DNA of 48,589 nt. Origin: Candidatus Yanofskybacteria bacterium CG10_big_fil_rev_8_21_14_0_10_46_23 (GTDB lineage: Bacteria > Patescibacteriota > Minisyncoccia > 2-02-FULL-40-12 > IGHO2-12-FULL-4). The position numbers and the translations under genes are program-made. Below are positions 1-48,589 of this stretch, one piece after another. Location: assembly GCA_002771135.1 (NCBI GenBank), contig PCXO01000012.1, forward strand, positions 21,694 through 70,282, written 5' to 3'. A model generated the notes under the pieces. It was not told the origin of the DNA and did no database searches. It worked only from the letters and a program-made list of their open reading frames with translations. Every line of letters begins with the position of its first letter. Position 1 is the stretch's first letter.

Positions 1-51
1 CAGGTTATTTCGACGTTTACTTTTTTGAACTCCGCGTTTAACTCTTGGCAT
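1..51 (-). CDS. rplT: 50S ribosomal protein L20 (5' part, truncated by window edge)
   Basis: Manual translation MPRVKRGVQKSKRRNNL; follows infC-rpmI in the canonical operon order. Confidence 0.93.
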   Translation of the reverse strand, partial: MPRVKRGVQKSKRRNNL

Positions 52-55
52 GATA

Positions 56-244
56 TTAAATTATCGCTTTAAGGTCTTTAGTTTGATTGTTATCCATTCC
101 GACGAGTCCTCGTTTTTCCCGCGTTTCGTTGCCGTTGGCGCGAGCGTTAAAATGATTCTGCCGGGGCGGGCGATGAAGTAATTTATTTTTGCCCGTAATC
201 TTGACACGTTTTTGGGCCGATCGATTGGATTTTCGTTTGGTCAT
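56..244 (-). CDS. rpmI: 50S ribosomal protein L35
   Basis: 62 aa, basic, KRVKITGKNK and NHFN motifs; lies between infC and rplT. Confidence 0.9.
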   Translation of the reverse strand: MTKRKSNRSAQKRVKITGKNKLLHRPPRQNHFNARANGNETREKRGLVGMDNNQTKDLKAII

Positions 245-245
245 T

Positions 246-785
246 TTATTTTGCCGGGCGGATAATAAAGGCGAAGCCCCGGGGGCTGGGTTTTACTTTT
301 CCGTCAATGACGTAAGACTGAGATATAAAATTGGGGAAGTGCTCAATTCGTTTGCGCGCTTCATCTTGCATCCCTCGTTCGCGACCTTTGAGAAAGATTT
401 CTAGCCGGACGGGGTGGCCTTTCTTCAAAAATCGATCCGCTTGTTGGGCTTTGACCTCCAGATCATGGTCACCCGTTCGAAGGCCAATTCGAACCGTTTT
501 CATCTCTTGGGCGGGGGTACTTTGTTTTTGGCCCTTTTCTTTCTGGCCCTTATCGTACATGTACTTACCGTAGTCGGTAATTTTGACGATGGGGGGGCGA
601 TTGGTCGGGGCAATCTCGACAAGATCGAGGCCTTTCTCGCGAGCCAATTTTAAAGCTTTTGCTGTTTCCATAATCCCCACCTTTTTACCCAATTCATCAA
701 CAACTTGGACTTGGGGGATGCGGATCGACTCATTGACCCGGATAAATTCGCGTTTAAGCTTTTGCTTATATTTTCTTCGTTTCAT
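246..785 (-). CDS. infC: Translation initiation factor IF-3
   Basis: VNESIRIPQV, GLDLVEI..PPIVKI.DYGKY and GDHDL motifs. Confidence 0.96.
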   Translation of the reverse strand: MKRRKYKQKLKREFIRVNESIRIPQVQVVDELGKKVGIMETAKALKLAREKGLDLVEIAPTNRPPIVKITDYGKYMYDKGQKEKGQKQSTPAQEMKTVRIGLRTGDHDLEVKAQQADRFLKKGHPVRLEIFLKGRERGMQDEARKRIEHFPNFISQSYVIDGKVKPSPRGFAFIIRPAK

Positions 786-841
786 CTAATACGAGTTCAA
801 ACCTTAACACAGATTATTTAAAAAATAAAGGGGTTTTAGCT

Positions 842-1318
842 TTAGAGCGAGATACTTTCATCGAGATGGAGATGCCAATAAAATGTCTCTATTTTTCGAG
901 CCGACCTATCCTTATCGTTACTCCCAAAGTTTAAGCTGTGAATGATCGGCGTTCTTGTTTGATCGCTATGACTGATGGCCTTATCGGTATCGATATAAAA
1001 CCCGAGATGATGGTGGGGCTGACCATCTGTCTGGATTTTTTTCTCCCAGAGAATCACGGCTCCGGGTTGGGGGGTATCGATTTTATACCAGCCCGAAGCG
1101 CGCATATCTTTTAGGGTACTTTCGACGGTGGCGTGGGGGTTTTTGATTAGGCCTCTGAACTCAGCTAATTTTCGACTAACAAAGATAGCGCAAGCGACTT
1201 GGCCATCGCGGGCAACATCGATCCAGCGGTTATCTTTTTTCAAATAAAAATGCTGGAAGTCTTTTGAGCCAGCAGAGTTAAGCACAGTTTCAACTAATTT
1301 GTCCTTAAGAGTTAGCAT
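842..1318 (-). CDS. Putative NlpC/P60-CHAP superfamily cysteine hydrolase
   Basis: CAIFVS catalytic-Cys-like motif, PQPGAVILW, and HLGFY followed by a polar residue; no signal peptide. Confidence 0.6.
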   Translation of the reverse strand: MLTLKDKLVETVLNSAGSKDFQHFYLKKDNRWIDVARDGQVACAIFVSRKLAEFRGLIKNPHATVESTLKDMRASGWYKIDTPQPGAVILWEKKIQTDGQPHHHLGFYIDTDKAISHSDQTRTPIIHSLNFGSNDKDRSARKIETFYWHLHLDESISL

Positions 1319-1326
1319 CAGGCGGG

Positions 1327-1359
1327 CCCGGGGAGACGACTTCTCGTCGTCTCCCCGGG
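1327..1359. terminator. GC-rich hairpin
   Basis: CCCGGGGAGACGAC-TTCTC-GTCGTCTCCCCGGG, a 14-bp stem directly after the stop of 1361..1675; no U-tract. Confidence 0.55.
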
Positions 1360-1360
1360 G

Positions 1361-1675
1361 TTAGTCTTGTCGATAAGGGGGCCAAGGTCGTCTCCGGTGG
1401 AGACCGCGAGGGATGGTCTCCAGAAGGTTCAGAAGGGTAACCCGAATCTTCTCATGTTCTGGTCGCTGGGCGTTCAGAACCCAACGGAGAAGATTGTCGA
1501 GCCAGACGCACAAAATTTTCTGGCTTTGGCCGGGTTCGACTTCTTCGAAATCCAACACGAAGTCGAGGATGCCCCGGCAAAATCGACATTGACAAGGATT
1601 GGCTTCCAGTCGAGCCCGGAAGCCGAGAATCCTTTCGGGCAGATCGGGAGGCGAGTGAATCGCTTGCAACTCCAT
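1361..1675 (-). CDS. Hypothetical protein with a CxCxxC cluster
   Basis: AAGGAG SD-like motif upstream, AT-rich promoter region, hairpin after the stop. Confidence 0.6.
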   Translation of the reverse strand: MELQAIHSPPDLPERILGFRARLEANPCQCRFCRGILDFVLDFEEVEPGQSQKILCVWLDNLLRWVLNAQRPEHEKIRVTLLNLLETIPRGLHRRRPWPPYRQD

Positions 1676-1830
1676 GGCCGGTCTCCTTTCTTTGAACTAT
1701 CTAATCTTAATTTTTTAAATATTAAATTCAACCCCAACTTATGAAGGTTTGACCCCGTCTTACTAAGGGGCTAGAATATTCCCAATAATCACCAATTGTT
1801 TGAACAAAATAATCATGATTGGTTTTAAGT

Positions 1831-2001
1831 ATGAAGGAATTAACTTGTATGTGCGGGCACAAGACTTCCGGCGAGGATCGTTATATGGTTGAAGCTCAGA
1901 TGTGGTATCACGCCATGAGCGAGCATCTTGAGATCATGAAAGACATGTCCGTTGAAGATATTGCCAAGTGGTTGAAAGACAAAGACGAGAAACTAGCCTA
2001 A
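1831..2001 (+). CDS. Small DUF1059-like putative metal-binding protein
   Basis: MKELTCMCGH...HAMSEH pattern; promoter TTGACC-17-TAGAAT at 1749-1777; ATG 1831 preferred. Confidence 0.65.
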   Translation: MKELTCMCGHKTSGEDRYMVEAQMWYHAMSEHLEIMKDMSVEDIAKWLKDKDEKLA

Positions 2002-2015
2002 GTCAGTTGTCTAAC

Positions 2016-2696
2016 CTAAAACCCGGGATCAGGAAGCGTCTGGTCTTGCCAGTCAGCGATCGTGTCGGTATCGATTTTAGGGTCAATTCGACCCAATGAG
2101 TGACCCTCAATTACCCCCGGCAGGCTGGGGTCAAAGACGGCCGAGTTTGCGCCCCAACTGAGTGAATCGACAACTTCTCCAATCGGATTTTTTAAATAGA
2201 GGGCATCGCCAGAATTGCTGAGACCGTTGCCGATCGGGTTGTTTAAAATAATCAATAAAGTCTCGCCGGGCCAACCCCAAAAGCCAGCCGTTGAGCCACT
2301 CTTGGTGATGAGGGCATATTGCCCGGAAGCGAGGAGCAATTCGGGGAGGGTATCGGTTAGGCTCGAGTCGGCGATCTGCCAGTCTTTTAGATTGATAATT
2401 TGATCGGTGCCGTTGTAGAGTTCGACCCACTCATTGTCGGCCTCAGTGCCATGGGTCGAGTCAACATCATAGTAAACCTCGGTAATTAAAAGTTTGCCAT
2501 CTGGTTCCGGGTTCGGCTCGGGCTCAACCGAAAGGCAACGAGCTGGCAAGTTTAAAAGATGCTGGTTGGTCATGACTCGACAGAACAAATTTTGACCGAA
2601 GGCCGATTTTAGGAGGGGAGTCTCAAAAACTTTGGCCTGGCTAATGAGAGGCAGAGCGAGGAGCGTAAGAAAGCTAAGGATAATTTTCTTTTTCAT
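2016..2696 (-). CDS. Secreted lamin-tail-domain (LTD) protein
   Basis: Signal peptide; LLITEVYYD, EWVELYN, LSNSGD.LYL and VDSLSW motifs. Confidence 0.85.
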   Translation of the reverse strand: MKKKIILSFLTLLALPLISQAKVFETPLLKSAFGQNLFCRVMTNQHLLNLPARCLSVEPEPNPEPDGKLLITEVYYDVDSTHGTEADNEWVELYNGTDQIINLKDWQIADSSLTDTLPELLLASGQYALITKSGSTAGFWGWPGETLLIILNNPIGNGLSNSGDALYLKNPIGEVVDSLSWGANSAVFDPSLPGVIEGHSLGRIDPKIDTDTIADWQDQTLPDPGF

Positions 2697-2787
2697 ATAA
2701 ACATTTTATCAAACTGAGCCGAGGCAGATTAAGTTGACTAGTCTCAAATTATTCAGTATTCTATAGCCAGTAGACAGGAGGTGCTCT

Positions 2788-3234
2788 TTGAAAATCAAAA
2801 ATGTTTTTCTTGCTGGAGCGATGTTCTTCTTTTTTTGGGCCTGTCCCCTGGTGGCTCAAATTGAGTCAGGCGACAGTGCCTATGACCGTTTTGTTTGTTA
2901 TCGATTCGAGAAAAAAACTCGGATCGAAAAGGAGATGGTTATTCGGCACTATGCCGAAAAGATCAAGGAAAGATTCTTCAAACTTCCGCGACTCAAGCCG
3001 AGTCAGGAAGCCAAGAGAATCGAGGAGCGGAAGTGTCTTAAAAGCAATCCGGAGTTTTGGCCGATCCTGATTGCGGAGCTTGAGAAGTGGGTTGGAACAC
3101 TGGATCAAGCCAGTATCAGCCCGACTAGCTTTATCTCATTAGGTCAGCGAGACGAGCTGTCTCAAGTGGCGGCCCGACTCGATTTATTGGTGGTCATTTT
3201 AAGAACGGCCGAGCCACCAATTTCGAAGAACTGA
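2788..3234 (+). CDS. Hypothetical secreted protein
   Basis: AGGAGG SD, TTGACT..TATTCT promoter, signal-peptide-like N-terminus, terminator at ~3258-3282. Confidence 0.65.
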   Translation: MKIKNVFLAGAMFFFFWACPLVAQIESGDSAYDRFVCYRFEKKTRIEKEMVIRHYAEKIKERFFKLPRLKPSQEAKRIEERKCLKSNPEFWPILIAELEKWVGTLDQASISPTSFISLGQRDELSQVAARLDLLVVILRTAEPPISKN

Positions 3235-3375
3235 ATCCGAACAGTCTTGGTTCTTTACCGAGGGTTCATCCTCGGTTTTTTGTTGCAAATAAAAACCTCC
3301 GGTGGGATTTAACCGCTAGGGATTTATAGAAACCTAAGCGAAGAGTTCGAAGTAAATAAATTTTTATCCCGTTGC

Positions 3376-3415
3376 CCAAAATCAAAGGCCCCCGCGCGGG
3401 GGCCTTTGATTTTGG
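3376..3415. terminator. Perfect 40-bp palindrome at the tmRNA 3' end
   Basis: CCAAAATCAAAGGCCCCCGC|GCGGGGGCCTTTGATTTTGG, overlapping the ssrA CCA. Confidence 0.75.
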
Positions 3416-3766
3416 TGGAGATGGTGGGAGTCGAACCCACGTGTAATAGGGCTATCAACGATGATCTACACGCTTAGTCATATCTGATTTCGACACAGCT
3501 AGGGATACGACACCATCACTGCGACGCTACTTTTTGTTTTTCAGCTCAGATTTGGAAAGCATTGGAAACAAATCGGAGATATAACTCGCTGATTGGCGCT
3601 CTGTTAGCGTAGTGAGTATCGGCTAGAGAGCGAAGAGTTAAGCGTAAGCTAACCCTTGGTTGTAGTTACTGTTTGCAACTAAAATTTTGAATCTTGTTTA
3701 AAGTGAGGGACTCTCTCACTGCGTGCCCATCTGTTAATTTGCTATTATCGAATCCGGGACATCCCC
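3413..3766 (-). ncRNA. ssrA: tmRNA; tag peptide ANSNYNQGLAYA* (3638-3676)
   Basis: 5' GGGGATG pairs with 3' CATCTCC-ACCA including a G3:U wobble; T-arm GTGGGTTCGACTCCCAC; resume codon GCA; adjacent to smpB. Confidence 0.96.
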
Positions 3767-3800
3767 GATAACATGCATTATAGCATATTTCTTATTAAAA

Positions 3801-4247
3801 TCAATCGATTTCGACAGTTTGACGAATCGTTCTTTCCGCTTCCCGTTTTTTAATGGCTTCACGCTTGTCGTGCTTTTTCTTGCCTCGACCTAAGCCGATT
3901 TCTAGTTTTATGAGGCCCCGCTTGCTGTAGAGAGACAGTGGGACAATACTCATGCCCGCTTCCTGCGCGCGACCGACGAGGCGGTTTAACTCTTGGGCCC
4001 GCAGAAGGAGTTTTCGAGAACGCTGGGCATCGTAAGCGTTGGTTATATTCTGGGGTTGATAGGGGGGGATGGTCGCCCCAATTAACCAGAGTTCATTGTC
4101 GACAGCCTTAATAAAGGTTCCACGGATGGAACCCTTCCCCGTCTTGATCGATTTGACCTCATGGCCTAGAAGCATAACCCCCGCCTCAAAGCGCTCTAAA
4201 ATTTCAAAATCGCGTAAGGCCTGAGGATTTTTGGCGTAACTGGGCAT
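3801..4247 (-). CDS. smpB: SsrA-binding protein
   Basis: EAGVML.GHEVKSI, RSRKLLL and GRGKKKHDKRE motifs. Confidence 0.97.
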   Translation of the reverse strand: MPSYAKNPQALRDFEILERFEAGVMLLGHEVKSIKTGKGSIRGTFIKAVDNELWLIGATIPPYQPQNITNAYDAQRSRKLLLRAQELNRLVGRAQEAGMSIVPLSLYSKRGLIKLEIGLGRGKKKHDKREAIKKREAERTIRQTVEID

Positions 4248-5303
4248 CTACTTTCGTTCGGTTAGGCGAACGTTAATCTTCTGTTTTTTACCGCTTCGGA
4301 GAGTGGTTAGGCTGATCAAGTCGCCAACGTCATGTTTTTGAATCACCTCTGAGAAATCAGATTTTTCGTCGAGCGTTTCGTCATTAATAGCTAAAATTAT
4401 ATCGTGTTGTTTAATACCGGCGCGATCAGCGGGAGAATGGGGGGCAACGGCGTGGCTTCCGGGAATATGGTCTTGAATTACCAGTGCCCCCTTGTCGCTA
4501 GCTAGGCTGTATCGTTCTTTTATTTCGGGGCTGAGCATGACGTAACGGATACCGATGTAGGGTTGGATGATCCGGCCGAACTTTTCTAAATCTGTTAAGT
4601 CTTTATGAGCGCGTTCAATCGGGATAGCAAAGCCAATGTTCTGAGCGCCAAAAATCACGGCGGTGTTGATGCCGATAACTTCGCCCGCCAAGTTCAGAAG
4701 TGGTCCCCCCGAGTTGCCCTGATTAATGGCCACATCGGTTTGGATTACCCCTCGGAGGCGCTCCATCTCCTGTTGGGGCCCCTCGCCAAGAGCGGCGGAG
4801 ATTTGACGGGACAGGCCGGAGACAACCCCCTTGGAGACCGTATTAGAAAAAAGTCCCAAGGCATTGCCAATGGCAATGACAGTTTGACCGGGCTGGACTT
4901 GGGCGGTCGTGCCTAATGGGATTGTTGGCAGGTTCGTCGCCTTGATCTTCAAGATGGCAATATCATTGACCGGGTCGCGGGTCAAAACTTGAGCGGGATA
5001 TTTTTTGTCGTCGCTGAGAGAGACGATAAAATCAGCCTGAGCGTCAAAAACAACATGTTTATTGGTCAAAATTAGGCCGTCTTTTCGAACCAAAAAACCC
5101 GAACCGCCCCCGACCGTGACCCTTTGATTTTTGCCGACATCTAAGGTTGGCCCCCCAAAGTCGGGCGGGACAACTCCTTGGAGTGTTGGCTCGAAGGGAT
5201 TGTCTTTTTTTATTTGAGAGGCGAATTTAGAGGCAATAACGCTGACCACGGCCGGGGAATATTTTTTGACGACGCGGATAGTCGATTGTTCTTGGCTGTC
5301 CAT
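4248..5303 (-). CDS. htrA: HtrA/DegQ-family serine protease with one PDZ domain and no signal peptide or TM anchor
   Basis: GSGF, TNKHVV, DIAILK and QTDVAINQGNSGGPL motifs; C-terminal PDZ (SPADRAGIK..DII). Confidence 0.93.
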   Translation of the reverse strand: MDSQEQSTIRVVKKYSPAVVSVIASKFASQIKKDNPFEPTLQGVVPPDFGGPTLDVGKNQRVTVGGGSGFLVRKDGLILTNKHVVFDAQADFIVSLSDDKKYPAQVLTRDPVNDIAILKIKATNLPTIPLGTTAQVQPGQTVIAIGNALGLFSNTVSKGVVSGLSRQISAALGEGPQQEMERLRGVIQTDVAINQGNSGGPLLNLAGEVIGINTAVIFGAQNIGFAIPIERAHKDLTDLEKFGRIIQPYIGIRYVMLSPEIKERYSLASDKGALVIQDHIPGSHAVAPHSPADRAGIKQHDIILAINDETLDEKSDFSEVIQKHDVGDLISLTTLRSGKKQKINVRLTERK

Positions 5304-5364
5304 AATCTTTGCCTAAGTATATCGCATATAGAAAAATGTGCCTAGAATAGTATACTGGAGAGCG

Positions 5365-7023
5365 ATGTTTTCTTTTCGAGAAAAAATTCAGACCTTTTTA
5401 AAGCCCTTAAGCCAAGGGGTTGATTTCGAGGTAACCTATCCTCGACCCGAGTTCGGCCATTACGCAACCAATGTGGCTTTTCTGCGGGCGAAACAAGGGG
5501 GGGGCGCGCCGAATGAGATCGCTCAGGAAATTATTACCGCTTTGCGGGCGGATCCAGTCTCACAGAATTTTTTTGGGGAACTTTCCGTGGCCGGCCCCGG
5601 GTTTATTAACATGAAGCTTGCCCAGTCGGCTTTAAACCAAGGGCTGAAGGATTTGGTTCTTGGAGACTTGGCTAATTTTGGTCAAAATAATTTTGGTGGA
5701 GGGAAGAAAGTTAATTTGGAATTCATCTCCGCCAACCCGACCGGGCCCTTGGTGGTTGTCGCGGGTCGAGCCGCGGCCTATGGCGATGCCCTTGCTCGAA
5801 TCTTGGATTTTTCCGGCTTTAAAGTTACTCGGGAATATTTTATTAATGATGCCGGTCGGCAGGTGGATATTTTAGGCCGATCGGTAGCGCGTCGCTATCA
5901 GGAGTCGGCCGGATTAAAAGTTGATTTTCCAGATGATTTTTACCAGGGTGACTATGTTGTCCAAATTGCTAAAGACCTCCAAGAGTCCGGAATTTTTTCA
6001 GGCTCAGTCGAGGATTTTGAGGACCTAGCTAAGGTGGCCCAAGATTTTGCGATAGAGAAAATCATTAACCAAATTAAAGAGACGACGGAAAAGTTTGGAA
6101 TCAAATTTGACAATTGGTTTTCAGAAAGGAAAGAGCTTCAAGACTCGGGCAAAGTGACGGCAGTTTTAAAGGAACTGACGGCGGCGGGTCATACGTATGA
6201 AGAGGGGGGGGCGGTTTGGTTTACCGGAACAAAATTTGGGTTAGAACAAGATATTGTCGTCCGGCGTTCAGGTGAGACTCAAATGACCACTTATATCGCT
6301 TCTGATTTTGCTTACGCCAAAAGCAAGGCGGAACGCGGGTTTGATTTAAATATTTATCTTTTTGGGGCCGATCATCACGGCGATGTGCCGCGGGTCTATG
6401 CGGGGGTTGAAGCTCTTGGTCTTGGTCGGGAGAAATTTAAAATTATTTTACATCAGATGGTTCTTTTGAAGAAGGGCGAGACCTTGGTGCGGATGTCTAA
6501 GCGAAAAGGGGAGGTTATTTTTTTAGCGGATCTTCTTCAGGAAGTGCCGGTTGATGTTGTGCGTTTTTTCTTTTTAATGCAATCATTGGACACGCAAACC
6601 GAGTTTGATCTGGATTTGGCTAAGGAGCTGTCAAACAAAAATCCGGTTTATTATGCCCAATATGCTCAGGCGCGGGTCCGAAGTATTGAGAAAAAGATTG
6701 TCGCGGGCGGACTCTCTTGGCGGGATCAGGTTCTCGGAGAGCTAGATCAGCCCGGTCAAGAATTGGTTGTGGAGATTTATCGATTTCCCGAGGTCATCGA
6801 GGCTATCGCCAAGGATTTGCAGGTTCATCGGCTGACAACTTATATTTCCGAATTGGCGGGGAAAGTGCACCACTTCTATGACAATCATCGAATTTTAACC
6901 GGTCGAGAGGAAGTTGTTTTTGAGACTGATGGTCCCGGCAACATGGCGGTCCTTTGGGCTAGCGCCGAAGTTTTGAAAAAAGCCCTAACGCTTCTGGGGG
7001 TTTCGACGCCGGAGCAGATGTAG
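5365..7023 (+). CDS. argS: Arginine-tRNA ligase
   Basis: EFISANPTGPL, MSKRKG and NPVYYAQYA motifs; ATG 5365 preferred over GTG 5338. Confidence 0.96.
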   Translation: MFSFREKIQTFLKPLSQGVDFEVTYPRPEFGHYATNVAFLRAKQGGGAPNEIAQEIITALRADPVSQNFFGELSVAGPGFINMKLAQSALNQGLKDLVLGDLANFGQNNFGGGKKVNLEFISANPTGPLVVVAGRAAAYGDALARILDFSGFKVTREYFINDAGRQVDILGRSVARRYQESAGLKVDFPDDFYQGDYVVQIAKDLQESGIFSGSVEDFEDLAKVAQDFAIEKIINQIKETTEKFGIKFDNWFSERKELQDSGKVTAVLKELTAAGHTYEEGGAVWFTGTKFGLEQDIVVRRSGETQMTTYIASDFAYAKSKAERGFDLNIYLFGADHHGDVPRVYAGVEALGLGREKFKIILHQMVLLKKGETLVRMSKRKGEVIFLADLLQEVPVDVVRFFFLMQSLDTQTEFDLDLAKELSNKNPVYYAQYAQARVRSIEKKIVAGGLSWRDQVLGELDQPGQELVVEIYRFPEVIEAIAKDLQVHRLTTYISELAGKVHHFYDNHRILTGREEVVFETDGPGNMAVLWASAEVLKKALTLLGVSTPEQM

Positions 7024-7410
7024 TCCCGCGACGGTTAATCCCCCAAGGGTATCCATCAGGAGATCTTCAATGGTGTCGGCCAAGTTTCCAATAAATTGAG
7101 CCTTAATCTGGAAAAAATTTTGGAATGGTTGAGCAAGGGTTTGGCTGGCGATGAACTCGCCAAACTCCCAAAGAACCCCGATGCCCATGGTCATCCCCAA
7201 AAGAGCAAAGAATTGAAACGGTTGAGAATTTTTAGCAAACTCGCTATCGTAATAGGATAAAAGGAGCAGGGCGATGAAGAGGCCGCCTAAATAGTGAAGG
7301 AGGGTATCAAACCAATCGAATCGAAGATACCAACCGAAAGTCCAGCCGAGGATGACGTTGAGACTGAAAATAAGGGCAAGTCCGATAATGGCAACAAAAG
7401 TTAAACGCAT
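6985..7410 (-). CDS. Four-TM membrane protein (VanZ/DUF2238-like)
   Basis: WFDTLLHYLGG, GVLWEFGEF and DTIEDLLMDTLGG motifs. Confidence 0.75.
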   Translation of the reverse strand: MRLTFVAIIGLALIFSLNVILGWTFGWYLRFDWFDTLLHYLGGLFIALLLLSYYDSEFAKNSQPFQFFALLGMTMGIGVLWEFGEFIASQTLAQPFQNFFQIKAQFIGNLADTIEDLLMDTLGGLTVAGLHLLRRRNPQKR

Positions 7411-7431
7411 GAAGCTATCTTAGGGGTTTAT

Positions 7432-10323
7432 ATGTATGATTTCAAGAAAATTGAAGAAGAAATTTTAGAATTCTGGGAAGCTAACCAAATTTTTAAAAAA
7501 ACCTTGGAGAAAAAAAGCCCCAAGGGTGACTTTGTTTTTTATGATGGCCCGCCTACCGCCAATGGCCGGCCGGCCATCCACCATTTTCTGGGCCGAACTT
7601 TTAAGGACATTATTCCCAGATTCAAAACCATGCAAGGTTATCATGTGCCTCGAAAGGGTGGCTGGGATACCCATGGCCTGCCGGTAGAAATTGAAGTTGA
7701 GAAAGAGCTTGGGTTTACGAATAAGGAGCAAATTGAAGCCTATGGGATTGCTCAGTTCAACCAAAAGGCCAAGGAAAGTGTTTGGAAATATAAGACCGAG
7801 TGGGAGGAATTTACTCGAAGAATCGGATTTTGGTTGGACATGGATGAACCCTATATCACCTATGACCGAAATTATATTGAATCACTCTGGTGGATTATCA
7901 GTCAGTTTGACAAAGCGGGGTTGCTTTATAAAGGGCATAAAGTTTTACCGTGGTGCTATCGTTGCGGGACGGCTCTCTCCAGCCATGAGGTCGCCCAAGG
8001 CTACAAGGTGGTCGAGGACACCTCGGTTTTTGTAAAATTTAAATTAAAATCGGGCCAAAGAATCGGTAACTGGGAGGTCAGGGAAGACACTTTCGTTTTG
8101 GCTTGGACGACGACCCCGTGGACGCTTCCGGGGAATGTTGCTTTAGCGGTTGGGGCGGAGATTGATTACGTGACGATAGCCAGCGGGGAAGAGACCTTTA
8201 TTCTGTCCGGAGATTTAAAAAATTTAATTCCGGAGGGACAAATTGTTGATGAATTAAAAGGCCAAGATCTGGTGGGTTTAGAGTATCAGCCCCTTTTCGA
8301 GGTTGCGGCCTTAAAGTCAGATAAATCTTACAAAATCTATTTGGCTGATTTTGTAACGACCAACGAGGGCACCGGGGTGGTTCATACGGCGGTGATGTAT
8401 GGTGAGGACGATTATGAGCTAGGGGAAAAACTTGGTTTGCCAATGTTTCATACCGTTGACCCGCAAGGGAAGTTTACGGCGGATGTTTCGGAGTTGGCGG
8501 GGCAAGGGGTAAAAGACCCTGAAACCGAGAAAAAGATTATTACCCATTTGAAGGACAAGGGTGCTCTTTTCCAAGTCGAGCAACACGAGCATGAATATCC
8601 ATTCTGTTGGCGGTGCAAGACCCCCCTGCTCTACTATGCCAAGACCTCATGGTTCGTGGCAATGTCAAGGCTGAGAAAAGAGCTTCAGGCCAATAATGAA
8701 AAGGTAAATTGGATTCCGGAGCATCTAAGGCTAGGTCGGTTTGGGGAGTTTATCAAAGAGGCCAAAGATTGGGCGTTTTCTCGAGAACGATACTGGGGCA
8801 CGCCGTTGCCAATTTGGGAGTGCTCTGAATGTGATAAATATAAAGTTATGGGGAGCTACGCAGAGCTTCTAGAAAATAGTTTGGGGAAAACTGACTTAGA
8901 TAAATTTTTACCCGACCCGCATCGCCCCTTTGTCGACGAGATTTCAGTTCAGTGTAATTGTGGTCGGGCCATGGGCCGAGTTTCAGAAGTCGTTGACGTT
9001 TGGTTTGATTCGGGAGCCATGCCTTATGCCCAGCACCACTATCCTTTTGAGAACAAAGAAATGGTTGATGGGGGAGAACAATTTCCGGCGGATTATATTG
9101 TCGAGGGGATTGATCAGACTCGAGGTTGGTTCTATACCCTTTTGGCGGTGGCTACAGCCTTGGGACGGGGGGTACCCTACAAGAATGTCTACTCCTATAA
9201 TTTGGTTTTAGATGAAAAGGGAAAGAAAATGTCAAAGAGTGTCGGGAACGTCATCGACCCTTGGACTGTGATTGAGGCTGTGGGCGTGGATGCTATCCGC
9301 TGGTATTTTTATACGGTTAATAATCCGTCCGAACCAAAACTATTTTCCTTGACCGATGTGCAGGCTCGGCTCCGAGGCTTCTTAATGACTTTTTGGAGCT
9401 CAATTCGATTTTTGGAGCTATATAAGAGAGACGGCCTAGTCTTGGACTTGGAGCCCGGGCCTCAAACCGAATTGGATCGATGGCTTTTTTCAACCCTCAA
9501 CTCGACCCTTGCGGGTATAACTTCGGGATTGGAGGCCTTTGACTTTTTGAAAGCCAGTCGATTATTGGAGGATTTTACTGTCACCAACCTTTCTAACTGG
9601 TGGATTCGACGTTCCCGCGAACGCTTTCAGCGGCCGCAAAGCGAGACGGAACTTAAATCCGTCTTGAGTATCTTAAATTTTGTACTTCTACAGACTTTTA
9701 AAATGATGGCGCCTTTTACGCCCTTTATTGCCGAGGCGGGTTATCGAAAACTTCGAACCGCAGAGATGCCGGAAAGTATCCATTTAGAATCATGGCCGGA
9801 AGTTGACCGCAAGAAAATTGATAAGGAGATAGAGGGGGAGATGGCCAAAGTTAGGGAGATTGTCGCCCAAGGGTTGGCACTTAGGAAAAAAGAAGGGATA
9901 AAAGTTCGCCAACCCTTGGCTCAAGCTCAAATCAAATCAACCCTATCGGCCGAACTGCAGGAATCCTTGAAGGATGAACTGAATATCAAAGGGATTAAAA
10001 TTGAGGCGGGCCAAGCTGAGCTGATTCAACTGGATTTGAAAATTACCCCGGCTTTAGCCCGGGAGGGCTACGCTCGAGAGATAATCCGAAAAATTCAGAC
10101 TCTGCGCCGTCAGGCCGGCTATGAGCTGGATCAACGCGTCCAAGTTTTTTGGGAAAGCGCGGACGTCGAGATTACCCAAACTTTATCGGAATTCCACCCG
10201 TTGATAAAAGAACACACCCTTTTGTCGGCGTTAACCCAAGCCGGCTCGGAGCAATTTGATGTTGAGGAAGAATTTGAAGTTGACTCAGGCAAAATTATCA
10301 AACTTGGTTTAGTAAAAAAGTAA
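7432..10323 (+). CDS. ileS: Isoleucine-tRNA ligase (IleRS2 type)
   Basis: YDGPPTANG, GWDTHGLPVE, WTTTPWTLP, EGIDQTRGWF and KMSKS motifs. Confidence 0.97.
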   Translation: MYDFKKIEEEILEFWEANQIFKKTLEKKSPKGDFVFYDGPPTANGRPAIHHFLGRTFKDIIPRFKTMQGYHVPRKGGWDTHGLPVEIEVEKELGFTNKEQIEAYGIAQFNQKAKESVWKYKTEWEEFTRRIGFWLDMDEPYITYDRNYIESLWWIISQFDKAGLLYKGHKVLPWCYRCGTALSSHEVAQGYKVVEDTSVFVKFKLKSGQRIGNWEVREDTFVLAWTTTPWTLPGNVALAVGAEIDYVTIASGEETFILSGDLKNLIPEGQIVDELKGQDLVGLEYQPLFEVAALKSDKSYKIYLADFVTTNEGTGVVHTAVMYGEDDYELGEKLGLPMFHTVDPQGKFTADVSELAGQGVKDPETEKKIITHLKDKGALFQVEQHEHEYPFCWRCKTPLLYYAKTSWFVAMSRLRKELQANNEKVNWIPEHLRLGRFGEFIKEAKDWAFSRERYWGTPLPIWECSECDKYKVMGSYAELLENSLGKTDLDKFLPDPHRPFVDEISVQCNCGRAMGRVSEVVDVWFDSGAMPYAQHHYPFENKEMVDGGEQFPADYIVEGIDQTRGWFYTLLAVATALGRGVPYKNVYSYNLVLDEKGKKMSKSVGNVIDPWTVIEAVGVDAIRWYFYTVNNPSEPKLFSLTDVQARLRGFLMTFWSSIRFLELYKRDGLVLDLEPGPQTELDRWLFSTLNSTLAGITSGLEAFDFLKASRLLEDFTVTNLSNWWIRRSRERFQRPQSETELKSVLSILNFVLLQTFKMMAPFTPFIAEAGYRKLRTAEMPESIHLESWPEVDRKKIDKEIEGEMAKVREIVAQGLALRKKEGIKVRQPLAQAQIKSTLSAELQESLKDELNIKGIKIEAGQAELIQLDLKITPALAREGYAREIIRKIQTLRRQAGYELDQRVQVFWESADVEITQTLSEFHPLIKEHTLLSALTQAGSEQFDVEEEFEVDSGKIIKLGLVKK

Positions 10324-10324
10324 G

Positions 10325-10876
10325 ATGCGGACTCAAGGAATTGTTGCCAAACGAATTGAGGTGGGCGAATATGACCAACTGGTCATTTTCTATACCCAAG
10401 ATTTTGGTAAGATTACGGCCAAGGCGAAGAGCCTCTCCAAGCCGATTTCAAAACAGGCCAGTCACCTCGATCTTTTTAACGTAGTTGATTTTTCCCTGAT
10501 TAACGGGCGAAATCATTATCCGATTGTCGTTAGCGCGCAGAGCCGCCAGACCTACTCAAATTTAAAGAAGTCACTCCCGGCCATCGCCCTGGGCCTTTTT
10601 TTGGCCGAAACCATCGATAAGATTATTTATGATTATGATCCGGACGAGGCGCTCTGGAATTTTTTCAAGACGGCCTTTGACTATCTTGATTCTCGAGCGC
10701 CCTCAATCGACCGGTCCGGGGCGCTGGCAATTTTAGACAACTTTCAAGATAAGCTTCTGGCAACCTTGGGCTATGCCCCCAAAGTCAGAGACGCCAGCGC
10801 CTTAATGAAAACCTTAGATCAAATTAGCCATCGCCAGTTTAGCTCGTTACAGCTTATCCGGGACGTGTTAAAATAG
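10325..10876 (+). CDS. recO: DNA repair protein RecO (short form)
   Basis: N-terminal OB-fold GEYDQLVIFYTQDFGKI.AKAK. Confidence 0.85.
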   Translation: MRTQGIVAKRIEVGEYDQLVIFYTQDFGKITAKAKSLSKPISKQASHLDLFNVVDFSLINGRNHYPIVVSAQSRQTYSNLKKSLPAIALGLFLAETIDKIIYDYDPDEALWNFFKTAFDYLDSRAPSIDRSGALAILDNFQDKLLATLGYAPKVRDASALMKTLDQISHRQFSSLQLIRDVLK

Positions 10877-10880
10877 GAAA

Positions 10881-12719
10881 ATGGATTTTGAAAGTACGCC
10901 GATTTCAGATGGAGAGAAAAAGCCTCAATCAGTCTCGCCTTTTAGGGAAGTCGCTCCACCAGTCATAAATCGATACCAATCCGGGGAAAATGATAAATTG
11001 CCCAAGTTTAGTTTAGATAAAATTATAAGGTGGCTGATTGTTTTGAGCGTTTTATTGCTCTCGTTTGCGGTCATCTTTTTTCTGCAACGGACGCCGTTTA
11101 ACCCGCTTGGCTTAGAAATAAATTTGGACGGCCCCGAAGAGGCCTCGGCCGGAGAGGAGCTGACTTATCGGTTGACCTATAAGAATAATACCGAGGCGGT
11201 TATCAAGAACTTGAACATAAATTTATTCTACCCTCAAGACGCCATTGTTCTGGTTGAGGGTCAGACCCAAACCCCGAGAAAGAAGGAGTTGATAATTGAG
11301 AATCTAGTGCCCGGGCAGGAGCAAGAAGAAGAGTTCCCATTCTTTCTAGTGGGCGATCGAGGTGATATAAAAACAATTCGAGCGGTTTTTTCTTTTCGAC
11401 CGCAAGGGGTTAGCTCTGATTTTGAGCGAGAGATTGAGGTGCCAATCTCAATAACCAAGGTACCGGTCCAACTCTCTTTAGTCTCGCCCCCCTCGGCCGT
11501 TTCGGGGGAGACTATTACTTACATTCTCGATTACCAAAATATTTCCGGGGACGATATCGTCGATGCTCGATTTAAGGTGACCTATCCAGACGGCTTTAAC
11601 CCAACCTCGTTCTCTCCTCAACCCGATGAGGGCAACTCGGTTTGGAAGATCACTAGTCTTGCTGAGGGTCGGAAGGATCGAATCCAGATTTCGGGCCAAC
11701 TTCACGGGGAAGAACGGGAGGCTAAAATTGTCTCCGTTGAGCTTCAGCGGGAATTTCAAAATGCTTTTATCACTTACACAAAGGCCGAGACAACCACGAT
11801 TATCGGTAACCCCGCCTTGAGTGTTCGAACCGGGGTATCGGGCTTTGTCGGCAATAACGCTCAGCCCGGTGACGTTCTGGATTATTCGATCAATTACGCC
11901 AACGACTCGGGCGAAACCCTCTTTGGCGTAAGTATTAGCGCCAAACTTGAGGGGCTAATGTACGATTTGGCCGGCTTAACAACAGACGGCTTTTTGAGCA
12001 GTAGTGACCAGACAATTGTTTGGAATGCTTCTTCCGTTCCCAAGCTTGGCACTTTGCGTTCGGGGGAGGGGGGAACGGTTACTTTTCGGATTCCCCTTAA
12101 GCGTCAGTTCCCGACCGGTGGTCTCGGTTCCAGCGCCTTTTCGGTCAAAGCGACGATAACCGCTCAAGCGAATGAGTCCTCGGGTGGGGCCAATCCGGCT
12201 CAAATTAGTACGACAGACTCGGTTGTCACAAAACTAAAGAGTCAGCCCACTTTTGTTCAGCAGGGCTATGTCAGCCAAACTTTGGGGGGCCAAGGGCCGA
12301 TCCCGCCTCGAGTGGGTGAGAAGACTACCTATGTAATCAACTGGGAAATAACCAATCCGGGGGCGGATGTGACGCAAGCCCGAGTCAGCGCTATTTTGCC
12401 CCCGGGCGTTGAGTGGGAAAGCGAGACCAAGATTCAGGGCACAACCACAGCTTTGAGTTTTAATAAAAATAATCGTCAGGTTAGCTGGGATCTAAATAAT
12501 ATTCCCGCTCGGACCGGAACAACTTTTCCTAAACTAGCGGGTTACTTCAAGATTTCAATTACACCCGCTCAGAATCAAATTGGCCAATCCCCCGATTTAA
12601 TCGGCGGAGCGCAACTGGGCGGGGCGGATAGCTTTACAGGCGAGACGATTTCCCTTAATGTCGGAGGAATTAACACCTCGACCTTGGTTGATGGTGTAAC
12701 GGGGCAAGTTCAACCGTGA
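10881..12719 (+). CDS. Membrane-anchored surface protein with Ig-like (DUF11-like) repeats
   Basis: Single TM followed by repeated G(E/D)xxTYxxxYxN beta-sandwich motifs. Confidence 0.75.
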   Translation: MDFESTPISDGEKKPQSVSPFREVAPPVINRYQSGENDKLPKFSLDKIIRWLIVLSVLLLSFAVIFFLQRTPFNPLGLEINLDGPEEASAGEELTYRLTYKNNTEAVIKNLNINLFYPQDAIVLVEGQTQTPRKKELIIENLVPGQEQEEEFPFFLVGDRGDIKTIRAVFSFRPQGVSSDFEREIEVPISITKVPVQLSLVSPPSAVSGETITYILDYQNISGDDIVDARFKVTYPDGFNPTSFSPQPDEGNSVWKITSLAEGRKDRIQISGQLHGEEREAKIVSVELQREFQNAFITYTKAETTTIIGNPALSVRTGVSGFVGNNAQPGDVLDYSINYANDSGETLFGVSISAKLEGLMYDLAGLTTDGFLSSSDQTIVWNASSVPKLGTLRSGEGGTVTFRIPLKRQFPTGGLGSSAFSVKATITAQANESSGGANPAQISTTDSVVTKLKSQPTFVQQGYVSQTLGGQGPIPPRVGEKTTYVINWEITNPGADVTQARVSAILPPGVEWESETKIQGTTTALSFNKNNRQVSWDLNNIPARTGTTFPKLAGYFKISITPAQNQIGQSPDLIGGAQLGGADSFTGETISLNVGGINTSTLVDGVTGQVQP

Positions 12720-14062
12720 TGACCGATAAAAATGAAACAACTTTAGATAAAATCGTTTCGTTGGCTAAGCGCCGGGGGTTTGTTTTACCCGGAAGCGAGA
12801 TCTATGGCGGTTTGGCCAATAGCTATGATTATGGCCATCTGGGCGCGGAGTTGTTTCACAATATCGCTAAGGCCTGGTGGAAACGTTTTGTTCAAAGGCG
12901 CGATGATATCTACGGCGTGCGAGGTCCGATAATTATGAATCCGAAAGTTTGGGAGGCCTCGGGTCACACGAAACACTTTGCCGACCCGTTAATTGAGTGC
13001 AAAATTTGTCACAGCCGATTCCGACAAGACAAAGAGGAAGAAGTTAAGGAGCACGAGAAAAGCCACAAAGAGGCGGTTACCTGGACTGAGCCAAAGAATT
13101 TTAACCAACTTTTTAAAACCCATATTGGGCCAGTTGAAGATGAAAAAGCCACTGTCTATCTTCGCGGAGAAACTGCCCAGACAATGTTTACGGATTTCCG
13201 ATCGTATCTAGATACTACTCGAACTAAGATCCCATTTGGGATTGCCCAGATCGGCAAGGTCTTTCGAAACGAGATAACTACGGGAAACTTTATTTTCCGG
13301 ATGCGAGAATTTACCATTGCTGAATTTGAATATTTTGTGAAACCCGGGACCGACGAAGAAATTTTTGAAGAATTGGCCAAAGAGCAGATGAAATTTTTAG
13401 TCGAAGATCTAGGCCTTAAAGAAACAAATTTAAAACCGGTTGATCTTTCCAAGGAAGAACTTGCCCACTACTCAAAACGAACCATTGATACTTATTTCAA
13501 TTTTCCCTTTGGCTGGGATGAAATTACGGGGATTGCCAATCGGACCGATTTTGATTTGAAAAATCATATCGAGGCCTCCGGAGAGGATCTTCGATATAAA
13601 GACCCCGAGACCGGAGAGGAGTATATCCCTTTCGTGGTAGAGCCGACTTTTGGTCTAGATAGAATATTTCTGGCGGTTTTAGTTAATGCTTACACTGAGG
13701 TCGAGGCTCGTTCGGGCAAAGACGTGACAACGCATGAAACCGAGGTGGTACTAAAACTTCCTAAGAGCTTAGCCCCTTACAAAGTCGCTATCTTGCCACT
13801 CTCCAAAAAGGCAGAATTAACCCAGCCGGCTAAAGAATTGGCTCAAAAACTCCGAAAAGAGTTCATGGTAGTTTATGATGAAACCCAATCAATTGGAAAA
13901 CGCTATCGGCGTCAAGATGAGATCGGGACACCCTATTGCTTGACATTCGATTTTGATTCATTGCAAGATAAGATGGTGACGATCCGGGATCGTGATTCGA
14001 TGGCTCAAGATCGGGTCGCCATTGAGGCAGTCTCGGGTTATTTGAGGGAACATTTACAATAA
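12719..14062 (+). CDS. glyS: Glycine-tRNA ligase (homodimeric, archaeal/eukaryotic type)
   Basis: KRRGF...SEIYGG, FRNEIT..NFIFRMREF and SIGKRYRRQDEIGTP motifs. Confidence 0.96.
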   Translation: MTDKNETTLDKIVSLAKRRGFVLPGSEIYGGLANSYDYGHLGAELFHNIAKAWWKRFVQRRDDIYGVRGPIIMNPKVWEASGHTKHFADPLIECKICHSRFRQDKEEEVKEHEKSHKEAVTWTEPKNFNQLFKTHIGPVEDEKATVYLRGETAQTMFTDFRSYLDTTRTKIPFGIAQIGKVFRNEITTGNFIFRMREFTIAEFEYFVKPGTDEEIFEELAKEQMKFLVEDLGLKETNLKPVDLSKEELAHYSKRTIDTYFNFPFGWDEITGIANRTDFDLKNHIEASGEDLRYKDPETGEEYIPFVVEPTFGLDRIFLAVLVNAYTEVEARSGKDVTTHETEVVLKLPKSLAPYKVAILPLSKKAELTQPAKELAQKLRKEFMVVYDETQSIGKRYRRQDEIGTPYCLTFDFDSLQDKMVTIRDRDSMAQDRVAIEAVSGYLREHLQ

Positions 14063-14080
14063 CTGGAGAGGGGGTTTCAA

Positions 14081-14386
14081 ATGACAGTTTCCACTGCGGG
14101 TTTAGGTATCTTAGGAGCAGGCCTGGCGCTTCTGGGTTCGATGACTCTTCTCGGCTTTGCCGAGGAGATCCGGTTGAAAATCCGAAAACAAATTGCGTCA
14201 ATCGGCCTTTTTCTTATTCTCGTCGGCTTTTTCTTTTTTCTCGTCTTCCAGAAGGTGGAGGCGGCTGGAGGAGATCCCACCGAGTCGCCGACCCAGAAAC
14301 CAGCTAAGGCAGCTTTCTGGCCTCTTCGGTCCGAAAACCGCTGGCCGACAACCTTGCCGGTGAAACGATTGCCGGCCAAGAGTTAG
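14081..14386 (+). CDS. Small two-TM membrane protein
   Basis: GGAGAGGGG SD-like motif, two hydrophobic segments, downstream terminator. Confidence 0.6.
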   Translation: MTVSTAGLGILGAGLALLGSMTLLGFAEEIRLKIRKQIASIGLFLILVGFFFFLVFQKVEAAGGDPTESPTQKPAKAAFWPLRSENRWPTTLPVKRLPAKS

Positions 14387-14406
14387 GCGATCACGTTCTT
14401 TTTTCC

Positions 14407-14443
14407 AACCCCGCCCTTCGACAAGCTCAGGGCGGGGTTTTTA
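14407..14443 (+). terminator. Intrinsic terminator
   Basis: AACCCCGCCC-loop-GGGCGGGGTT followed by a T-tract. Confidence 0.75.
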
Positions 14444-14528
14444 TTTATAAACATGACAAAATTATGTTTTTATGGCATTTTGAGAGTGAAGGAGATCTTT
14501 AATAACTAAACAAACGGGGAGAAGCGAG

Positions 14529-15080
14529 ATGTCCATCAAAAGTTTCTTTGCGGGGTTGAGATCACATATTGATGCCCCCACTTTTGGCTCTAGTTTAGCC
14601 AAAATTCCGATGGAGTGGGTCTATGACAGTTTTTTTCGAACGCCGGCCGGGCGAGAGATACACCAACATCTCAAGCCTCACGCGAAAACGACCGTGGTTT
14701 TTATGGCTCTGCTTGTTGCGCTTGTCGATAAAAAGATTTCCCCCGATTCAATCCTTGGGAAAATTTTTCTCGATTTAGCCAAAGATGCCGGGCCGGAATT
14801 GGCCAAGCGATTTCTCAACGGGGAACGCTGGGTCAAGGATCTGGCGGTTGAATTGGAGGTCACGGCTCAGACGCCCGAGCAGGAAGATTTTGCTCAGCGA
14901 CTGGGCAAGGCTTCGCCCCAAGAGGCGGCGAAGATGATCTTTGGTGCCGTTTCAGGGGTTTCGAGAGAAGGGGTTGCCTCTTCCGAGGGTCTATCGAATG
15001 GCCCGCATAGGGAAAAGCTTCAGGAGTTGAGAGATCGCCTTCGTAGGCGCACAGAAGAAATCAAAGGAAGGAGAAGATAA
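14529..15080 (+). CDS. Hypothetical protein
   Basis: SD-like GGGGAG; stop overlaps the next start (TAATG). Confidence 0.7.
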   Translation: MSIKSFFAGLRSHIDAPTFGSSLAKIPMEWVYDSFFRTPAGREIHQHLKPHAKTTVVFMALLVALVDKKISPDSILGKIFLDLAKDAGPELAKRFLNGERWVKDLAVELEVTAQTPEQEDFAQRLGKASPQEAAKMIFGAVSGVSREGVASSEGLSNGPHREKLQELRDRLRRRTEEIKGRRR

Positions 15081-16570
15081 TGCTGATCGAATACTTGGAG
15101 TTGTTTTGGGAGATATTGGTTCACGCCCAGACAGTGGCCTTTGACAAAGTCAAACGTTACCTTTGGGCCACACTCGCTTTGGGGTCGGGCGGTCTCTTGC
15201 TGGTACTTCTAGCCGCTGTCTTGGCTATCAATTGGCCTAGTCAGGCGGGGACCTTTGCACTTTTGGGCTTTGCCGTCGTCATTGTTTTGACGGTGATCTT
15301 CTCGCCGATTTTGCTAATCATGCGATACCTCCATGAGGCGGTTGAGCCGATTCGCTGGTTGGTTAGAATCATCAGCTTTGAACTGATGCTGGGGTTCTTC
15401 GTATCTTTGTATCTCTATGTCGTTCCGGTCCCCGAACAGGGCATGCTCTCGCTTTTGGCCTTTTGTGGTCTTTTAGCCAGTGTGACTCTTTTCTGTGGGG
15501 TTGGCGTGACCAAGCGCTTTGTCGCCCAACGCTTGGGGATAATTTTCTTTCTCTTGTCGGCCTCGTTCCTTTTGGCTACCTTTCTGCCGGCCGAAGTGGT
15601 TTTGGCGGCGGGGAAGTTGCCGGGCAAGGCCGGTCATCTGATCGCTAATGTTTTAGATTGGCCGGCCGGCGAGGTCCATTATCAAATGGGGATGGATCTC
15701 TTTGATAGCAAGACCGGCCAGCCCCTCTATACTTTCCACGAGTTCAAAAATGGTAACGAAGTTATCTTTGAACTTTGGGACAAGATGGGGGTTTGTCCGC
15801 GTCACGGGGTGGCCTTGAAGTGGCTTGACCACGAGGCTCTATCCCGACTGGAAGCTTGGTATAAAAAAATCCAAGCGTCCGAAGTAGCCAAGGCCGAGGC
15901 GCTCGCTCAAGAAGCCCAGAGGCTTCGAGAGGTTGAGCACCAAAAACATGTCGAAGTCGAGGCCGAGGCGTTAAAAAAAACCCAAGAGGCCCAGGAGAGG
16001 CTTCAAGGCCTAGAACACCTAAGACAGGTGGAGGCCAAGGCCAGAGAAGTCAGAATGGCCCGGGAAGCGGCGGCGGAAAGTCAGCCGACCGCAACGGTGG
16101 CGCCCTCCCAGCGCAATTCTTACCCCCAGCCGACTTGGGTTGAAGTACCGGCCGGGACAGCTTTTATGATTCAGGCCAAAACCAGTGTGCCCGCTGAGCA
16201 TCTCCAGCTCGGCGAGGTGATTAAGGCCGTCTCTCTCGGTGCTTTCGATACCGGGAGCGGGTATATTCCCCAAGAGCTGGTGGAGTTCCGTGTTCGGGTG
16301 GCTCCTAAAAAGAAAAAGCTAGAGCTTCAAGTTCTATCCATCGGGATAAAACTTCAGGGCTCTTACAGTTTCGACCACTACCCCTTCGTAACGGAAATTG
16401 TCACCTTGAAGGGGGAGTCGACCGGCAAGAGAATTGCCAAAGAGATTCTCGGGGATCTAGTCCGGTCATCCGGGTACCCCGTGGGCTATTCTCCGAATGT
16501 CTATCGGGGCGCGGAGCTCAAACCGTTAAGGTTCACTTTGCGGAGCCCGGCTCGGGTACCGATCCCGTAG
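15080..16570 (+). CDS. Multi-TM membrane protein with a coiled coil and a C-terminal beta domain
   Basis: About 5-6 TM segments, E/A/Q/K-rich helix, VEVPAGT motif. Confidence 0.75.
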   Translation: MLIEYLELFWEILVHAQTVAFDKVKRYLWATLALGSGGLLLVLLAAVLAINWPSQAGTFALLGFAVVIVLTVIFSPILLIMRYLHEAVEPIRWLVRIISFELMLGFFVSLYLYVVPVPEQGMLSLLAFCGLLASVTLFCGVGVTKRFVAQRLGIIFFLLSASFLLATFLPAEVVLAAGKLPGKAGHLIANVLDWPAGEVHYQMGMDLFDSKTGQPLYTFHEFKNGNEVIFELWDKMGVCPRHGVALKWLDHEALSRLEAWYKKIQASEVAKAEALAQEAQRLREVEHQKHVEVEAEALKKTQEAQERLQGLEHLRQVEAKAREVRMAREAAAESQPTATVAPSQRNSYPQPTWVEVPAGTAFMIQAKTSVPAEHLQLGEVIKAVSLGAFDTGSGYIPQELVEFRVRVAPKKKKLELQVLSIGIKLQGSYSFDHYPFVTEIVTLKGESTGKRIAKEILGDLVRSSGYPVGYSPNVYRGAELKPLRFTLRSPARVPIP

Positions 16571-16673
16571 CGAAGTACTGCTCTTTATACTGTCCCGATC
16601 GCTAACGGCGTTAAGCCAACAGGGTCGGGATTTTTGTTTGAATAAATACCGTTGCTTTGGCATACTTAGGATT

Positions 16674-17963
16674 ATGGAAAAAAGAAGCCTCGATTATGAA
16701 TTAGAAAAATTGGAAAGTGGCCTCCAGTTGATTACCGTTCCGATGACCAGCACTAATACAGCGACTATCTTGGTTTTGGTCGGCACCGGTTCGCGACATG
16801 AAGCGAAAGAGGTCGCCGGCATCTCTCACTTTTTAGAGCACATGATGTTTAAGGGGACAAAGAAGCGTCCGGGCACGATGGATATTACCAAGGAATTGGA
16901 TGGCATCGGGGCTAGCTATAACGCCTTTACTAGTCACGACTACACGGGCTATTACATAAAGTCGAGTGTCGAAGATTTTGATTTGAGCCTCGACGTGATC
17001 AGTGATATTTTTTTAAACTCGGTTATTTTAGAGGAAGAAGTCCAAAAAGAACGGCACGTTATTGTCGAAGAGATGAATATGATTCGCGATGTCCCCCAGC
17101 AATATGTCCACGATCTTTTTCAAAGTCTTTTGTATGGCGACCAGCCCCTTGGCCGAGATATCATTGGGACTAAAGAGACCGTTTTGGGCATGAAGCAGAC
17201 TCAATTTCGGGATTATTTTAATTCGCACTACGTGGCCGAAAACACTATCGTCGTTGTGGCGGGGAATATTGACTCCGCCTCGGTTCAAGCCAAATTGAGG
17301 GGAGTCTTCAGCGGGGTTCGCCATGGCCAGGCGCTCGAGCCGGCTAAGGTAGTGGAAAATCAAGCTCGGCCGATGATAGAATCAGACTATCGAAAAACCG
17401 ATCAAACCCATTTTATCTTAGGTTTTAAGAGTTTTGGCTGGTTCGATGATCGGGATCATATCGCCAGTGTTTTGGTTAACATCTTAGGCGGGGGAATGAG
17501 TTCGAGGCTTTGGAGTGAAGTTCGAGAAAAGCGCGGTTTGGCCTACTATGTTCGAGCGGAGGAATCCAATCATGCCGATACGGGTTCAATTATGGCTTCG
17601 GCCGGGGTAAACAACGAGCGCTTTCACGAAGCTATTGAGGTGATCTTAAATGAGTTTAAGAGACTGAAAGAACAGCCGGTAGGTGAGGCGGAGCTTCAAA
17701 AGGCCAAGAGTTCCATCCGTGGTCGCCAGGCAATCGGATTAGAGGGTTCGCAAAGTGTCGCGAGTTACTTTGCTGATCAGCAACTTCTCCAGAAAAAAAT
17801 TGAGACGCCTGAGGCCCTGATAGGGCGAATTAACTTGGTCACCGCGCGAGACATTCAAAAGTTGGCTCAAGAAATCTTTGTGCCAGAAAAACTTAATCTT
17901 GCCCTCATCGGTCCGTTTAAGGCGGGGGATCTTCGCCTTAACGAAATTCTCCAAGCGTGGTAA
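16674..17963 (+). CDS. M16-family zinc peptidase
   Basis: Inverted HFLEH motif, NAFTS, GGMSSRL..EVREKRGLAY. Confidence 0.95.
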   Translation: MEKRSLDYELEKLESGLQLITVPMTSTNTATILVLVGTGSRHEAKEVAGISHFLEHMMFKGTKKRPGTMDITKELDGIGASYNAFTSHDYTGYYIKSSVEDFDLSLDVISDIFLNSVILEEEVQKERHVIVEEMNMIRDVPQQYVHDLFQSLLYGDQPLGRDIIGTKETVLGMKQTQFRDYFNSHYVAENTIVVVAGNIDSASVQAKLRGVFSGVRHGQALEPAKVVENQARPMIESDYRKTDQTHFILGFKSFGWFDDRDHIASVLVNILGGGMSSRLWSEVREKRGLAYYVRAEESNHADTGSIMASAGVNNERFHEAIEVILNEFKRLKEQPVGEAELQKAKSSIRGRQAIGLEGSQSVASYFADQQLLQKKIETPEALIGRINLVTARDIQKLAQEIFVPEKLNLALIGPFKAGDLRLNEILQAW

Positions 17964-17972
17964 AATTTTAGT

Positions 17973-19040
17973 GTGGCTTCACGTCAACCCAATCGACTGA
18001 GTCTTGATATCCCGACTGCGACTATTTTTAAAGTCATCATTGTCGGCGTTTTGTTTTACGTTGCTTATGTTCTGATTGATGTTTTTATCATCCTCCTCTT
18101 TTCTGTAATTGTTGTCGCGGCGATTAGTCCTTTTGTCGACTGGGTCAATAGCAAAGGGGTTCCCCGTCTTGTCGCGATCACCGCCCTCTATTTGGTTTTC
18201 TTTGGATTGTTAGGATTGTTTTTGTCGCTGGTTATTCCGATCATCACGGTGGAGGTCAACCAATTGATTCAAGACCTGCCGAACTTTATCAGTAGCTTGG
18301 CCAGTTCATTGGAACAGGCCCAATCTACCTCGAGCACTCGGTACTTCGATTTTTTCAATGACATTCTTAATGTCTTAGACACCTTCTCCAACTATCTGGC
18401 GACAACCTCCCAGTCAATTGTCGGTTTTGTGGTCGGTCTCTTCGGGGGCGTTATTTCTTTTGCGGCGATAGTGGTTATTTCTTTCTATCTCTCCTATATG
18501 AAAAATGGGGTTGATAACTTCATTCGCGCGGTCATTCCCGATAAGTATGAGCCGGCGTTTTTACGAGTTTGGCGACGGTCTGAGAAGAAACTGGGTCGTT
18601 GGGTTCAGGGCCAACTCCTCTTGGCGTTGATTGTGGGCTTGGCGGTTTATGTCGGACTTTCGCTCTTGGGGATTCCTTTCGCTCTGGTCTTGGCAATTTT
18701 GGCCATGGTTTTGGAGTTAGTCCCAAATGTCGGGCCGGTTTTGGCCGCCGTGCCGGCGGTTATTCTCGGTTTCGCCCAGAGTTCCGGCTTGGGTTTTTCC
18801 GTTATCGTCCTTTATCTTATAATTCAACAAATTGAGAATCATGTTTTGGTTCCCGTCGTTTTGGGGCGAACTCTTGGCCTAAATCCGGTTATTGTGATAG
18901 TCTCGCTTTTGATTGGCGCCAAGTTGGCCGGTTTGATCGGGGTAATTATCGCCGTGCCGGTGGTGGCTATCATTATTGAGATTTTTGACGAATTTTCTCG
19001 TCAGCAAAACTATAAAAATTCACGGAACTTATCCGGTTAG
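17973..19040 (+). CDS. AI-2E family transporter
   Basis: Multi-TM; ELVPNVGP and QQIENHVLVP..LG..LGLNP motifs. Confidence 0.92.
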   Translation: MASRQPNRLSLDIPTATIFKVIIVGVLFYVAYVLIDVFIILLFSVIVVAAISPFVDWVNSKGVPRLVAITALYLVFFGLLGLFLSLVIPIITVEVNQLIQDLPNFISSLASSLEQAQSTSSTRYFDFFNDILNVLDTFSNYLATTSQSIVGFVVGLFGGVISFAAIVVISFYLSYMKNGVDNFIRAVIPDKYEPAFLRVWRRSEKKLGRWVQGQLLLALIVGLAVYVGLSLLGIPFALVLAILAMVLELVPNVGPVLAAVPAVILGFAQSSGLGFSVIVLYLIIQQIENHVLVPVVLGRTLGLNPVIVIVSLLIGAKLAGLIGVIIAVPVVAIIIEIFDEFSRQQNYKNSRNLSG

Positions 19041-19046
19041 CGGTTT

Positions 19047-19712
19047 ATGTTTGGAAATTTTTTTATTGTTGCCACCCCAATTGGCAATTTAGATGATATT
19101 ACAGTTCGAGCCGTCGAGACCCTGAAGGGGGTTGATTTAATTTTGGCCGAAGATACGCGCGTGACGCGAAAATTACTGGACCACTATAAAATTGAGTCCC
19201 CCCTAGAAAGCTTTCATGAACATAGTGATGAGATTAAATATCAGAAAATCTTTAACCTTTTAAGACAAAATAAGAATTTGGCTTTGGTCTCCGACGCTGG
19301 AACCCCGGCGATCAATGATCCGGGGGCTTTCTTGGTTCAGCGAGTAACGATTGAACTGCCGGAAGTCAGTATCATCCCAATCCCGGGCGCTTCTGCCCTT
19401 ACGGCTTTTCTGAGCATTGCCGGTTTGAAGTCGGACCAGTTTTTATTTCTTGGTTTTCCGCCCCACAAAAAGGGCCGGCGAACTTTTTTTGAGAAAATTC
19501 GGAACGCTGAGTATCCGGTGATTTTCTTCGAATCAACTCATCGGATCGTTAAAGCCCTGGAAGCTTTAAAAGAATCAGATAAGGAAATTGTGATTGGGCG
19601 CGAGCTAACCAAAAAATTTGAGACTATTTATCGAGGCTCGGCTCAGGAGATTTTAGAAAAGTTGCCTCCCGATCAAACTCGGGGCGAATTTGTTGTTGGG
19701 GTTTATAAATAA
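19047..19712 (+). CDS. rsmI: 16S rRNA C1402 2'-O-methyltransferase
   Basis: VATPIGNL.DIT, AEDTR, SDAGTP.I.DPG and RELTKKFE motifs. Confidence 0.96.
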   Translation: MFGNFFIVATPIGNLDDITVRAVETLKGVDLILAEDTRVTRKLLDHYKIESPLESFHEHSDEIKYQKIFNLLRQNKNLALVSDAGTPAINDPGAFLVQRVTIELPEVSIIPIPGASALTAFLSIAGLKSDQFLFLGFPPHKKGRRTFFEKIRNAEYPVIFFESTHRIVKALEALKESDKEIVIGRELTKKFETIYRGSAQEILEKLPPDQTRGEFVVGVYK

Positions 19713-19784
19713 CTTGACGAATTTTTTAATCTGGCTATCATAGAATACGCATTAAATTGCTATTTTTATCTTGGAGGCAGAAAA

Positions 19785-20291
19785 GTGATCGTTAAAATTT
19801 GGCTTAATGAAAATTTGAACCCGATTATTTTGGGAGAAGAGTTAACTGAAAATTTTCGGGGGTTATTAAAAGAACTCGGGCTATCAGATAGCCAAATCAA
19901 CTCTCTGGAGATAGAAATTTGTCTCTCAGAAATAGCTGATTTTGCCGGCTATTATGCTGGCTCCAAGGGCGATATCTACTGGATAGAGATAAACAAAAAG
20001 CTAGTTTTAGCCAACTCGGATCTTTCTAAAAGATACGGGGGGAGCCATGCTTTTAACGCAACCCTTATCCATGAGATGGCTCATCTTGTTTGTGATGTCT
20101 TAGAGCCGGGCCCGAAGGACCGCCACGGATTTTCAAGGAGGCCTATTTCGGGAAGACAAAAGGAGGAGAAGTTTTGCGAGGAAATCGCAGAAAAATATGC
20201 TTCTAGGCTCATTCTTCTCGACTCGTTTAGAGTCGAGCACATTATGAAATTCCATTTAGAGTGGCCGAAGACTCAGCTAGCTCTTTTTTAA
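19785..20291 (+). CDS. Putative zincin metallopeptidase (SprT/ImmA-like)
   Basis: TLIHEMAH motif with downstream EE; own promoter, GGAGG SD and terminator. Confidence 0.65.
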   Translation: MIVKIWLNENLNPIILGEELTENFRGLLKELGLSDSQINSLEIEICLSEIADFAGYYAGSKGDIYWIEINKKLVLANSDLSKRYGGSHAFNATLIHEMAHLVCDVLEPGPKDRHGFSRRPISGRQKEEKFCEEIAEKYASRLILLDSFRVEHIMKFHLEWPKTQLALF

Positions 20292-20348
20292 TAAGCCCTC
20301 TTCGGGCTTTTTTTATAAGGTCTGCCTTGCTATATTAAAGTTACAACT

Positions 20349-21818
20349 ATGAGTAAAGAGCGGTTTTATATTACGACAACACTGCCCTATGTAAATGCCG
20401 AACCGCATATTGGTTTTGCTTTGGAAATTGTTCAGGCTGATGTCTTGGCCCGATTTGCCCGATCTCAAGGCAAAGAAGTTTTTTTCAATACGGGCACGGA
20501 CGAACACGGTTTGAAGATTTATCGCAAAGCTCAAGAAGCCGGGCAAGAATCTCAAGCTTATGTTGATGAATACGCAGTGAAATTTGATGAGCTGAAGACA
20601 ACACTCAATGTTAGTTACGATCACTTTATCCGGACTACCGCCCCCCAACATATAAAGGCTGCTCAAGAAATCTGGCGCCGGGTTGCGACCAAGGGGGATA
20701 TCTATAAAAAGAATTACAAAATAAAATATTGTGTTGGCTGTGAGTTGGAAAAAACCGACTCCGATCTGGAAAATGGCTGTTGCCCGATTCACCCCAATCA
20801 GCCGATTGAGATTATCGAAGAGGAGAATTATTTTTTTCGATTCTCAAAATATCAGAGCAAGCTTCTGGAGTTATATGAGAAACAGCCTGATTTTATCTTG
20901 CCGACCAAGCGACTAAATGAAATCAAGAAATTTGTCGCGGGGGGACTGGCTGATTTCAGCATCTCTCGCCTAAGGGCCAAGATGCCTTGGGGGGTACCGG
21001 TTCCGGATGATGCGGAGCATGTCATGTACGTCTGGTTTGATGCCTTGGTCAGCTATATCTCTACTCTCGACTGGCCGGAGAATGAGGATAGATTTAAACA
21101 ATTTTGGCCCGGCCTCCAGATTGCGGGCAAGGACAATCTCCGTCAGCAGGCGGCTATTTGGCAAGCCATGCTCCTGTCCGCCGACCTGCCTTCCTCAAAG
21201 CAGATTTTGATCCACGGTTTCATCACGAGCGAGGGCCAGAAGATGTCAAAGAGTCTTGGCAATGTTGTTTCTCCCAAGGCACTAGTTGATCAGTTTGGAG
21301 TTGATCCGGTTCGATATTTCTTATTGCGCGAGATTCCTTCCGATGAGGACGGGGACTTTTCTTTGACTCGATTGAAAGAGCGCTATACCAGTGATTTGGC
21401 TCATGGCTTGGGCAACTTAGTCCAGCGGGTTAGCACTCTAATCACGGACGACCTTGGGGGCCAATTTATCTTGAGTTCTCCCGGAACGGCGGTTGAAGAA
21501 AAAATTGCGTCAGTCTCGCGAACCGTCGAGGTAGCAATTAAAAATTTTCGGCTTCATGAGGCTTTAGCTCAAATTTGGACCTTGATTGATTCGGCCAATA
21601 GTTTGATTAGCGATCGTAAGCCCTGGGAGTTTAAAGAAGAATCGGAGAAGTTTGCCCGAGCCTTAAACGATATTGTCGCGCTGATTAAAGCCACCAATGA
21701 TCTTTTAGCCCCGTTTATTCCCGAGACGACAGAAAAAATAGAGAAAGTTTTCAATTTTAATCAGGGCGCGGAGATCAAAGTTTCGAAGGGAAAGGCGATC
21801 TTCCCGGCTTTGGAATAA
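20349..21818 (+). CDS. metG: Methionine-tRNA ligase
   Basis: PYVNAEPHIG, GTDEHG, YVWFDAL and KMSKS motifs. Confidence 0.97.
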   Translation: MSKERFYITTTLPYVNAEPHIGFALEIVQADVLARFARSQGKEVFFNTGTDEHGLKIYRKAQEAGQESQAYVDEYAVKFDELKTTLNVSYDHFIRTTAPQHIKAAQEIWRRVATKGDIYKKNYKIKYCVGCELEKTDSDLENGCCPIHPNQPIEIIEEENYFFRFSKYQSKLLELYEKQPDFILPTKRLNEIKKFVAGGLADFSISRLRAKMPWGVPVPDDAEHVMYVWFDALVSYISTLDWPENEDRFKQFWPGLQIAGKDNLRQQAAIWQAMLLSADLPSSKQILIHGFITSEGQKMSKSLGNVVSPKALVDQFGVDPVRYFLLREIPSDEDGDFSLTRLKERYTSDLAHGLGNLVQRVSTLITDDLGGQFILSSPGTAVEEKIASVSRTVEVAIKNFRLHEALAQIWTLIDSANSLISDRKPWEFKEESEKFARALNDIVALIKATNDLLAPFIPETTEKIEKVFNFNQGAEIKVSKGKAIFPALE

Positions 21819-21819
21819 A

Positions 21820-22599
21820 ATGATTAACTTGAAACTAATAGATTCCCACTGTCATCCGCAGTTCCCACAGTATGATGAAGATCGAGCCGAGGTTCTGAAT
21901 CGAGCCCTTGAAGCGGGCGTTGGTTTAGTTTGTGTCGGGACTGATTTTGAGACTTCTCGCCAAGCGATTGAACTGGCCGAGGAACGAGAAAATGTTTGGG
22001 CCTCGGTCGGCTTACACCCAACCGATATTGATTCTGATTTTGACTTTGCCAGCTTTGCCGATTTATTCGAATCAAATAAAGTTGTGGCGATTGGAGAAAT
22101 CGGCCTAGATTACTACCGTATCAAAGAAGCTGAGGCTCAGGACCAACAGCGCCTAATTCTGAGGCAATGGCTAAGGGAAGTTGAACATCGCGACTATCCG
22201 CTGATCCTCCATTGTCGAGATGATAAACAAGTTAAGGCCTATGAGGATCTGCTCGAAATCTTAGATCAGTACGGTGACTGTCGAGGGGTGATCCACTCTT
22301 TCACGGGCTCGGCCGACTTAGCCCGAGAGTTTATCGACCGCGGTTTCCATATCGGCTTAAATGGAATCGTAACCTTCTCCGAAGAATATATGGAATTGAT
22401 TGAGGCAATTCCGCTCGAGCGCCTACTCTTGGAAACGGACGCACCCTTTTTAAGCCCGGCCCCCTATCGGGGTCAGCGGAACGAGCCTTTCAGAATTACG
22501 AATATAGCGGAATATATTGCTAAAATAAGGGGGGAGGGATTAGATGAAATTCAAAGAGTAACCAAAGAGAATACGCTGAATCTCTTTAATCTAAAATAG
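21820..22599 (+). CDS. tatD: TatD-family hydrolase
   Basis: IDSHCH, GEIGLDY and LETDAP motifs. Confidence 0.95.
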   Translation: MINLKLIDSHCHPQFPQYDEDRAEVLNRALEAGVGLVCVGTDFETSRQAIELAEERENVWASVGLHPTDIDSDFDFASFADLFESNKVVAIGEIGLDYYRIKEAEAQDQQRLILRQWLREVEHRDYPLILHCRDDKQVKAYEDLLEILDQYGDCRGVIHSFTGSADLAREFIDRGFHIGLNGIVTFSEEYMELIEAIPLERLLLETDAPFLSPAPYRGQRNEPFRITNIAEYIAKIRGEGLDEIQRVTKENTLNLFNLK

Positions 22600-22600
22600 G

Positions 22601-22708
22601 ATGAAAAAATATAATCCAAACAAGGTGGAAAAAAAGTGGCCCACCTCCGTCGAACCTTCGGCGGGCGAGCATTATCATTTTGTCAGCTATCTTGGATTAT
22701 CACGATGA
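22601..22708 (+). pseudogene. 35-codon ORF whose first 13 aa duplicate the LeuS N-terminus
   Basis: MKKYNPNKVEKKW versus LeuS MKKYDPSKTEKKW; its TGA overlaps the leuS ATG. Confidence 0.7.
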
Positions 22709-25131
22709 AAAAATACGACCCCAGTAAAACTGAAAAAAAGTGGCAGGAGGCTTGGAAGAAAGCGGGGATTTATAATACGCCGGATCAAATTGAGGCTAAA
22801 AAGAATCAGTATATTCTAACCGAGTTTCCCTATCCCTCGGGCAATCTCCATATTGGTCATTGGTATGCTTTTAGTATCCCGGATATTTATGTTCGGTGGC
22901 TGAGGATGCAAGGTCGTTATAACGTTTTATACCCGATTGGCTTTGATGCTTTTGGTCTGCCGGCGGAAAATGCGGCGATCAAGTATGGCAAGTCACCCAA
23001 GGCCTGGACCCGCTCTAATGTCGAATACATGACCAAGCAACTCGAGACGATGGGGGCGACTTTTGATTGGTCGCGAGTTATCGATACAACCGATCCAAAA
23101 TATTACCATTGGACGCAGTGGCTTTTTCTCCAACTTTTTAAACAAGGCTTGGTCTATCGGGCCAAGGCTTTGGCTAATTGGTGTCCGTCTTGTAAAACCA
23201 TTCTGGCGAACGAGCAGGTAATCCAAGGGCATTGTGACCGCTGTAATACGGAAGTAGTCCAAAAGGAGGTCGAGCAGTGGATGTTTAAGATCACGGATTT
23301 TGCCGATGATTTAATTGATGAGCTGGAATATTTGGATTGGCCGAAGCCAACCAAAACGGCTCAAGAGAATTGGATTGGTCGAAGCCGAGGGGCTAAAATA
23401 AAATTTAAGGTAAAAGACACTGATAAAGAAATTGAAGTTTTTACTACTCGACCCGAGACTATTTTCGGGGCAACTTATTTAGTCGTCGCGCCGGAGCATC
23501 GCTTACTGAAGCAACTGGAGTCTAAAATAGAAAACAAAGCTGAAGTCCAAGAGTATATTGATAAAACTTTAGCCAAAACAGAACGAGATCGAATCAGCGA
23601 GGCGGGCGTGGAGAAGACTGGAGTGAGATTAGAGGGGCTAAAGGTCGTCAATCCCTTAAGTAACAAGGAAATTCCGGTCTGGATTGCTGATTATGTTTTG
23701 GGGAGCTACGGTACGGGAGCCATCATGGCCGTTCCCGGCCATGATGAACGAGATTTTGAATTCGCCACTAAATTTAAATTGGAAATAAAATCGGTTATTA
23801 AATCGCCGACCGGCGAATTACCCTACTTGGGCGGGGGTGAGTTGGAAAACTCGGGACCGTATAATGATCTGAGCGCGGGCGAAGCAATCTCGGAGATAAT
23901 TAAAATTTTAGAGAAGAATAATCAAGGTCGAGCTACTACGATCTATCGACTACGCGACTGGTCGATTTCCCGGCAACGCTATTGGGGCGTGCCGATCCCG
24001 ATGGTTAGGTGTGAAGCGTGCGCTCGCCTTGATCCGTCGGGCCAAGGTTATCAACCAATTGACGAAGAGAATTTACCCGTGGAGTTGCCCGATCTAGAAG
24101 ACTTTAAGCCGTCAGACGACGGTCAGCCACCGTTGGCTCGAGCGGGGGATTGGCTAAAGGTTAAATGTCCAAAATGCGGGGGAACAGCGGAGCGAGAAAC
24201 GGATACCATGGACACTTTCGTTGATTCGTCTTGGTATTTTTTGCGCTACCTTGACCCCCAAAATGATCAACGTTTTGCTGAGGAAAACCGGATCAAAAAC
24301 TGGTTGCCGGTTGATCTTTATATCGGCGGAGCTGAGCACAACACGATGCACCTTCTTTATTCGCGCTTTATTACGAAGGCTCTTCAGACCGCCGGACTAT
24401 TAAGTTTCAGCGAGCCTTTTACACGGCGGCTCAATCACGGGATTATTTTAGGCCCTGACAATCAGAAGATGTCTAAATCGCGGGGCAACGTTATTGATCC
24501 GGACGAAGTTGTGATTGAGCATGGAGCGGATGCGGTGCGAATGTTTCTAGCCTTTATGGGTCCCTACGCGCAAGGCGGACCTTGGAGCAAAACCGGTATC
24601 AATGGTATCAGCCGATTTATCAAGCGGGTTTGGACCTTAGCCCACACTCTTTCTTCTCAAACTAACCCGGTTTCACTCCAAACTTTGCACCAGACGATTC
24701 GAGCGGTTGGCGAGGATATCGGCGAGTTGGCTTTTAACACGGTTGTCAGTGAGTTAATGAAAGCCTTGAATGTTTTTGAAGAACAGGGCGTGGCTCAGTC
24801 CGAGTTTGAAAAATATCTAAAACTCCTTGCCCCTTTGGCACCCCACTTGACGGAGGAAATTTGGCAGACGGTTCTGGGGCATAAAAATTCAATTCATTTG
24901 GAAAACTGGCCCGACTATGATCCGGATATTGCCAAAGTTAATTCGATCCGGCTAATTCTTCAAGTAAACGGTCGCGTTCGAGACTCCATTCCGGTCGCTC
25001 CGGGGGTCTCCCAGATCGAGGCGGAAAGAATTGCTCAAGAATCGGAGAAGCTCTCGCCCTACCTAAAAGACAAAAAAATTATCAGAGTCATCTTTGTCCC
25101 CGACAAGTTAATTAACTTGGTGGTGGGGTAA
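22705..25131 (+). CDS. leuS: Leucine-tRNA ligase
   Basis: FPYPSG.LHIGH, FDAFGLPAENAA, SRQRYWG and KMSKS motifs; start at ATG 22705. Confidence 0.97.
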   Translation: MKKYDPSKTEKKWQEAWKKAGIYNTPDQIEAKKNQYILTEFPYPSGNLHIGHWYAFSIPDIYVRWLRMQGRYNVLYPIGFDAFGLPAENAAIKYGKSPKAWTRSNVEYMTKQLETMGATFDWSRVIDTTDPKYYHWTQWLFLQLFKQGLVYRAKALANWCPSCKTILANEQVIQGHCDRCNTEVVQKEVEQWMFKITDFADDLIDELEYLDWPKPTKTAQENWIGRSRGAKIKFKVKDTDKEIEVFTTRPETIFGATYLVVAPEHRLLKQLESKIENKAEVQEYIDKTLAKTERDRISEAGVEKTGVRLEGLKVVNPLSNKEIPVWIADYVLGSYGTGAIMAVPGHDERDFEFATKFKLEIKSVIKSPTGELPYLGGGELENSGPYNDLSAGEAISEIIKILEKNNQGRATTIYRLRDWSISRQRYWGVPIPMVRCEACARLDPSGQGYQPIDEENLPVELPDLEDFKPSDDGQPPLARAGDWLKVKCPKCGGTAERETDTMDTFVDSSWYFLRYLDPQNDQRFAEENRIKNWLPVDLYIGGAEHNTMHLLYSRFITKALQTAGLLSFSEPFTRRLNHGIILGPDNQKMSKSRGNVIDPDEVVIEHGADAVRMFLAFMGPYAQGGPWSKTGINGISRFIKRVWTLAHTLSSQTNPVSLQTLHQTIRAVGEDIGELAFNTVVSELMKALNVFEEQGVAQSEFEKYLKLLAPLAPHLTEEIWQTVLGHKNSIHLENWPDYDPDIAKVNSIRLILQVNGRVRDSIPVAPGVSQIEAERIAQESEKLSPYLKDKKIIRVIFVPDKLINLVVG

Positions 25132-25256
25132 GACTGCCCCAAAAACCGCATCTCGCCTTTTAACGGACCGAATTTTTTATAGTCTAAGAGGACGTTTTTG
25201 TTTTATAAATAAAACAAAAAGGCACCAACATTGGCGCCCGAAGGTTCAAAATTTAT

Positions 25257-25547
25257 CTATTCGTAGAAGCCGGCCTGATCGGCTCTTTCTTCGAGCCACT
25301 GCTTATGATCATCAGACCGCCTCTTCTCCAGGATTAGGTGATCAAAGACTTCTCGGTGGAACACAAGTTGCCCGATTTTGCGGAGGGCCTTCTCTTTCAG
25401 GCCCCATTGGAATATCAAGGCATCGTGGTTGCCATCTACCCTGCTCTTTAGGATGAGACGGCCAAGTATAACCAAGATTTCATCCGAGCCGGGTTCTCGG
25501 ATGTTTTCCTCTAGATTTTTCCAGATACTCTCTTTGGTTTCCGTCAT
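25257..25547 (-). CDS. Hypothetical protein
   Basis: AAGGAAGGAG SD; own TTTACA..TAAATT promoter. Confidence 0.65.
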   Translation of the reverse strand: MTETKESIWKNLEENIREPGSDEILVILGRLILKSRVDGNHDALIFQWGLKEKALRKIGQLVFHREVFDHLILEKRRSDDHKQWLEERADQAGFYE

Positions 25548-25616
25548 GTTAATGAGCTCCTTCCTTTAAAAATTTAAGCCATTTTTATTTATTTGTAAAC
25601 ATAATTTATAGAGTTC

Positions 25617-25651
25617 AAAACCACCCCGCCCCGCTATTTAGCGGGGCGGGG
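25617..25651 (-). terminator. Intrinsic terminator
   Basis: 12-bp stem CCCCGCCCCGCT/AGCGGGGCGGGG followed by TGGTTTT on the minus strand. Confidence 0.7.
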
Positions 25652-25700
25652 GGTAGATAAGAGTAAGGGGAGGTACAATATGTTACGGGGTGGAGTTTTA

Positions 25701-25757
25701 TCAGGTGTCCTCCGGCCCGGCCCGGATCAAGGGAATGTCGAACAAATAAGTTATCAT
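25701..25757 (-). CDS. Candidate 18-aa peptide MITYLFDIPLIRAGPEDT (putative arrest peptide)
   Basis: Manual translation; GTG-ATG starts 7-10 nt after an ECF-like -10; contains IRAGP. Confidence 0.45.
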   Translation of the reverse strand: MITYLFDIPLIRAGPEDT

Positions 25758-25764
25758 CACCCTC

Positions 25765-25824
25765 TAAGACGCAGATTCTTTGGCTGGGGTTTCGAGAAAC
25801 CTTTTCGGGGGTCTTTCCGTCTTA
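25765..25824. promoter_or_regulatory. Two divergent ECF-sigma-type promoters (GAAAC-N17-CGTCTTA on each strand)
   Basis: Plus strand: GAAAC 25796-25800 and CGTC 25818-25821. Minus strand: GAAAC 25793-25789 and CGTC 25771-25768. Directly upstream of an ECF sigma gene. Confidence 0.8.
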
Positions 25825-25891
25825 ATAAGCAATCGAGGTGTTTACCATTTTTATTTTTAGATGTTAAAATAGAAAGTAAATACACCGACTT

Positions 25892-26443
25892 ATGAACAAA
25901 GAAGCTATCCAATCTTTTCAATCGATTGTTGAACAATACGAGCGGAGGATTATAAATTTTCACTATCGTTTTGTCGGCAATCGTCAAGACGCGGAGGATT
26001 TGGCCCAAGAAACTTTCATAAAGGCTTATAAAAAGCTGGATACTTTAAAGGACAAGGCGAAATTAAGAAGCTGGCTTTTCCAGATTGCGCGTAACATTTC
26101 CATCGATCACTTTCGAAAACACAAAGACCGTGAGGTTGCCTTGGAAAATGAAGCGCTTCAGCATTTCGCCCAACTTGCTTTTGTTGATTATAAGACCCAA
26201 GAGACCCAAAATGCTCTGAAAGAGGAACTTGACGCTTGTCTAAAGCGTCTTAGTGACCAAGATCGCCGTATCATCAAGTTACTTTACTACGAGGGCTTTT
26301 CTTATAAGGAGATCAGCCAGACTCTGGGGATTAACCAGAATACCCTGAAGAGTCGGCTTCATCGAGTTCGCCAAGCCCTTTTAGCCGTGATAAGAAAAAA
26401 CGAATATATAAATGAGACTATTGCCCCAAATTATAGAGCCTAA
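25892..26443 (+). CDS. ECF RNA polymerase sigma-70 factor
   Basis: DAEDLAQETFIKAY, SWLFQIARN and SYKEISQTLGI..NTLKSRLHR motifs. Confidence 0.94.
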   Translation: MNKEAIQSFQSIVEQYERRIINFHYRFVGNRQDAEDLAQETFIKAYKKLDTLKDKAKLRSWLFQIARNISIDHFRKHKDREVALENEALQHFAQLAFVDYKTQETQNALKEELDACLKRLSDQDRRIIKLLYYEGFSYKEISQTLGINQNTLKSRLHRVRQALLAVIRKNEYINETIAPNYRA

Positions 26444-26858
26444 CCTCAACCCGGAAGCCAAGATTGATGCCTATATCCAATCTCGGATTCAAGAAATTGG
26501 TTGTTCTCACGGCGAGATTGAACCCTCGCTCCGTTTCGTTGAGAAAACGATGAGACGGGTTCAGCGGGTTCAACGCCAGCAGGATCTTCTGCGTGATTTT
26601 TATTTCGTCCTCTTGGCCTTGTTACCTTTTATCTTGTATCAAATTTGGATGAGCCTTCGCCGTGACTATTTCTCAGTTTCGGAGATGCCTTTTGGTCAGA
26701 TTATCTCTCAAATTTATGGCTATGCCTTGGCTCCGGTGGCAACCTTTGTAGTGTTTTCTCTCAGCCTGTTTTTAGTCATGGCTTATCTGATTAGAACCAA
26801 AGCTATCTTTGAGTCGGCTTTTATTCGACGCTTTCGTCGACATCCCGAAACTCTCTAA
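26412..26858 (+). CDS. Putative membrane anti-sigma factor
   Basis: Overlaps the sigma 3' end; PS..FVEKTM.RV motif followed by two TM segments. Confidence 0.6.
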   Translation: MRLLPQIIEPNLNPEAKIDAYIQSRIQEIGCSHGEIEPSLRFVEKTMRRVQRVQRQQDLLRDFYFVLLALLPFILYQIWMSLRRDYFSVSEMPFGQIISQIYGYALAPVATFVVFSLSLFLVMAYLIRTKAIFESAFIRRFRRHPETL

Positions 26859-26923
26859 CCCGGCAGTGCCCTTGACCAGACCCCGTTTAACTAAAAACGG
26901 TTTTTTTGTATGATAAGGCCCAG

Positions 26924-27700
26924 ATGATTATCGACGGCAACAGTTTGGCCCAGATTTGGCTCAAAGATTTAAAACACCAAATTACCCGGCTTTCCCCGCT
27001 GAGTCTGGGGATAGTTTTAGTTGGTGATGATCTTGGCTCAAAAATCTTTATTCAAAAGAAGAAGGCGGTTGGCGAATCTCTTGGCGTTGCCATCAAAATC
27101 TATAGTTTTGATAAAAATATTTCAATCCGGGATCTTCAAAAAGAGATTAAAATTATCGTTGCCTCCGTGTCCGGTTTGATTATTCAACTCCCCCTTCCGG
27201 GTTTTGAGGCGGAAGATATTGTTAACTTAATTCCAGTCCAGAAAGATGTTGATGCGCTGGGTGCTCAGCCAATAGTTTTAGCACCAGCCGTTTTGGTGGT
27301 CGAACGATTGATGAAAGAATTTGGCTTTAGTCGGCCGGACCTCAAAATAGCGGTCTTTGGGCAGGGCCAACTTATTGGTCAACCCGTAACCAAATGGGCC
27401 AAATCTAAAGGCTGGCAAGTCTCTCCAATTGATATTGATACGCCTCACCCGGAGGCACTTAGCGTTGAAGCGGACGTCGTTATCTCCGGTGTTGGCCAAC
27501 CGAATTTAATCACGGCGAAGATGATCAAAGCGGGGGCCTTGGTCATTGATTTCGGTTTTTCTCGAGAAAATAATCAAATAAAAGGTGATGTTGATTTCCA
27601 AGCTATTGAGTCAAAGGCGATAGTCACGCCGACACCGGGGGGAACGGGGCCATTGGTTGTGGCCGCGGTTTTCCAAAATCTCATTAATCTGAACAAATAA
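26924..27700 (+). CDS. folD: Methylene-THF dehydrogenase/cyclohydrolase
   Basis: MIIDG, GLIIQLPLP, KDVD, GDVDF and TPTPGGTGP motifs. Confidence 0.93.
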   Translation: MIIDGNSLAQIWLKDLKHQITRLSPLSLGIVLVGDDLGSKIFIQKKKAVGESLGVAIKIYSFDKNISIRDLQKEIKIIVASVSGLIIQLPLPGFEAEDIVNLIPVQKDVDALGAQPIVLAPAVLVVERLMKEFGFSRPDLKIAVFGQGQLIGQPVTKWAKSKGWQVSPIDIDTPHPEALSVEADVVISGVGQPNLITAKMIKAGALVIDFGFSRENNQIKGDVDFQAIESKAIVTPTPGGTGPLVVAAVFQNLINLNK

Positions 27701-27738
27701 AAACCCCCGGGGGGGCAAGATAATTTTTTGAGAAGGGC

Positions 27739-28149
27739 TTAGTCCTTCCAGCGCCCTTCTCTTTTGAATCTTTCTATTAAGGCCTTATGAAAAGAAAAGT
27801 CTGGATCAATCTCGTTAACCCCTTGGTCGATTAGTAGGTGAGCTAATTTTCCGGGCGCGCTTTCTTTCAAGACGTCCATAAGATTCAAGTTGAAGAACAT
27901 CAGACAGGATGCTCTTTTTTCAAGCTCTTCCGCCCTTTCTTCGAGCTTACTTATCTTGATAAAAAGGATTTCTAAGGCCAGCAGTCTTCCTTTTCGGACA
28001 AGAGAATATAGCTCCGGATCATGAGATAGAAGATCGAAGTCCAGCCTCAATTCGTCCTCGGTCAAGACGGGGCCATTCTCAAAGAAATGACCAAGGTCGA
28101 AGTTTCTTGGAATCCACCCAAACTCCTCTAAAATTTCTTCTTTTGTCAT
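27739..28149 (-). CDS. Hypothetical protein
   Basis: 136-aa ORF with a purine-rich leader and upstream TTGACA. Confidence 0.6.
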   Translation of the reverse strand: MTKEEILEEFGWIPRNFDLGHFFENGPVLTEDELRLDFDLLSHDPELYSLVRKGRLLALEILFIKISKLEERAEELEKRASCLMFFNLNLMDVLKESAPGKLAHLLIDQGVNEIDPDFSFHKALIERFKREGRWKD

Positions 28150-28219
28150 TTGCCAGCGCCCTTTCTTTTTTGTTGAGGAACAGTTTAGTCTTTTTAGTAT
28201 ATATTTCGTTTATTGTCAA

Positions 28220-28254
28220 ATTTAACAGCTCTGTCTAAAACAGGGCTGTTAAAT
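28220..28254. terminator. Hairpin terminator after the DUF1761 gene
   Basis: ATTTAACAGCTCTGT...ACAGGGCTGTTAAAT. Confidence 0.65.
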
Positions 28255-28270
28255 GGATACCATTCTGTCT

Positions 28271-28669
28271 TTACATCCAGATTGCCAAGATACCACCGGC
28301 GATAACTAGCCCGATGACATTGTAAATGTTATTCAACCACCAAAGGGCTCCGGGCTTTCGCTCCCAGAGCGTCGCCCCAAGGCTGTAGGTGCCAACAAAA
28401 CCGAGCCAGACCCAAAAGCCGAGCTCGGCTCCGCCCCAAAAATCATTTTTCCCCAACATTTGGACAAAATAAGCTAAAACATAAAGCTCCACTAACTTTA
28501 TAATAAAGCCGATTGCGTAACCCTTGCCCGCTCCTTTGGCGGAGTCCATGCTCATGCCGGAAAGCTTCATCCATTTTTTCCCAAATAAGACGGGGGAGTA
28601 CCAAAGAGCGCCAAGACCGTAGACGACAATGGCCACGACTAAAATCGCCAAATAATTTGCTTCAAACAT
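28271..28669 (-). CDS. DUF1761-family membrane protein
   Basis: NYLAILV, GALWYSPVLFGKKWM and WLGFV motifs. Confidence 0.88.
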   Translation of the reverse strand: MFEANYLAILVVAIVVYGLGALWYSPVLFGKKWMKLSGMSMDSAKGAGKGYAIGFIIKLVELYVLAYFVQMLGKNDFWGGAELGFWVWLGFVGTYSLGATLWERKPGALWWLNNIYNVIGLVIAGGILAIWM

Positions 28670-28795
28670 ATTAAAAACTTACTCTTAACTTACCGTTTTT
28701 ATTCTAAGCTAATCGCGCATAAAAAGAAAAGACCTCTTAACTTAAACTTTGACATAACCCGGGTGACGTAATACGATCAAGTGACAGCCTTATTT

Positions 28796-30379
28796 ATGAA
28801 AAAAATCATCATTCTTCTTCTAGCCGTGGCTTTTTTGGCAATTGTTTACTATTTTGCCGCCCCCTATCTTTTCCAGCCGAAATCGATTCATTCAGAAGTC
28901 GAGAGTAGCTCTGTCTCTACACCGACGTTTACTGAAATTGGGCTCGACTTTGTTCATAATTACGACAAAGACGACTATGCCTTTGCTGGCTCGGCCCTGA
29001 TTGATATTGATGGAGACGGGCGAGAGGAGGTTTTTATCGGCGGGGGCATTAATCAGATTGATGGGCTTTTTCGCTTTGAAAACGATCGGTTTGTAAATAT
29101 CGCCTCTCAAGCTGGATTCACCAACGAAAATTCATCTGCCGGAGCGCTCTCAATCGATTTTGACAATGATGGGGATGCGGACCTTTTAGTTGCCCGTTTA
29201 GATGGTGTCTATCTCTATACAAATAATCAGGGTCAATTTGCAGAGCAGAAGTTGGGAATTACCCTTGAGAAGGATGCGGTCCCGATGTCTCTATCGGCAA
29301 CGGATTTGAACAAGGATGGTCTAATTGATCTTTATGTCGCGACCTTCAAATCACCAAAAGTTTTTAAGCTGACAACTTTTAATGATCCGGCTAATCGTTC
29401 TAAGAACATTATGCTTCTAAATAAGGGGGGCAATCAGTTTGAAGATATCACGGAGAAATCCGGCCTAGCCTACAATCAGAACACCTTCCAAGCATCTTTC
29501 GTCGATCTTAATAACGATACTTGGCCCGATTTAGTCTTGGCTCCGAACACGGATAAAGTTGTAGTCTACGAGAATAAGAAAAACGGCACCTTTGAGAGCA
29601 AGCCGGCCTTAACGGATTTTGGTTTTTGGATGGGCTTGGCCGTGGGTGATATTGATGCCGATGGTGACCAAGATTTATTTTTCTCCAACATTGGAAACAC
29701 AATCCCGATCACAGCCGCCCGAGGCGATCTTCGCCCGGATCAAATTCTTGACAGTCAGTGGCGCTTACTCCGCAATGATGGCAATTTTCAATTTACTGAT
29801 ATTACGACAGAGCGCGCTTTGGATGACTATGAATTTGGCTGGGGGGCGCTGTTTGAAGATCTAAATCTGGATGGCCGGCTGGACCTGCTTGTGTCCGAAA
29901 ACTATGTTAAGTGGCCCGCCCATAAAATTAATAAGCTCAATGGGCGAGTCTTTCTTCAAGAGAGCGATCAAACCTTTTTGCCGATTACGCAAGTAGCGGG
30001 ATTAAATAATCCCTACTACGGGACGACGCCCCTTCTGGCTGATTTCAACCAAGATGGCTATCCGGACGTAGTCTTCATTAATTTTAACGGACCCAGCAAA
30101 GCTTACTTAAACAGCGGAGGCCCTTCCAATTTTCTGAAAGTCTTTTTGCCGGATATCCCGAAATCTTTAGGAGCTCGGGTTGATGTTGAAAGGCTGAATG
30201 GATCCGTCTCATCAAAACAAGTTATCGGCGTGATGGGGTTGTTGACTGATGTCAGCTCAGAACTTGTTTTCGGCCTAGGCCAAGATTCGGGGGTAAGAAA
30301 GGTGACGGTTACATGGGCTTCAGGTCAAACTCGTGTTTTCAATGATGTCCAAGCCAACACTCGGTTAGCGGTAGATTAG
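28796..30379 (+). CDS. FG-GAP/VCBS-repeat protein with an ASPIC/UnbV domain (CRTAC1 family)
   Basis: About 7 DxDxDGxxD repeats, C-terminal LVFGLG..V.V.W.SG, N-terminal anchor; promoter TTGACA-17-TACGAT at 28749-28777. Confidence 0.9.
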   Translation: MKKIIILLLAVAFLAIVYYFAAPYLFQPKSIHSEVESSSVSTPTFTEIGLDFVHNYDKDDYAFAGSALIDIDGDGREEVFIGGGINQIDGLFRFENDRFVNIASQAGFTNENSSAGALSIDFDNDGDADLLVARLDGVYLYTNNQGQFAEQKLGITLEKDAVPMSLSATDLNKDGLIDLYVATFKSPKVFKLTTFNDPANRSKNIMLLNKGGNQFEDITEKSGLAYNQNTFQASFVDLNNDTWPDLVLAPNTDKVVVYENKKNGTFESKPALTDFGFWMGLAVGDIDADGDQDLFFSNIGNTIPITAARGDLRPDQILDSQWRLLRNDGNFQFTDITTERALDDYEFGWGALFEDLNLDGRLDLLVSENYVKWPAHKINKLNGRVFLQESDQTFLPITQVAGLNNPYYGTTPLLADFNQDGYPDVVFINFNGPSKAYLNSGGPSNFLKVFLPDIPKSLGARVDVERLNGSVSSKQVIGVMGLLTDVSSELVFGLGQDSGVRKVTVTWASGQTRVFNDVQANTRLAVD

Positions 30380-30399
30380 GGGCATTGACTTTTCCTACG

Positions 30400-30420
30400 T
30401 GGTGCCCGGGGTAGGAGTCG
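30400..30420 (-). repeat. Orphan tRNA 3' fragment CGACTCCTACCCCGGGCACCA
   Basis: Half T-loop, T-stem strand, acceptor strand and ACCA; 16/21 identical to the 3' end of the tRNA at 31011. Confidence 0.75.
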
Positions 30421-30445
30421 GGCTCGACTCGAGATTCTATAAGAA

Positions 30446-31006
30446 TTATCTTTTGATAGGACCAACCAGATTAATAAACATTTCAACATTTTTAGCAAGC
30501 CTAACATTAAATCTCGCCAATTTTTTAGGTAATTTGACCTTATAAATTCTAGGTTTAAAGCCTAGGGTAGCCATTCCATAAAAAACATCTTTCGAGAGAT
30601 TCTCTATGGTAGAAGTAAAGCCAATCATTTTATAGCCCCTGTCTTTATAGATGCAGCCATCGGTTTCTATCAGTCCCTTTAAGCAATGAGTTAAATATTT
30701 TTTATCAGATTTTATCCAGTTAGGAATCCCTGAAATTTGAGAAGCTTTAGGTCCAGGCTTCCATCCTAATATTTTTGGCCATTTATTTGAGTAGCAACTT
30801 ATATCTAAACACCCCCCATCTCTTTTAATTAGAGATATCTTATTATTTGGTAGAACTTTTTTAATAACTTTTTGGAAATTTTTAATCAGTTGGGGATATT
30901 TTTTGTCGCAGGTAATTCTAAGGCGAATTGCCCTACCATTAGGGTTTGAGAGATTCCCGTCTCCCATACATATACCAATTAGATAAGCTTTCTCTGTTTT
31001 ATTCAA
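30446..31006 (-). CDS. Free-standing two-motif LAGLIDADG endonuclease-like protein
   Basis: AYLIGICMGDGNL and CLKGLIETDGCI motifs; visibly more AT-rich than the flanks. Confidence 0.85.
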   Translation of the reverse strand: MNKTEKAYLIGICMGDGNLSNPNGRAIRLRITCDKKYPQLIKNFQKVIKKVLPNNKISLIKRDGGCLDISCYSNKWPKILGWKPGPKASQISGIPNWIKSDKKYLTHCLKGLIETDGCIYKDRGYKMIGFTSTIENLSKDVFYGMATLGFKPRIYKVKLPKKLARFNVRLAKNVEMFINLVGPIKR

Positions 31007-31010
31007 ATTC

Positions 31011-31096
31011 TGGTGGGCGAGGTGGGATTCGAACCCACATGGTCAAAGACCACACGATTTTGAGTCGTGCGCGTAAGCCAATTCCGCCACTCGCCC
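31011..31096 (-). tRNA. tRNA-Leu(CAA)
   Basis: GGGCGAG/CTCGCCC acceptor, CACGA-CTCAAAA-TCGTG anticodon arm, long variable arm, encoded CCA. Confidence 0.96.
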
Positions 31097-31156
31097 AGAC
31101 CTATTATTTTATCAATTGATAGCTATCTCCATTTAGCTTAGACTGAAGATAATTTT

Positions 31157-31918
31157 ATGGCGCGAATCATCGGTATCATAAATCAAAAAGGGGGAGTTGG
31201 GAAGACAACTTCCAGTTTAAATTTGGCGGCCTATATGGCCGCCAAGGGCAAATACATTCTTTTGGTGGATCTTGATCCTCAAGCCAATACCACCTCGGGC
31301 GCGGGGATCCAACTTCAAGAAGACCATCCGCATCTCTACCATGCCTTAATCGCCAATCAACATCCTGAAGCGGTAATAAGGCGGACCTCACTTTTTGGTC
31401 TGGATATTTTGCCCTCAGGCGCGAGCTTGGCCGGCGCGGGGGTGGAATTAGTCGGTTTGGAGCGGCGCGAACATCGTCTGCGGGAAGCTCTTGAGCCAAT
31501 TCGAACCCGATATGACTATATTCTTATTGACTCGCCCCCTTCGCTCGGCCTTTTGACCATCAACGGCTTAGCGGCTTCCGAAGAGGTGATTATTCCGGTT
31601 CAGTGCGAATACTTCGCCCTTGAGGGTCTGGGCCAATTAATGAAGACAATCGATTTGGTTAAAAATTCAATTAATCTTGATTTGAAAGTGATGGGCGTTT
31701 TACTTACAATGTATGACAAACGTAATCGATTGGCGCGCCAAGTGGTCAAGGAGGTTCAAAATAACTTCCCGGGTCATGTTTTTGAAGCGATTATCCCTCG
31801 ATCCGTTTCTTTGGCGGAGGCCCCCAGCTTTGGCAAAACAATCCTACAATTTGATCCGACTTCAAAAGCGGGGCGCTCCTATCGGCAGTTAGCAGATGAG
31901 GTGATAAACTTAAGTTAG
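31157..31918 (+). CDS. parA: ParA/Soj ATPase
   Basis: NQKGGVGKTT, DLDPQAN and PVQCEYFALEG motifs. Confidence 0.96.
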   Translation: MARIIGIINQKGGVGKTTSSLNLAAYMAAKGKYILLVDLDPQANTTSGAGIQLQEDHPHLYHALIANQHPEAVIRRTSLFGLDILPSGASLAGAGVELVGLERREHRLREALEPIRTRYDYILIDSPPSLGLLTINGLAASEEVIIPVQCEYFALEGLGQLMKTIDLVKNSINLDLKVMGVLLTMYDKRNRLARQVVKEVQNNFPGHVFEAIIPRSVSLAEAPSFGKTILQFDPTSKAGRSYRQLADEVINLS

Positions 31919-31926
31919 AAATTTCT

Positions 31927-32805
31927 ATGAGTACAAATACAAAAAAATTCTTCGGGCTAGGGCGCGGTCTCGGCTCGCTTATCCCAGAAAAGACCGCTCT
32001 CTCGGTCGCAACTCTACCCCAAGAGAGTGTTTTTTATGTCGAGACGGATAAAATCAAGCCCAATTCAAGCCAACCTCGAAAACATTTTGACCAAGGCGCT
32101 TTGGCCAGCCTCTCCAGCTCGATAAAGCGCTATGGCATTCTCCAGCCTCTTTTGGTTACAAAAGTTGAAAAGCCAACAAATCAAGGTTTGGCCGTAGAAT
32201 ATCATCTTCTGGCCGGAGAGCGCCGTTGGCGAGCGGCCCAGCTGGCGAGTCTTCCGCGTGTTCCGGTCATTATCAAAGACGCGTTCAAAGAAGAACAAGA
32301 GCGTCTGGAGATCGCTCTCATTGAGAATGTCCAGCGAGAAGATTTGAATCCCCTCGAAGAAGCTCTAGCGTATCGGCGCTTTTCTGAGGAATTTGGCTTG
32401 ACCCAACAAGAGATTGCTCAAAAAGTTTCCAAGAGTCGAGAAGTCGTCGCCAATGCGCTCAGGCTTCTGGGTCTCCCGCAAGACATTCAAGATAAAATCT
32501 CAGCTGGCCAGATTAGCCGAACTCAAGCCCGAGCCCTGCTCGCCTTTAAAGACCCCAAAGAACAACAAGCCATGCTGGCCAGTTTTATAAGTGGACAGGC
32601 GACGGTTCGCTCGGCTGAAGTGGCGGCCCGAGGACCCCAAGCCAAAAAAGAAGTTTCTAATAAATTTAAAGATTTAGAGTCGAACCTTTCCCAAAATGTT
32701 GGTGCTCCCGTGTTAATTCAAAGTGGTCAGCGGGGTGGCAAAATTGTGATTCGATTTGCCGATCTTGAGGAGCTTAATAAAATTGCCAAAGTCATTTTGG
32801 ACTAA
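31927..32805 (+). CDS. parB: ParB/Spo0J
   Basis: GLGRGL, QPRK.F, AGERRWRA and ENVQREDLN motifs. Confidence 0.96.
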   Translation: MSTNTKKFFGLGRGLGSLIPEKTALSVATLPQESVFYVETDKIKPNSSQPRKHFDQGALASLSSSIKRYGILQPLLVTKVEKPTNQGLAVEYHLLAGERRWRAAQLASLPRVPVIIKDAFKEEQERLEIALIENVQREDLNPLEEALAYRRFSEEFGLTQQEIAQKVSKSREVVANALRLLGLPQDIQDKISAGQISRTQARALLAFKDPKEQQAMLASFISGQATVRSAEVAARGPQAKKEVSNKFKDLESNLSQNVGAPVLIQSGQRGGKIVIRFADLEELNKIAKVILD

Positions 32806-34826
32806 GCCCTTTCTTCCGATGCTTCTTTATCCAAGGGCTTAGTATTCCGACACTTGGGGAAACCGGAGCAGGCCTTAAAGGCACCCCGACGACCGGTTCG
32901 AACAACCATCTTCTTACCACACTTCTCGCACTCCTCATCTAATTCTTTGGGCGGTTCTTTTTGGGGGAGCCCTTCTTGGCCCTCGAGGGGTTTGGCATTT
33001 TTACACTCGGGGAAACCCGAACAGGCTCGGAACTTGCCAAAGCGACCCATTCGAATAATCATTTTTTTTCCGCACTTGTCGCAATCCTCGTCAGTCTCCT
33101 CGATCATGGCTTCTTTGGAGACTTCCTTGTATTTATTTTGGAGATTTTTGTCAAAGGGTTCGTAAAAATCTTTGATAATTTTGCGCCAATCATTTTTGCC
33201 CAAGGCAATGTCGTCAAGTTGCCCCTCCATCTTCGAGGTAAAATCCATGTCAACAATTTCCGGGAAATGCGTGACCAAAAGGTCGTTAACAACCAGGCCA
33301 ATCTCAGTGGGTTCAAAATAACGGTTGGGATTTTTCTGGACGTAGTTTCGCTCTTGGATCGTCGAGATAATTGGCGCGTAGGTTGAGGGTCGGCCGATGC
33401 CGTTCTTCTCCAAAATTTTAATGAGGGAGGCCTCGTTATAGCGGGCCGGAGGGTTGGTGAAGTGTTGCTCAGTTTGCAGTTCTTTTAAGAGTAAAGTCTC
33501 GCCCTCTTTGATGGGCGGTAGAATGCTCTCAGTGATATTGAGCGGATAGACTTTTAGAAAGCCATCGAATTTTAAAGTTTGGCCCGTGGCCCGAAAAGTA
33601 TAATCTTTGGCGGTGATGTCGGCCGAGACCGATTCAAGTTGGGCTTCCGCCATTTGGCTGGCCAGGAATCGCCCCCAGATTAAATTATAGAGTTTGAACT
33701 GTTTGGCATCCAAATATTTTTCTATGTCCTGAGGGGTTAGGGTGGGATCAGTGGGGCGGATGGCCTCATGGGCCTCCTGCGCCGATTTAGCTTTTTTCTT
33801 AAAAACGCGCGAGGTCTTTAGACCGTACTCCGGACCATAATTTTTTTTAATAAAATCGTGAGCGACACTAAGCGCTTCGGCGGAAAGATTTGTTGAGTCG
33901 GTTCGCATATAGGTGATTAAACCAGTTGCCCCCTTTTTGCCTAGTTTTATTCCTTCGTAGAGTTGTTGGGCCAAGACCATGGTTTGTTTGGCGGAAAAGT
34001 GTAAACGCCCCGCCGCCGCTCTTTGGAGGGTCGAGGTGATAAAGGGTGGGGCGGGACTCTTTTTAGTTTGGCGCGCTTCAACCCGGGTAACTCGATAGTC
34101 GGCATCCTCCAGCTCCGCTCTGATTTTTTGAGCGTCAGCCTCATTTTTTATGCTCAACCTATCCAAACTTTCGCTCTTGTGAGCGACAAGGTGAGCTTGG
34201 ATTGAATCTTTGTCCTTAAGAAGTTGAGCGACAACGCTCCAATACTCTTCGGGTTTAAAGGCCTGAATTTCGCGCTCCCGCTCGACAATTAAGCGGACGG
34301 CGACGGATTGAACTCGGCCGGCTGAAAGTCCGCGGGAGATTTTTTTCCAGAGGAAAGGCGAGAGCTTATAGCCCACCAGTCGATCTAAGACCCGGCGGGC
34401 TTGCTGAGCGTCAACCATATCAAAATTTATCTCCCGCGGAGTCGCTAGAGCTTTTTCGATGGCCGTTTTGGTAATCTCGTGGAAAACAATGCGTTCAATC
34501 CGCGGTTCTTTCCCGGCCTTTTTTAATTTTTCTAAACCGATGGCCTGCGTTAAATGCCAAGCAATCGCTTCTCCCTCGCGATCTTCATCCGTTGCCAGAA
34601 TCAAAGTCTCGGCCTTCGGCAGAAGTTTTTTAAGTTCCGCCAGATTTTTCCGAACCCGAGGCGGGATAACATATTTGGGCTCAAAATTGTTCTCGACATC
34701 AATTCCGATCTCCGCCTTGGGTAGATCCCGGACATGGCCGTAGGATGATTTCACCACAAAATCACCGCTGACAAAGCGGGTAATCGTCTTGGCTTTAGTT
34801 GGGGATTCAACAATAATCAGTTTCAT
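32802..34826 (-). CDS. topA: DNA topoisomerase I
   Basis: IVESPTKAKTI, ATDEDREGE, SAGRVQS and ITYMRTDS motifs; two C-terminal zinc ribbons. Confidence 0.97.
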   Translation of the reverse strand: MKLIIVESPTKAKTITRFVSGDFVVKSSYGHVRDLPKAEIGIDVENNFEPKYVIPPRVRKNLAELKKLLPKAETLILATDEDREGEAIAWHLTQAIGLEKLKKAGKEPRIERIVFHEITKTAIEKALATPREINFDMVDAQQARRVLDRLVGYKLSPFLWKKISRGLSAGRVQSVAVRLIVEREREIQAFKPEEYWSVVAQLLKDKDSIQAHLVAHKSESLDRLSIKNEADAQKIRAELEDADYRVTRVEARQTKKSPAPPFITSTLQRAAAGRLHFSAKQTMVLAQQLYEGIKLGKKGATGLITYMRTDSTNLSAEALSVAHDFIKKNYGPEYGLKTSRVFKKKAKSAQEAHEAIRPTDPTLTPQDIEKYLDAKQFKLYNLIWGRFLASQMAEAQLESVSADITAKDYTFRATGQTLKFDGFLKVYPLNITESILPPIKEGETLLLKELQTEQHFTNPPARYNEASLIKILEKNGIGRPSTYAPIISTIQERNYVQKNPNRYFEPTEIGLVVNDLLVTHFPEIVDMDFTSKMEGQLDDIALGKNDWRKIIKDFYEPFDKNLQNKYKEVSKEAMIEETDEDCDKCGKKMIIRMGRFGKFRACSGFPECKNAKPLEGQEGLPQKEPPKELDEECEKCGKKMVVRTGRRGAFKACSGFPKCRNTKPLDKEASEERA

Positions 34827-35878
34827 TTTTTTAGAGCGTAACGATCACTGCCGATATTTTGGACTCGGCCTTCGAGCTCTAACATAACCAGAGCCGACTG
34901 AATCTCCCCAGCCGTCAGAGAACATCTTTGAATAATAACATCAATATGTGCCGGGGTGTCTTTAATTATTTTTAAAATTTCTTCTTCTACCTCCGAGCCC
35001 ATTGATTGGGAGGGAAGAATATTATTATAGGAAATATTATAGCTTGTCAAAATATCTTCTGCTCCCAGAGCGGGAGTAGCCCCATTTTGGATTAGTCGGT
35101 TAGTCCCTTGCGAGGTTTTGGAAAAGATATCGCCGGGGAGAGCAAAGACATCTCGATTCTGTTCGGCCGCGAGTCGAGCGGTAATGAGAGAACCACTTTT
35201 TTTCTGGGCTTCGATTACTAGGACTCCTCGGGAAAGACCGCTGACAATTCGGTTACGTTGGGGGAAGGTGAAGGCCGAACTATTGGTTTCAAAACTATAC
35301 TCGGAGATAACCGCGCCGGTTTTTACGATTGTTTCGGCCAGTTTTTTATTCTGTGGCGGATAAAGGACCTTGGGGGCTAAGCCACAGCCCAACACCGCGA
35401 TGGTCCGCCCGCCGGCTTCCAGAGCAGTTTGGTGGGCGAGAGTATCAACTCCCAGAGCGAGGCCACTGACAATAGTTAACCCGGCTCGAGCCAGATCTTC
35501 GACGATATGAGGAGTGGCTCGCCGGCCATAGCTGGAAAGACGCCGAGGGCCAACAACCGCGAAACACTCATTTTTCAAAACCGCCTTTTGGCCTTTCAGG
35601 TAGAGTAAAAATGGTGGATCGGAGATTTGTCTTAATATTTTTGGATAAGCCCTATCTTTAACGGAGATAATTTCTATTTCATGGGCCTCTAATTTTTTGA
35701 ATTCTTTCTCGGGATTGATTTGGGATTGACTTAGAGGAAAGTCTTTAGATTGAAATTGTCTTAAGTTTGACCGCCAGGCCTTTTTGAAATCACCGGCGAA
35801 TTTTTGATTTATTTTCTCTAGAGCGCCAATTTTACCGGAAGTTAAGATATTTAGGGCATTTAGATAGATAAGATCCAT
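34823..35878 (-). CDS. dprA: DNA-processing protein DprA
   Basis: VSGLALGVD, FPQRNRIVSGL and SGSLITA motifs; start at ATG 35878 or TTG 35896. Confidence 0.95.
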   Translation of the reverse strand: MDLIYLNALNILTSGKIGALEKINQKFAGDFKKAWRSNLRQFQSKDFPLSQSQINPEKEFKKLEAHEIEIISVKDRAYPKILRQISDPPFLLYLKGQKAVLKNECFAVVGPRRLSSYGRRATPHIVEDLARAGLTIVSGLALGVDTLAHQTALEAGGRTIAVLGCGLAPKVLYPPQNKKLAETIVKTGAVISEYSFETNSSAFTFPQRNRIVSGLSRGVLVIEAQKKSGSLITARLAAEQNRDVFALPGDIFSKTSQGTNRLIQNGATPALGAEDILTSYNISYNNILPSQSMGSEVEEEILKIIKDTPAHIDVIIQRCSLTAGEIQSALVMLELEGRVQNIGSDRYALKK

Positions 35879-35948
35879 TAACAATTTATTATTCAATAAT
35901 AGGGTTGAGTTGGGGAGGCGCTTTTTGAGAGGCCCTGCCGCCGTCTTC

Positions 35949-36515
35949 CTATTTCATAAGGAGCACCGTTCTTTCCCGAACGATTTTCAGCACCTTTGGT
36001 AGTTCTTTTATTTCGGTGGGGCTGAATTTTTTTAGAACAAACTCGGAAACCTGATCAATTTTGGTCGAGTCATTTTTTTTATCGCGAGCTCGTTTTAGGC
36101 TGGGATTAGCCAGGCCGATTCGAACTCGGTAAAATTTTTTGGTTCGCAGGGTGGCAATGATGGAGGCAATCCCTTTATGCCCCCCGTCATTTTTATCGAA
36201 AGAGTTTTTAACCTTGCCGAAGGGGATATCGAGGTCGTCTTGGATGATAATAATGTGGTCGGGTTTAATTTTGAATTTTTGGGCTATCTTTTTCAGGGCC
36301 TCGCCAGTCTTATTAACGTAAGTCATCGGTTTGGCTAAAATAACCTTGTTTTTGTCAGTTACAATTTCCGCGATCTGGGCTTGAAGTTTCGGGTCTTCCC
36401 GGAAAGAATTAATTTTGTGGTTTTTGGCAATTATTTCCACGGCCATAAACCCGGCGTTGTGCCGAGTGCTTTCATATTTTTTTTCCGGGTTGCCGATCCC
36501 AAGAATTAGCCACAT
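35949..36515 (-). CDS. pth: Peptidyl-tRNA hydrolase
   Basis: GIGNP..Y..TRHNAGF, DDLD and GGHKG motifs; start MWLILG. Confidence 0.93.
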   Translation of the reverse strand: MWLILGIGNPEKKYESTRHNAGFMAVEIIAKNHKINSFREDPKLQAQIAEIVTDKNKVILAKPMTYVNKTGEALKKIAQKFKIKPDHIIIIQDDLDIPFGKVKNSFDKNDGGHKGIASIIATLRTKKFYRVRIGLANPSLKRARDKKNDSTKIDQVSEFVLKKFSPTEIKELPKVLKIVRERTVLLMK

Positions 36516-36616
36516 TGGCTGTATAATAGCATAGATTTTTAAATGAAAATAATGCCTTTTGCTTGGTTGCAATTCTTTAGTTTAAGGGTATAATAAGGGC
36601 ACTTTTATTATATTTT

Positions 36617-37231
36617 ATGCAAGAAAATCAAACGGACGCCGACTCTCGGGCTGATGAAAAAGATTCCCTGCAACTTCGCCGAGAGGCCAAGGCTTTTATT
36701 TGGGAGACCCTGAAAATTGTTATTATCTCTCTCGCAATTATTATCCCCATCCGTTATTTCGTGGTGCAACCCTTCTTTGTTCGAGGAGCTTCGATGCAAC
36801 CCAATTTTCAAAACAACGATTATATCTTAATCGACGAGATCTCTTATCGATTCAAGAGCCCCAGTCGCGGAGAGGTGGTGGTCTTTCGCTCTCCCGAAGA
36901 CACCGCCCAATTTTTTATAAAGCGAATTATCGGTTTGCCCGGAGAGACGATTCAAATAAGGGATGGCCAGGTAAGAATATTCAATGAGCAAGAGCCTCAA
37001 GGCATTGTTCTTTCTGAAACTTATCTGCCCGATAATCTCCAGACCGACGGGGTGATCACGGTTAAGGTTGACCCGAATGAATACTTTGTAATGGGAGACA
37101 ACCGACCCAATAGTTCCGACTCACGACGCTGGGGACCGGTTAACACGACCCTCATAACCGGTCGGGTTTTAGTTCGAGTTTGGCCCTTATCCGATTTTGG
37201 TCATCCTGGCTTGCCGACGTATAACTTTTAA
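36617..37231 (+). CDS. lepB: Signal peptidase I
   Basis: GASMQP, FIKRIIGLPG and GDNRPNSSDSR motifs. Confidence 0.95.
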   Translation: MQENQTDADSRADEKDSLQLRREAKAFIWETLKIVIISLAIIIPIRYFVVQPFFVRGASMQPNFQNNDYILIDEISYRFKSPSRGEVVVFRSPEDTAQFFIKRIIGLPGETIQIRDGQVRIFNEQEPQGIVLSETYLPDNLQTDGVITVKVDPNEYFVMGDNRPNSSDSRRWGPVNTTLITGRVLVRVWPLSDFGHPGLPTYNF

Positions 37232-37240
37232 ATTAAAAAT

Positions 37241-38626
37241 ATGATCAAAAAAAATACCGCAGAAGAAGAGGAAGAAATTCAGAGAACTCGGAAAAGAAAA
37301 CCAAAGATCCAAAGTGTCAAAGGAATGGCGGACATTTTGCCCGAGGAGCAGATTTTTTGGCGGCACCTTCGCCGGAAAGGCCTGAAGGTCTTGGAGGACT
37401 ATGGCTACCGTCAAGTTGAGACCCCGGTTTTGGAGTATACGAAACTTTTTACCGATTCAATCGGAGCGGGAACGGACGTTATTGACAAAGAGCTTTATTC
37501 GCTGAAAACCAAGGGAGGCGATGAGCTCAGTCTTCGACCGGAAGGCACCGCGCCCGTGGTCCGGGCTTATGTCGAAAACGGCATGAATGTTTGGCCCAGC
37601 CCAATTCAGCTTTACTACGACATGCCAATGTTTCGTCACGATCAGCCCCAACAGGGCCGGACCCGCCAATTCAACCAAATTGGAGTTGAACTTTTTGGCG
37701 TGGCCGGACCAATTGGCGATGCCCAAGTTATTTTAATTGCCTTCAAATTTCTTCAGGCGATTGGTCTGAGGAAGATTTTAGTCAAGATCAACTCTATCGG
37801 CAGTGGGGAATCTCGCAAGGAATACATTAAAAAGCTGAAGGATTTTATTCGGCCAAAACTTCGAAAACTTCCGGCGGAAGATCGGCTTCGCTATAAAACT
37901 AACATTCTGCGGATGTTTGACTCGAAGAATGAAAAGACTCAGGAAATTATGGCTGAGGCCCCTCAAATTTTGGATCATCTCGACAAGGCTTCCAAGGATC
38001 ACTTCAAAAAAGTTATTGAATTTTTGGATGATTTAGAGATTCCTTATGTTCTTGATCCAACTCTAGTTCGAGGCCTTGATTACTATACGAAAACGGTTTT
38101 TGAGATTGTCCCCGAGGAGAAACCCTCTAAAAAATCGGATGGCAAAGAAGAAGAGACGAAATCTGAAGACAAAAAGCGGGCCCCTCTCACTTTAATTGCC
38201 GGGGGACGTTATGATCGTTTGGTTGATAAAATGGGTGGTCCCAAAACTCCCGGTGTTGGCTGGGCCGCGGGGGTCGAGCGAATTATCCTGACCTTGAAAG
38301 AGAATAAGATCTCTGTCTCTGAAGGCCGAGCGACCCCGCAGATTTTTGTGGCCCAACTTGGCGACGCTGGCCAGCGCAAAGGGATGTGCCTTTTCGAGCG
38401 CTTGATTCAAGCCAATGTCAACACGGTGACCTCACTGGGTCGGGAAAGCATCAAATCTCAACTTCGCGTTGCGGACAAGGTTGGCGCCCCCTATGCTTTA
38501 ATCGTTGGCCAAAAAGAAGCCCTTGATGAGACGGTTATTTTGCGGGACATGGAGAGTGGCATTCAAGAAGTGTTGCCAATAGACAAGATTATTGATATAG
38601 TCCAAAAACGTTTGAAAAATAAATAA
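37241..38626 (+). CDS. hisS: Histidine-tRNA ligase
   Basis: LRPEGTA, LVRGLDYY and GGRYD motifs. Confidence 0.97.
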   Translation: MIKKNTAEEEEEIQRTRKRKPKIQSVKGMADILPEEQIFWRHLRRKGLKVLEDYGYRQVETPVLEYTKLFTDSIGAGTDVIDKELYSLKTKGGDELSLRPEGTAPVVRAYVENGMNVWPSPIQLYYDMPMFRHDQPQQGRTRQFNQIGVELFGVAGPIGDAQVILIAFKFLQAIGLRKILVKINSIGSGESRKEYIKKLKDFIRPKLRKLPAEDRLRYKTNILRMFDSKNEKTQEIMAEAPQILDHLDKASKDHFKKVIEFLDDLEIPYVLDPTLVRGLDYYTKTVFEIVPEEKPSKKSDGKEEETKSEDKKRAPLTLIAGGRYDRLVDKMGGPKTPGVGWAAGVERIILTLKENKISVSEGRATPQIFVAQLGDAGQRKGMCLFERLIQANVNTVTSLGRESIKSQLRVADKVGAPYALIVGQKEALDETVILRDMESGIQEVLPIDKIIDIVQKRLKNK

Positions 38627-38631
38627 GCCTT

Positions 38632-38958
38632 ATGCCCTCAATTTTTTCCAAGATCGTTGCTCGAGAAATTCCCGCTGAAATCATTGCTGAGGGCGAAGAT
38701 TGGATGGCTTTCAAAGATATTCATCCCAAGGCTCCCGTACATGTTCTCATCATTCCTAAAAAAGAAATCAGGGGCATTCAGTCTGCTGGAGAGACGGACA
38801 AAGAAATCTTAGGCAATCTGATGCTGGCGGTTGGGCAAGTTGCTCAAAATCTGGGTTTGGCCGAGTCGGGTTATCGGGTAATGATAAATCAGGGTCGCGA
38901 TGGGGGGCAAGAAGTCGACCACCTTCACCTCCACCTCTTAGGAGGCAAAAAATTATAA
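38632..38958 (+). CDS. HIT-family nucleotide-binding protein
   Basis: HLHLHLLGG histidine triad. Confidence 0.95.
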   Translation: MPSIFSKIVAREIPAEIIAEGEDWMAFKDIHPKAPVHVLIIPKKEIRGIQSAGETDKEILGNLMLAVGQVAQNLGLAESGYRVMINQGRDGGQEVDHLHLHLLGGKKL

Positions 38959-38963
38959 TAATT

Positions 38964-39230
38964 ATGGTAGATGTCAAAAGAAAAAAGAATGAAAGTGTCA
39001 GTAGCCTTTTACGGCGTTTCAGCCGGCTAGTTCAACGCGCTGGCACAATAAAATTAGGCAAGAGCGCTCGTTTTTTTGAGCGCAAGCCCAGTGTTCTTCA
39101 GGAAAAAAACCGAGCGATTATGCGGGAACATCTTCGAGCGCTTCGGAAACGCCTTGATCGCACGGGCCGATTCAATGAAGATCTTTTCCGGGAGGAGAAG
39201 AAGAAATTAAAGCGGACGATTAACCTCTAA
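38964..39230 (+). CDS. rpsU: 30S ribosomal protein S21 (C-terminally extended)
   Basis: V.VK...ESVSSLLRRF and F.RKPS motifs; HIT-rpsU-yqeY synteny. Confidence 0.8.
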   Translation: MVDVKRKKNESVSSLLRRFSRLVQRAGTIKLGKSARFFERKPSVLQEKNRAIMREHLRALRKRLDRTGRFNEDLFREEKKKLKRTINL

Positions 39231-39748
39231 TGTCCGAACTCAAAAAGAAAATCCAAGCGGAAGGCATTCAAGCCCTAAAGTCCGGGGATAAGGATAAGCG
39301 GGGGACTTTAAATTTGCTTCTTAACGCGATTAAAAACAAAGAAGTGGAAAAACGTTCCGGTCTTGCCCCCGAGGTGGAAGATCGAGAGACCGCCAGCCAG
39401 TTAACCGATGGAGAAGTTCAGAAGGTAATTCAGGCTGAGGTTAAAAAACGTCGGGACTCGATTGAAGCGTACCGGGTTGCTAACCGAGAAGAGATGGCCC
39501 AAAAAGAAGAGGCGGAGATCGGTTTAATGGAAGTTTATCTTCCGACACCCCTGAGTGATGAGGAGGTGGGTCAAACGATCGATCAAATTATTGACGAAAC
39601 TAATGCCGAGGGGCCACAAGATATGGGGGCGGTTATGGGCCAAGTCATGGCGCGCTTAGGGGGTCGGGCCGATGGGACTAAAGTCAGTCGAATGGTCATG
39701 GAGGCGCTTAACGCTTTGCAAGACGGCGGCGAATCAGCCAAGATTTAA
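39230..39748 (+). CDS. GatB/YqeY domain protein
   Basis: KKRRDSIEAY, YLP and DMGAVMG..GRADG motifs. Confidence 0.92.
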   Translation: MSELKKKIQAEGIQALKSGDKDKRGTLNLLLNAIKNKEVEKRSGLAPEVEDRETASQLTDGEVQKVIQAEVKKRRDSIEAYRVANREEMAQKEEAEIGLMEVYLPTPLSDEEVGQTIDQIIDETNAEGPQDMGAVMGQVMARLGGRADGTKVSRMVMEALNALQDGGESAKI

Positions 39749-39835
39749 ATTCGTTTGTTCCCGTTGACGGATGCCACCGAGAGTGGTATTTTTTTATGGT
39801 TCTTTGAAATTAAAAACTAGTAGAAGGAGACTTCG

Positions 39836-41251
39836 GTGAAACAAAAAAGCAAGGGGTTTTTCATCTTTGTTTGGCTCGTAATTTCGATCTTATGGGCTAT
39901 TCCGTTGGTGAGTCTTCAATCGGTCTTCTCCGAAAATCAGATGCGGATTGAAGAGAAGCATTTCGGTTTCTGGGATGCTATCTCGGAAGAAGCCATTCTG
40001 CAAGAATGGAACCGAGTTCAAGGGCTCATCGCCGAGGCCGATCCGACGGTCCAGCCACCGGAGCATTATTTCAAAGTGATCGAGGCACATCGGCGCTTTG
40101 TCAATGGGTTTTTTCGATTTGATTCTCGAGAAGATATTGATTTTCGAATTCGCTTCAATATTGAGCAATGGGTTTCTTCAATTTTCTCTACGGGTAAGAT
40201 TAATCGTATCCAAGAAGATTTTAGCCGAGTTTATACATTTAAAAAAATGGGTGTGGTGTCTCAAGAGTTCTATGGAGACTCGCGTTCTCTCGGCGACTTG
40301 TCCAAGGAGGGCGTCGATCTTCTCGGGTATGACTCCATTTCGAGGTTGTTTCTCCAAGTTTGGCTGATTACTTCGCTTCTTGCTTTCGGCTTTTTCTTTG
40401 TCCGAGTCGAGAGTTGTGGTCTCAATCCGTGGTTGGAACTGGTGATGCTTCATCTGCCTCTGGCGGCCATTTTGCATCCCATCGCCTGGAAATTTTATCC
40501 CCACTGGGTAGATACTTCCAAGCAGACTCGCCAAGCCTTGGAGCTTGCCAGTTACCTGTTGACCGCTCTCGTCTCCCTAGTGGGGATGGGCGGTCCCCTT
40601 AAGGCTCAACTCAAGGGTCAGACTAGCGGGGGAGAAACCAAAAACTCTCAAACAAAAAAAACCAAGAAAGGGACTCTCACCCCTGCGATGGAGTTTCATC
40701 CTTTTGGTTCAGAAGGGGTCCCTCTTCTAACCAGTCAGTACAGCTGGCGCTGGGGCAGTCAACTCAGTGGCTTTGGTTTCGCCGACACCTTTGATGGCGG
40801 TTGGTTCACCAACCATGCCGTTGATCTGGTTCCTGTCGCGCGAGCCTCCTTCTTGGGCGTCTCTTCCGAACAAGGGGCCGGTCCGGCCGGACCTTTCTGG
40901 AAAGTCGGCCCCAAGGTCGACGTCGGAGGATTGCCCCTCGCGGGTGGGTCTCTTGGTCGCCCCTTCCAGTTTTTGACGGCCAGCTACTACTCGCGCTTGG
41001 CAGGAGCGACCGGTCCCAATGAACTCAAGCTGGTTTGGCAAACCAAGCCTCTTGAATTGGGCCGGGATTGGCAATTGGTGACCGGTGGCTTCTATCGGAT
41101 CCTGGGGACGCCTTGGGGCAGTCGCCCCAATCTGGGCCAACCGCAGATTTGGTTTCGGAATAAGGGGTGGCCACGCTGGCGGTTTCTTGTCGAGATCGCC
41201 ATTGCTGGTCGTGATCTTGAAGTCTCGACCGGGCTGGCCTTCGCGCCATAG
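39836..41251 (+). CDS. Hypothetical membrane protein with a beta-rich C-terminal domain
   Basis: GAAGGAG SD, own promoter, TM segments, terminator at 41259-41290. Confidence 0.7.
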   Translation: MKQKSKGFFIFVWLVISILWAIPLVSLQSVFSENQMRIEEKHFGFWDAISEEAILQEWNRVQGLIAEADPTVQPPEHYFKVIEAHRRFVNGFFRFDSREDIDFRIRFNIEQWVSSIFSTGKINRIQEDFSRVYTFKKMGVVSQEFYGDSRSLGDLSKEGVDLLGYDSISRLFLQVWLITSLLAFGFFFVRVESCGLNPWLELVMLHLPLAAILHPIAWKFYPHWVDTSKQTRQALELASYLLTALVSLVGMGGPLKAQLKGQTSGGETKNSQTKKTKKGTLTPAMEFHPFGSEGVPLLTSQYSWRWGSQLSGFGFADTFDGGWFTNHAVDLVPVARASFLGVSSEQGAGPAGPFWKVGPKVDVGGLPLAGGSLGRPFQFLTASYYSRLAGATGPNELKLVWQTKPLELGRDWQLVTGGFYRILGTPWGSRPNLGQPQIWFRNKGWPRWRFLVEIAIAGRDLEVSTGLAFAP

Positions 41252-41258
41252 TTGTTCT

Positions 41259-41290
41259 GGCCCCGACTCGATGTCGAGTCGGGGCCTTTT
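41259..41290 (+). terminator. Intrinsic terminator
   Basis: GGCCCCGACTCGA-TG-TCGAGTCGGGGCC-TTTT. Confidence 0.85.
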
Positions 41291-41303
41291 GTTTTCTTTA
41301 ATG

Positions 41304-41331
41304 TTGACACTTAATTTGAGTCTGATAGAAT
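41304..41331 (+). promoter_or_regulatory. Putative rRNA sigma-70 promoter
   Basis: TTGACA-16 nt-TAGAAT with an upstream TG. Confidence 0.75.
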
Positions 41332-41529
41332 GACTCCACTAAGTTATGTAGAATATTTCCAAGCCAATGAAATAGCGTGGTGTACCCGCCAGTGGATTTT
41401 ATGGATCTACTGGCGGTTACATTAGGAGATCCAACGTAGCCGTGTATTTTAAAAATTTGAACGTCCAATTTTTTGAACAGTTATAAAAAACAGTATCTTA
41501 CTTGATACTGTTATCCAGTCCTCCTTTTA

Positions 41530-41566
<37 letters not shown>

Positions 41567-41738
41567 TGTGGATAAGGCATGCAAGTCGAGCGAGTCCGCC
41601 TTCGGGCGAGACGAGCGGCAGACGAGTTAGTAACACCTTGGTACGTACCTCGAAGTCGGGCATAACTCCGCGAAAGCGGCGCTAATTCCCGATAGTCTGG
41701 CAACAGTAAAGTTTTTACGCTTCGAGAGCGGCCTAGGT

Positions 41739-41776
<38 letters not shown>

Positions 41777-42789
41777 GATGACGGGTAGGGGGTGTGAGAG
41801 CACGACCCCCAACGATGGCACTGAGACACGGGCCATACACCTACGGGTGGCCGCAGTCGAGAATATTCCGCAATGGGCGAAAGCCTGACGGAGCGACACC
41901 GCGTGCAGGAAGACGGCCTTAGGGTTGTAAACTGCTTTTTTCAGGGAAGAATTTTGACGGTACCTGACGAATAAGGGGCTGCTAACTTCGTGCCAGCAGC
42001 AGCGGTAATACGAAGGCCCCAAGCGTTATCCGGATTAACTGGGCGTAAAACGTGAGCAGCTGGTGATATTAGTCTGATGTTAAATCTTACCGCCCAACGG
42101 TAAGGCCGCATTGGAAACGGTATCACTTGAGTTGGTAAGAGGCATACAGAACGTGCGGTGTAGGGGTGAAATCCGTTGATATTGCACGGAATACCAAAAG
42201 CGAAGGCAGTATGCTGGTGCCAAACTGACGGTCAGTCACGAAAGCGTGGGGAGCGAATGGGATTAGATACCCCAGTAGTCCACGCTGTAAACGTTGCAGA
42301 CTCGCTATCGGGAGCATCGACCCTCTCGGTGGCCAAGCAAACGCGTTAAGTCTGCTGCCTGGGAAGTACGAGCGCAAGCTTAAAACTCAAAGGAATAGAC
42401 GGGGATTTGCACAAGCGGTGGATCATGTGGTTTAATTCGATTATAAGCGGAAAACCTCACCAAGGCTTGAAATCTAGCTGCAAGCTCTGAGAAACCAGAG
42501 CCGCCTTCGAGGGTGCTAGACAGGTGCTGCACGGTTGTCGTCAGCTCGTTCCGTGAGGAGTTCTCTTAAGTGAGGAAACGAGCGCAACCCCTATTGCGTG
42601 TTATACGTGTCACGCGAGACTGCCGAGGATAACTCGGAGGAAGGTGGGGATGACGTCAAATCAGCGTGGCCCTCTGATGCCTTGGGCTACACACATGATA
42701 CAATGGGTGGTACAACGGGTTGCCAAGTCGCGAGACGGAGCTAATCCTATCAAAGCCATCCTCAGTTCGGATTGGAGGCTGCAACTTGC

Positions 42790-42825
<36 letters not shown>

Positions 42826-42864
42826 TCACGCCGCGGTGAATACGTTCTCAAATCTTGTACTCAC

Positions 42865-43725
42865 AAATAAAAGCGCCCGGCCGCTTAATTTTCTAAGTGG
42901 TTAAAGTCCACTCCTCTATTACGTCAATAGAGCGTAGCTGAAGGATAGGCCCAAAACCGCGAGGTTGGGGCCGGAGGATCCGAAAGCAAAAGACAGCCTA
43001 ATTTTCTGTTAGTAAACAGAGGGATAATCGACTCATCGTTGGGTAGTGAGGATGAGGAAGGTTAGAAGTAATCCTATTAGGATGTCTAGAAGAGAAATTT
43101 AAGTAACCCGGGGAGATCTGATGCTGTCTCTTCTATGTTAAAATAGAAGAGTAATGTAACTTATGCAGCATCAGAAGTCAGCTGGTTCGTAGTAACCACA
43201 TTTATGTGGAGAAGGAACCTCCCCAATGTATGATTGACCCAAATTATATAGTCGGTCTGGTAGATGGAGAAGGAAGTTTCACCTCTTATGTGAGGGATCT
43301 CAAGCGATCCAAAGAGGTAAAAAGGAGAAATAGGATAGAGCCGAAGTTTTACCTCACTCTTATCGAGAGAGACAAAGAAATCCTGTATCGGCTAAAAAAA
43401 TATTTTGGGTGTGGAAATGTATATTTCCAAAAAGACTCTAGATTAAATCACCAGAATTGTTATCGATATGAAGTTGGGAGGAGAGAAGATCTTAATCAAA
43501 AGATTATTCCCTTCTTCAAGAAACATCGATTGAAATTGAAGTCAAAATCAAAGGACTTCTCACTTTTCTGCGAGATAATGAAGATGATCTCGAGAGGAGA
43601 ACATCTGGGAGATGAAGGTTTAGAGAAAATTCTAAAGATTAAGCAATCAATGCACTAGGGCTCGTCGTATGCGGGAAATCCGCAGGTACGATGGGGAAGC
43701 CTCTGTTGTGTTACCAACAAGCCTT
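42865..43725 (+). mobile_element. Group II-like intron (~861 nt) at ~E. coli 16S position 1399/1400
   Basis: Interrupts CTTGTACTCAC|TGCCCGTCA; domain V-like hairpin at 43661-43695; EBS1-like GTGAG (43046-43050) in a hairpin loop, complementary to the exon end CTCAC. Confidence 0.85.
43230..43658 (+). CDS. Intron-encoded single-motif LAGLIDADG homing endonuclease
   Basis: YIVGLVDGEGSF, LKKYFGCGNV and IIPFF...L..K..DF motifs. Confidence 0.93.
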   Translation: MIDPNYIVGLVDGEGSFTSYVRDLKRSKEVKRRNRIEPKFYLTLIERDKEILYRLKKYFGCGNVYFQKDSRLNHQNCYRYEVGRREDLNQKIIPFFKKHRLKLKSKSKDFSLFCEIMKMISRGEHLGDEGLEKILKIKQSMH

Positions 43726-44070
43726 TGCCCGTCAAGTCAAGGGAGCCGGGGATACCCGAAGGACCACGATTTCCTGTGGTACGACGGTAGATTCGGTGAC
43801 ATGGACTAAGTCGTAACAAGGCAGGGCTAGCGGAAGCTGGTCCTGGATCACTTACTTACTACTTTTTAAAAGTAGTGTATCGATAGAGCTCGTTGGGTGT
43901 TTGGTTCGGTTCGATAGCCGATCACACCCTACGATCTCTGCCTGACCGAGCTCAGGCTAACAGCCGGGGCTGATCCGAAGCCAACATCGGAGTTCGCTGA
44001 TATAACGAACAAAAATTTTATATTGAGGCACTGGGTAACAGTTTCAAGTTGGATCGATTGGACTACGTTC

Positions 44071-44112
44071 ACCAAAAGCCCCGACCGCGTACGCGGTCGG
44101 GGGCTTTTGGTT
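44071..44112. terminator. Bidirectional terminator ending the 16S transcript
   Basis: ACCAAAAGCCCCGACCGCGT|ACGCGGTCGGGGGCTTTTGGT. Confidence 0.85.
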
Positions 44113-44136
44113 TCAGGCCGGATTTTATAAAAGGGA

Positions 44137-44430
44137 TTATTTCTTTTCTGTAAGTTCGGCTTTGGCCAGTTCGGCCTCAAGTCGCTCAAGGTCCATTTTG
44201 TGTTGATTCGATTTGGCTTCTAGTATGGAAATCTCGCTCGCTATCTTTTTCTTATTGTTCTCAAAAGTGGTTAAATCTGTTTTCTGTTGATTTAATCTAG
44301 TTTCTAGCGCCGAGATCTCGCTTGCTAACTTTGTTATATTGTCCTCAAGGGTAGCCAATTCGCTTCTCTTTTTGGTCAACTCTTGGGTGTCCCTTCTTAT
44401 CTCATTTTCCAAATTTTGTATGGATGACAT
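44137..44430 (-). CDS. Small coiled-coil protein
   Basis: Heptad pattern throughout; internal repeat KLASEISALE/KIASEISILE. Confidence 0.7.
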   Translation of the reverse strand: MSSIQNLENEIRRDTQELTKKRSELATLEDNITKLASEISALETRLNQQKTDLTTFENNKKKIASEISILEAKSNQHKMDLERLEAELAKAELTEKK

Positions 44431-44518
44431 AGTAAATTATTTTTATAGTATAGATATTATACCATAGTCTATTTTGACCTAAAGATTTCTTATGTTATAA
44501 AAAATTGGGAGGTTCAAT

Positions 44519-44629
44519 ATGGAGTTCTTAGTTTCGTTGGGGGCCATTCTGTTTTTTATCATTCTGGTTGGTGGCGGAATGTTGTTTTTGGCCCATCAAG
44601 AAGCCAAAAACAACAAGCTAATTGGGTAA
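44519..44629 (+). CDS. 36-aa single-TM protein MEFLVSLGAILFFIILVGGGMLFLAHQEAKNNKLIG
   Basis: TTGACC..TATAAA promoter, GGGAGGT SD, terminator GGCGGCGC-TTC-GCGCCGCC-TTTT; below the ORF-track size cutoff. Confidence 0.75.
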   Translation: MEFLVSLGAILFFIILVGGGMLFLAHQEAKNNKLIG

Positions 44630-44732
44630 TTCCTCGGCGGCGCTTCGCGCCGCCTTTTATTTGACAAAGCTTTAATTTTGTTATAAAAATCAGTTGTTCG
44701 TTGACAATCCTATAATGTGGAAGGAAGGAAAA

Positions 44733-44897
44733 ATGATTTCGACAGTCCTGTTCTTTTTTGGTCTTGTCTCGATGCTTCTTGGGTTATTCATGTTCCTTTT
44801 GAAGTTCCCGTCCGGGAAGCCAACATCTCTTATGCCGGTGTTGACTGGATTTTTGATCGTGATGCTTTCACTCACAATGGGGTTTTTCGGTTGCTGA
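44733..44897 (+). CDS. 54-aa two-TM protein
   Basis: GGAAGGAAGG SD before ATG 44733; TTGACA..TATAAA promoter. Confidence 0.6.
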   Translation: MISTVLFFFGLVSMLLGLFMFLLKFPSGKPTSLMPVLTGFLIVMLSLTMGFFGC

Positions 44898-44913
44898 ATT
44901 GAAAGGAAGGACC

Positions 44914-45429
44914 ATGAAAATCAAAAAAACGAATCCGAACCATTGGCTCGATTGGGTGCTGTGGCCGATTCTTCGGCTTCTTCTCGAGCCCTTTACCGAA
45001 AAACAGTCCCACGGCTGGCACTGGCGGGACTTTGGTTTGGAGCACCGGCTTCCAACACGCGGAGCCATCAAGGTGCTCAAAGATCCAAAGGCCAAACCTC
45101 GCGGCGGCCCTTGGAGCTGGTCAAACTTTTTCCAGACCAATTTTGGCTGGCAAAAAGTCGTTGTTCTCAGGAGACGGTTTTCCGCCTCCCCTGTCCCGTT
45201 TGAGTTTGACTCTCACTACCGAATGGGCTATGAGCTGGCCCAGGATGGTCGGGTTACCCACCGGCAACTTTGCTCTTGCCTAATTCCAACTAACAGCTCG
45301 GTGGCCTTGTTAATTGGGGATGGCGATGTCCAATTTTTCGGCTTTAGGCCGGACTGGGGACTGGTTGACCTCTATTTGGTGGAGATAACCACCAAATCAA
45401 AGCTCGACCCCGACATTCCGCTTATCTGA
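44914..45429 (+). CDS. Hypothetical Trp-rich protein
   Basis: AGGAAGGA SD before ATG 44914. Confidence 0.65.
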   Translation: MKIKKTNPNHWLDWVLWPILRLLLEPFTEKQSHGWHWRDFGLEHRLPTRGAIKVLKDPKAKPRGGPWSWSNFFQTNFGWQKVVVLRRRFSASPVPFEFDSHYRMGYELAQDGRVTHRQLCSCLIPTNSSVALLIGDGDVQFFGFRPDWGLVDLYLVEITTKSKLDPDIPLI

Positions 45430-45469
45430 AAGGTCTCTATGAAGAGAAGCTCTTAAAGCGGAGGCGCGC

Positions 45470-45640
45470 ATGTTCCCTTCTTGGGAAGACTTGGCCGGCT
45501 TCTTGGTTCGATACCTTCAAGCCGAGCTCGGCTCTTCAAAAGAGGCCCAAAAGGCTAGAAGTTTGAAGAAATTAGCGCAGGCTCGGAAAGTCCTGACTCA
45601 AGATCAAGCGGTTGGTCTTGGCCTCTGGGGCGTTGATTAG
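45470..45640 (+). CDS. 56-aa hypothetical protein MFPSWEDLAGFLVRYLQ...
   Basis: GGAGG SD; stop immediately before a terminator; not in the ORF track. Confidence 0.55.
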   Translation: MFPSWEDLAGFLVRYLQAELGSSKEAQKARSLKKLAQARKVLTQDQAVGLGLWGVD

Positions 45641-45645
45641 TTTCC

Positions 45646-45682
45646 ACCCCCCCCGTCCGCCAGCTGGCGGACGGGGGTTTTA
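45646..45682 (+). terminator. Terminator containing the palindrome GTCCGCCAGCTGGCGGAC
   Basis: CCCCCGTCCGCCAG|CTGGCGGACGGGGG followed by TTTT. Confidence 0.8.
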
Positions 45683-45718
45683 TTTTACTCAAATCTTAAA
45701 ATCGGCTATAAAACCAAC

Positions 45719-46177
45719 ATGAAGAAATATCTAATCGCCCATGATATCCGTAGTGCTTGGAATGTCGGTTCTTTTTTCCGGACGGCGGATGCGGCCGGTT
45801 TTGATAAAATCTTTTTAACGGGCTATACGGCGACCCCCGACCATCCTAAAGTAGCTAAAACCTCGCTTAATGCCGAAGATTTTGTAGCTTGGGAAAAACA
45901 GAAGCAGGCTTGGCGGGTCGTTAAACAATTAAAAAAAGAAGGGGTAAAAATTATTGCCTTGGAACAAACTCCCGATGCTCAAAATATTTTCAAACTTAAA
46001 AAACCAATCAGTCCGCCCACTGGCGGATTTGCTTTGATTGTTGGCAATGAAATCCGGGGAGTTCCGAAGGGCTTGTTAAAATACGCGGATATAAAAACGG
46101 CCATACCTATGTATGGCCGAAAAGAATCCCTAAACGTAGCGGTGGCCTTTGGGGTTGCCGCCTATATTCTCTCTTGA
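45719..46177 (+). CDS. TrmH/SpoU-family RNA methyltransferase
   Basis: NVGSFFRTADA, GNEIRG and IPM.G.KESLNVAVA motifs. Confidence 0.93.
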   Translation: MKKYLIAHDIRSAWNVGSFFRTADAAGFDKIFLTGYTATPDHPKVAKTSLNAEDFVAWEKQKQAWRVVKQLKKEGVKIIALEQTPDAQNIFKLKKPISPPTGGFALIVGNEIRGVPKGLLKYADIKTAIPMYGRKESLNVAVAFGVAAYILS

Positions 46178-46425
46178 TTCTGGATGAAGTGTCCGCCCCT
46201 ACTTTGATACACCGGAGCATCTTCTATGAAATGGACCCGTTGCCCGCAACTTATGGTTAAGACGGACTTTCGCTCAAGCGGGTGCCAATTTTTTTTCCGG
46301 CACTCTTTGCAGAGGTGAACTAAAAAGAATTCGCCGCTCCTCTTGGCCGGGATAAAAATTGACTGAATATTGTCGCATTTTAAACAAGCGTGGCAGAAAA
46401 TAGCCACGTTTTGATTTTTGGCCAT
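46162..46425 (-). CDS. Small Cys-rich putative zinc-binding protein
   Basis: AAGGAG SD before ATG 46425; CHAC..C and LCKEC motifs; fills the trmH-rnhB gap. Confidence 0.55.
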   Translation of the reverse strand: MAKNQNVAIFCHACLKCDNIQSIFIPAKRSGEFFLVHLCKECRKKNWHPLERKSVLTISCGQRVHFIEDAPVYQSRGGHFIQNQERI

Positions 46426-46453
46426 TTCCCATCTCCTTGTTAAGATTCTATTT

Positions 46454-47074
46454 ATGAGCCTACTAGATTCAAGCCTTGAGCGCAATTATCTGCGTAAATT
46501 TGGAAGTCTTATCGCCCTTGATGAAGCGGGTCGGGGCCCTTTGGCCGGACCGGTTGTGGCCTGCGCCGTTTTGGTTACGCCGGAGTTTTTAAAGCATAGA
46601 GTGGCGCGGGTGAATGACTCTAAACTTCTATCCGAAAAACAGCGAGAGGAGATCTTTAGCAAACTATTAGCCCAGCCAAATTTTCAATTCGGCTTAGCGA
46701 AGGTTATGCCGAAAACGATTGATCGAATCAACATTCTTCAAGCCACGCATCAGGCCATGCGCCAAGCGATGAAAAAGGTAAAGATAACCCCCCATCTGGT
46801 TTTGGTTGATGGGAATCAAAAAATTTCTAAAATAAAGTTCCCCCAAAAGACGATTATCAATGGTGACGCCCGAGTCTATTCCATCGCCTGTGCTTCGATT
46901 ATCGCTAAAGTAACTCGTGATCGGATAATGTTACGTTATGCCCGCCGTTTTCCCGAATATGGTTTTGAAAGTCACAAGGGTTACGGCACGCCAGGCCATC
47001 TTATCCAGTTAATTAAGTATGGCCCCTCCGCCATCCACCGTTTATCTTTTGCTCCGGTGGCCCAGTTACGATAA
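46454..47074 (+). CDS. rnhB: Ribonuclease HII
   Basis: DEAGRGPLAGPVV, DSK, SIIAKVTRD and KGYGT motifs. Confidence 0.96.
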   Translation: MSLLDSSLERNYLRKFGSLIALDEAGRGPLAGPVVACAVLVTPEFLKHRVARVNDSKLLSEKQREEIFSKLLAQPNFQFGLAKVMPKTIDRINILQATHQAMRQAMKKVKITPHLVLVDGNQKISKIKFPQKTIINGDARVYSIACASIIAKVTRDRIMLRYARRFPEYGFESHKGYGTPGHLIQLIKYGPSAIHRLSFAPVAQLR

Positions 47075-47085
47075 AATAAGAAGAT

Positions 47086-48096
47086 ATGGCACGAGCAAAA
47101 GTGGCAATCAACGGTTTTGGTCGAATCGGGCGAACCTTCTTTCGCCAAGCCTTTGGGGGGACTGGCTTTGAAGTGGTGGCGGTTAACGATTTAGGCAGTC
47201 TGGAGAATCTCGCCTATCTTTTAAAATACGACTCGGTCTATCGAGAATTTAACCAACCGGTTGAGGCCAAGGGGGATAAATTAATTGTCGGGAAAAAGAA
47301 AATCACTTTTCTGCAGGAAAAAGACCCCGCCAATCTGCCCTGGAAAGATTTGGGCATTGATATTGTCGTGGAGGCCACCGGGGTTTTTCGGACTATAGAA
47401 TCGGCCACGGCTCATTTACAAGCGGGGGCTAAAAGAGTGGTGATTACGGCCCCGGCCAAAGATGATATCATGCCGACCATTACACCCAATGTCGCTGAGG
47501 GTAATTTGAGCCATGGCCAGATAACCTCTAATGCTTCTTGCACTACTAACGCGGTTAACCCGGTTATCGCCATCATGAGTGTTAAGCCGGGGATTGAGGC
47601 CGCGGTTTTAAACACGGTCCATGGCTATACCTCGACCCAAAGTATTGTCGATGGTCCCAACAAAAGTGACTTTCGAAAAGGTCGAGCCGGGGCCGTCAAC
47701 ATCATTCCAACGACCACCGGATCGGCCATTGCCACCACCCGGTCTCTTCCTCACTTGGAGGGAAAGTTCGATGGAATCGCTCTACGCGTCCCACTTATAA
47801 CTGGTTCGCTCATCGACTTAACTTTTATTGCTAGTCGGAAAACCTCGGTCGAGGAAATAAATCAAATTTTTCAAGAGGCGGATCAATCGGGCGATTGGAC
47901 CGGAATCCTCACCACCACGACCGACCCTATCGTCTCTTCCGATATTATTGGCAACCCGCACGGTTCCATTGTTGATCTGGGTTTGACCCGAGTTATCAAT
48001 GGCAACTTAGTTAAAATTCTGGCTTGGTATGACAACGAGTGGGGCTACTGCGCGATGTTAAAAAGACACGTTGAGAGCGTGGCTGATCTACTCTAA
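47086..48096 (+). CDS. gap: Glyceraldehyde-3-phosphate dehydrogenase type I
   Basis: INGFGRIGR, SNASCTTN and WYDNEWGY motifs. Confidence 0.97.
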   Translation: MARAKVAINGFGRIGRTFFRQAFGGTGFEVVAVNDLGSLENLAYLLKYDSVYREFNQPVEAKGDKLIVGKKKITFLQEKDPANLPWKDLGIDIVVEATGVFRTIESATAHLQAGAKRVVITAPAKDDIMPTITPNVAEGNLSHGQITSNASCTTNAVNPVIAIMSVKPGIEAAVLNTVHGYTSTQSIVDGPNKSDFRKGRAGAVNIIPTTTGSAIATTRSLPHLEGKFDGIALRVPLITGSLIDLTFIASRKTSVEEINQIFQEADQSGDWTGILTTTTDPIVSSDIIGNPHGSIVDLGLTRVINGNLVKILAWYDNEWGYCAMLKRHVESVADLL

Positions 48097-48589
48097 TGTC
48101 TGATCACATTCACGACGATAAGATAAAAGAGCTAGAGATTAAAGCGAATCAGATTCGACAGTCTTTAATTGAATCGCTAGTTTCGGCTGGCAGTGGTCAC
48201 ACCGCCGGCCCTTTGGGCATGGCCGATATCTTTACGGCCTTTTATTTTCATATTTTACATCACGACCCCAAGCGACCGGATTGGGATGAGCGGGACCGCC
48301 TGATTCTCTCCAACGGTCACATCGTGCCAATTCGCTATGCGACGATGGCTCATGCCGGTTATTTTCCCATCGAAGAACTAAAAACTCTCCGAAAATTTGG
48401 CTCGCGTCTTCAGGGCCACCCCGAGCGAGAACGGATGCCTGCTCTGGAAACTACCTCCGGCCCACTCGGTTCCGGTTTAAGCCAGGCCGCGGGCATTGCC
48501 TATGGCGCGCGAATAGATAAAAAAGCTTTTCGAACTTATTGTTTCATGTCTGATGGTGAACACGACGCGGGTAATCTTTGGGAGGCCGC
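48096..48589 (+). CDS. Transketolase N-terminal subunit (truncated by window edge)
   Basis: Manual translation: AGSGHTAG, RDRLILSNGH, LQGHP, SGPLGSG and MSDGE motifs. Confidence 0.92.
   Translation, partial: MSDHIHDDKIKELEIKANQIRQSLIESLVSAGSGHTAGPLGMADIFTAFYFHILHHDPKRPDWDERDRLILSNGHIVPIRYATMAHAGYFPIEELKTLRKFGSRLQGHPERERMPALETTSGPLGSGLSQAAGIAYGARIDKKAFRTYCFMSDGEHDAGNLWEA

Follow-up and report, generated by a model that had tools for sequence, protein, structure and literature searches.

The window (the whole stretch of DNA that was analysed, 48,589 nt from a genome of Candidatus Yanofskybacteria, tiny CPR-type bacteria of groundwater) contains a gene for an ECF sigma factor, a gene for a small conserved protein that overlaps its end, and a short unit on the opposite strand with a promoter-like motif and a terminator of its own (Table 1). 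The sigma factor scored 115.5 bits against TIGR02937 (cut-off 42.9 bits), and none of the equivalog cut-offs of NCBIfam (SigW, SigM, and SigZ) was reached. Its nearest relative in the PDB was SigW of B. subtilis (5wuq, 7e-32). In addition, the protein includes regions 2 and 4 only, and its 183 aa agree with the size of the ECF class (group 4, about 180-200 aa). Furthermore, AAC in the -35 box and CGT in the -10 box were found before the sigma gene itself in all 29 orthologous loci, and this motif suggests that the sigma factor may drive its own operon.

The second gene encodes a protein with two hydrophobic segments. No match to this protein was found in Pfam, NCBIfam, or the PDB (the last searched by profile), and a search with the single sequence returned near-identical copies only. 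However, in 22 of 24 loci the next gene after the sigma gene is a comparable ORF (101-147 aa), and the motifs IEPSxDFT and RGDYFS are common to these proteins. This 148-aa membrane protein, presumably co-transcribed with the sigma gene, is a candidate anti-sigma factor.

Table 1. Features of the sigma locus and of the divergent unit, with their positions in the window
Feature	Position	Strand	Remarks
ECF sigma factor gene, 183 aa	25892..26443	+	Pfam Sigma70_r2 9e-21, Sigma70_r4_2 1e-16, Sigma70_ECF 2e-9
Conserved 148-aa protein, two hydrophobic segments, candidate anti-sigma	26412..26858	+	32-nt overlap with the sigma gene
Terminator-like site (hairpin, T run) behind the sigma operon	26883..26910	+	
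-35 box GAAAC, sigma-operon promoter	25796..25800	+	Motif conserved upstream of 29/29 orthologous sigma genes
-10 box CGTCTTA, sigma-operon promoter	25818..25824	+	Site scores 22.5 bits (relatives' profile)
Housekeeping-type promoter-like site TTTACC-18-TAAAAT with TG	25841..25870	+	Consensus match only; within the 5' UTR of the sigma gene
-35 box GAAAC, divergent ECF-type promoter	25789..25793	-	Divergent copy in 21/29 loci
-10 box CGTCTTA, divergent promoter	25765..25771	-	24.4 bits, best site of the genome
Micro-ORF MITYLFDIPLIRAGPEDT plus stop	25701..25757	-	ATG 10 nt after CGTC; similar micro-ORFs in 20 relatives (homologous or analogous)
Codons CGG GCC GGG CCG (R-A-G-P), arrest-type core	25713..25724	-	Core named in the available part of PMC12992588
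Intrinsic terminator of the unit	25614..25651	-	12-bp stem, loop of 4, U-rich tail
Orphan ORF of 96 aa beyond this terminator	25257..25547	-	Own promoter-like site at 25599-25571

Each strand has an exact copy of GAAAC-N17-CGTCTTA, namely 25796-25824 on the plus strand and 25765-25793 on the minus strand. These copies lie back to back with 2 nt between their -35 boxes (GTTTC-GA-GAAAC, 25789-25800), and their spacer sequences are unlike each other, so that the arrangement described in the first-pass annotation was recovered exactly at both places. With at most one mismatch, the motif had 4 matches in the window, whereas 0.26 would be expected from dinucleotide shuffles, of which none in 100 reached 4. 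The whole 571-kb genome has three exact copies, and the number expected by chance is about 0.07 (12 fixed bases, 1.14 million positions). In addition, a promoter profile was built from 40 sites of the relatives, with this genome excluded. The genome scan for a regulon, which the annotation had proposed, returned only three sites of at least 17 bits with this profile (24.4, 23.7, and 22.5 bits), and the visible regulon would comprise three promoters at most. The annotation had also given AAC-N16/17-CGT as the promoter consensus of SigW/SigM/SigX-like factors. This agrees with the available part of PMC5758882, in which AAC...CGTC is the promoter consensus of ECF factors of the SigW/M/X/V type. 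Among the relatives, a T-tract is often present after the -35 box of the plus copies. Meanwhile, TGnTATAAT-like boxes were seen in relatives 7-12 nt ahead of the ATG of the sigma gene.

The relatives used for comparison were MAGs named Ca. Yanofskybacteria, Paceibacterota, or Parcubacteria, which are not independent and of which there are several per genus. Among 29 orthologous sigma loci, the plus motif was present in all 29, and the divergent minus motif together with the unit was present in 21. The first-pass annotation had made its proposal depend on the second motif being conserved in relatives, and this comparison of the regions upstream of orthologous ECF genes bore it out. The unit was lost in 8 of the 29 loci, and thus it is dispensable. 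The distance between the -35 boxes varied among the relatives (offsets of 6 to 54 nt, and about 600 nt in locus L019), whereas the spacer of each copy stayed at 16-17 nt. In L019, an inserted gene shifts the unit away, and the unit keeps its own promoter copy. The variable distance between the copies and the constant spacer within each of them indicate two promoters, not one palindromic operator.

The minus-strand copy faces a unit of 142 nt here, and the units of the relatives span about 90-260 nt. An unannotated minus-strand unit of about 145 nt closed by a 12-bp terminator had been proposed before, and both its length and its terminator were verified. The terminator stem (25651..25624) has 12 pairs, 11 of them G-C, with a loop of 4 and the tail TGGTTTTGAA. 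No credible Rfam match was found on the unit, either in a gathering scan of the window or in an E-value scan of 25200-26000. The unit folds better than shuffled sequences (z -3.46), mostly because of the terminator. Of the sequencing runs listed for 25200-27000, all 10 were DNA metagenomes and none was of RNA. The 96-aa ORF that follows in this genome has no family in Pfam or NCBIfam and no homologue but itself, and it is absent from this place in the relatives; it is probably outside the conserved module. In most relatives with the unit, the stop codon of a convergent leuS gene lies a few nucleotides past the terminator, which is shared with leuS. Thus, no gene stands downstream of the unit in most relatives, because the unit converges on leuS.

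In all 21 units, a start codon lies 8-12 nt after CGTC (ATG in 20 units and GTG in 1), so the mRNA is probably leaderless. In this genome, the predicted micro-ORF mRNA would probably begin at the ATG or carry a leader of at most about 3 nt; this 5' end presumes the distance rule from -10 box to start for ECF promoters, which we take to hold here. No Shine-Dalgarno enrichment was found ahead of 342 long ORFs of this genome, and the tail of its 16S rRNA is without CCUCC. In addition, TATAAT-like hexamers are concentrated ahead of the ATG: in 65 of 441 long ORFs, such a hexamer ends 6-9 nt from it. We found no usable account of leaderless or Shine-Dalgarno translation in CPR bacteria in the literature.

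The micro-ORFs have 10-38 codons, with 5-22 residues ahead of a short core. The core was RGPP in 14 of the 21 units, RSPP in 2, TGPP in 1, and RAGP in 1 (the unit of this genome, as IRAGP), and the other 3 units had no recognised core (SRDQP twice and RRGSR once). R-(A/G/S)-P-P or R-A-G-P at the end of the conserved region was found in 17 of the 21 units. According to the available part of PMC12992588, RGPP is the most robust and EF-P-refractory arrest core as well as the most excluded tetrapeptide, and it impedes translation; RSPP and RAGP are likewise named there as motifs that are of arrest type or under-represented. In the available part of PMC10987492, TGPP is one of the motifs used as queries. 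The residues before the motif are conserved over a length of 5-8, with Q-I-I-H-K in several genera, and this length matches that of the 'regulator module' in the accessible text of PMC10951233. As judged by eye, the peptides are conserved up to the second Pro, beyond which come tails of 1-17 residues that are mutually unrelated. Furthermore, the peptide of this genome is very different from those of the relatives, and the arrest-type core is the sole shared part. In one of the coreless units, the RNA architecture further downstream is nevertheless retained, an argument for a role of the RNA as such. In the proteome of this genome, the count of arrest-type tetrapeptides was 0 throughout, as it was for the controls AGPP and AAPP, so these counts carry no information on depletion.

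For the four motif codons of 17 units, pS was 0.71 and pN was 0.13, and the resulting pN/pS of 0.19 sets the unit apart from trans-acting sRNAs, which are non-coding. Over 7 codons of 17 units, pN/pS was 0.42 in frame against 1.58 and 2.07 in the other two frames. The codon changes are mainly synonymous: third positions vary freely, and five Arg codons are in use. The first-pass annotation had spoken of an sRNA or a micropeptide. The coding signature and the fixed start favour the micropeptide over a plain non-coding sRNA, and the arrest-type motif had escaped that reading. On the evidence of the sequences, the micropeptide-coding reading of the unit appears better supported than the sRNA reading.

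The combination of promoter and motif is specific to the sigma locus. Among 7774 small ATG-initiated ORFs of this genome, an arrest-type motif was found in 20, of which the micro-ORF of the unit alone has an ECF promoter. No such ORF was found at 8 distant ECF paralogue loci. In the genomes of the order, the promoter-plus-RGPP pattern occurred in 21 of 105; 15 cases were judged genuine, all at the sigma locus, and 6 were spurious. In a sample of the class, the same kind of pattern occurred in 2 of 401 genomes, both of family f4. A search of 26 genomes of this family with AACC-N15-17-CGTCTTA did not reveal a wider regulon (70 matches against 54 for the control). Meanwhile, two other candidates were rejected. 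A recurrent extra site in three g8 genomes, considered as a regulon member, lay inside a 373-aa coding gene in the two examined, and a second RAGP micro-ORF with a TATAAT box on contig C8 lies within a 243-aa ORF and thus is due to chance.

The units of the relatives have a hairpin whose 5' arm consists of the arrest codons, as well as a box similar to the 3' tail of 16S rRNA, which lies ahead of the terminator. Compared with shuffled downstream sequence, the hairpin had z < -1 in 17 of 18 units (mean -2.3), and the wobble bases of the Gly and Pro codons were paired in 12-15 of the 18. In the unit of this genome, the hairpin was no better than in shuffles (z -0.12), and the 16S-tail-like box is degenerate (7/12). 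Formal tests gave the structure weak support: RNAalifold on a MAFFT alignment of 17 units gave 0 pairs. When the helix was given by hand for 8 alignable units, 83% of the cells paired against 38-68% with the partners slid, and covariation was not above shuffles for the same helix and units (154/500 and 262/500). Pairing of the freed arm of the hairpin with the 5' UTR of the sigma gene was also considered and rejected: the mean z was -0.78 with mononucleotide shuffles, and 1 of 16 loci beat 95% of the locus windows.

The sigma locus resembles SigW/RsiW and the SigM/SigX/SigV class in the AAC of the -35 box, the CGTC of the -10 box, the 16-17-nt spacer, and the promoter before its own operon. 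Unlike in SigW/RsiW, however, the partner here has no zinc-binding anti-sigma domain or family match, and the visible regulon has three promoters at most. Meanwhile, the unit shares its core (RGPP, RSPP, RAGP, or TGPP) with RAPP-like arrest peptides, such as SecM, ApdA, ApdP, ApcA, CruR, and the RAPP/RGPP uORFs of Streptomyces lividans. As in these peptides, the core comes last in the conserved region of a small ORF, where it follows a short conserved lead-in, and the sequence after the stall site is not conserved. In addition, the arrest codons lie within a hairpin that a stalled ribosome would open.

However, the known RAPP-like peptides are small secretory or membrane proteins of tens to a few hundred residues, whereas the units here have 10-38 codons. 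With only 5-22 residues before the core, the whole peptide would lie inside the exit tunnel and there would be no room for an exposed sensor domain; neither a signal peptide, nor a membrane segment, nor a domain outside the tunnel was found. Leaders of the ErmCL type are likewise arrest peptides that act within the tunnel. The available part of PMC11890864 describes the same for PepNL, a peptide wholly within the exit tunnel that can arrest the ribosome. In that case, termination is blocked at the stop codon and a downstream gene is controlled, whereas the unit would block peptide-bond formation at Pro. Furthermore, the known RAPP-like peptides are relieved by pulling force or a ligand and lie upstream of the gene that they control (for the placement, the available part of PMC12992588). 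The unit is not placed before a gene of this kind: a convergent leuS follows in most relatives and the orphan ORF here. The unit also differs from them in its predicted leaderless mRNA, its ECF-type promoter, and the absence of anything downstream in most relatives, and arrest of the ribosome is a prediction here.

From what was computed here (the motifs and how far they are conserved, the signature of coding, the hairpins of the single sequences, and the terminators), we propose a conserved three-part module that consists of a SigW-like ECF sigma factor, a candidate anti-sigma factor, and a divergent leaderless arrest mini-mRNA. Our confidence in this proposal and our doubt about it are evenly balanced; transcription by this sigma factor, the leaderless start, the arrest, and the output are the steps that we infer. 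In Yanofskybacteria-like CPR bacteria, the module would include the sigma gene, the co-transcribed membrane protein with two segments, and the unit on a second copy of the sigma promoter. Once the sigma factor is released, the RNA of the unit would be made. Its predicted 5' end would coincide with an AUG or lie no more than about 3 nt from it; this AUG would open the ORF of 10-38 codons, and the conserved part of this ORF would stop at R-G-P-P (here I-R-A-G-P), the core of RAPP-like arrest peptides. Because the arrest codons of the relatives are the 5' arm of the hairpin, a stalled ribosome would prevent the hairpin from closing, which would expose the C-rich 3' arm and the linker; in many relatives, this linker resembles the 3' tail of 16S rRNA. 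The intrinsic terminator would close the transcript, and in most relatives no gene follows. What results would likely be a long-lived ribosome-RNA complex or an unmasked RNA segment, and not the control of a downstream gene. This short conserved gene with a ribosome-jamming motif suggests a stress response by deliberate ribosome stalling.

We also consider, tentatively and with low confidence, that in these ultra-small cells the ECF pathway has essentially one output, namely a leaderless mini-mRNA that jams the 70S ribosome and may serve as an RNA-programmed brake on translation under envelope stress or for ribosome parking. Since the strongest known arrest core would lie about 10 codons from the 5' end, a single ribosome would fit on the mRNA, and there would be no collision to trigger rescue. 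In relatives that use Shine-Dalgarno pairing, the stall would also unmask the mimic of the 16S 3' tail.

Several other explanations could account for the unit. First, it may be a plain ECF-dependent sRNA that acts in trans via the C-rich 16S-tail-like linker, with the ORF incidental or tolerated as codons that pair with the box; we regard this as unlikely. ECF-dependent sRNAs are a known kind, such as the sigma-E-dependent MicA, RybB, and MicL and the sigma-T-dependent GsrN. The unit is like them in that a short terminator-ended transcript under an ECF-type promoter would be a main output of an envelope or general stress sigma factor. In addition, 8 of 18 units had a conserved box before the terminator that matched the 16S tail of family f4 at 9/12 positions or more, compared with 4.0% of background windows, and locus L061 has lost Pro-Pro and yet retains the box and the terminator. 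However, those sRNAs are non-coding and have defined seeds and targets, whereas the conserved ORF of the unit includes an arrest core, and the search for targets of the unit yielded none. In 4 genomes, the 12-mer complement of the conserved box occurred exactly only at the unit itself, matches with at most 1 mismatch were no commoner than in the control, and no extended target was seen. The pN/pS of 0.19 in frame against 1.6-2.1 out of frame, the five synonymous Arg codons, and a start codon fixed in 21 of 21 units also speak against an sRNA. Furthermore, RGPP is kept in the g8-type units, although box and hairpin are separate there, and in this genome, where CCUCC of the 16S tail and the box are both gone, the ORF with RAGP persists.

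Second, the micro-ORF could be the leader peptide of an attenuator, in which stalling sets how far transcription passes the terminator, in this genome into the 96-aa ORF and in the relatives into the 3' end of leuS, on its antisense strand. The order of short ORF, hairpin, and terminator is that of an attenuator, and in this window an ORF does follow on the same strand. Leaderless short ORFs that act as attenuators are described in mycobacteria in the available part of bioRxiv 10.1101/834739; the unit is like these polycysteine sORFs in being a leaderless short ORF with regulation through the behaviour of the ribosome. However, the mycobacterial sORFs sense the supply of Cys and attenuate a downstream operon, whereas the unit would have an intrinsic arrest core and has no operon and no predicted antiterminator. 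When the footprint of a stalled ribosome was masked, the core hairpin of the terminator persisted in all 18 units under equilibrium folding (all counted pairs in 14 units, and 64-83% of them in 4). No alternative antiterminator was found in these masked folds, although a kinetic antiterminator could escape equilibrium folding. In addition, the convergent leuS stop codon comes next in most unit-bearing relatives, and the orphan ORF of 96 aa has a promoter-like site to itself. An attenuator is thus a quite improbable explanation in our view.

Third, the product may be a released functional micropeptide of about 10-20 aa that acts on the sigma factor, the membrane partner, or the envelope, with RGPP as a binding motif. 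Such a peptide would be co-regulated with the sigma factor, and the conservation of the residues before the motif in several genera is consistent with it. However, the conserved part ends at the second Pro (by eye) and is followed by unrelated tails, and in this genome only the arrest-type core is shared with the relatives. Moreover, a binding motif would here be the most avoided tetrapeptide of bacteria, one that impedes translation (available part of PMC12992588). We consider this explanation, too, to have little probability. Finally, the second motif might be a by-product, either an inverted-repeat operator of a dimeric regulator or a chance mirror copy, with the unit as the terminator region of its neighbours; this fits the mirrored copies 2 nt apart in this window, but it is hardly credible and already largely refuted by the widely varying spacing of the copies in the relatives (about 600 nt in L019) and by the conservation of the downstream ORF, and three exact copies stand against the chance expectation given above.

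The proposed arrest module can be read as joining ECF-dependent small RNAs with RAPP-like arrest peptides. Arrest peptides are cis-acting sensors that precede the gene that they control, and the known targets of ECF sigma factors are protein genes and a small number of non-coding sRNAs. In addition, ORFs of 10-20 codons normally fall under the limits of gene callers. We found no match in the literature for the combination of a sigma factor with a stand-alone arrest ORF, although the supplementary tables of arrest surveys could still list such ORFs. In the present case, a stand-alone and probably leaderless arrest-type ORF would be the main target of a stress sigma factor apart from its own operon, and perhaps the sole one, in a lineage with genomes of about 0.6 Mb and little described regulation. 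The object is short and can be synthesised, since it consists of an RNA of about 140 nt or less and one sigma factor. It could address RGPP arrest within a peptide of about 10 residues, the role of leaderless loading, and the behaviour of CPR bacteria under envelope stress. If the arrest is true, the known uses of programmed stalling would be widened; if not, the unit would still be a conserved co-regulated micro-gene of CPR bacteria.

The exact motif GAAAC-N17-CGTCTTA was found on both strands back to back, with 2 nt between the two -35 boxes and unrelated spacers in the two copies, just as the first-pass annotation had described. The plus copy faces a sigma gene whose product carries Sigma70_r2, Sigma70_r4_2 and Sigma70_ECF domains. 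Meanwhile, the minus copy faces a small unit, which is indeed closed by a terminator. When one mismatch at most was allowed, there were four matches of the motif in the window versus 0.26 expected, and four were reached in none of 100 dinucleotide shuffles.

Coordinates of features in the window and on contigs C1 and C8 of its source genome
Feature	Position	Strand	Remarks
Promoter copy facing the sigma gene	25796-25824	+	exact
Promoter copy facing the unit	25765-25793	-	exact
Sigma ORF	25892-26443	+	
Micro-ORF of the unit	25757..25701	-	MITYLFDIPLIRAGPEDT
Terminator stem of the unit	25651..25624	-	12 pairs (11 G-C), loop 4, then TGGTTTTGAA
Orphan 96-aa ORF behind the terminator	25257-25547	-	own promoter-like site 25599-25571
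tmRNA gene	3413-3766	-	Rfam scan, 138 bits
tRNA gene	31014-31096	-	Rfam scan
Interrupted 16S rRNA gene	41525-43857		
Third exact ECF-type promoter	C1:3990-4018 (= locus L001 1501-1529)	-	23.7 bits, second-best site of the genome
Distant second ECF-like sigma match	C8:33732-34241	-	27% identity, E 5e-14, one in-frame TAA

The sigma ORF scored above the cut-off of the general ECF model TIGR02937 and reached no equivalog cut-off; its closest solved relative was SigW of B. subtilis (7e-32). A 148-aa ORF with two hydrophobic segments overlaps the end of the sigma ORF by 32 nt. This membrane protein downstream of sigma is kept in 22 of 24 loci, where IEPSxDFT and RGDYFS are common motifs, and it had no match in Pfam, NCBIfam or PDB. 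The name anti-sigma is a label taken from gene position, and the protein is a candidate for that role.

The source genome (571 kb in 13 contigs, 95% complete) contains three exact copies of the motif, and only three sites reached at least 17 bits with a profile derived from 40 such sites in relatives. In 26 genomes of the related family f4, the motif was no commoner than its reversed control (70 versus 54 matches). The regulon looks tiny. The third promoter faces a predicted RNA of ~50 nt, in which a short single-stranded stretch at the 5′ end is followed by a bidirectional terminator hairpin. This RNA does not begin with a start codon, and it runs antisense to the 3′-terminal part of a gene whose product has the mechanosensitive-channel TM helix (PF05552). 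In addition, we observed that a T-tract directly after AACC is frequent in sigma-facing promoter copies of loci L008-L031, for example AACCTTTTT, where the micro-ORF-facing copies mostly have C or G. In B. subtilis, a T-tract at that site is reported to tune how selective ECF promoters are (PMC5758882, available part).

Sigma orthologues with 48-57% identity were found in 23 relatives, namely all 22 sampled f4 genomes and one genome from the same family as the window; matches of any kind were seen in 42 of 61 genomes. A further scan of genome contigs gave the same orthologues again and five more loci. The relatives are Candidatus Yanofskybacteria, Paceibacterota, Parcubacteria or Patescibacteria group MAGs, which agrees with the earlier assignment of the module to CPR. 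All 29 loci have the motif [C/A]AAC[C/T]-N15-17-CGTC ahead of the sigma gene. Furthermore, the second motif is also conserved: an opposite-strand copy followed by a small unit was present in 21 of these loci. The unit is absent from the other eight (L011, L013, L015, L017, L029, L030, L056 and L060), in which the leuS stop codon mostly lies directly before the sigma promoter. A single operator was rejected: the distance between the copies varies (offsets 6 to 54 nt), and in L019, where an inserted gene puts ~600 nt between them, the unit retains its own promoter; therefore there are two promoters.

Each of the 21 units has a start codon 8-12 nt after CGTC, which is ATG in 20 of them and GTG in the other. 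From the geometry of ECF promoters, we take this codon to coincide with the transcription start or to lie no more than ~3 nt from it. That the unit mRNA should be leaderless fits this organism because its 16S tail is altered, Shine-Dalgarno enrichment is lacking, a TATAAT-like peak stands near ATG, and TGnTATAAT-like boxes occur at sigma genes. For instance, the 16S 3′ tail is CACTTACTTAC versus CACCTCCTTTC in three f4 relatives, so that the anti-Shine-Dalgarno core is, as judged from this comparison, lost. No Shine-Dalgarno enrichment was found before 342 long ORFs of this genome, and TATAAT-like hexamers were sharply concentrated at one place, with their last base 6-9 nt ahead of ATG, in 65 of 441 long ORFs; on these grounds leaderless mRNAs appear common in it. 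Meanwhile, the TGnTATAAT-like box lies 7-12 nt before the sigma ATG in many orthologues (L010, L021, L023, L025, L026 and others), which suggests a second, housekeeping promoter that would give leaderless sigma mRNA besides the upstream ECF-type promoter. As to the 16S rRNA gene itself, its Rfam alignment degrades after ~42860, and an insertion of ~850 nt is implied, since the gene continues with its true 3′ part (GTCGTAACAAGG...GGATCAC) near 43810.

The micro-ORFs have 10-38 codons. A typical relative encodes M-x-Q-I-I-H-K-R-G-P-P, followed by 1-17 unrelated residues. For the four motif codons in 17 units, pS was 0.71 and pN 0.13 (ratio 0.19), and the ratio over seven codons was 0.42 in frame versus 1.58 and 2.07 in the other two frames. 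Third codon positions are free to vary, and five Arg codons are in use. This low in-frame pN/pS, together with the free third positions, indicates that the peptide is under selection.

The core was RGPP in 14 of the 21 units, RSPP in two, TGPP in one and RAGP in one, the last being that of the window. RGPP is reported to be the most robust arrest core, to be EF-P-refractory and to be excluded from bacterial proteomes more than any other tetrapeptide; RSPP and RAGP (the SecM core) are grouped with it (PMC12992588, available part), and TGPP is among the query motifs of another study (PMC10987492, available part). Arrest is reported to be modulated by the six to seven residues preceding the core (PMC10951233, available part), and about as many precede it here. 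However, known arrest peptides are small secretory or membrane proteins encoded upstream of a regulated gene (PMC12992588, available part), and the present units differ in both respects. Some results count against the arrest reading. First, three units have no recognised core: L028 (genus g35) and L058 encode M-K-R-T-I-(Y/H)-...-S-R-D-Q-P in place of RGPP, and L061 encodes MTEAVPRRGSR, with core RRGSR and no Pro-Pro, while its RNA architecture (C-rich box and terminator) is retained. Second, eight loci have lost the unit. Third, the compared sequences are related and so are not independent.

Among 7774 small ATG-ORFs of the source genome, 20 had an arrest-type motif, and only this one had an ECF promoter. 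A further RAGP micro-ORF that has a TATAAT box was rejected, since it lies inside a coding gene. None of eight loci of distant ECF paralogues had an upstream arrest-type ORF. The promoter-plus-RGPP pattern matched in 21 of 105 genomes of the order, versus 17 matches for the reversed control; we took 15 of the 21 to be genuine, each of them at the sigma locus (f4 accounts for 14, family f1 for one), and the other six to be spurious. With a stricter pattern, applied to a sample of 401 genomes of the class, there were matches in two, each an f4 member.

Every unit ends with a terminator-like hairpin, and no Rfam family matched the unit. In most relatives with the unit, the stop codon of the convergent leuS gene is a few nt away from this hairpin, which leaves nothing downstream. 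The orphan ORF behind the terminator of the window belongs to no family and had no homologue except itself among 5.8 billion proteins; the same spot in relatives is empty or taken by other, unrelated small ORFs. The arrest codons of relatives form the 5′ arm of a hairpin. When compared with versions in which the downstream sequence was shuffled, 17 of 18 units showed better folding (z below -1, mean -2.3); for the window's own unit, the hairpin was no better (z -0.12). Wobble bases of the Gly/Pro codons were paired in 12-15 of 18 units with varied pair types, in per-sequence folds whose pairs are canonical by construction. RNAalifold on a MAFFT alignment of the units gave no pairs. With a hand-given helix, eight alignable units were 83% paired versus 38-68% with the partners slid, and covariation in that helix was not above shuffles. 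Formal structure tests thus support the arrest-codon hairpin less than per-sequence folds do. In addition, many relatives have a box before the terminator that resembles their 16S 3′ tail: 8 of 18 units match that tail at 9 or more of 12 positions, versus 4.0% of background windows (7 of 12 in the window's own unit). In several lineages, the Arg-Gly codons pair with this box, which forms the 3′ arm.

Our literature search brought up no arrest ORF described as ECF-driven, leaderless and stand-alone; the survey papers might list related ORFs in their supplementary tables. The nearest described cases, in the available parts of the sources, are some RAPP/RGPP uORFs that are stated to precede sigma factor genes in Streptomyces (PMC12992588) and the leaderless polycysteine attenuators of mycobacteria (bioRxiv 10.1101/834739).

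The first-pass annotation had proposed an sRNA or micropeptide co-induced with sigma. One explanation is attenuation, in which a stall on the micro-ORF controls read-through of the terminator. When the footprint of the stalled ribosome was masked in equilibrium folding, the first hairpin was gone and the terminator stem was kept in 18 of 18 units; therefore attenuation is not favoured. Instead, we give about an even chance to a mechanism in which sigma release would lead to a leaderless mini-mRNA on which one ribosome would be caught ~10 codons in from the 5′ end. The stalled ribosome would hold the first hairpin open, and either the stalled complex or the RNA segment that the stall unmasks would be the output. 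The freed arm had no 12-nt target elsewhere in four genomes, and its pairing with the sigma 5′ UTR was not significant. Cells of this kind have a very low number of ribosomes. In its boldest version, which we regard as rather unlikely, the unit would be a stress-induced translational brake in such cells.

Follow-up and report, generated by a model that had tools for sequence, protein, structure and literature searches.

A candidate family of ultrashort, apparently leaderless micro-ORFs of the RAPP/RGPP arrest class in small RNAs of Patescibacteria

Arrest peptides, short leaders and stress-induced small RNAs

RAPP-like arrest peptides include ApdA, ApdP and ApcA as well as the RGPP/RAPP peptides of Streptomyces lividans (PMC10951233, PMC10987492, PMC12992588). 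Peptides of this class are currently seen as modules at the C-terminus of secreted or membrane proteins, by which a process is monitored and the gene that follows is regulated. The known members are annotated proteins, typically of 100-200 residues, which carry a signal peptide or a membrane segment, lie upstream of the regulated gene and are released by translocation or by a ligand. CruR of Bordetella is reportedly grouped with them. The micro-ORFs described here have several traits in common with this class: a core of R-(A/G)-P-P with an invariant Arg and a predicted A-site Pro, a second position that tolerates Gly and then Ser and Asp, a motif close to the C-terminus, upstream sequence that is conserved only within each family, and an RNA hairpin adjoining the putative stall site. 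In contrast to the known members, they comprise only 10-20 codons, have no targeting signal, are apparently leaderless, lie behind an ECF-type promoter, are followed by a terminator of their own and have no conserved downstream gene.

Mutagenesis of ApcA, ApdA and ApdP is reported to show that the Arg is irreplaceable, that exchange of Ala to Gly is tolerated in full or even strengthens arrest and that Ser, Asp and Pro at the Ala position are partly permissive (PMC12992588). According to the same source, RGPP gives the most robust arrest, RAGP (the form present in SecM) can support arrest, and the stalled ribosome holds the third motif codon in its P site and the fourth in its A site. An earlier screen by this group lists RGPP, RSPP and also TGPP among the motifs of candidate arrest ORFs (PMC10987492). 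The published arrests are described for long-chain fusions, and residues N-terminal to RAPP reportedly modulate stalling or can abolish it (PMC10951233).

The micro-ORF that we started from lies in a stretch of 48,589 nucleotides of Candidatus Yanofskybacteria DNA (the window), and the earlier note had labelled it a SecM-type arrest peptide. SecM of E. coli (F150xxxxWIxxxxGIRAGP166, PMC12992588) has only IRAGP in common with the window peptide, in which this motif stands a few codons before the stop; the SecM register of Gly in the P site and Pro in the A site is the same as that predicted here. W155, I156 and G161 of SecM correspond to Tyr, Leu and Leu, and the position of F150 precedes the start codon. 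The signal sequence and the Sec-dependent release of SecM are absent from a peptide of 18 residues, 14 of which would be polymerised at the predicted stall. SecM lies directly upstream of secA and unmasks its ribosome-binding site, whereas the window has a terminator and then an orphan gene of 96 amino acids. Finally, SecM carries RAGP, whereas the rest of the micro-ORF family has predominantly RGPP. By these comparisons the micro-ORF family is not SecM, and the label could not be upheld.

Very short nascent chains also stall ribosomes on leader peptides of the erm/cat type, where the stall needs a drug or occurs at the stop codon and controls a downstream ORF; in erm-type leaders, one hairpin arm is covered by the stalled ribosome, which thereby changes the downstream RNA fold. 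PepNL, a stalling peptide of 14 residues, is said to belong to the same class of short leaders. In these systems a downstream ORF is controlled, but none is conserved behind the micro-ORFs. Mycobacterial leaderless polycysteine attenuators sense amino-acid supply and attenuate the downstream operon. With these leaderless micro-ORFs, our candidates share a 5'-end ORF that would act via ribosome progress, although the mycobacterial ones are without a RAPP-type core. Among small RNAs, MicA, RybB and MicL depend on sigma-E, are non-coding and have known base-pairing targets, and FoxJ of Fusobacterium is reportedly an ECF-dependent small RNA. A small terminated RNA and the promoter of an envelope-stress sigma factor are common features, and the C-rich tract of the RNA described here could pair with ribosome-binding sites. 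Unlike the sigma-E-type RNAs, it has a conserved ORF in its 5' third, and no cognate target was found for it among sigma leaders.

Among the papers listed by literature searches on leaderless arrest peptides, ECF-dependent small RNAs of Patescibacteria and RGPP arrest, none describes the element by title or abstract. In the main texts of two Chiba-group papers, the word 'leaderless' is absent and 'Patescibacteria' occurs only in the legend of a figure on proteome depletion. Published proteome-based screens would be blind to such a family because micro-ORFs of this kind never reach predicted proteomes.

The locus and its back-to-back promoters

The host genome (G000; 571 kb in 13 contigs, 95% complete) carries the micro-ORF in a gap of 344 bp between a minus-strand ORF of 96 amino acids and an ECF sigma factor gene. 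The features of the region are as follows.

25547..25257, minus strand: ORF of 96 amino acids without a Pfam family, the next gene past the terminator
25599..25571, minus strand: sigma-70-like promoter match, TTTACA-17-TAAATT, preceding the 96-aa gene
25616..25651, minus strand: predicted intrinsic terminator, 12-bp stem (25651..25624; 11 G-C pairs), 4-nt loop, then TGGTTTTG
25663..25676, minus strand: C-rich, anti-Shine-Dalgarno-like tract GUACCUCCCCUUAC ahead of the terminator
25686..25719, minus strand: hairpin predicted by RNA folds, 5' arm 25719..25710, C-rich 3' arm CUCCACCCCG
25701..25760, minus strand: micro-ORF (V)MITYLFDIPLIRAGPEDT plus stop, 18 codons; GTG at 25760, ATG at 25757-25755, stop TGA at 25703-25701
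25713..25724, minus strand: codons CGG GCC GGG CCG, translated as R-A-G-P
25765..25792, minus strand: divergent ECF-type promoter, AAACC (25792..25788)-16 nt-CGTCTTA (25771..25765), regex match
25797..25824, plus strand: sigma-facing ECF-type promoter, AAACC-N16-CGTCTTA, regex match
25892..26443, plus strand: ECF (group 4) sigma factor gene, 183 amino acids (Pfam: Sigma70_r2 9.1e-21, Sigma70_r4_2 1.1e-16, Sigma70_ECF 2.4e-9)
26412..26858, plus strand: gene of 148 amino acids without a Pfam match, overlapping the end of the sigma gene

The 148-aa gene has homologues downstream of the sigma gene in 30 of the 32 other unique loci (tblastn). From its position alone we presume it to encode the anti-sigma factor, and hydrophobic stretches suggest a membrane protein. 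In the window, folD follows the two genes and leuS lies upstream; the order of a plus-strand leuS followed by the sigma and the anti-sigma-like gene is kept across the orthologous loci.

Two copies of AAACC-N16-CGTCTTA stand back to back in the gap. ECF sigma factors are characterised by an AAC -35 element, a CGT -10 element, co-transcription with the anti-sigma gene and positive autoregulation (PMC8103513). The sigma-facing copy is presumably the autoregulatory promoter of the sigma gene, and the divergent copy probably depends on the same neighbouring sigma factor. The strict motif occurs 6 times in the whole genome as against 2.65 in shuffled sequence. Transcription from the divergent promoter is predicted to start at about 25762-25757 on the minus strand, a 5' end that we estimate from the usual distance at which transcription begins after a -10 box. 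In reverse complement, 25701-25760 reads GTG ATG ATA ... CGG GCC GGG CCG GAG GAC ACC TGA, which confirms the minus-strand GTG-ATG frame and its coordinates as previously noted, and the -10 box precedes the GTG by 4 nt and the ATG by 7 nt, in agreement with the earlier placement of the start codon near the predicted transcription start. Because the start codon coincides with this predicted start, the micro-ORF would be translated without a leader from a leaderless mRNA. The predicted RNA is about 140 nt long in the window (about 85-210 nt in the family described below).

The previously noted order of a terminator and then a promoter of the next gene's own also held, since both matches are present in the window. 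Control of readthrough into the gene at 25547, proposed on this basis, is unlikely: the 96-aa gene occurs in this genome only, having no homologue in 8 other genomes of the family and being missing from the other loci, and at nearly all of these the divergent transcript heads into the 3' end of a convergent leuS. No Rfam family matched the gap region at E up to 1, nor did any reach its gathering score at 14 orthologous loci, and the micro-ORF RNA is thus outside the RNA families known to Rfam. None of the public runs listed for this DNA is an RNA run. Contigs from 4 DNA runs showed no differences over the covered part of the region and hence no within-species variation. A plus-strand ORF of 71 amino acids (25680..25895) with a strong ribosome-binding site was rejected as an antisense shadow of the micro-ORF; the opposite strand has no conserved ORF, and none like it was found in the 32 other loci.

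Taken by itself, the IRAGP match would be an ordinary coincidence. Six-frame translation of the 48.6-kb window yields IRAGP 2 times, RAGP 4 times and RA[GP]P 8 times, which is chance level, and the second IRAGP lies antisense inside leuS. It is only through comparison of orthologous loci that the micro-ORF rises above chance.

Conservation across orthologous loci

Searches with the gap DNA against 60 relatives returned short matches only (best E = 4e-5 over 33 nt). As DNA similarity was too short, conservation was sought through synteny by following the sigma gene. A profile made from six sigma orthologues, applied with a cut-off of E <= 1e-40 to 105 genomes of the order, found the gene in 29 of them, including all 26 genomes of family f4, one of 62 in f3 and, within the family to which the window belongs, one of 8 further genomes. 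A metagenome scan added 4 loci, while a scan of named genomes gave 4 loci that were identical to four others. Removal of duplicates left 33 unique loci, which come from records of Patescibacteria, Parcubacteria or Paceibacterota; counts over these loci are counts of related species and not of independent events.

A sigma-facing match to [N]AAC[CT]-N15-17-CGTC is present at all 33 unique loci and a second, divergent match at 24, the divergent element being absent from the other 9. At these nine, no R-x-P-P micro-ORF at an ECF-type promoter was found within 1.4 kb upstream of the sigma gene; three stray R-x-P-P matches (L201, L207) were dismissed as they had no promoter. Every one of the 24 divergent transcripts has a start codon 5-9 nt past CGTC(T/A)TA, at a distance of 5 nt in 2 cases, 6 nt in 10, 7 nt in 5, 8 nt in 5 and 9 nt in 2.

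The divergent micro-ORFs share more than their start position. Twenty of the 24 encode R-[AGSD]-[PG]-P, in the form of RGPP (15), RSPP (3), RDPP (1) or, in the window, RAGP (1), with Arg and the last Pro invariant among the twenty. Examples of the RGPP form, each ending in a stop, are MVIQIIHKRGPPR, MAQIIHKRGPPK, MILLDQRGPPS and VTNTLRGPPE. The four ORFs without the motif read RRGSR, ..SRDQP.. (two loci) and ..TGPP.. at this place. Frames +1 and +2 of the same transcripts contain the motif in 0 of 24 cases, and behind the 33 sigma-facing promoters it was found in none, whether ORFs with a start codon or any frame were considered. The earlier note had proposed to look for RAGP/RAPP in small ORFs beside orthologous sigma genes, and both the motif and its frame proved to be conserved there, with synonymous variation. 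Most members have 10-20 codons and begin with a short, hydrophobic N-terminus of the consensus M-x-I-Q-I-I-H-K; 5-11 residues precede the Arg in 19 of 20 ORFs.

The 16 motif-carrying reference genomes and the host genome belong to 10 genera. Among 401 sampled genomes of the class, a pattern of promoter, ATG and RGPP matched in 3, two being known members and one out of frame, and the reversed pattern, used as a control, matched in 0; the family therefore looks lineage-confined among the genomes searched.

The codons speak for selection on the peptide. Arg is encoded by CGG (4), CGC (6), CGT (3), AGA (5) and AGG (2), and hence by both codon families; all four GGN codons are used for Gly, and the third base varies at both Pro codons (CCG, CCT, CCC, CCA). 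When pairwise differences were summed over 9 aligned codons of 13 sequences, codon positions 1, 2 and 3 gave 2.47, 1.28 and 5.25. Conservation ends with the motif: across the 20 loci, amino-acid identity is 0.55 through the motif versus 0.09 after it, and nucleotide identity 0.555 versus 0.295. Given the variation of the Arg, Gly and Pro codons, the excess of third-position changes and the end of conservation at the second Pro, we conclude that the micro-ORF is apparently translated and under selection up to the last Pro, and not beyond.

Selection on amino acids alone cannot separate arrest from another function of the peptide. The ORF might be translated in full and the free peptide of 10-20 residues might be what acts, for instance as a partner of the sigma or anti-sigma factor, in which case R-x-P-P would serve in binding or structure and a pause would be a side effect. 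The conserved I-H-K of the N-terminus would fit such a role. A mature peptide would hardly be expected, though, to lose conservation exactly at the second Pro or to have tails of 1 to more than 10 residues: in 12 of 20 ORFs the stop comes no more than 3 residues after the motif, and a stop ahead of the terminator is missing from two ORFs (L110, L112). The residues found at position 2 (Gly, Ser, Asp, Ala) are moreover the arrest-permissive set, and motifs of the RAPP-like type are reported to be avoided in proteomes, those of Patescibacteria included (PMC12992588). We therefore hold a free functional peptide to be rather improbable.

The earlier note had cautioned that the RAGP codons lie in a GC-rich mini-hairpin and might match by coincidence. 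The hairpin turned out to be conserved itself and to covary with synonymous changes of the Pro codons. At the predicted RAG|P stall in the window, its 5' arm falls within the stretch covered by the ribosome, and 18 of the 20 motif loci have a hairpin with the 5' partners of at least 4 base pairs located in nt 0 to +15 counted from the first base of the P-site codon. The mean fold z-score of the motif-bearing loci against shuffled sequences is -1.7. Covariation was assessed in 6 of the 20 sequences, chosen for a shared hairpin geometry: pairing holds in 43 of 43 cells, and at 3 of 8 pairs both sides have changed in a compensatory manner, the wobble positions of both Pro codons included. In this subset the covariation score is 0.417 as compared to 0.103 in shuffles, 0 of 500 of which reach it, and slid controls remain at or below 0.05. 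Since silent substitutions at the Pro codons are matched by compensating changes on the side of the 3' arm, coding and structure are both under constraint, and by this comparison the hairpin is part of the device and not the cause of a spurious motif match.

Could the G+C-rich codons be kept for the hairpin alone, in a pure RNA element with a fortuitous reading frame? The conserved hairpin does have the R-G-P-P codons in its 5' arm, one subgroup pairs its Arg-Gly codons with an ACCUC tract, and the sigma orthologue closest to the window's (L109, 60% identity) keeps a similar C-rich 3' part of the RNA and a terminator, in tandem orientation, without the ORF. Several observations are nevertheless hard to reconcile with a frame that means nothing. 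Arg is retained across switches between CGN and AGR codons, the A/U-rich N-terminal codons, which lie outside any hairpin, also wobble at the third position, the motif occurs in one frame only, which is in every case that of a start codon set at a constant spacing from the -10 box, and the hairpin sequences vary between loci while the peptide stays constant. We consider a purely structural element very improbable.

In the family, the conserved parts thus succeed one another as promoter, start codon, the I-H-K of the N-terminus, RxPP, hairpin and terminator. Between hairpin and terminator, the RNA is less uniform. Of the 24 transcripts, 9 carry a tract related to that of the window, AACACCUCC, with no more than 1 mismatch, and 16 do so when 2 mismatches are allowed. 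Inspection of folds by eye gave no convincing anti-terminator pairing. The idea of a small RNA that targets the sigma leader was tried and rejected: mean predicted pairing energies were -24.8 kcal/mol for cognate and -24.06 kcal/mol for non-cognate leaders (permutation p = 0.16).

Predicted arrest and its possible outputs

The residues tolerated by the family, Gly and then Ser, then Asp, with A-G-P once, coincide exactly with the published arrest-permissive set. By analogy, we infer that ribosomes would stall at the R-x-P-P micro-ORFs. In the window, the published register (PMC12992588) would assign the P site to Gly (25718-25716) and the A site to Pro (25715-25713), and the chain at the predicted stall would measure 14 residues, compared with 8-11 at most loci and 25 at one (L193). 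That the ORF is translated, conserved and of the arrest type is in our judgement probable, with a good deal of doubt left. Equally, we somewhat favour the view that it represents a sigma-driven, ultrashort ORF of the RAPP/RGPP class within a small terminated RNA.

The course of events could be the following. An RNA would be made from the divergent ECF-type promoter, whose back-to-back partner would serve the autoregulation of the sigma/anti-sigma operon. Translation would begin leaderless at its 5' end and run through a short hydrophobic N-terminus into R-G-P-P (or RSPP, RDPP or RAGP), where Arg and the next two residues would be held on the P-site tRNA and the A-site Pro-tRNA would be unable to accept the chain. 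Release by force as in SecM would be excluded because the chain is too short to leave the tunnel or to reach the translocon. More speculatively, the stalled 70S ribosome would hold the 5' arm of the hairpin, so that its 3' arm and, ahead of the terminator, the C-rich tract would be left free, and it might also shield the 5' end of the RNA.

The window copy itself calls for caution. Judged by the comparison it is the most divergent member, with the only RAGP among the 20 motif-bearing ORFs, an N-terminus (MITYLFDIPLI) that is off the family consensus and the Arg at residue 12 instead of 6-9, and by analogy to the published arrests RAGP is a weaker core than RGPP. This copy may arrest weakly or not at all. 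The family could thus be real while the window harbours a decayed, non-arresting copy whose identity to SecM in IRAGP is coincidental. IRAGP and RAGP also arise by chance elsewhere in the window and the nearest sigma orthologue has lost the ORF; RAGP is context-dependent in published assays, and with ApdP-RAGP the E. coli PURE system made predominantly full-length product (PMC12992588). On the other side, this copy still has the promoter, the start position, the open frame, the Arg, the A-site Pro, the overlapping hairpin and the terminator, and RAGP is reported to be arrest-competent in vivo in the SecM, ApcA and ApdP contexts (PMC12992588). On balance, we regard decay of this copy as unlikely, though it deserves to be taken seriously.

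If the arrest-type reading holds for the family, the question is what a stalled complex would do, and for any particular output our confidence is much lower than for arrest itself. The output that we prefer, with low confidence, is that the RNA might serve as a translation-gated, stress-induced riboregulator. The ORF-less 3' part at the L109 locus and the 9 of 24 transcripts with AACACCUCC count in its favour; against it stand a tract that is not universal, the lack of an anti-terminator pairing in the folds inspected and the lack of a cognate excess over non-cognate sigma leaders.

Ultra-small groundwater bacteria reportedly have only a few dozen ribosomes per cell. Alternatively, the trapped ribosome itself might be the output: induced by the sigma factor and leaderless, such a 'ribosome trap' would withdraw 70S ribosomes or peptidyl-tRNA and thereby throttle translation under envelope stress, with the hairpin and the terminator serving only to define and stabilise the RNA. 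The ORF, the hairpin and the terminator are indeed the only parts that are kept family-wide, while the interval between hairpin and terminator is variable and good conservation of the C-rich tract is limited to 9 of 24 transcripts. There is no conserved downstream gene, no cognate target was found among the sigma leaders compared, the chain is too short for force-dependent release, and EF-P reportedly does not rescue the RAPP arrests of ApdA and ApdP (PMC12992588). However, one RNA would hold one ribosome, so that a large effect would need very strong transcription, the 3' RNA part without an ORF at L109 argues for a role of the RNA in its own right, and no precedent was found in the literature searched. 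We think this possibility unlikely, yet well worth stating.

Riboregulator and trap alike would make the micro-ORF an orphan arrest peptide: apart from a ribosome brought to a halt some ten residues into the chain, its RNA would yield no translation product, and it would have no downstream gene to regulate. This remains a doubtful proposition to us; if true, the stalled ribosome would be either the output, as a stress brake in ribosome-poor cells, or the switch that arms a riboregulator RNA. More broadly, the comparison suggests that the family represents an ultrashort, apparently leaderless and sigma-driven orphan variant of RAPP/RGPP-class devices in a small RNA of Patescibacteria. Such a device of about ten codons raises the questions of how short a nascent chain can be and still arrest the ribosome, and of what stalled ribosomes may be used for beyond unmasking a neighbouring start site. 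If the reading is true, programmed arrest would exist outside the logic of leader peptides, for the first time in the candidate phyla radiation, and the family would offer an initial way into post-transcriptional regulation and an ECF regulon in the uncultivated, ultra-small Patescibacteria.

Two further observations concern the host genome. In its long ORFs, six R-type motifs occurred 0 times versus about 7 expected, and six control motifs 2 times versus about 8.8; as the control motifs are likewise depleted, this test has no discriminating power, the long ORFs of this genome being too few to judge motif depletion. The genome also contains a full-length gene for EF-P, which matches PF08207 and TIGR00038 (177.9 bits, just under the cut-off) and is negative for PF01132. 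Since EF-P is encoded, a plain Pro-Pro pause would normally be relieved in this organism.

Reading frames and a sequence match beside the micro-ORF

The DNA surrounding the 18-codon micro-ORF (25701-25760, minus strand) contains two further reading frames:

25680-25895, plus strand: 71-aa ORF, with a strong ribosome-binding site (AAGGGGAGGT) spaced 6 nt from an ATG
25257-25547, minus strand: 96-aa ORF, with a good ribosome-binding site and a match to a promoter of its own

The 71-aa ORF runs antisense to the micro-ORF with shared codon boundaries, and its stop codon overlaps the start codon of the gene for the ECF sigma factor. Since nothing comparable was conserved in the 32 other loci examined, a shadow ORF is the most likely interpretation. 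The 96-aa ORF belongs to no Pfam family and no homologue was found in the family's 8 other genomes; it looks like an orphan that was inserted between leuS and the predicted small RNA that begins with the micro-ORF.

In a DNA similarity search, a 20-nt stretch upstream of the micro-ORF promoter (25804-25823, minus strand) had matches in many relatives, with 19 of 20 bases identical. At the two loci checked these matches fall within bacterial large-subunit rRNA genes. In the window, the sequence is that of the spacer and -10 box of the sigma-facing promoter read on the opposite strand, and it is not conserved in the orthologous sigma loci. The match to the relatives is probably due to chance.

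Further candidate ECF-type promoters and the loci of relatives

Among the strict ECF-type promoter matches in G000, the genome to which the window belongs, are two further ones:

about 1735-1762 of the window, plus strand: upstream of a 60-aa ORF (1819-2001)
near 3989 of contig C1 of G000, minus strand: after the match come about 55 nt that contain no ORF and close with a terminator-like hairpin

Both are candidate members of the regulon that would include the sigma and micro-ORF promoters.

The sigma orthologue nearest to that of the window (60% identity) is encoded at L109, a metagenome contig. Here a second ECF-type promoter lies about 230 nt upstream of sigma, in tandem with it and not divergent. 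The RNA predicted to start from this promoter is C-rich and has a long split terminator; no leaderless ORF was found in it. At two other orthologous loci, L110 and L112, the micro-ORFs (with RDPP and RSPP) have no in-frame stop ahead of the terminator. If ribosomes did not arrest on it, such a terminated transcript would amount to a non-stop message.

rRNA and tmRNA genes

The following structural RNA genes lie in the window:

3413-3766: tmRNA gene, tag ANSNYNQGLAYA
41525-42917: 16S rRNA gene (Rfam match)

At only 1393 nt, the 16S rRNA gene covers the Rfam model from end to end, and the 5.6 kb of the window that lie beyond it contain no 23S gene. In a relative (L012, contig C1 of G012), three tandem group I introns at 248-872 interrupt the 23S rRNA gene.
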